DNA from: Trypethelium eluteriae
Taxonomy: Eukaryota
Assembly: GCA_051942245.1 (NCBI GenBank)
Contig: JAVECL010000021.1
Span: 62,001-97,613 of the forward strand
Direction: 5' to 3'
DNA length: 35,613 nucleotides
The translations under genes and the position numbers were made by a program. The notes beneath the pieces are model-generated. The model ran no database searches. It worked only from the letters and a program-made list of their open reading frames with translations, and was not told the origin of the DNA. Shown in pieces: positions 1-35,613 of this stretch (the stretch's first letter is position 1; every line of letters begins with the position of its first letter).

Positions 1-1
1 G

Positions 2-1244
2 AGAGCGCGCAATAAGCTAGGATATCAACGAACATCTGTTGCTTGTGGTATGTAGGCATTTCTTTGGTCATCTCTCATATCGCCTCCCCCAAATCTTCTT
101 CCGCGATTGGACCTCCGATAACGGTTGGTGAGACTGACATGCATCAGGTCACTGCAGGAGAAGGAAAATCAGATGCCTACTGGCGCCTGATGATCCCCAA
201 GGACGCTGCTCAAACTGTATACGCCTCAAAAAGGAATGTAATTTTTACCCGGTGGACCAACAAGTTCCGACAGGATCGGGCGCGCCGTCATCAAGTAAAG
301 GTGACACTGGGTCCAGCGGTGCGAACACATCCACCCCTTCTCCCAAAACTCTTCAAACGGCCTCTATAGGCGATCATTCTGATGACTATAATCGCTACTC
401 CCCTTTCACAACCAATCCACCGCAAGGATACGCCATAGCTCCAGGCATATCCCGTGCTCCTGAAGGTAAGCGGTGGTTTATCTGGTACCTCTATGATGAT
501 GATCGTTGCTAATGGACTATTCCAGCGCCCCTTTCTGCCGGTGGGTACGCCTTTCATCACGGTGCGCCAGATCCACGGTATGGCTGGCACGAACCCGAGT
601 ATGCACCACACTCTGCGGTTACAGAGTCGCCTCATGTAGATGGACCTGCTTCAAACTATTGGCGACTCAATGAACAGCCGATTGCTCCAAATACCCAATA
701 TCCAAAGCGGCCCGAGGGTTCAAGTGAGCAAACTCCAATGCCCGGCTCGGCCCACCACCTGCCTTGGGGGCCACCTCCTACAGAGTCGGGGTATCCACCT
801 CCTCAGAGATCTCTGTCGTTTCCAGCCATCGAAAACCTCAGTATCCCAGGCAATATGGCCCCATATCCTGTTCAGTCACCACAGGACCCGAGGCGGCCCT
901 CAAATTATTCTTACACGTCAGTTGACCACGGGAGCACTGGTTCAAGCATTTCGATCCCAGGGTCCAACCCCAGCTCGATGGGCCCTCCAGCACCTGTCCA
1001 GACCCCTACACACTCAACACCCACACATTCACAGTTTCCGTACAAGCAGCAGTGGAGTCCATATCCTCCGCCACCACTTCGCCAAAGTTCACTACCAAGC
1101 CATTCCGAGGGATATGGACCTCAGTGGTACGGTGAGCCAGCACACCTTGGACATGTTGCTGAGGAACCGCCACACAGCGCGCCGCCATTCAACTTGGGCC
1201 CTCAGAACTACTTCACAGGCACCAACCACTCACACGGGCCCTAA
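2..1244 (+). CDS. Zn(II)2Cys6 (GAL4-type) transcription factor, 5'-truncated by the window edge
   Basis: Exons <2-47, 148-465, 526-1244. Introns are 48-147 (GTATGT..CTGAC..CAG) and 466-525 (GTAAGC..GCTAAT..CAG). The spliced protein reads RARNKLGYQRTSVACGHCRRRKIRCLLAPDDPQGRCSNCIRLKKECNFYPVDQQ, a complete six-cysteine binuclear cluster, followed by a Pro/Ser/Gln-rich tail (ORF 738-1244). Confidence 0.92.
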
Positions 1245-1535
1245 TTTGTCATTTTGAGTGTGTAGCTGATTTCACTTGTCCTCAAAACTAGATGTGACGG
1301 TGGCTCTCTGTGAAGCTCTCTGAATCTGTTTCTCTTGAACGATTCTTTATACACTTCTCTAGTCACCAATCGAACTGGCTTTCGGTGGTACTGTGTTGGC
1401 GGAGTTTATCAATCTAGCATATGCTCGCTGTACTTTCTACGACTGACCACAATTTGTCACATAGAACAACTTTTGCATTAAGGTTTTACACGAAAAGCAC
1501 ATGACTAGGGTCACGGACATATGGGAAGTCGCCTG

Positions 1536-3188
1536 CTAGGGCTCAATATGCACATTTAGGGTATGACATCGGGCGTACGGGCGTGGCATGACGGCAAGCA
1601 GCGGCTTTCGGAAAGAATAGGGCATGGGATGGGACAGGTCCAATCGGGGGAGCACTGGGTTCATCAAACTACGATTCTCTTGTATGATACGGTTTACAGT
1701 TCCGCGTGAATCAGCGGAAAACTCTATATTTGTCTCCACCGCATGACCTCGAACTTGAAATGAGCTCTTGCAGGACCTTTTTGGAAAGTGTGGCGGATTG
1801 TTGACCAATGTCACTGTACAATCCCATTTCTTTTTTCCTGAGAAAACACTTTCAGAAGCCTCCTTGACATTGGTAACATGACTCGCATCGAATGCGATCA
1901 CCACACTCAGTCAATGAGGAAAGCGTGCTGACAAAAGTTAGATCCTACTTCATCTTCCAAACCCAATTGATTTCCTCATCATCGATCATGTGAGCATCGA
2001 TGATCCAATCATAGATCATATGATGCTCGCACTTGATGCTACTACTGCCTAGTTCCTACGACCTCCAAAAGAATACTGCCTTAGGCTCCACTGATTAGCT
2101 GCTTGATGGCCTTAAAAAAAAGAAAATCAAATTCTAGACTTACTGCAAGAAACAAAAAGTTGGCGAGGAAGAACAGAGGTGTCCCGTTTAATCGCGAGCA
2201 CCGCGTGAGCGAATCAATTGGATCAAAACAACTTGGCACTTGGCAACTCTTCCGGCTCTCTTGCCTCGGCCGACTTAACCGGGAACGGGAAAACTTGGAC
2301 GATTTGCTCGGGGCCAGACGCGATGTGGCGAATGAGAGGCCATCTACTGCGTCGAGTTGGGCTGGTAAACGAAAACAGGTTAGCTGCCTTTTAGTCCTTT
2401 TCAGCTGAGGGAACGAGTAGACGACAAGAAAAAGCAATGAGACCAGCGCGGTCGCGGCCACCGTCTCCACCACACCACATTGAAAAAACCACGCAGCACG
2501 TTGGGAGACCAGTGCCGGTGTCCGAGTATGATTCCGGGTTGGGAAAATGGGAACCCAATAGTTTCGGATTACTGGATGCGTGGTGATGGTGGTGGGGGTC
2601 AAGTTGGATGTATATCCATTATGCTCAGGATTCCCTCTCTCCTGATACGCCCGATTTAGACAAGGGGGACCTTCTGGATGGTCGAATAGGCGAGGGCGGT
2701 GAAAAGTTTCTTCTGGTTCATGACGTACTCCTTTAATATATCTGTTGATGATTCTGTTTCTTAGGTCTTGATCTGCGACAGCCGTGTTATTGGCCCACAC
2801 AATTCTCACCTTAGCGTTCAGTAGACTATACGTGGAAGGGATGATACGTTTGAAGCCTTGGTTTCATGCCATCCGGACCTCAAGCGAACACGTCGGCCCG
2901 GCTCTAAGATCTACATGTGGTTGTAATTTGACGAAGAACAGAAACAATAAAGATGTACACTTGGCTGGAGGAGGAAATTCAACCGATCGATTTATTCAGA
3001 TGAACTATACAGGGAGAACCTGATAAGCGGTTTATCACGAGTGGACAAGGAAAGCATAGCGACGGCTTCGACGGCAAAGCAGGAGATGGTGACCTAGAGC
3101 TCGATGCCTCAGGATCGTTGGGGGAAGCTTCCTCAAGATCCCATTGCGGCAATGGTATCCACTTTTCGGCATAACAGTTGAGAAACAA
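1536..3188 (-). other. Possible orphan or degenerate gene region (ORFs 2979-3188, 2081-2809, 1536-1904)
   Basis: Three co-oriented ORFs with scattered splice-like signals (GTGAGA donor-like at 2809; GCTAAC..CAG acceptor-like near 2362-2384). I could not build a consistent spliced frame or recognise a domain. Confidence 0.2.
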
Positions 3189-4449
3189 TAGACTAATGTA
3201 CCGTGAGTAGGTATGTTGTAGTCAGCCCTATGCTATTTTCCACATTTCTTCCCGTCTACTCAGAATCGCTGTTAAAGACCTTGGACACCAATTGGATTCC
3301 TCTGTTCATTCAAGTCCATCGTGATGACAGCTAAATCTTCCCTCTTTCATACAATGCTTCGTTCAAAGGGTTCTTGACTGATGAGAATGATCAGACTTAC
3401 TCCGTCTCTCGAAGTAACCGTTACACCTTGAATGCCAGGCTTACACTTTGTTGTTGCTGCACCATTGCTGCATTTACCGGCCCGCGCGTTACCAGCCCCG
3501 CTGCACTATTTTCCCTACCTGTCGTCCAATTACCTTCTTCTCTGAAGCACCTTCTCGGCAACCTTCACACGTTCCCCAACCCCCACTTTCATCTCTTCTT
3601 CTCGCTAGTCTTCCTGTCATGCGAGCTGCAAAGTGCGAGCGTGACACGACCAGGGTCTTTGCCGCCTTCGCATATCTATCCAGATAGGAGTGTTTTGGGC
3701 AAGGAGAGCGAGCAGGCAGATCACGGCAGGATCCCGTGAAGCATGCAGGATGCAGGGCGTAAGGCGCAGGCCTTATGCAGAGAGACTGAGGCTAAGCCAA
3801 CGTGGCGGGAGCGAGTGGGGCTGCTGACGTGAGGGATACGCACGAGCAAATCATCGATAAGGAGACTGGCAATGGGCAGAGACATAACACTGACGCTACC
3901 TTTATAGATGTGGGCACTGGCATGCAGCGTGCAATGGTAGCTGGGAGAATGGCTGGTAGTGGTCTCAGAGCTGGGTCTGGACTTGAGAGTTGACTCAGGG
4001 ATTTGTAAATCTAGGAGCTGCATAAGGACTATAATGAGAAATTTGATTGTTTTGTACGCCTGAGATTCGTGATCAGAAAGAACTCCGTATCAGCGGTGTA
4101 CGCAAGGTGTAAATGAATAGCAGGCGTCTCTGGACACTTGATGAAGGCCCACAGACGTGGTCCAAATGATACATCATTGTCCTGTTTCTTGTGAAAACAA
4201 TCTTTTATCGCCAGTGTGTCGAGTAAGTCAAGGTAAACGCTTCTTCGTATGAGTGAACTAGCTGTGAAGGCATGTATGGTCACGAGGGAGACGGAAGCTC
4301 CGAGCCAAGAACGGTGGAACGAAGACTGCTGGTCTGGCATCGGGAGCATCCTCTATCCGCCCTCTCCTGAAAATCTTTCCCACTCTTCGTCAGTGTTATC
4401 CTCCAAGCACGAGACGTTCTCCCCCGACTTTTTTTCCCAATTGTGTCTT

Positions 4450-5317
4450 TCAATCGTCTCTCTGTTCAGTCTCAGCCCTCGGCCATCCTCCCCAGTCATG
4501 GGCCTCCAGCGTCTGATCCAAGATATTTTCAATTTCTGACCTGGTCAATGGAAATGGCGTGGGTTCCAATGGCTCCATCGACTGTAGAGCGGATTGGTAC
4601 GCTGGATTCTCTTCCGAGAAGTCGAACTTCACTAGCGGCTTTGGCAAATTCATATATGAGTTTCGCACCTGCTCCTCCGCCTCTTTTGCCGTGGCTCGAA
4701 AGAAGTGTTCTTTCTTCAGCTCATTACCCATCTGGAGTGCCAGAGATTGGTGACTACTACGAAGAAGTGTCATATACGATCCATATATTTGCCGTCCTTC
4801 AACAGTGACACCGTACGGCCAATCGTTCCACAGTATGCAGAGTCTGTCGACCATTTCATCTAGGCGGTCCGTGAACTTTTTCGACCTCACGTCTGCGGGG
4901 CGAAAGAGTAGGCGTACATACGAGACATTGAGGAGATGACGGATTCGGTAATGCCAGGCATCGAGAGGCTCTGCGTACGAGGGTATGGTGCGCCTTGTTC
5001 GAAAAAAGATGGTGAGAACTGCTCGAAAGATATCGAAGTGCTTGTCGAATATGAGACCCAGGGCTTTGATTTCGCTCCAGATTCCGTCGATATAGGACAT
5101 CATATCGTCCACTGGGCAACAGTCGCGCTCAGGGAGTGAGGTCAGAGAAGAACAGGAGCCTACCCCAGTCAGAGAGGTCTGCAACGAAGTTTAAGTGCGC
5201 GCTTTGCTCCTTTTCCTGCAAGTTGGCTGTACCACGTAACGAAGTGAGGCTTTTCGGCGTGGGGGACTGACTGAGCAGATTCGGCGTAGGGCCTCGATGC
5301 ATGTTGCGACAGGCCAT
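4450..5317 (-). CDS. Hypothetical protein (~271 aa), no recognised domain
   Basis: Exons 5317-5164 and 5111-4450. The 52-nt intron 5163-5112 (GTAGGC..CTGAC..CAG) joins ORF 5129-5344 to ORF 4450-5184 in frame (..ADLSDW-V-DDMMSY..). Composition is protein-like; the start codon is uncertain. Confidence 0.6.
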
Positions 5318-6585
5318 GAGGTTGAGCTTTATGTGGAAGCCCACATCTTCTTCTCTACCTCACGATGTTCGTTGTCTGCCTCCTATCGGTGTGGATAGAA
5401 TGAAGACCAACATGTGAACAGTTGCCTCGGAGTAGGGAATCAAGGTGGCAGTGACTTTTGTTCACGGCATGCCTAATACACCATGCTGCTTTATAGCACT
5501 CTCACAATGCTCACTACGCCTCACACTCCCTGCTTACAAAACTGAGTATCATGATCGAAGCTTGCTTTCTTCCATGAGGAACAAGGATACGAGTGGCCCA
5601 CAGACAACGGTGAATACAGAGCACTGATCCATGATGGTTCCTTGGTGTGGCCATTTTCCTCATTGGGTTTAGGAGGTCGTCGAGCGCAAGAGCTTATCGG
5701 TAAGGGAAAGCGAGGAATGACGAGTAGGCTCAAAGGCATCATCCTAGATTCCGGGAGAAAAATGCAGAGAGCATACGTTTGGCCAAGTAATTATCAGATC
5801 ACGATATGCCGGCCAAGAGCATTATACCTCTTTGTAACCAGTTAAACGGATAATGAACAGAGTTCATATGCTTCCGCGATACAAGATCACCCCGTTGATA
5901 TAATATTACGGACGGAGATCCTGGAAATTGAGCACCTGGAGGTGCATATATACGGGAAGAGCTCTTGTCGTTCGAGAGATAATCGAATCCAGCCAAAGAG
6001 GCTACATAATTCGCAATCCGTGAGGGGTGTGGCCTTGAGAAATGTCCAGGCTCCGAGTCATTGTCAATCTTTTGTCTTCGTACTCTAATTCTATTTCAAA
6101 GCTCGAGCACTAAATTGGAACTCAGGTAGCGCAACTGCCGCAAACGGTTAAATTACCAAAAACACCCCGATTTGATGTCATTTCTTTGAGAATCTTTCAC
6201 ACTATACTGGCAAGTTCTTGTTTTTCAATGAATAGATGTGAATAGTGCTAACAATGGGCAGAGAGACTCGAAGAAATTTTTTCCGCTTAGACTTGGGCAT
6301 CTATGATCTCTCACACTCCGAGGACAGACAAACAAGATTCTTCAAAATAACTGAGTGAATGAATGGCTGGGTCTTCGCAATATGAAGCAGTGTATTCATA
6401 TGCTCCAGAACAAATTTCAGTCGGTTCCTGGCCACTCCAATTACCGTGCTGAAATAAATGCAGCAGGTGTGATTGCTCAGAGTGACATCTTGCATAGGTA
6501 GGTTCGCGCCCGCTCCCGCCCACGTAGGATCACGGTCACGATCTAACAGCTTGGTTTCGGGTAGGTAGGACATAAAGGTAGCTAC

Positions 6586-6604
6586 TAGGTACCTAAGGTA
6601 CCTA
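6586..6604. repeat. Perfect inverted repeat TAGGTACCT-A-AGGTACCTA in a TAGG-rich patch
   Basis: Read directly from the sequence: two adjacent AGGTACCT palindromes, preceded by GTAGGTAGG at 6561. Confidence 0.7.
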
Positions 6605-7830
6605 TTTCCATGTTAGCAGGCGCGACTTCCCGTGCTCAGATGCTACGAGGAAGGCCCAGATGTTTCCCATTGGTCGCACAAGAAGGTTAAGGAAGCTGTC
6701 AAAAGCGCCGCTTTCCGGTTCCACGCCACACGTGGATATCCTTCAAAGGGTTCGACGGAAGGCGCCTGGTTCTCCGTCTGCGAGACATGCGTCGCTGAGT
6801 CCGGAAGAGATCGTGTTGACGGTAGCAACGTCACTACTCTAACATGCTTAACATTTCCTGTTTTCAGCAGAATATTGAGGTGCAAGGACTTCCCTGTCGT
6901 CCAAAAATAGGCTTGCCCAAACTGGCACCGCAAAATTCGCCGCAAAGATTGGCCGGCCGGGGTTCACCGCAGGCGTAATAGCACAAGTCACTGTAAAGCC
7001 ATTTTCTCTCAGCTTCAAGTCTTTGGTTTTCGTCTCACTGATGCCTATTCGGTCTTTAATCATCCCTCAGGTGCCTCAGGTGGCTCACAACTGTCAGCCG
7101 CGTGTTAGCATGGGAACGGTGGGACTCTGAAATGCTTCTTACGGGCCGCTACGGAAGCACATGTTGGCTAGGGTGCCACACTTCTCCCGTCATACCTAGC
7201 ACAACAGGCATTCAATCTTCAGAAAGATGCTCCAAATAATTAAGCTTTTCTTCACCCTTTCCTTCATTGGGATTGTCCCCTGCTCGCCAAGATCTCAATG
7301 ATTGCTTCTGACGTTAGATCGCATGGACGAAGACTGGGAACACCGCCTCCGCTCCATCTGTAAGTGGCTCGTGTTCGTGGTACCATCCCGTTTGCTGAAC
7401 AGGCTTTCGTTGGAACCTTCTACCTGATATCTCTATGCTACCAGCCTGTATATTCCAGGTAGGCAAACGTTCAATGCTACCGTGAGGTTACTGGAGCATA
7501 CGGTGACACGATCCTAACAATGTCGAGTCTGTCCAATGCCGAACAGTGGCAGCGCCACAGAAAAAGCAGGGCAAGGTTGCCTCAATATTCCGCTCCTACT
7601 GCTAGAGCTGGCTCCCGCGGTAGGTTACTTGGAGGCATGGATGGAAGCCACGGGTGCTCGTCGCTACCTCCCAACAATATATATTCTCTACAAAGTCCGC
7701 CTTCCTTTTCCCATAGAATCTGCATCTTAATCTCTACTTCTCTGCTCGATCCTAGGCCTTTCATCTTTAGGTCCCGTGTATTATCGAATCTTCAAAGATT
7801 TTACCCAGACAGACTCACTTGACTCTTAAA

Positions 7831-8477
7831 ATGCATTCGTCTGTTGCTCTTCTTTGCCTCCTCCCTCTGGTCTCTTGTGCTGCCCTTCCACGAAGAGCCC
7901 CCACCGGCTCATGGCAGGTATCTGATATCGCCACGCACTACATGGGCGACAACTCCGGCATTGCCAACGGCGCCTGGCCCCCTGGGTCTGGCTTCAATAG
8001 CACCATCAGCTTCACACTCTCTCAGAATTTCGCCAACACTACCCACGAGACGGCACCAACAGCCTTCGGTTGCTCCGCACAGTGGGTACCTAAGGGATCC
8101 GGAGCTCAGGCATACCCAACGGACTGGGTGCAATGCGGCGGCGCAGGATCAGGCACGAGTTGGAAATTTCTGAACACTACCACCATGAATGAAGGATATG
8201 CTGGTGCCTTTATCTTGGACATCAAGCAGGAAGGGACTGTCCAGTAAGTTCACGCCTCTTGAGCTATTCTCCTCGCATTCTCGTACGATTGCTGACTTGA
8301 GTACGATTCTGCAGCGGTGTAAGCCATGAATTTGCCGGAAAGATCAACATTACAGCAAATGACTACACTGCTGGTGACAACTCAATCACTTGCTTGGGCG
8401 GAGCTCCTTTGACTGGTATACACTGTACCGGCGGCCCCTTCACAGCTCAAGTTACAAATGACAAAGTCATCTCGTAG
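7831..8477 (+). CDS. Small secreted protein (191 aa), effector-like; possible Alt a 1 (AA1)-like fold
   Basis: Exons 7831-8243 and 8315-8477; intron 8244-8314 (GTAAGT..GCTGAC..CAG). Hydrophobic signal peptide MHSSVALLCLLPLVSCA, dibasic LPRR pro-site, four Cys in the mature part (GCSAQW, WVQCG, ITCLGG, IHCTGG) and N-glycosylation sequons (NST, NTT, NIT). The fold assignment is inference. Confidence 0.85.
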
Positions 8478-9552
8478 CGCATTTTGCACCGCAGTCTATG
8501 AGGCGTCTTATGGCGAGGCTTTTCGGATCTGGTATTAGTCTAATTTTTGCGGAGTCACGCCAGGATGCTTTGCAAAGAACTCCGCTCTTGAGGCAGCACG
8601 AGGAAAGACGAGATAACGAGGTCATTCCCTAATTTTCATCCTGTAATTAGACTTTCGATACATACTGGCAGTTCTTAATAGAAGTCAATTGTTTTGCACG
8701 TACAACCCATTCCTGAGCCTCCTTAAGTCTCCTTTCTTTGTTTGGGGTCGAAGGGTGGGCGAAACCACCAATCTCCGCAAACAGGACTCAATGTAAGGAT
8801 TTAGGCCGTACTCTTCCCATGTTGTAGAGCTACGGCCAAGAGGGGGATTGCCTTACTCCTGAGAATTGGTACGCCGTCCCTATCGAAATCTTTTCGTGAG
8901 CCTCTCAAATTCCGTTCCATGCGCTCTAAGCCAAACGCGACCCTAGCGGGGTCCGACATGACGGCCGTGTTGGAGCGAAGACGAGCGCGTCTGTCCACCA
9001 ACTCCTCCCCCCTTCTAAATCCTCAACCATCTAGAGATGAGAATGAGAATATTCAGACTACTCGCTGGATAGCCTGAGAAGGCTGGCTCCTCCAATTGTA
9101 AGAGCCAACGGTGGCCTGGCATTTCTTTCAAGTTCTTGGAGATATTTTGGGAAGATGTCGAGTACTACAAGGCTCCAGCTTAAGGTATTCAATGGGTTCG
9201 AGAGACTGCTCTGCTGTACCGAACTTCTGCAAAGCCTTCTTGAATCATCATAGTGGCAAAGGTGTGGACTGGCAGAAGAGTGGATCGTAAGGAGGTAGAT
9301 ATCACACTGAAACCATGAAACCAGTAGGCCCGCCTCACAAACACGCAAATGCATGTTTCCTTCCTCACCTGGGTGAGAACTCCACTTTTTTGCACCTTCC
9401 TATCACTTCATTGAGCAAGACGCGCAAACAGGTGCCTGATGCAGGCCTCATCACATGCCTTGTTTCTTTCTATCACACAGGCTACTTAAGCTCTCCCAGA
9501 TCTTAGGCTCTTTCCATAACCTCTCTCCTCCAACTCTACATTCTACTACCAG

Positions 9553-10651
9553 ATGCGTGCGACCATCGTCATGGATCTCTGCAACCGCTTTCAGTCCATT
9601 TTCAGGGCTATGACGCATGGTCTATACATGATAGTTGATGGAATGGCAGCCCTCAAACCCGACCTTAAAGCGCCAGCCCACTGCGCAAAGCTCGCAGCTC
9701 GTCGTTTTAAGTACTGCGAACCCGAGGTCATTACCAAACCGACGTCCACCTCGGAAATTCTGCAGTATGTTCTCATCGGTGCCCTCCTCGCCTTCGCCAT
9801 AATCTTCCTTATTGAGCTTCTCGCGGCCCGCTTCCTTTACGAATACGTCAACAACGGCAAAGGAGCCAACTTTCGCCGTGTTCGACGCAATCGAGCTCAG
9901 AAGCAGAGCCACAAGCGAACGGCTTCGGCAACACGTCAAGAACTTGATGACAGTGATGAGCAACTCTATGCCGAGGCCTTGTCTCCCAACCTTCAACTTG
10001 TGACTGAGAGCCAGGTCTTTGGATCCAGACAACTGAGCGAAGAGCAGAAATCCCATCAGTTCATGTTGGAGCGCCCAGGCTTGTTCGTTCGCGGTAATGC
10101 TCCCTGCCCAATGTCCATGACTCTCTCTTCCAAAGCATTTCGAATATTATATCTTGACGGATCACTAATAGAAATTGGCAGGCATCGCATTCTACCTATC
10201 TTTCGTCACCGGTATGATGACTTGGGACGGGAAAGTCATCGGTCATTACCCGTTTCATGCTCAGTACAAAGCATTGAAGGATCACGCTGCCTGTGTCCTT
10301 AGCCGCGTGAAGGCTATCGGCCACCCGGGACGTGGCTACGTCTGGATGAAGGCTATCGGACACCAGGGATGTCGCTACGTTCGGATGAAGATGCAAACCA
10401 TGATCTCCTTCATTGTGGACAATTCCAGGCTTGGAGAAGAGTATATTCGTGGGAAGCTCCAAATGGCGAAGGAGGCTTTGATGGAGAAAACTCGAGGGGG
10501 GAGCAGGGCTAGGGAAGACAACCGCGGGAGTTTCGGAGACAGCGGGAAAGAGGGTGGTACTGGGAAAGTTCCTCTTAAGGCTGATGGGTTTCCGAAGAGT
10601 CCTGATCGCCCTGAGTACACCACTCCTCGACTCCGCCGCCCCTGGTCTTAA
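9553..10651 (+). CDS. Hypothetical membrane protein (~336 aa) with an internal 13-aa tandem repeat
   Basis: Exons 9553-10093 and 10182-10651. Intron 10094-10181 (GTAATG..ACTAAT..CAG) joins the two ORFs in phase 1. A TM-like segment ILQYVLIGALLAFAIIFLIELLAARFLY is followed by a basic stretch. Confidence 0.65.
10308..10390 (+). repeat. 39-bp coding tandem repeat, ~2.1 copies
   Basis: TGAAG recurs at 10308, 10347 and 10386; the repeat encodes KAIGHPGRGYVWM / KAIGHQGCRYVRM / K. Confidence 0.9.
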
Positions 10652-12740
10652 TCTGATACGATGCAGCATGCATGTGATTAGAGACACGAGTTGTCGCACA
10701 GGACAGGACACGAGAAACAGCTGGGCAGTATTTCACAATGGTGGCTTTCAGCACGAACGGATTACGCTTGGGTCTGACAATAAGGAGAATCCCGATGAAG
10801 AGACATTTGCAGTATGGAATGCGCCTTGGGTATAGCTAGAGGAGTCTATGACTAGAACTATAGACCCTGAAATGGCAATATTCCTCAGTGACTCCACCTA
10901 ATCTGTATGATTGTGTGCTCATACATAAGCCTAAAAAGGTATGCTACTAGGTATGCCTCTGTATGATACTCGTGTAAGGACCGTATAGTTGTCAAGAAGC
11001 TAAATACGGCAGACAAGACTATGTACTGTTATCGAGTCGTCAACATATACCTCAGGCCTTCACCAAGGCTAATTAGATAGCTCAGTACTGGGTCTCGGTT
11101 CAAAGAGAGGTACGTATTGGTGTACATCTTATCCCGCGCCAGATTTTCTCCGTAAAAAACTGATTAGTACGGATGGCGTACCGTCGACCGCCAGACCAGG
11201 CGCAATACTACGCTAATTACTCCTTCGTCCTTGTTCATTTGAGTCTTTCTACCCGTTAAGTCTGCTGATGTGAACACAGCTTGCTGGATGCGAGTTTGAG
11301 GCCGTACGTACGTTTACGGTACAACAAATGGCTGGCTGAAGTGGAACGAACTTTTATTAGCCGAACAGCCGAGAAGTGAAGAGGCTAGAATTGCATCAGT
11401 TGTCTCCTCCTGCATCCAAGATGGCAGGCACCGACAGCTTGAACATGGTGACTGCAGTATGTGATCTGGAGACTCCAGTACATTTTGAATCGGAGGGCTT
11501 GGCCCTATATATGAAGAAGTGATGATGCATCTTTATCTCCCGTTGGTCCCCGTTCCACAGCGTCTCTCTGCTATTTGTCTGCAGGCATAACCATCGGATT
11601 TGCTACTAAGTGCGAGTGGCAGGTGGTGTTCAGGCGCCTTCACAAACGTCGTCGACCGATCTCCTGGCTAAGGTATCTGCGGGGGGTTATATCAGCTGTT
11701 TAACACCTTTGGAACGCTCACTCCTACAGAGACTAATTGCTAGGGGGCGCACAGGGAGAACAGCAAATAGGTAAGAATCAGCTCTTTAATACTAGGAGAC
11801 GGTATCGCCAGGAACAGAATATCACTGTACGAGGAGATTAGATTTTGGTTCGTAGAGGACTGCCGGAGCCAACGAAAAAAAAGAATTCGCTATGATATAT
11901 GACGTGCGATCCTGTAGACTGCCGAGAGACAATAGATGACTTGAAATGTATTCCATTAAGCAGATTACTATCTCCGGCATCGCGCTACTGAATAGTAGAT
12001 GTCTGCATGGCGTAATACTCAAATGCCATCACTCCAGCGGCCCTCGGATGCTCCGAGGGTAATTTCACAGTGTTTACTCTTTACCTTGAACTCCAGCTCA
12101 TTAAGACTTTCGCCGAAATTGAGTCACCAGCCTCAAACAATACTTGCTCATCGTCCATTGGCGAGCTGCTCGCTGTCTACGTTTGAGCAGAAGCAGCGAC
12201 GACGCCGCAGTCCTAGTCAAGGGTCTCGGGCTGGGGATAGATCGGCGCATCTCCTGCTTCCATTACTGCTCAAAAGGGAATGTTGCATACCTGATAGCCA
12301 TTGACAACGCGAACTAGGCGGCCGTGTCGCTGTACGCGCACTATGAACTGGTTTGGTGTTCAAACGGCGCGGAAAGTGCATCTTGAGTACGGGGTCTAGT
12401 GCCAACGAGATATATCTCTTCGTGTGGAAGACCTCCAGTCCTGTGGAAACGATATTACCAAAGCCTGCGGAGCTGTTAGCAAGAAATGGATGAGAGCAAT
12501 TGGACGACCTAATGAGGCGAACGAATTGTGACTGACGTCGTAGGGTGTTGATGCAGCGATGTATTGAGTTGAATGATCGCGTTAAATGCTTTAGGAGAGT
12601 AATCTTTCCCGTTCTTTCGGTGTGTTTCCCTCCCTCAACGACCAAGGGACGTTCGACACAGCTCCGAGAAGCTGCAAAGATTCTTCGTTTGGTATGTGCG
12701 ATGTTTTGAAGGTTTAGTAGAGCTCGACGCTGCCTCGGTA

Positions 12741-12781
12741 GCGTTGCCCAGCCTTGCCGAGCCTTGCCAAATGTTGCCAAG
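12741..12781 (+). repeat. 10-bp tandem repeat x4 with core TTGCC
   Basis: gcgttgccca gccttgccga gccttgccaa atgttgccaa; the last unit runs into GCCAAG. Confidence 0.8.
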
Positions 12782-12947
12782 AGGGCTTCGCTGTCCAACA
12801 AATGTGAATATTACGCGCGCATGGTGATATTTTGTGAGTTTTTTCTTTTTGTATGATTTTCAAAATTTTTTCATTTGGCGCCATCCCAAGTAATGATGAT
12901 AATCGAAGAAAAGTAAAATTCATGATAGGAAATAAGGGGCATGGGCA

Positions 12948-12968
12948 GTACTTCGTACTTCGTACTTT
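12948..12968 (+). repeat. 7-bp tandem repeat (GTACTTC)x3
   Basis: gtacttc gtacttc gtacttt. Confidence 0.8.
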
Positions 12969-15190
12969 GTGAGATAGGACAATTTTCTCGTGCTAAACTG
13001 TGAGTTCGCTTGGTCTTTTTAAGAATACCTGCGGCGGCAAGTGAATGTTTTCTTCGATGATTGGTGGTGCTGGGATCCGAAGTGAAGCAATAATCTCAAT
13101 ACAAGGGGTTTGGTGGATGCGGAAGTCACGGAAGCAGCCGTGGGTGGGAAAGTTAGTTGCCTCACCGTCCGTAGCACCTCAAGCAGTTGGACGCCATCGA
13201 GGGTCCCCTGCCTAACAGTCACGGATGCAGTGACGGCCGAGCAAACTTCAATTTCGCTTGCCCAGGGTCGACAGCCAACCGGTACCCAAAGGTTTTCTCA
13301 GAAAGGCGTTCGGGCCTGGTGGATAGGTCTCTTGTGAGGAAGGAATGCGACTGTCGAGAGCAGTTGTGTTGCCACTCATTGCAGAAGCGCTGGAAAGCTC
13401 AGACATTAATACGGCTTGGTGAGCTTGCACACCTTGGATAGGCGTGTCGATCAATATTGGAGGCATGGGATTTGGGTGTATCTCGAGTCGCTACATGGGA
13501 AATTCACCACCGTTCACCTTACAAGCGAGCTTTGCCATCGGACGATCATCCTACGGTGGCGATAAGGACCGTCATCCCGATGGCTAAATGCAAAGTTGCG
13601 TCCAAACGTCTATTGATAGGGCGGCGTGGCTGCCTTAGTGCAGATCCCTCTGCGACTTTGCCAGCCCCTTGTTCTTTGCAGGCGACGTTCGAAGGGTTCG
13701 CGAATGGCAGGGGAGCAAAAACGGGGTCCGCTGTTCCACAACGGCAAAATGGTATCGGTATCGGTATTTGATCGAGCTCTTGAAAATGGGATAGAGGGAG
13801 GCAAATGTCCGGCGAGATAGTACCGTATGGGACTACACTGCCCTAATTACGGAGAGAAAGGTCAATCAATTAATCACACGATTACAGGGTATGCCACCGA
13901 TTTGCGTCCAAGTCGAATGCATTGTCGAAACCCAGATAGTGAGGGCATAAACCAGTTCTACTTTAGGCGAGGTCAATGTCGAAGAGAAAGCGCGCTCTGA
14001 CTGCAGAGGTTGAGAAGGGAAGAGATCATTGATACTCAATTAGGTGGGTTTGCAATAATAGTGGAGATCTTCTGAACTGTAGCCAGAGCCTAAGACGCTA
14101 GAACAATCTGACACGCATACTCCACGGGATATGCAGTTTCGCATATTTGCCGCCGCCAATTCTTGATAAGCTCTCCCTATTCTTGCAGCACAGGGCTGAT
14201 CGGCGCTCCTTAGATTTGATGAGAGCATGTCAGAAAGGATTCAAATAATTTCCAGTTTCGGCGGCGGGAGCAAGAAATAGCTGTGCCGCCGACGCTGGGC
14301 CCAGCTAGAGCGGTTCGTTTCAGGGGCTTGCGCCAACGGCGACCCCTGCGGCTCGATGAGCTGACCTTCGCCGGTGCGATGTTGTTCTCTTTGCCTCTGC
14401 GCTATCCAAGACGGACACTTTACCAGGCAATAATTGGCAGTGCAGGTTGGTGCACAACTGCGCCGTGGCTGGGGCCGAAGGAGCGTTTCGAATTATCTAC
14501 CGAGATGGCAGTCTGCCGGATTTCAGGGTCGCGTTTAATTTTGGGATACTGAGCTGCTGGATGAAGACGTAGTTACAATGACCAGTAGATGTGGGGAGTA
14601 CGGGGAGTACGGAGTAGTGAGTATGTTTTGTGGTTCCATTATCTGACGAAGTCGCACAAAGGACGAATGATCGGGCTTTACTACGGCACCCTGCAGGTGC
14701 TCAACTGTGGGTGTATGCGTGCCGGCAGATAGCGCAAAAGAAGCTAAACTAGCCTGGCGGTGGAGGGTGGAGGCCGTGACTGGGATGAGGCCGCGCGGAG
14801 CTTCAAGAGTTACACTTATCGGTCTTGGTGGTCTGATACATGAGCGGGCGCCTCGCAGCAGAGATAGATACCTATGGTAGGCTTGGTAGCCAAGAAGATA
14901 GAAGAGGGCACGTAGCGAGCAGGCGGGCAGCGGGCTGAAGGCAGGAGGAGAACGGAGTACTCCGTGACCACTGGCATGCCTCAACGAACAGTGTTAGCCG
15001 GGAAAGATTGCTTGTGTAAACGGTGTTTGGGGATGACATATGAGATTGAATCAGAAGTGCGCAGTAGCCCCGAAGCTCGCCACCGCTTGCTTGCCCGGCT
15101 GCGTGCCCGGTTGCATGTACTCGCTACAGATACTTTAACTCTCCACGCTGCGCTCCACACGGTCTCACTTACAGATGTTGACCGGTGCTC

Positions 15191-15215
15191 GAGACTGAGA
15201 CTGAGATTGAGACTG
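15191..15215 (+). repeat. Hexamer microsatellite (GAGACT)n, ~4 copies
   Basis: gagactgagactgagattgagactg. Confidence 0.8.
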
Positions 15216-15732
15216 CTCGTCCGGAAGGTGATAGTGCTCTAGCAGTCCTCATCACAGACCACGGCGTCTATCGACACGCTTTCGCTCGCTTCCAGACCGC
15301 GTGTCGTGGCGGGTCCGAGTTGGGCAGTGTCCAGCGCGTGTCGTGGCCGGGAGCAGCTGCCCACGACTCTTTGGGTTGGCGTGTTTCCGACCGTTGAGGA
15401 AAGCTGCTCTCCACCCTCGTCACCTACCATTTACCTCCACCCGTCGACAAACTCTCTCTGTCTACCGCCCTTTTGCGCTCCGGCTTTCTCCCCTTCCTAC
15501 CCTTTCGACGAGACGGCGATACTGATTGCTCGGTCACGCTCGTTTTGCCCCGGGTCAATCAGTTCATCCCATCCGCGCTGGGCCGCCGCATCTCCGTTCT
15601 TTCAGGGATAACGCAATCCAACATCCCTACGAGAGCTCTGCAACTCCTTCTGCCATCCCAATCGCCATCTTCTTCCATCGTCTTTGATACAAGACGTCTG
15701 AATAGGCAGTTGGGTCGCATCTCGAGGCAACC

Positions 15733-18379
15733 ATGGCACCGGCCACTCCTCGGTTACGGATACTTTCTGGTAGGTGAACGGCCTTTCCGTGGAATTCGGA
15801 CACCTTGTTGGCCTCGCTGCACTTCATACTATGTGCACCCGACTCATGCGAGACTTCAACTCTGCTGAGGCGGTATTCTCGCTTTCTTGCCTTTCGAATG
15901 CATCATACAAGATTGAACCGAGGGACGCTGACAAACCGTGTCTTTATAGTGGGCGGCAATGCAGTATCGGCCTTCTTGTCCTGGCGCCTTCAGGCTACCA
16001 ATGCCTGCGACGTAACACTTGTGTGGAAGTCCGGCTTTGACTCGGTGGCACAGTATGGCATATCCTTCAAGTAGGTCATAATCACGCTCTTTGCTCGATT
16101 TTTGCTAAATTCGATTTTTCATAGGTCAAAAGTATTTGGTAACGAACGGTTCAAGCCGAGACAAGGTATGTTCAAGCATAACAAGTCTACTATCCTTTGC
16201 ATATCCCTGACCGAGCCTAGTGGTTCGTACTCCCGAAGAAGCCGCTAGCACGTCCAAAAGTCCCTATGACTATGTTCTCCTTTGCGTCAAAGCCCTCCCG
16301 GATGTCTACGACCTCGCTTCTGTCGTCGAGTCTGTAGTCTCCCCGCAACATACCTGCATCCTTATCAATACTACAAACTGCATCGGCGTCGAGTCGTATC
16401 TCGAATCACGATTCCCAACCAATGTCGTTTTGTCGCTGGTTTCGGGAGCAGAAATCCTGCAGTTGGGGGCAAGTGAATTTGAACATCGGGGCGCATCTGA
16501 CATATGGGTCGGACCTGCCAATAAGAACCCGGCAATTCCGGCTTCGATACAATCAGACATGGCTGAGGCATTGGCTATGACACTTAGCTCGGGACAAGTC
16601 GATTGCACCGTCTCTCGAAACATTCGGCAGCAGCAGTATGAACGGATGATTGGGTAAGTTTTTCTCGATATCAACTCCAATCTTTGCTCTCGCTCTAATT
16701 AAAAGTGTAGCCCGATTTCATTCCATCCAGCAAGTGTGCTTTTCGAAACTCCGAGTCACGCTGAATTATTGGAGAAAGTCGGTGTACGATCACTGATAGC
16801 CGCATTGATTGATGAGCTACTTGCCTTAGCTACGGCACAAGGTTGCACATTCCCAGCCGACTTCAAAGAGCGAACAATGGAAACCATGATTGCCCCTACA
16901 GAAACGAACAGCATCATGTACCAAGACTTCACTGCCAAACGGCCAATGGAGGTGGAAACCTACTTAGGCTCCCCCATGAAACTGGCACAGGAAGCTGGGA
17001 TCGCTGCACCTCGAATAGAAACTATGTACGCCATGCTCCATCATCAGAATATCCTGAATCAGACTCGACCACCGCCCTCCGCAGCCTCACCTCCGCAACC
17101 GCAGCAAGGTCCACCTTCTGCTCGACCATTTCCATCACAACCAAGAGGCCCGATGATGAACGGCGGGCCAAACGGCTTTCCACCAAAGAACGGTATGCCC
17201 ATGCCTCCACGTGGGAGCCGGGCGCCGTCTATGAGCGGAGCGCCTCCTCCGAACATGAGGCGACCACCAATCCCCAATGGCTATCCTCCGCGCATGCCGA
17301 GTGCTGATGGGTATGGACGTGGCCCGGCACCACTACCTCGACGGCCCTCTTTTGAACAAAATGATCTTGAGGAGTTCAGCCATCTAATGCTTTACGACAC
17401 TGTGCCTGAAGGTGGTGACCTTACCGATGGTGCCAGTGTTTATGGCGGAGGTGCAGGAGGTGGGGATTTGGGCATGCGGGAACGAGAACTTGCTTTGAGG
17501 CAGAAGGAATTGGCTTTACGAGAACGAGAACTTCATATGAGACGTGGTCACCGTCCCAGGATGCCAGATTTTGATGAGGATGACGGAGAAGACTTCTTCG
17601 ATCCGATGTCCAATGGCCCACCCATGCCACAGATCGATCCTGATAACTTTGACATGATGAGCGTCACGTCACGTCGCAATCGAAAAGCTCCCAGCGCTAG
17701 TCAGCTCCGCCAAAATCCCGAGATGGGAGGAAACCCGCCTCCCCCAAGGTCTCGACAAGGCAACAACTTTAGCAGACCTGGTGCAAACAGGAACAGGACT
17801 AGCGCAAGATTGATCAATGATGTTCCAGGAATGCATGATTCAATCATGGCTAACCCACTCATGGGATACTCATCTGACAGATACGGCGGCGTGGACCGAT
17901 CAGCCATCGAATCGAGAACGAATTCCCTCACCACCGCGCGATTGGATGAGCTGCAGCAGGGCCCTGGGTACGGCAATGGAGGAGGGGCATATCCTCCGAT
18001 GAACCGACGGACGAGTGCGTCCCCTGGTAACCCACTTAGCCCTCGAGCCGGTGGGGGCCAGAGAATCTCGCCAAACGGCTATCCGAACGGACAAATGAAT
18101 GGCAGACCGTCACCGCCGGCAATGCGTCAACCGGTTCCGAGACATCCACCTGGGCATGGCAATGCGGTGGCACCGCAGCAAGTTGAGCAACACGCTGGGG
18201 TGAGCAATCTATACCCACCTAAAAGCGGTCCTCAAGTGCGCAGTCTGACTGGAAGTGCGAGTGCTAGCGCGGGGAGTGGTGAGAGCGGTGGCGGTAGCGG
18301 CCATATCGAATCCTCGGGCCCGTCCGCTCACAGCAGCGCGAGCAGTCTCCCACCCCGACCCCCAATCGGCGTTCGATAA
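15733..18379 (+). CDS. SVL3: Ketopantoate reductase (PanE/ApbA)-fold protein, Svl3/Pam1-like, with long Pro/Gly-rich disordered C-terminus (766 aa)
   Basis: Exons 15733-15769, 15950-16070, 16125-16165, 16221-16653, 16711-18379, all GT-AG and frame-consistent. Motifs: MAPATPRLRILSVGGNAVSAFLSWRLQATNACDVTLVWKS (degenerate Rossmann start), PYDYVLLCVKALPDVYDLA, and SIMYQDFTAKRPMEVETYLG (ApbA C-terminal domain). The gene symbol is by family resemblance (SVL3/PAM1). Confidence 0.9.
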
Positions 18380-20053
18380 ACATCAGCGCAGCGGAAACGG
18401 CGTCCCCTTGTTCGGACCTTGAAGCATCAGTCCTTCGGCGTTATCAGGAGCAAATGAGCAAATAATATTCCCCTGATAGTATAATTGGGAATATCCTTTG
18501 GTCGTGAGTCCTTCGAGCCACACAAACTGAATTGGGACACCCCTTCATAAAATCAGCATCATCGAACCCGGCCATTAGCTGCTATCGCGGCTCCAGAATT
18601 TAATGACATTGCTTTCTTGACCTTACGAACTATTCCTCTCTCACCGTCCAAATATTGGATTCTCCGGGAGCAAAACATTGCGTTCGACTACGACATGGAC
18701 CCCTCCCTGGTCCCTCTTGTCCATAATTAATATGGCTATGGCTCACCGTTTGATCTTCACTCCAGCAATACACGTGCGTAAGCAAAATAGGGGGGTTTTT
18801 TATCGAGGAGACATAATACAGGCCGAGGCTTCTCTCGCCGCTTAATGAAACTTGGAAGGAAATAACTTTAGTGACAGATAGAATTTTTTTGGTCGGGGGA
18901 AACATTTGTTCAGCACATGCAGAAAGTTAAAACTTTTATCTTCTTACGTACATATATGGCAGCGTTCGCAGCACGTCGCGCCTTTCTTTTTTCTTCTTCT
19001 GCTCCTCTCCTTTCGTGTCGTCGATTGAGGAGAGTGTAACCCTCTTAATTCAGCATCAATGGCGTGCGTGGCATTTGGAATTCCTTTATGGTTTATTTCT
19101 CGCCTTCAAACCGATTCTCTCCCTTCTTCTATTGCGAGTTCGAAATCACCTCCCTTATGTCACAGCGCTCCCTTTGAGAACTGATTTGTGCACCTTGCTT
19201 GCCTTTTTTGTCTTGTCTTGGGCCTATTCCACATACCATACAGCTACGCGTGTTGTTTGCATTGCAATGAGAAGCATAATTGAAGCACACTTGGACCGTG
19301 GGATGGAAGAGGAAAGAAATCAATGAGGAAGCAAAGGGTGATGTGAGATGAGTTTGGGACGCAGTTTTGTGTGTGTTGATGTTACGTGCAAGGTGTATAC
19401 ACATCAGATACCTGAGTTGTGGGTGAGCAGTGGAAACGGAGGGTATGGCGGGGGATGCATCTGTGTGGTGTATCACGGAAAAGATCTAGCCTTTAGCAAT
19501 GCATACTCAGGTTTGGGGTTCCTATTCAGACGCTCTTATGTTCTGTCCCTGTCCCTTGGTGATGTTTATGCTTGTAGAACTTTGGCACTGACTTGACTGG
19601 GCGATGCGCTGCTGAACCCGAAGCCGAACAGATGGTGTGCCGTGAAACGTACACCCTTACCAAGCAATTCGAGCAGGATTGTTTACCGGGATGAGGTGTG
19701 TAAGACGTGCTAGATCTATGTGTAAGCTTAATAGCAGTACCCAGTATGTTGGTATCGTTGGCGCGTACCCAAGATTCGTCTCGTCTTGCCTGAACGTGGG
19801 GCACTCCGGGGCTCCGGCAGCTTGACGTCGATGCCGTTACTGGAATACGATAATTTCACTACGATCCAATGCAGGTCATTGGGGGCGTCGATTAACTTTT
19901 GTTCTTTCTAGCTTTCGTTCCCCTTCTACCTGTTTGCTCTTCTCTCTCTTTTTATCCTGACAGTACCGCAATCGGTCTCGATACTCCTGAATTCAGTTTC
20001 ATCTCTTCACCTGAATCCGTATCGCCGTCCCTAGCATCCACTATAGTGTACTC

Positions 20054-21273
20054 ATGTCAACGCCACGAGTGTTTATAATCCGTCATGGCGAAACCGAATG
20101 GTCGCTGAACGGTGTGTCCTCCCCTCCCTTTCCGCTCACGTAGTCTTCAAACTCATGCAGCCCTCCAAAGGTCGCCACACAGGCACGACCGAACTCCCCC
20201 TTACCGCCAACGGCGAGAGACGGATGCGAGCGACAGGCAAAGCGCTCGTCGGCGACGACAGACTTATTGTACCCCGGAACCTAACGTATGCGCTCCTACC
20301 TCTCTCCATTCCAACCGTTCCTCCCAAGTCCTGACCGCTGCTCTCGCCTACCCCGTAGACACATCTATGTCTCTCCACGCCACCGCGCTCAACGTACATT
20401 CGAGCTTCTCGGAGTCGTGCCTCGCTGCGCTCTACCTTGGACGCGGCACGGCGTGGCTGACGGTCCACCGAACTGTGCCGTTGACGCGAACATTGAGGTC
20501 ACGGATGCGATCCGGGAGTGGGATTATGGGGATTATGAGGGTTTGACGAGCCATTATATCAGGGAACAAAGAAAGGAAAGAGGGGAGAGAGAGGACTGGG
20601 ATATTTGGCGGGATGGATGTCCGGGAGGAGAGTGAGTCTGCCCTGTGGTACTAGAGATGGGTATTGTAGAGAGCAACAAAAGATCAGAATTGCAGAGATC
20701 GCAAGCTTTGTACAAAGGAAGCTGAAATGGTCTAACAATTAGGTCGCCTGAACAAGTCACGAAACGACTTGACGCACTCATCGCGGACATTCGTGCCCGC
20801 TTTCACGGCCCCGCTCTCAGTAAAGCGAAGACGGCGCCTTCCGGCACAGTGGCAAAGGACGCGGCGCCGAGTGATGTCTTGGTGGTGGCACATGGACATA
20901 TTTTGAGGGCATTTGCGGCGCGCTGGATTGGGAAGAATATTGCAGAAAATCCAAGCCTGATATTGGAGGCTGGAGGTGTGGGGACTTTGAGGTGAGTTTG
21001 TAACTTTTTCAAATTTCCATAGAGTAGGCGCAAGAAGCTCCAGAGGATAGAGAAAGAAACAATCAGAATAACGATATCTTGTTCCAAGGACGGGGGTAGG
21101 CACAATTGAATTGAGGCAGAGAAGAGTTGCGGTATTCATTACAAGGTGCGGCGAGACGCTGACGACTGGATAGTTACGAACATCATAGCATACAAGAACC
21201 AGCAATATTACTTGGGGGGGCATTCATGGTGGATGTCGTTGAACATACGGCCGAAGATACGAAGAAAGTATAA
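20054..21273 (+). CDS. SHB17: Histidine phosphatase / phosphoglycerate mutase family, sedoheptulose-1,7-bisphosphatase-like (264 aa)
   Basis: Exons 20054-20111, 20171-20285, 20359-20631, 20743-20991, 21174-21273. Catalytic RHG motif ([26 protein letters not shown]), plus IYVSPRHRAQRT, IREWDYGDYEGLT, WDIWRDGCPGGES, VLVVAHGHILRAFAARW and LEAGGVGTLSYEHHSIQEPA. Confidence 0.92.
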
Positions 21274-21552
21274 AGCTAGCCTAGAGTTTTGTCTCTTCTA
21301 CATCTAATGAATGACTAACAGTATGAATACATAACAAATGAAAGTATGCACCGAACAAAGCTACTATGTTCTCAATTCGGAGCAAGCCAAGAAGGTTTTC
21401 CTTGAAGTCGTGATATCTCACTCCAATTGAGACGTCCAACCTGGCCTGTCTAATCTATCAGTATCCGCTTTGATTAAGGGGCGACATAAGCCCAGCCAAC
21501 AAGTGTGTCATGATCATAACCACAGTCAACTTCCCCTCACACAACTCTTCCA

Positions 21553-23176
21553 TTAAATTCCCCCATCGTCCAGTGGCGGTCGTGGGAAGTCTTTTCCCAT
21601 CCACGTTGGCTTGATCACCCTCGAACGAGCCATCCCATTCTTCCCCTTCCAATACCCTGGCGGAAACCAATCCGCAGGCGCCTCCCTCTGCTCAAGGTTC
21701 GCCCATGCCTGCCCCAAGCCCCGCTCCTCACAATCCTGCAGGCAGGCCTTGCACCTCCGAAAATGGCGCGCAAGGTTCGGGGCACGGGGAAACTCTTTCA
21801 GCTTCCCAGCTCGAGCGCACCATTCGCACTGGTACCGCACCTCGGAATGCATATCTGTATTATGGCGGTTCAGGTTCGAATTCGAGCAGGTCGAGAAGTC
21901 GCACTTGGGGCAGCGGAAGGGCTTCAGATCCTTGTGGAAGTTATTGATGTGGTCATTCAGGATACTGGGGGCGGCGAAGCGGTTGTTGCAGATCTTGCAG
22001 ACAAAGGGCCGCTTGCCTGAGTGGCCCCAGGTGTGGCGCAGGACGCCGGCGGCATAGCGGTGGCGGTGCTTGCTTTGGAAGCCAGTGCCACAGGATTGCC
22101 AGCGGCAGTAGTGGTGCTTATGGGCGGTGTGGACGTCTCGAAGGTGGGTGTGAAGAGCTTCAGAGTCCGACAGAACTTGGTTGCAAGGCTGGTTGTTGGA
22201 GTCGAGCCAGAGGCAGGTGACAGGTCGCGAGGGCTTGGTTGGGGGCCAGGGGCGGATGCTTGTACCTAGCGCGGTGGCTGGAGGCTGATCATTTGTCGTG
22301 AACACAGTCGGAGTAGTAGACTTAGAAGAGGAAGCCTTCCCTGGGCTTCTTGAGGGTCTTGGGCTGCGGATAATTGTGGCTGGTTCTGGCCGTTTCCTTT
22401 TCCTTGGTCGCGTCTTCGGAGTTGGTGTTGCGACATTCGATTCTGGTGGAGCATTCCAGCTCTCATTTGCGTCTAGGGGTTCGTTGTCGAAAGGATACAA
22501 CATTGACGTCTCTGTTCGATGAGAATTATTGTTGTCCGTGGTGCCAGAGAACGAGCTGAAACCGCCAGAAAGAGTTTGGTCGTGAGAAATGTCAGTGTAA
22601 TGATGTCCTGAAGCAAATTGGTTCTCTGGCGATTCTGCTAATGCAGCTCGAGTGGCCTCTTGGATACACTGTTGGAACCTATCATGGCTAAAGGCCAGGT
22701 CAAAGTCAATTTGAGAGTGGGCGTCTGCAGGCTGAGAAGCCTCCAAAGCGTTCTGTTGACGCTCGCCAGCGTAGGGATCTAGGGGAAAGTCGAGAGGTAT
22801 ATGAGACTGACAATCCGAGCAACCAGGAAAGAAGTTCTGGCATGGCTCAGTGCAAGGCTCGGATGCGAAGTATGACCCAAGATATTGGCAGCGTGAGTCA
22901 GGGCAGTCAAGAATGTATCCGTCAGTCTTGGAGCAATCGTCAGTGCACTCCTCGAGGCATTCTTGGCACTCGTCCGTTGGCACAGCGGAGCACTCTGCGC
23001 AATTCAGTAAGCATTTTGGGTCGACACAGCAATCTTTGCAATGGTCTTGGGCGTCATGGTCTGGATACTGATATAGTTGATGGGATGAAGCACTGCCAAA
23101 GCCTGATTAGTGGAGTGTAGTGGGTGTTGATGAGGAAATGGAACAAAGCACCTAGGCCCTTGAAAGGCAAGCTCAT
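21553..23176 (-). CDS. C2H2 zinc-finger transcription factor (524 aa) with tandem CWCH2-type fingers and a Cys-rich N-terminus
   Basis: Exons 23176-23152 and 23102-21553; 49-nt intron 23151-23103 (GTGCTT..ACTAAT.CAG). Fingers: CLWLDSNNQPC..HLRDVH, CRWQSC..HTWGH, linker SGKRPF, CKIC..HINNFH, CPKC..HNTDMH, and a variant CEWC..HFRRC. Basic NLS-like KTRPRKRKRP. The first exon is my best model and is less certain than the finger region. Confidence 0.88.
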
Positions 23177-24006
23177 CCGACTCGAACAAATGCGAGCCAG
23201 TTTGTGCTGAAAAGATGAAAGGAGGCATAACGAGGTCCTCGGAACCGAACCAAGCCTCGGGGATTCGAACTGCTTAGCCAGACCGCATCAGGGGAAAAGC
23301 AGATTGGCTAGCATGGTCCCCAGAGGTGTTCACGGAAGTTCAAGAAAGTTCGAAAAGGATGACAATACTAGCGGATTGTTCTGTACGGGCAGGAGCATGA
23401 GGAGCATGAGCATGAGGAGGATGCCCCTCAACCGGTGGGGCAGCACGTGGGCTGGAAGATGAGGACCTTGACGGGCAGTGCTACACTTGCCCGTTCCGGT
23501 TAAGTCTGAACTCCCGTGACTCCCCATAGAACGTCATCGCAGCTCCCTTATCGTGTCTCTGTGCTTACCAGGTATGGCGAAACGGGCATATCACAATGGA
23601 GACAAGAACTCCACCACGCCGAAACCTGCGCAGATGAAGCTTGCAGACGACATGCATGATCATATTGTGCAATACCATCCGCGAATCTGATGCCATACCA
23701 ACGTTTGCGGCTTAAAAGATGGGTTCGAGAGGTAGGCTTGCGTGCGAGAAGAAAGCACGCTCGACTCATATGCAGACCTTGAAGGTCCTCAAAAATCCTA
23801 GTCTCTGCTCACAAAGGTACTTGTGTAGGTAGGTAATTGGTCATCTTGGCCATGTGTAGGCCTGTCGAAAGGTCTCCACTTTGCTGTCAAATCTCCTTGT
23901 GTGTGATAGAGTCGTAATGCCATCGAACACAGAGGAATGCCGTGAGGTGCAGCGAACGCTTCCAGTGCTTCAGGCTGGTAGCCTGAAGCACTGACTATCT
24001 TCACTT

Positions 24007-24028
24007 TTCCTGTTTACTTCCTGTTTAC
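24007..24028 (+). promoter_or_regulatory. Tandem 11-bp repeat TTCCTGTTTAC x2 containing two forkhead-consensus sites (TGTTTAC)
   Basis: TGTTTAC at 24011-24017 and 24022-24028, ~55 bp upstream of ATG 24082, in the divergent intergenic region. The regulatory role is inferred. Confidence 0.35.
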
Positions 24029-24081
24029 CACTGAAGCGCGACGCCCGTTCAATAGTCAAGTCTAGCATCTTCTCCTGCACC

Positions 24082-26535
24082 ATGGACCAGAAACGAGGGC
24101 AACGCATCTCTGCAGAGCTTTTCGACATCTATCTAAACTATAAGCAAGACACAAAGGTCAGTCTTTCTTGTAGTACCCTTATGCATGGGGCTGGAGGACT
24201 GAGCAGCTACGTCTAGGCTATAATCGGTTGGCTTGTGGACCATGGCGCTTCTCGCCACGACTCGTCAAAGACACTGTCCATCAAAGAGCTATTTGCTCTC
24301 TCTGGAATAGTGCAAGAAAAGGCGATAAGAATGCCCGACATAATCCATTTCCACTTCCGGCAGGCGATCAAAGCTCGCACATACTTGAGTAGATGCTTCC
24401 GAAGAGATAGCCCGCAGGGCGCAAACGAACAGTCGACGTGCGACCATGAATTTTTTACGGAAAGGTAGGCATATTCTAGGGTAACAGATAAAATATTCGC
24501 GAACCACACTAACTATTGACAATCTTATAGCTTGGAAAAGATATACGCTGGCTTAAGCGAATATTGCGGCAAGCCCAAAGATCGGGACGACGACATATCA
24601 TGCTATGCCGTCTCGAGAGAAGCCGGAGACACGAAAGCCCTCAACCGCTTCTCTTCGCTCGCATTGGACGACATCGAGACTCAAGATCTCACGGAAGTGA
24701 CTAAGACTGACCTGCCGATTGAATCTAAGCCGAATGGTTCAGATAGTAAAACCACATTGGTAACACCAGTGCTCGCTGACGAGAGTTTGGACCAGTTCTT
24801 CGAGCTCTATAGAGAACTACAGGTACATATCCAGGTCAAATGTGAGGTTTGAAAAGCTGACGCTTTTTAGGAAATGCAAGGCCTCATTTCCGTAGTTATG
24901 GAAACATGGGAGCTGGCCGGCCAGCGAAAGCTCCCTTATTTTGTGGCTAATCTGGTGTCTCATACGGCTTTCGCTGAATTTGAGCGGGTTTCACATCGTC
25001 TAAAGACATCCTGCGAAATTGCAGACCCAGCAGTTCTAAGGAAAAGATTCACCCGAATGGGCGAACTGTCGTGTGAGGACAAGCAATATACGGAGTTACG
25101 AAGGACCGTCGAGGTCTTGAACAAGAGCTGGCAGCAGTTACTTTCCATGAAGAGTCACAACCCGATGGACTTATTTGAGCAAGTTACCTCTCGATCCGAT
25201 TCGCCGCAGATAATTCGAAAGGATGCTGAACTGGATGACGACTGTATGGCCAGTATGTTGAAAGATCTGGTTCGACAGATTTTTGATTCCAAAAGAGTAC
25301 GCACGAGTATTTACAGGGTGGGTTCACCAGTATGGGCAGACGTTGGTCTTTTCCTTGCCCATGGAAATGAGGAGGGCGATGGCTTCCGCTGTTCCTTCGG
25401 CCTTCAACTCCTGTTAAGATCCCTCAAGAGCTACGTATTCGCCGACGAGCCCTATATTGACGCAACCGCATGCCGCCTCCAAGCCTTACGCTTCGCTCAG
25501 GAAGCAATACCAAACATCCGTGCAGTCCTTGACGACCCCACAATGCCCTGTCGATGTCCCGACACTTTGGCATTCCATTTGGAAAAGCTTCAGACCGACC
25601 TTCGGGAATTCATGGGCACTAAAGTATTCGATATCTACTTCTCGTCCCCCTGGGTTACGGGTTCCCACATGATCGAAATTGCCGACGCGCTTTTCTATTA
25701 TGGCTTACGTCTGTTTAGCTACCGCAACTTCGTGGGGTCTCTATTACATGCTTATAATGCTCTAAGGTATTTCAATTCAATTGAGCCTATCCCATTGTTT
25801 GATAGCATCAGTGAAGCTTATGGTCCCCTCCTCTTCCCTGGAGCGCGGCCTTCTTCTGGGAGCTTCAAGTCTTGTTATATGCGGCACATGGGAGGTCGTC
25901 TAAGTTTTTGCTCCAGCAAACATGACTCGGGCTGTCATTCTATGATAATCCCACCTGCTACCGCCTGGGCCACTGCTGGCTTCGGATTGCCTAGAGGCAA
26001 TGAAGATCCCCGTTTTGACTCCAAAAAGACATCGCTCATCTTTTACTTAAAGGAACAGGACTACCTCCTCCAGGATGCTACATTGTCTCATATTGTCGAC
26101 GTCATTGGCAAGAAGAGCACCACAGCAGATGATCAAAGCTCGCACGAGAGCGCCAAGGCTCGCCCTTGCTCGCACCATGGTCGCACAACATTACCTTCTT
26201 GTCCACGACAAAAGCTCAAGGCCGTCCGCGAAGCGTTGTCTCGCGAGTTCAACCACCCCTTGTGCACCGCTCGGATCAACTTCTTCCAAGTCTATCTCGT
26301 ATGTGTGCGAATCATCTCGCGGATTACGGACGAATATCACGGCGAGGACACGAAGCCAGGACAGCGATGCATCTGCTTTGCCAATGATCTCATACTCGCC
26401 GCCGACAAGAGCCGAGGTACCGAGAAGAGGTTCAAGTATCATTGCCACAAGGGACTGGTTGATATATGCAAGACGGCAGTGGTGGAAGAAGTGGGGGATG
26501 CAAAGATAGAGGATTTCCTATGGAAGAAAATTTAG
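24082..26535 (+). CDS. DUF6604-type fungal protein of unknown function (759 aa)
   Basis: Exons 24082-24156, 24217-24464, 24531-24822, 24871-26535, all GT-AG and frame-consistent. The N-terminal pattern YLNYKQDTKAIIGWL..FRQAIKART..HEFFTESL..NRFSSLALDD matches what I recognise as the DUF6604 N-terminus. Confidence 0.85.
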
Positions 26536-26725
26536 GGGTTTACACGTGGGATGCGAGACGGCAGTGATGGAAGAAGTGAGGGATGCAAAGATAGAGCGGC
26601 TCTTGTGGAAGGAGATTTTACACAACAGGATGCGAGACGACAGTGGTGGAAGAAATGAGGGGTGCAGAGATAGTGGAGTTCTCGTGGAAGCGGATTTAGA
26701 GGTTTACACAACAGGATGCAAGACA
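26466..26725 (+). repeat. Degenerate tandem repeat, ~3.1 copies of a 79-86 bp unit spanning the DUF6604 stop codon
   Basis: Units start at 26466, 26551, 26630 and 26716 (ATGC(A/G)AGAC...GGAAGAA...TGCA.AGATAG...TGGAAG...TTTACAC). Confidence 0.93.
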
Positions 26726-26805
26726 ATTGATGCGACACAGAAACCATGTTCAGACGTCTGACGATGAAATTCGAACAAGACGTAGTCTAACTACCTAAGT
26801 AGAGA

Positions 26806-29322
26806 TCAAGCTACGGTCTCATGACCTTTCACTGCCTCTTCTACCGTTGGTTTAGTGGCTGGGTCTTTAATGTCTATCTCACCACTGTCCTTCTCTCCGT
26901 GAGGGCCTTCAACCGCGCTGTCCTGCCGAGTGTCCTTGTCTGCTGCGGTATCAGATGACTTCACTAAGTTATGCTCCTCCAGTATCTTTTCTACGTATAT
27001 CTTCAGCTGTTGAAGCTTGTTGACCATTCCACTGTCTGAACGCTCTTCCCCTTTCGTCGCCTCTTCTTTCTTAGCTGCCTCCACTTTCTTGTCCTCTTCC
27101 TTCCCTTCTCTCCTCACTTTCTCCAACCACAACGGATCCAATGCCTCGGTATTCAAGTATGGGCTTTTGTCCATATCCAGCGTCCACTCCATCGTCCATC
27201 CCATGCCAAGCGCGGCCCAGGGATTCTTGTATATGTACGAGATGTGGAAGTCTTCCCAACGCGGCCTGGACATGATCTGATTGAAATGGAGTGTAGCGCC
27301 AGGCCAGACGGCATTGACACGGCCGGTGTCGTTGTTCTTATACCACGAACGGCAGGAGTCTTTCCAGACGGTATGTGTAATCCATTCCTGTGTTCAAAGT
27401 CAATCAAGGCCCAGATTAAGTGGCAACAATTGAGTGGTTAAGGTTGAGGAATGGCAGGAAGATGGGTGCATGAGAAAATCAGAAATCCAACGAACCTGAG
27501 TATGGTCATTGAACTGATCCGTAATGTCCTGCCTCGGAGCCCACGCCTTTACTCCATCCCTTTGCATCTTCCTCAGCCACTCCAGCACATATCCGCTCAC
27601 CGCCACCAAACCTCCCATCACGCTTCCGTTCTCCACAGGAAACGTTGGTCCCAGCATCTGAACCATATTCGGAAATCCTGGCACACACACACTAAGATAA
27701 CTCTCCGGCACATCTTTCCACTTCTCCGCCAAATCCACGCCATCCCTCCCGACTATTGGGAATCGAGGCCGATAGGTCGTATCAAACCCGGTCGCACAAA
27801 CAATCGTATCGACCTCCCTCTCTATGCCATCCCCACCGACGATACCCTTCTCCGTCGCCTTCGCCGCCGGCGTGAAATGGACATCGACATTCTCCTTCTG
27901 CACCGCCGCCATATATGGATCGCCCGGCGTGATCCTCCGACAACCGAGCCCGAAGTTCGGGTTGAAGCCCTCGAGGAGGCGCGGGTCCTTGAGATGCTCG
28001 GCGGTGCGGGCGCGCATCTTCTCCTGCTCCTGGGCCTGCGCCCTGGTGTCGCTGTAGAAGGAGCCCCAGAAGCCATTGACGACGTCCTCGATGGCTTTGG
28101 CGGCGGCGACGAGGTCGTCGGGCGAGTGTCGGAAATGCGATTTTTCGGCGGCGCTGTAAACCCGGTCGTGGCTGCCGCCGCCGCCGCCGATGAAGTCGAT
28201 GAACCAGACGCCTGGATCGAGAGGAAATTAGAATGCGTTTGTGGGTTGGAGAGATGGCGCGGGAAGGAGGGGGAAAGAAGGCGGTTTGTGTCTGAGCTCA
28301 CCTGTACGAATGAAAACGTCCATGTGCTTGACGAAGGGTTGCATAGTAGGGACTGTCTGAATGGAAGACGCGCCGGATCCAATGACAGCAACACGGTCTT
28401 TTTTCCACTGCTCTGCTTGGTAATCTGCTGGCCAGTGGGCTGTGTGTACAAGCTTCACTTGAGTATTAGTGTCTGATCGATCAATGGCGCTGGAGTTGAA
28501 AGTAGAAACTTACTCTGCCTTTGAAGGATTCTATGCCTTCAACCTTTTTCGCTTGTTAGAAGTAGCACCCAAAGGTTAGACTGGTACACATACCTGAGGC
28601 CATTTGAAGCTGTTTAGAAGCTATGAGGAGGTCAGTCAAGCTCCAGTATAAGACTTCAGGGACGGGAGATACCCCAGCAGCGTGCAACAAGACGTCGCAC
28701 TCGTCCTCTCTTTGTTCTCCCGTCACTGTATCTCGCAGCTTGACCTTCCATTTCCCTTTCTCTTCTTGCCAATAGCAACCCGTCACTTCAGCATTAAATG
28801 TCATATACTTCCGCAATCCAAACGTATCGACCACTCTTTTAAGGTACTCCAAGATCTCTGGCGCATGGGAAAACCACCGCGTCCAATCGGGCTAGTGAGC
28901 AGTCAATTCCCTCGAGCTCTTATTTGCAAGATACTTCAAGACGGCTTACATTCAGGGCAAATGGAAAAGCATAGGCATGACTGGGGATATCACAAGCACA
29001 CCCCGGGTATCGATTCTCAATCCATGTCCCTCCGACCTCGGCGTTCTTCTCGTAAATGACGTGCTCGATATTCTGTAACTCTTTCTGAATCTTGTAGGCG
29101 AGAAGTATTCCAGACACACCGGCACCAATAGTAAGGACGCGGATTTTGCGGTTATTCGGGTTCTGTTCATTACATGAGCATGTAATCACACCATGAAAAT
29201 TAGGAGAGAAAGGCAAAGTTTACATCATAGATTATATCTGGGATATCGTAGCCGGAAGAGCCGGGAGGGCCATAGACAAACTTCCCATCTTCCGAAAAAC
29301 CGGGAGCTTCACGAACGTGCAT
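26806..29322 (-). CDS. FAD/NADPH-dependent flavin monooxygenase, Baeyer-Villiger monooxygenase (class B) type (678 aa)
   Basis: Exons 29322-29224, 29162-28950, 28891-28673, 28620-28594, 28543-28514, 28452-28302, 28211-27496, 27387-26806. First Rossmann motif [29 protein letters not shown]; fingerprint [12 protein letters not shown] (FxGxxxHxxxWP); second Rossmann [18 protein letters not shown]; and CRSWYKN..VNAVWPG. Confidence 0.93.
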
Positions 29323-30844
29323 GGTGTAGCCAACGATACAAACCGTTGCAGGTCTTGCTTGGAGAAACGGGTTTCGGAGAAGAGGAATACGAGAGGAACT
29401 TAAAGCAGCTTGATTTTAAAATGGGAGAAGAATTCAACTTATTCTCACGGATGGAGAGCTACCTTTAGCGATTGATCACACCGACGGTGAATCCTCGTGC
29501 GAACTTCGTCTATATTTCCCCAGCTTTTCAGAAAGGATTGCCGAGCTTGCCCGAGATATGCACAAGCACCCAGGAGGGAGGCCTTGAAGTGGAGATCCCT
29601 TCTTCGATAAGCAGATCCACCCAACGGCAATGCTGGCCGTTATCTAATAGTACGGATACGGGATCAGTCAGGCCCACAGATCTGGGATTGGAAACAATGG
29701 CGATGTTGTCACGTAGCGCACTCTTGTTCCTTGCAGGAGTCGACCAACGTGCACACCATGTGCATCCAAATGTGGAGGGATCAGCCTGTTGAGATCGATC
29801 GGCTGCTCTATGAAATCATCAAATGGTAGACTGTTGAAAAAAAGAAAAGAAAGAAAGACGTCTGCAGCAGGATGAGAAACGGACTACCCAAAACGACAAT
29901 TCGTGGGGATGCAAAACTCGAGCCGATGAAAACAATGGGCTAGTCTTGGTTTGACTGATTAAAGCAGTGTCCCGCGCTTACCTCCAAGGTATGGCTCCGG
30001 TGATGGAAATGGTGCAAACGGTGGAGGCTTGACTGATGCCTAGACACACGTACCAGCGCCTTTTGATTTACGATGTGCCGACGAGGTCCCTATCGTGTGG
30101 GTAATTGGCGAATTGGTGAGCTATCAAAGAGCCAGGTAGGTATGCAGCAAGTCTGGGAAGTGCATTAGCGCGCTCTCATAGAAAAAAGTCCTCAAGCTCT
30201 GCCTGACGAGGGCAAGCTCCCAGATCCTACGAATTTTTAGGTGTAGTAACTCCCTCCAAATCCTGGAGTAGATGTCTTGACTAGGCTTAAACGCCTCCAC
30301 TGAAGGAAGCGGGGACGTTGGAGGGGGGAAGTTCCTGTACGAACTTATAGTTGCACCGTTGGCCGGCCCACTTAGTCGAACTCTCCTGCGGTCCGGCCCA
30401 TCAGAGACCGTTTACCCATCCCAAGCCATGCACGTCAGATATAGAATCTGAGCAGAGGCGGTGAGCATAAGCTGCGTCTGCAAGCCAGCAGCTCTACACG
30501 AAGAGGGATTCAAGCAGAAGTGACAGATGGATGGCAGTCAGGAAAGTATTGTGTGCGAGTCATGAGACTTGTTGAGGGACAGGAGAAATCACCCTTTCAA
30601 GCCAATTTACACGCCACTGTAATTTACTCTAGGATCCTTTCGAGGGCCTGGGATAAAGTGGAAGAGCTTTATCTCGGCGTGACAACACAAGGTCCACGAA
30701 CATCATCAGAACAGCAGAGTCTCGTCAGAACGCATGAACGAGAACAGGCAGGAACTGAATAAAATTCCACCATCATCTTACATACTGTGATGTCTTCTCC
30801 ATGACTACATCCCACCTCATAAACAACATTCCTTTGTGCGATCC

Positions 30845-30859
30845 AAAAAAAAAAAAAAA
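30845..30859 (+). repeat. Poly(A) run (A15), i.e. poly(U) in the likely 3' UTR of the GH76 gene
   Basis: atcc-A15-gcc, ~110 bp past the GH76 stop codon. Confidence 0.85.
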
Positions 30860-30971
30860 GCCTGGAGAACGCCAGCGGCAACCAAACCAAGCGCTGGACC
30901 TTACAAGTGCCAGCTATAATGCCAAAAGAATTATACAGCTGTGCCGCAGGGAAATCCCGCAAATCCGCCCA

Positions 30972-32439
30972 TTAAGCAACCATCCACCAAGCCCCACCCA
31001 AAATGCCGATTAGAATAAGTGCAGTTAGGAATCCTGCGCCCGCCTTTTCACCTGTAGTGACCGGCTTGGTCGCCAAGGGATTGCTCGGGTTGTTGTTCTG
31101 ACCTGAGCCAGCGCTGGGGTCACCAACACTGGTACCACCAGTCTTATTAGTGACGGGACCCCCGACCCGGTCGATTAATCTTGCACCGATGACCTCCATG
31201 GCGGCCATCTGCTGTCCAACACCGGTCAAGCCATCGTACGTGGAACCCTTGGTCCATTGCAGACCGCAGGCATTGTTAGGGCCGGAGCACTGCTGAGCGG
31301 CGGCTTCAGAGGAAGCTTGAAGCTTAGGCTGAAGCATGCTCTCAGTCCAGGGAGCAACTTTGATGGTCGCCGCCATCCACCGTGAGACATATGCTTTGAA
31401 CGATTGCTGATCCACGTCGCAGGTACCTTGGGGTTCGCAAGCAACTTCGTACATGACATTGGCAGGAGTGGTGGTGAAGAACACATCCAAGCCATTGATG
31501 ATACCATTCGTGCGGTCCTTCCATACCTGGTCACTTGTCTGTTGATGCATCAGTAGGGCTATAAATGAGAAGGAGGGAGCGCGCGTACGATGTTCCACAT
31601 GACAGCAGCACCCAAGAGATAGACAGCGGCATTGTAAGTCCATTGGATGTGATTAAACGAAGTGCAGTTCTGAGTATCGTCCGTCCCGTCCCAAACAACG
31701 TATTGGGGAGTTATGAGACCAACCCCGTTGACCCAGTCCCATGTTTTTTCAGCCCACTGAGCATAGGTTTGGTTCCCAGTGTATGCAGCTAGACGCGCGG
31801 CCAGTTGGAAGAAGCAACCATTAGAAATCGAGTTTTTGTAGTTGAAGCCGTTGTTGAAGGTGAAAATCTGCCAACGTAGACCGCCACCGCATGTCTGAGG
31901 GTCCCATCGCCCCGCTTGGGTATTGAAGACGGCCTGAGCCAAAGCAAGCCACTGTGGTTGGCCTGCGGGAGGGTCCGGAAATTTGTATTCGGCAGCCGAC
32001 ATTACTGCAAAGCCCCAAAAAGCTTGGTCGTCGTTACCTTCGGTTTTGGTCTGATTAGGAGGCATGTAATCGTTATCCGGTCCAACTTGGCTGAGCAAGC
32101 CTTGCGTTGTGACGGGGATGTACGACTCATCACCAGTGTAGTACCAGTAATCAATCAGTGAGCCAAACATACCACCGGCTTCCCACCAGTAGTATGGACT
32201 CGGTAAATTACCAGGTGTATCTCCAGTGTTGTTTCCCGTATAGTATTTCATCATTCCATACGTTATTTCGCTGCACGCTTGAATGATTGACTCTGCAATG
32301 GAATTTAGCATCATCCTGATTACCTGTGGTTCGTATAGCCCTTACGTGTGGAAGTGAAGTCAACCTGAATAGCATTGACTGAGCTGCCGCCTAGTAAAAG
32401 GGCGCTCACAGCGCTGTATCCTAAGTGTGAGGCTTTCAT
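30972..32439 (-). CDS. DFG5: GPI-anchored glycoside hydrolase family 76 (mannan endo-1,6-alpha-mannosidase, Dfg5/Dcw1 family; 454 aa)
   Basis: Exons 32439-32346, 32292-31589, 31538-30972. Signal peptide [23 protein letters not shown]; motifs [12 protein letters not shown], catalytic [28 protein letters not shown] and DQQSFKAY; C-terminal hydrophobic GPI signal [29 protein letters not shown]5 versus DCW1 cannot be resolved by eye. Confidence 0.95.
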
Positions 32440-33927
32440 GATGAATGTTCAATCCCCGCGATCCGAGTTCAATAGGAGCTGGATGGCCGAATACCCGCAA
32501 ACCAACAAACGCGCAACAAAGACTCAACGCTCAGCGCCGAGATTGTATGTAATTTTTCCCTGATAGCTAGAGTCTAAACGCTCTAGTTGCGCAGAACTCA
32601 GGAGTCAAGTGCTTCGCCGTGAGGATCGGTGTCAGATATTAGCCAGGGAGAAGGGTTCAAAGCGAGCGGCGGCCCGGGTGCGACCGGTAGTCCCAGGGCA
32701 AGGTCGTCGAGGATAGCCGTGAAAGATGTCGAAAGCGTTCACCGACCAGGAACGAATGTCATTCAGTCAGTGAATAAGCCGGGAAAGTTGGACAGGTGAT
32801 TGTTGTGGAAGAGGTTGACGGGTGCGGCGGGAGTCAAGTTGCGGGTCGCCCCTGGAAACTCGTAAAGTCTGGGGGCGCATTGAACGGACCAATGAAGGAG
32901 CGTAGCTGAGCTCGGCCGCCTTTGCACCTGTTACCCGGCAAGACCTGGCTGGAGAGCTGGAGACCAGTCGTCATAGACCCGAATCTCATCGTTCTCATGA
33001 CATCCATAGCTCCAGACAGGTCAGCTTTCTGTAGTCTCGGCCAAGTTGTAGTGGAGCAATCGCTGAGACTTTCTCTGTGCTACGCTGGAGTCACAGTGAA
33101 GCAAAATTAATGGCTGATGATTAGGTACCCCTCTGTGCACTCCAGCGGATTGGGATCATCCTACCTCCATCTTTAGGGCCGCTACTTTTGGAATCGCGCG
33201 ACCGAGCAGCTCTTCCCAAACAAACAAGTAACTACGTACTGCTATGTCCTAGATGGTTTTCTTACGAGACACGTTTGTGCTTTGTCTATTCCTACCGGGA
33301 ACGTTGGCTGGTGCCAAGACTGCCAAACGAGATCAGAGTCGCATCAAAAACACGAGGCTTCTTAGCCTCATCGTAGACCTTCCATAAGTCTGACCAAGTT
33401 AGAAGCCAAGACTTTAGGCCTTTCAATCTCCCAGTCTGCCAACGGAGGTACTTGGAGCCGCTGACGAAAACATTATGGCTGTGTCCAGTATACCCGGCAG
33501 ACCGGCCTATGAGGCAAAAGTTCTCCGTCGTAACCCAATGGTGCAATGATTGCCACCCTCATCACGTGAAAGTTGTGGCTGGAGTGAAAGGAATCAATCC
33601 ACCAAATTACTCTGCCAACGTCAAATCTTACACTCTGATTATCCCAATATCCTCTTCCAATCTCATCCGCCTTCAGTATTTGGCAAGTAATTGTTGTGGC
33701 TGAGCTCAAGTCGAGGCAGTCTGCGAGGAAATTGTCAGCCAGCCTCTAAACCAGCCCTGTTACGAAGTCCGTTTCCATTCGACTTGCGACACAACCGAGA
33801 CCTCAACTCAACACCCCGACCTCATCTTTCACCATCAACTTCTCCACTAAATCTGCAAACCCACCTCCAGCAATCCTTTTGAACTTCGCATAACTTCTCG
33901 AATCACCACATAGACAGAACAATCGCG

Positions 33928-34744
33928 ATGGCTGACCGTGAGCAACCCTACGATCCCTACATTCCTTCCGGTCAGAACGCTGGCCGAAGCCAAGGACAAG
34001 GCCAGGATGGCAACCACCGGACGGCAGCACTTCAAGCCGTAAGTCGCTCTCAACATCCAAGGATGGCTGTAGAGGACATGCCAAGTGTATATTCAACGAT
34101 CATCGATGGCCGCCGTCTCCAATGAACATCGAGCGTTGCGCCTAAACCGATAAGCTCCGTCGCCGCAGGAAAGCGCCGAAGGCGTCAACTTCATATGTCA
34201 ATCTCAAATTTCGAGGCATGCGACTGCTTTGATGTCTCAACGGCGTCCTTCAAAGCAGCGTCGTGGCCAACAACGTTAAGATAGACAGCTGGATTCACTG
34301 GCCTCAATCGCGGAGATCGGTTTACCAAATGCAATTATCGATGATCCGGCGCGTGTCCTCTACAGTGGCGTCCTTCAAGATTAAAGCACCCTGATAATTA
34401 TGCAACTGCTGACTGATATATGTTTCTCTAGGAAATCGACAGCACAGTTGGCATCATGCGCGACAACATCAATAAAGTCTCCGAGCGCGGCGCCCGCCTT
34501 GACTCCCTTCAAGACAAGACTGATAACCTCGCCGTCTCTGCCCAGGGCTTCCGCAGAGGCGCCAACCGTGTCAGAAAACAGATGTGGTGGAAAGACATGA
34601 AGATGCGCATGTGCCTCATTGTCGGTATTATCATCTTGCTCGTCGTCATCATCGTCCCGTCTGGTACGTTCAAAATGCCATGCTTGATGTGATATGGGAC
34701 GGGACTAATTTTACACTCTAGTCATCGCAACAAAGCATCACTAA
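33928..34744 (+). CDS. SNC1: Synaptobrevin / v-SNARE (Snc1/Snc2/SynA orthologue; 121 aa)
   Basis: Exons 33928-34038, 34432-34663, 34722-34744. Sequence [80 protein letters not shown], then [27 protein letters not shown]. Confidence 0.97.
34059..34375 (+). other. Candidate structured RNA element filling synaptobrevin intron 1 (intron 34039-34431)
   Basis: Nested complementary segments: 34059-65/34369-75, 34066-81/34351-66, 34098-109/34335-46, 34136-40/34330-34, 34143-51/34316-24, 34155-60/34310-15, 34213-17/34301-05, 34224-32/34250-58, plus a hairpin at 34173-85. Confidence 0.75.
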
Positions 34745-35479
34745 GTGCACATACGCGCTGTGGGGAAAGGAATGGGGACGGATAGTTTTTGGGCGATAGA
34801 AAGAAATGAGAGCAGGAGGTCTGAAGGAGCTGGATGTCTTTGCTCCTCCCCTAGTTCAATAACCCGTCCTGTGTACACAAAGCATCGCGAATGCGTGGTG
34901 GCTGCTACCTTTACGCCGGGCGAAAATGGAGCATATGGGTGTTTTCCATCTCATTCACCACCGATTCAAGGAGTGTAGCAGTAAGCTTTTGTATCTATCA
35001 TATACCTCTAATGATTGCATTCATGGTACCGGGGTGAGCTTGCTTGTCCAAAGAGGAGTAAAGTCGTCTAAGTTTGCGCTCTATTCCTTTACTTCCAGTG
35101 TCCTCTACAGCATCCTCTTACAATCGAAATTTACCTTCCTTACCAATATCGAAGATATTCAAGGCTTCTTACACGTCCATGAGCAAGCCCAGACTGCGCT
35201 TCCAAATACATGGTAGCCCTGAAATTCCAAGGCTTCGTTCTCGGTGAGTCTGCTTCTGCTCCCAGATAAAAGCCGCCCTAGGCAATGTCAAGACACTGCT
35301 CACAACACACGTGCGCCTGCGAGAGCCTCTTGCGCTGAGCTGACTACATTGAGGGTCAGCAAACTCAGAGTGCCCATCAGCTACTCCTTCAGGTCCGATG
35401 CTCGCATGGAAGGCTGTCCATGACCATATGCTCTCCACTTTTATCCAGTATATCCCGCCTCATTATGCTAGGAATCATT

Positions 35480-35613
35480 CAGATTTCACTCCCCCGGCCC
35501 CTTTCTCCTCTCCACCCACAAACGTCGACTCGCTTCTCTCACCCCCTCCACAATAATCTCGTGCTCCACTCCATGCACCCTCCCCTCGAACTCCTCCAAC
35601 CCCTCTCCCTCCC
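35480..35613 (+). other. C/T-rich tract, probable core promoter or 5' leader of a downstream + strand gene outside the window
   Basis: Strongly C-rich, G-poor sequence like that upstream of the ATGs at 15733, 20054 and 33928. Confidence 0.35.

Follow-up and report, generated by a model that had tools for sequence, protein, structure and literature searches.

Intron 1 of the synaptobrevin gene contains a long hairpin that is real and that looks like a lineage-specific inverted DNA duplication spliced out with the intron, rather than a conserved RNA switch. The gene lies in the window, as we call the whole stretch of 35,613 nt that was analyzed, and the hairpin corresponds to an imperfect palindrome inside intron 1 (Table 1). 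We would place the origin of the palindrome at the level of DNA because its arms are collinear and because a direct repeat surrounds the right arm.

Table 1. Features of the synaptobrevin locus and of the palindrome in intron 1 (window coordinates)
Feature	Position	Strand	Basis or remark
Start codon (ATG)	33928	+	Synaptobrevin gene
Exon 1 of the Snc1/SynA-type synaptobrevin gene, 37 codons, ending ..RTAALQA	33928..34038	+	Read from sequence
Intron 1, 393 nt, GTAAGT..TAG, phase 0	34039..34431	+	Sequence and spliced contigs
Imperfect palindrome (foldback block), 317 nt	34059..34375	+	Self-complementarity and folding against shuffles
Left outer arm, AAGGATG + GCTGTAGAGGACATGC	34059..34081	+	Pair probabilities 0.82-1.0
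Perfect 10-bp helix, left half	34098..34107	+	Partner 34337-34346; pair probabilities 0.61-0.66
Perfect 9-bp helix, left half	34143..34151	+	Partner 34316-34324; pair probabilities 0.88-0.99
Apical hairpin, CTGCTTTGA / 17-nt loop / TCAAAGCAG, palindrome axis	34224..34258	+	Pair probabilities 0.48-0.99
First copy of direct repeat GGCGTCCTTCAA, in the middle of the palindrome	34242..34253	+	Perfect 12-nt repeat
Perfect 9-bp helix, right half	34316..34324	+	Partner 34143-34151
Perfect 10-bp helix, right half	34337..34346	+	Partner 34098-34107
Right outer arm, GCGTGTCCTCTACAGT, 2-nt bulge, CGTCCTT	34351..34375	+	Partner of left outer arm
Second copy of direct repeat GGCGTCCTTCAA, spanning the right boundary	34367..34378	+	With copy 1, brackets the right arm
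Candidate branch points: GCTGAC, branch A 34412; ACTGAT, overlapping it, branch A 34416	34408..34417	+	Read from sequence
Exon 2, SNARE motif and transmembrane helix	34432..34663	+	Pfam PF00957, E 3.2e-30
Intron 2, 58 nt	34664-34721	+	Sequence and X2 contig
Stop codon of the synaptobrevin gene	34742-34744	+	
Outer-arm motif, third copy, matching 34060-34078 at 18/19 positions, ~355 nt past the stop codon	35099..35116	-	Marginal significance

Anatomy of the palindrome

A preliminary description of this locus had proposed that intron 1 pairs end to end in nested order. This pairing proved real and non-random, and every helix listed there was found again in its place. Comparison of the whole intron with shuffled sequences gave an MFE of -121.8 and a z score of -2.86 on the + strand, with 1 of 100 shuffles as good; the intron folds well on the - strand also (-125.3). 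For the core (34059-34375), the z score was -4.52, and none of 300 shuffles was as stable. Scored for self-complementarity (self versus reverse complement), the core reached 64 against 26.8 +/- 6.7 for shuffles (z 5.59; 0/200), which is the highest score among 353 windows of 400 nt taken across the window.

The two arms are identical in 105 of 129 aligned columns and stay collinear over their full length, with many indels, some of them large. The outer stem comprises 7 + 16 bp (23 bp in all) with a 2-nt bulge. Exceptions among the listed helices are GAGGC/GCCUC, with a pair probability of 0.00, and the side hairpin, with one of 0.19. Nor are the splice signals strictly unpaired, as had been proposed: both the MFE and the centroid structures show weak pairing of the branch-point region with positions +4 to +7/+9 of the donor. 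The only open reading frames of at least 50 aa that touch 34059-34375 are the exon-1 read-through and two antisense frames overlapping exon 1.

Folded on its sense strand, the core has 11 G-U pairs with the z score given above, compared with 4 G-U pairs and a z score of -2.83 on the antisense strand. This sense-strand advantage could reflect selection on the RNA, and it counts against the explanation that we favor below.

Intron 1 in related loci

Intron 1 occupies the same position, between ..LQA and (E/Q)ID.., in 57/57 evaluable genomic loci, and the end of exon 1 is conserved in 57 related loci. Its length, singled out earlier as unusual, is ordinary for this position: the orthologous introns (n=47) range from 57 to 557 nt, their median length being 275 nt, and a length of 393 nt is reached or exceeded by 13 of the 47. 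Orthologous introns carry GCTGAC, GCTAAC, or ACTGAC 9-24 nt from the acceptor.

The interior of the intron (34053-34402) has no sequence similarity in any of 80 related loci; the nearest of these relatives share only 82-88% identity in the DNA of exon 2. The covariation analysis suggested in the preliminary description yielded no count, since no orthologous intron 1 among the 80 loci could be aligned. A word-size-7 blastn search of the core against 287 kb of related loci gave chance-level matches only (best E 3.2). Smith-Waterman comparison of the intron interior with 40 orthologous introns gave a best z score of 3.4 (locus L057; -0.1 for L005), scores that we read as pointing to no homology of the interior. 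In an all-against-all blastn of 48 introns, only near-identical pairs aligned, together with L037 and L060, weakly.

Excess structure is uncommon among these introns: over 37 of them the mean fold z score is -0.59, with values of -2 or below in only 4/37, and long introns such as those of L004 (440 nt, z -0.25), L019 (407 nt, z -0.97), and L043 (414 nt, z -0.71) show none. End-to-end folding is seen in the introns of L005 and L015, built there from unrelated sequence. Among 34 orthologous introns of at least 200 nt, 11 had donor-proximal/branch-point-proximal complementarity at p<=0.05 against shuffles, and this terminal complementarity suggests that structure may be favored generally in synaptobrevin intron 1, a point against the explanation favored below. 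Significance was reached in a reversed-partner control as well (Wilcoxon test, p 0.012 and 0.030; n=31), and a mismatched-partner control gave p 0.11. The orthologues displayed no strand preference (-35.7 versus -35.8, p 0.82), and a positional rank test on the last 50-nt window, which may lie too near the branch point, was null (KS p 0.78).

Origin of the palindrome

A 12-nt direct repeat connects the center of the palindrome with its right boundary. Direct repeats of at least 12 nt arose in 6 of 2000 shuffles, and the one at 34242/34367 grows to 16 nt across a 5-nt gap. On these grounds we tentatively favor the reading that 34059-34375 is a lineage-specific DNA palindrome created by local inverted duplication through template switching, whose arms have decayed and which is passively spliced. 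The palindrome would have arisen within a habitually long, fast-evolving intron, most likely in a single local inverted duplication by a replication template switch. The polymerase would have turned around at a hairpin of 8-9 bp that was already present (CTGCTTTGA..TCAAAGCA), synthesized a reverse copy of the left arm, and then returned at the CGTCCTT/CATCCTT microhomology. As a result, the direct repeat would enclose the newly made right arm, after which the arms would decay through substitutions and indels. We infer this route from the layout of the repeats; no pre-duplication allele was seen. RIP was considered as the source of the divergence between the arms and rejected, the differences comprising 9 transitions and 15 transversions.

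Template switching is described as a single-event route to hairpin stems, in which the stem arises when nearby sequence is copied as its reverse complement (PMC8794818), and the same would apply here. The present layout fits that account: the inverted copy is bracketed by a direct repeat, the inner junction falls at a short hairpin that would have existed before, and the outer one lies at a microhomology. The cases treated in that source are mainly short stems in RNA genes, whereas here the copy would be ~110-170 nt long and lies within an intron.

The outer-arm motif has three matches in the window where 0.69 are expected. The third of them, at 35099-35116, is marginal (E 0.14 for the window) and has no inverted partner within 34600-35400. 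A single local event leaves this copy unexplained, a point that counts against the favored explanation. A profile built from the four local copies of the motif (nhmmer) recovered these four in the window and no others, a result that is circular by construction, and the arm motif CTGTAGAGGACA was present in 0/80 related loci.

An unlikely but serious alternative is that the block is what remains of a DNA transposon of foldback or MITE type that inserted into the intron and is now decayed, single-copy or far diverged from its family, and passively spliced. It is 317 nt long, without coding capacity, and ends in imperfect terminal inverted repeats of ~23 nt (arm cores 34067-34081 / 34351-34365, 15 nt, 93% complementary); as such it resembles the MITEs of Epichloe festucae, whose 13 degenerate families are described as non-coding elements below 500 bp with terminal inverted repeats (PMC3227409), and the solo motif copy at 35099-35116 would be a further trace of its termini. 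The best candidate for a target-site duplication, the flanks CAACATCC / CAAGATTA, could be a decayed 8-bp duplication, but it matches at only 5/8 positions (chance ~0.03 before allowing for the several boundaries tried) and is unconvincing; no TA, TTA, or TWA duplication was found at the palindrome boundaries. Multiple dispersed copies, named in the preliminary description as the sign of a MITE or introner insertion, did not appear: a second copy is absent from the 35.6-kb window and from the 80 related loci, and only 1 of the 140,795 contigs of X1, the probable source run, matched at >=80% identity, a threshold that could miss relatives since fungal MITE families, as reported, can average just 62-83% pairwise identity (PMC3227409). 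That single X1 contig (2612 nt) runs unbroken through the element. The direct repeat, by which terminal sequence recurs at the element center, is unexpected for a transposon and sets the block further apart from the Epichloe festucae elements, as described. That the block is a degenerate introner-like element, or a relative of internally symmetrical (stw)introns, is hardly credible. Introner-like elements of Dothideomycetes are described as longer than regular introns, with stable predicted secondary structures and quick degeneration (PMC3609843), and the symmetrical (stw)introns of Hypoxylaceae comprise sister introns with terminal inverted repeats but without target-site duplication (PMC8469720). 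The latter resemble intron 1 in having inverted repeats able to form double-stranded RNA, splice-reaction nucleotides outside the pairing, and no Rfam match. The shared, ancient position of intron 1 largely refutes both possibilities, as introner-like elements occur as many near-identical copies in unrelated genes at recently gained positions and the sequence here is single-copy in the searches just described. Furthermore, the symmetry leaves out the first 20 nt and the last 56 nt of the intron, whereas the Hypoxylaceae repeats, as characterized in PMC8469720, belong to a proliferating family, are 45-55 nt long, reach the intron termini, and carry WTTCTAGAAA, a motif with 0 matches in the whole window at up to 1 mismatch. 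Intron 1 also begins GTAAGT, not GGT.

Possible roles of the hairpin RNA

The preliminary description had read the G-U pairs as a sign of selection on the RNA, but the helices in question contain only 5 wobbles, and their limits were set at the points where pairing ends. In the complete alignment of the arms, the sense strand has 4 G-U against 5 A-C oppositions, in addition to the 15 transversions; the argument from G-U pairs is unsupported. The same applies to the proposal that folding gives the intron an effective length typical for this genome: the donor to branch-point path in the MFE structure was as short in 26% of 200 shuffles. Among orthologues, this path ranked at or below 0.1 against shuffles in 1/34 introns (34 of 39 run). 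With 0 Rfam matches at E<=1 in 33800-35300, and no gathering-score match in 20 orthologous loci, a ligand- or temperature-responsive switch, or any other regulated switch or intron-hosted ncRNA, has no support.

Passive bridging by the 23-bp outer stem is plausible on the basis of its predicted position. [quoted passage not shown] The outer stem begins 20 nt after the donor (34039-34058) and ends 32 nt before GCTGAC, or 36 nt before the branch A, and its total linker of 52-56 nt thus falls within that definition, a point that weighs against the favored explanation. The transcribed palindrome would form a long imperfect hairpin with ~52-56 nt from donor to branch point through the structure, which is zipper-stem geometry. 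As in the S. cerevisiae examples of that source, the stem would join the part of a long intron near the donor to the part near the branch point. Unlike them, it is the outermost part of a collinear 317-nt palindrome and is known from predicted pairing; moreover, other long introns among the orthologues lack such a stem, and the comparison does not show it to be needed. The bridge first proposed therefore stands as a geometrically plausible use of a known mechanism, without its claim of selection on the RNA. A literature search returned no description of a structured synaptobrevin intron, and SNC1 is unmentioned in the main text of PMC12350175.

That selection maintains the hairpin as a zipper-type splicing bridge, whatever its origin and possibly under modulation by temperature or protein, strikes us as unlikely. 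The position of the stem, its high pair probabilities, and the lead of the sense strand in z score and G-U count would agree with it, as would the enrichment of terminal complementarity in orthologous introns and the end-to-end folds of L005 and L015; Saccharomyces zipper stems are reported to be lineage-specific and without sequence conservation (PMC12350175), and absence from orthologues is hence not decisive. However, L004, L019, and L043 do without excess structure, the path from donor to branch point is not shortened relative to shuffles, and the comparison among orthologues gave no strand preference, no significance with mismatched partners, and a null positional rank; in addition, one stem suffices for a bridge, which does not call for a 317-nt collinear palindrome. 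More speculative, and improbable in our estimate, is a combined history: intron 1 of the exocytic v-SNARE gene would be kept long in most Pezizomycotina and would repeatedly gain end-to-end pairing (in the window, L005, L015, and others) through selection on structure and not on sequence, and a template-switch palindrome would have been co-opted here as a zipper-type element, perhaps with Snc1 output tuned by 35099-35116, acting as a rival pairing partner or as a target of small RNAs. On a very improbable reading, small RNAs (of microRNA-like or hairpin-siRNA type) or another stable intron RNA are processed from the hairpin, with 35099-35116 as a possible target or competitor. The 23-bp stem with its 2-nt bulge would suit such a precursor, and since the left arm matches the antisense strand of 35099-35116 at 18/19 positions, a product of the left arm could base-pair with the mRNA-sense strand at this site; but that match is marginal, the RNA-type contigs end at 34959, short of it, the inner stems have just 9-10 bp with large bulges, and the hairpin lacks both an Rfam match and conservation. 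Under the template-switch reading, the hairpin is probably tolerated or mildly helpful rather than regulatory.

If this ordinary reading holds, the intron provides a worked example of one DNA-level event giving an intron a designed-looking RNA fold, and a warning not to read selection into nested helices and G-U pairs. Should the hairpin matter, the principle of yeast zipper stems would hold in filamentous fungi too, and in an essential secretion gene, and the persistently long, unalignable intron 1 would be a natural system for the study of structure selected without sequence.

Splicing of the synaptobrevin transcript

Intron 1 is removed by ordinary splicing. Exon 1 is joined to exon 2 in contigs of X2 and X3/X4 (X2-X5 are sequencing runs guessed to be of RNA type), with exactly 393 nt skipped, and intron 2 is skipped also in the X2 contig. 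The intron 1 interior occurs in no X2-X4 contig, which is uninformative on retention, as contigs drop rare forms. The product predicted earlier for a retained intron 1, 65 aa long with a stop at 34123-34125, is correct. The exon 1/exon 2 joint in the X2 and X3/X4 contigs was reported one base leftward, a shift that would fit a synonymous GCC>GCG difference in the organisms from which these contigs derive.

Splicing and folding of intron 1

The gene is a synaptobrevin of the Snc1-type v-SNARE kind, exon 2 matching the Pfam family Synaptobrevin (PF00957) with an E value of 3.2e-30. Contigs of three RNA-type runs (X2, X3 and X4) were aligned to positions 33700-35300 for splicing; X4 has records and a size identical to those of X3, and the pair was counted as one data set. 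The spliced form, lacking exactly 393 nt between exons 1 and 2, was present in X2 and in X3/X4, and the X2 contigs also skip intron 2. In all three runs the first joint was placed with a leftward shift of one base (34037 to 34431, 'CG..TA') and no mismatch. We infer a synonymous GCC>GCG change at the last base of exon 1 in those organisms, which are otherwise at least 99% identical, with the intron still GT..AG. The related locus L002, which is spliced and metatranscript-like, likewise has an exon 1 ending in CG. Retention of intron 1 would yield a 65-aa product, as the preliminary description had said and an ORF check bore out; since a premature stop is expected from any retained intron, this is not a special feature.

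Features of the synaptobrevin gene and of the palindrome in its first intron
Feature	Position	Strand	Remarks
Start codon ATG	33928	+	sequence reading
Exon 1	33928-34038	+	37 codons, ends ..RTAALQA
Intron 1	34039-34431	+	393 nt, GTAAGT..TAG, phase 0
Palindrome core	34059-34375		317 nt, imperfect
Outer arms of the core	34059-34081 / 34351-34375
Exon 2	34432-34663	+	matches PF00957
Intron 2	34664-34721	+	58 nt
Stop codon	34742-34744	+	sequence reading

The nested fold of intron 1 is real. All helices that the preliminary description had listed were found where it placed them. The folding energy of the whole intron is -121.8 kcal/mol; 100 dinucleotide shuffles averaged -108.0 +/- 4.8, and one of them did as well (z -2.86). 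For the core alone, z was -4.52 and none of 300 shuffles was as stable. Pair probabilities supported the outer 7+16-bp stem (0.82-1.0), the 10-bp helix (0.61-0.66), the 9-bp helix (0.88-0.99) and the apical helix (0.48-0.99), but not GAGGC/GCCUC (0.00) or the side hairpin (0.19). The symmetry was also evident at the DNA level, by local alignment of the intron with its own reverse complement: the score of 64 compares with 26.8 +/- 6.7 in shuffles, none of 200 reaching 64, and ranks first among 353 overlapping 400-nt windows over the 35.6 kb (mean 26.0, sd 6.7, next 50).

Two inferences about splicing fared less well. The splice signals are not strictly unpaired: in the minimum free energy (MFE) and centroid structures, weak pairing joins donor positions +4 to +7/+9 to the branch-point region. 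The effective length of about 76 nt carries little weight because the donor-branch point distance is also short in MFE structures of shuffles: the graph distance in the window was 6 and the shuffle median 16, and 26% of 200 shuffles were equally short. It was at or under the 10th percentile in only 1 of 34 orthologues (MFE).

Intron 1 of the synaptobrevin gene is usually long

An exon 2 scan of metagenome contigs gave 80 related loci. The same codon boundary (..RTA(A/Q)LQA | E/QID..) carries an intron with GT donor and AG acceptor in 57 of 57 evaluable genomic loci; 18 loci have no interruption there, being either spliced transcripts or copies without introns, and five (L007, L026, L071, L076 and L080) lay outside the evaluation. 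The position is therefore old, as had been proposed; the intron of S. cerevisiae SNC1 presumably lies at the equivalent position. The 57 loci provide 47 distinct introns of 57-557 nt (L045:924-1480 and L054:2489-3000 are examples), with a median of 275 nt; 39 are of at least 150 nt and 13 of at least 393 nt. A long intron 1 is thus the rule for the synaptobrevin gene and no peculiarity of the window, contrary to the initial impression of unusual length.

No blastn similarity to 34053-34402 was found in the 80 loci, and the core gave only chance-level matches to all 287 kb of these loci at word size 7. Smith-Waterman comparison of the intron interior with 40 orthologous introns gave a best z of 3.4, within what 40 trials allow. 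Orthologous introns from different lineages are also not alignable with one another. In agreement with the earlier remark that no RNA family is described for the structure, Rfam had no match in the gene region, nor in 20 orthologous loci. In the nearest relatives exon 2 DNA is 82-88% identical and the protein nearly identical; neutral sequence is not expected to be alignable at this distance, so the missing homologue does not refute selection on structure. Intron 1 seems to stay long even though its sequence is not conserved, lineages being not mutually alignable and Rfam families absent.

Origin of the palindrome

We tentatively favour a DNA palindrome that is specific to this lineage and decaying, within an intron that is habitually long. 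Local template-switch duplication is its most likely source; its transcript would fold into a hairpin and then be spliced out normally. The arms are collinear over their full length, with 105 of 129 aligned columns identical and indels of up to ~17 nt, and a 317-nt palindrome exceeds the one stem that a bridge requires. G-U pairs had been taken as a sign of RNA selection, and the listed helices indeed hold five G-U pairs and zero A-C. This count is biased because helix limits are set by where pairing stops; the full arm alignment has, on the sense strand, 4 G-U against 5 A-C mismatches, plus 15 transversions. The core folds better as sense (z -4.52, 11 G-U) than as antisense (z -2.83, 4 G-U), a weak hint of RNA selection; transcription-associated mutation asymmetry is another possible cause. 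In absolute energy, the antisense strand of the complete intron is no less stable than the sense strand (-125.3 vs -121.8).

The most telling sign of a DNA-level origin is that 12 nt, GGCGTCCTTCAA, recur perfectly in direct orientation, at 34242-34253 in the palindrome centre and at 34367-34378 over the right boundary; the repeat resumes as AGCA past a 5-nt gap, giving 16 nt. Among 2000 shuffles, only 6 contained a direct repeat of at least 12 nt. The right arm is bracketed by the two copies. On the inner side the repeat adjoins a 9-bp hairpin (CTGCTTTGA/TCAAAGCAG); on the outer side it includes CGTCCTT, which is complementary to AAGGATG at the left terminus. This is the layout expected under fold-back copying, and it suggests a template-switch route. 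A polymerase would have turned back where a short hairpin already existed, made a reverse copy of the left arm and switched back at the 7-nt microhomology, copying the stretch between a second time. Template switching is described as a source of hairpin stems in the excerpted text of PMC8794818.

A transposon relic is a less probable origin of the lineage-specific palindrome, suggested by small size, inverted termini, absence of coding capacity, 8-bp flanks matching at 5 of 8 positions and a third arm-motif copy at 35099-35116 (-). This copy is 18/19 identical to 34060-34078, ~355 nt past the stop codon; the window holds three arm-motif matches against 0.69 expected, the third being marginal (blastn E 0.14). 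It has no inverted partner nearby, and the RNA-type contigs end at 34959. Against such a relic, the block has no further copy in the window or the related loci. In X1, the probable source of the window and not independent of it, 1 of 140,795 contigs (36.4 Mb) matches the stretch at at least 80% likeness, and that contig (2612 nt) is unbroken through the element. Mean pairwise identity in fungal MITE families can be 62-83%, according to the excerpt of PMC3227409, so copies could fall below this threshold. Copy number in the window, in the 80 loci and, at 80% likeness or more, in the X1 contigs speaks against a MITE, a decayed relic being still conceivable. An introner-like element, as the portion of PMC3609843 consulted describes it, was ruled out by the intron position in all 57 evaluable loci and by the absence of copies from the window and, at that threshold, from the X1 contigs; an ILE relic is very improbable. 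Separately, the outer arm holds two RAGGAC units ~14 nt apart, and a degenerate fourth arm-motif copy lies at the palindrome centre (34233-34264; nhmmer E 3e-4, circular model).

Next in probability, and possible, is a selected splicing element of the zipper type, the intron-bridging stem of yeast. A zipper stem is defined by a length of 6 bp or more and by linkers of 42-85 nt, and such stems are lineage-specific with sequence not conserved (PMC12350175, in part). With 23 bp and linkers of 52-56 nt the outer stem falls within the positional definition given there, and it may plausibly act like one. The symmetrical (stw)introns of Hypoxylaceae, as characterized in the excerpt of PMC8469720, were ruled out: in the window the symmetry does not extend to the intron termini, and there is no WTTCTAGAAA. 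A small-RNA precursor is improbable, and the ligand or temperature switch and intron-hosted ncRNA of the preliminary description found no supporting evidence.

Pairing in orthologous introns

Among 37 orthologous introns of at least 150 nt (two near-duplicates dropped), fold z averaged -0.59 (median -0.69) and was -2 or lower in four (L005, L010, L045 and L049); introns of 407-440 nt in L004, L019 and L043 had z near 0. Of 39 palindrome scores only three stood out, those of L064 (0/200), L051 (2/200) and L061 (5/200). These results, like the donor-branch point distances given above, speak against a bridge being required in long introns. In L064, from another lineage, intron positions 91-160 (L064:750-819) form an independent local palindrome/hairpin of ~70 nt (z 6.19, 0/200 shuffles).

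Pointing the other way, terminal duplexes of the 70 nt that follow the donor with the 70 nt that precede the branch point were better than shuffles (p<=0.05) in 11 of the 34 orthologous introns with a length of at least 200 nt. In 31 non-redundant introns they averaged -35.7 kcal/mol against -31.1 and -31.8 with reversed partners (Wilcoxon p 0.012, 0.030). L005 (L005:1525-1813) and L015 (L015:2748-3000) fold end to end with sequence unrelated to the window's. The enrichment is weakened by the mismatched-partner control (p 0.11), by the lack of strand preference across orthologues (-35.7 vs -35.8, p 0.82) and by a null positional rank test (KS p 0.78). About one-third of long orthologous introns thus have some near-terminal complementarity, which is compatible both with repeated selection for pairing and with repeated gain of inverted repeats by a long unconstrained intron. 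Near-terminal complementarity was also seen in L049, L059, L055 and L027.

Other inverted repeats in the window

The second-highest palindrome score (50), at 27892-28202, arises from a 20-nt, 80% inverted repeat (27892-27911/28044-28063) plus (GCC)n-like GC-rich arms (28085-28111/28176-28202), and probably reflects coding low-complexity sequence. Another inverted repeat, at 23963-23993, matches perfectly over 14 bp on either side of a 3-nt spacer (CAGTGCTTCAGGCT nnn AGCCTGAAGCACTG).
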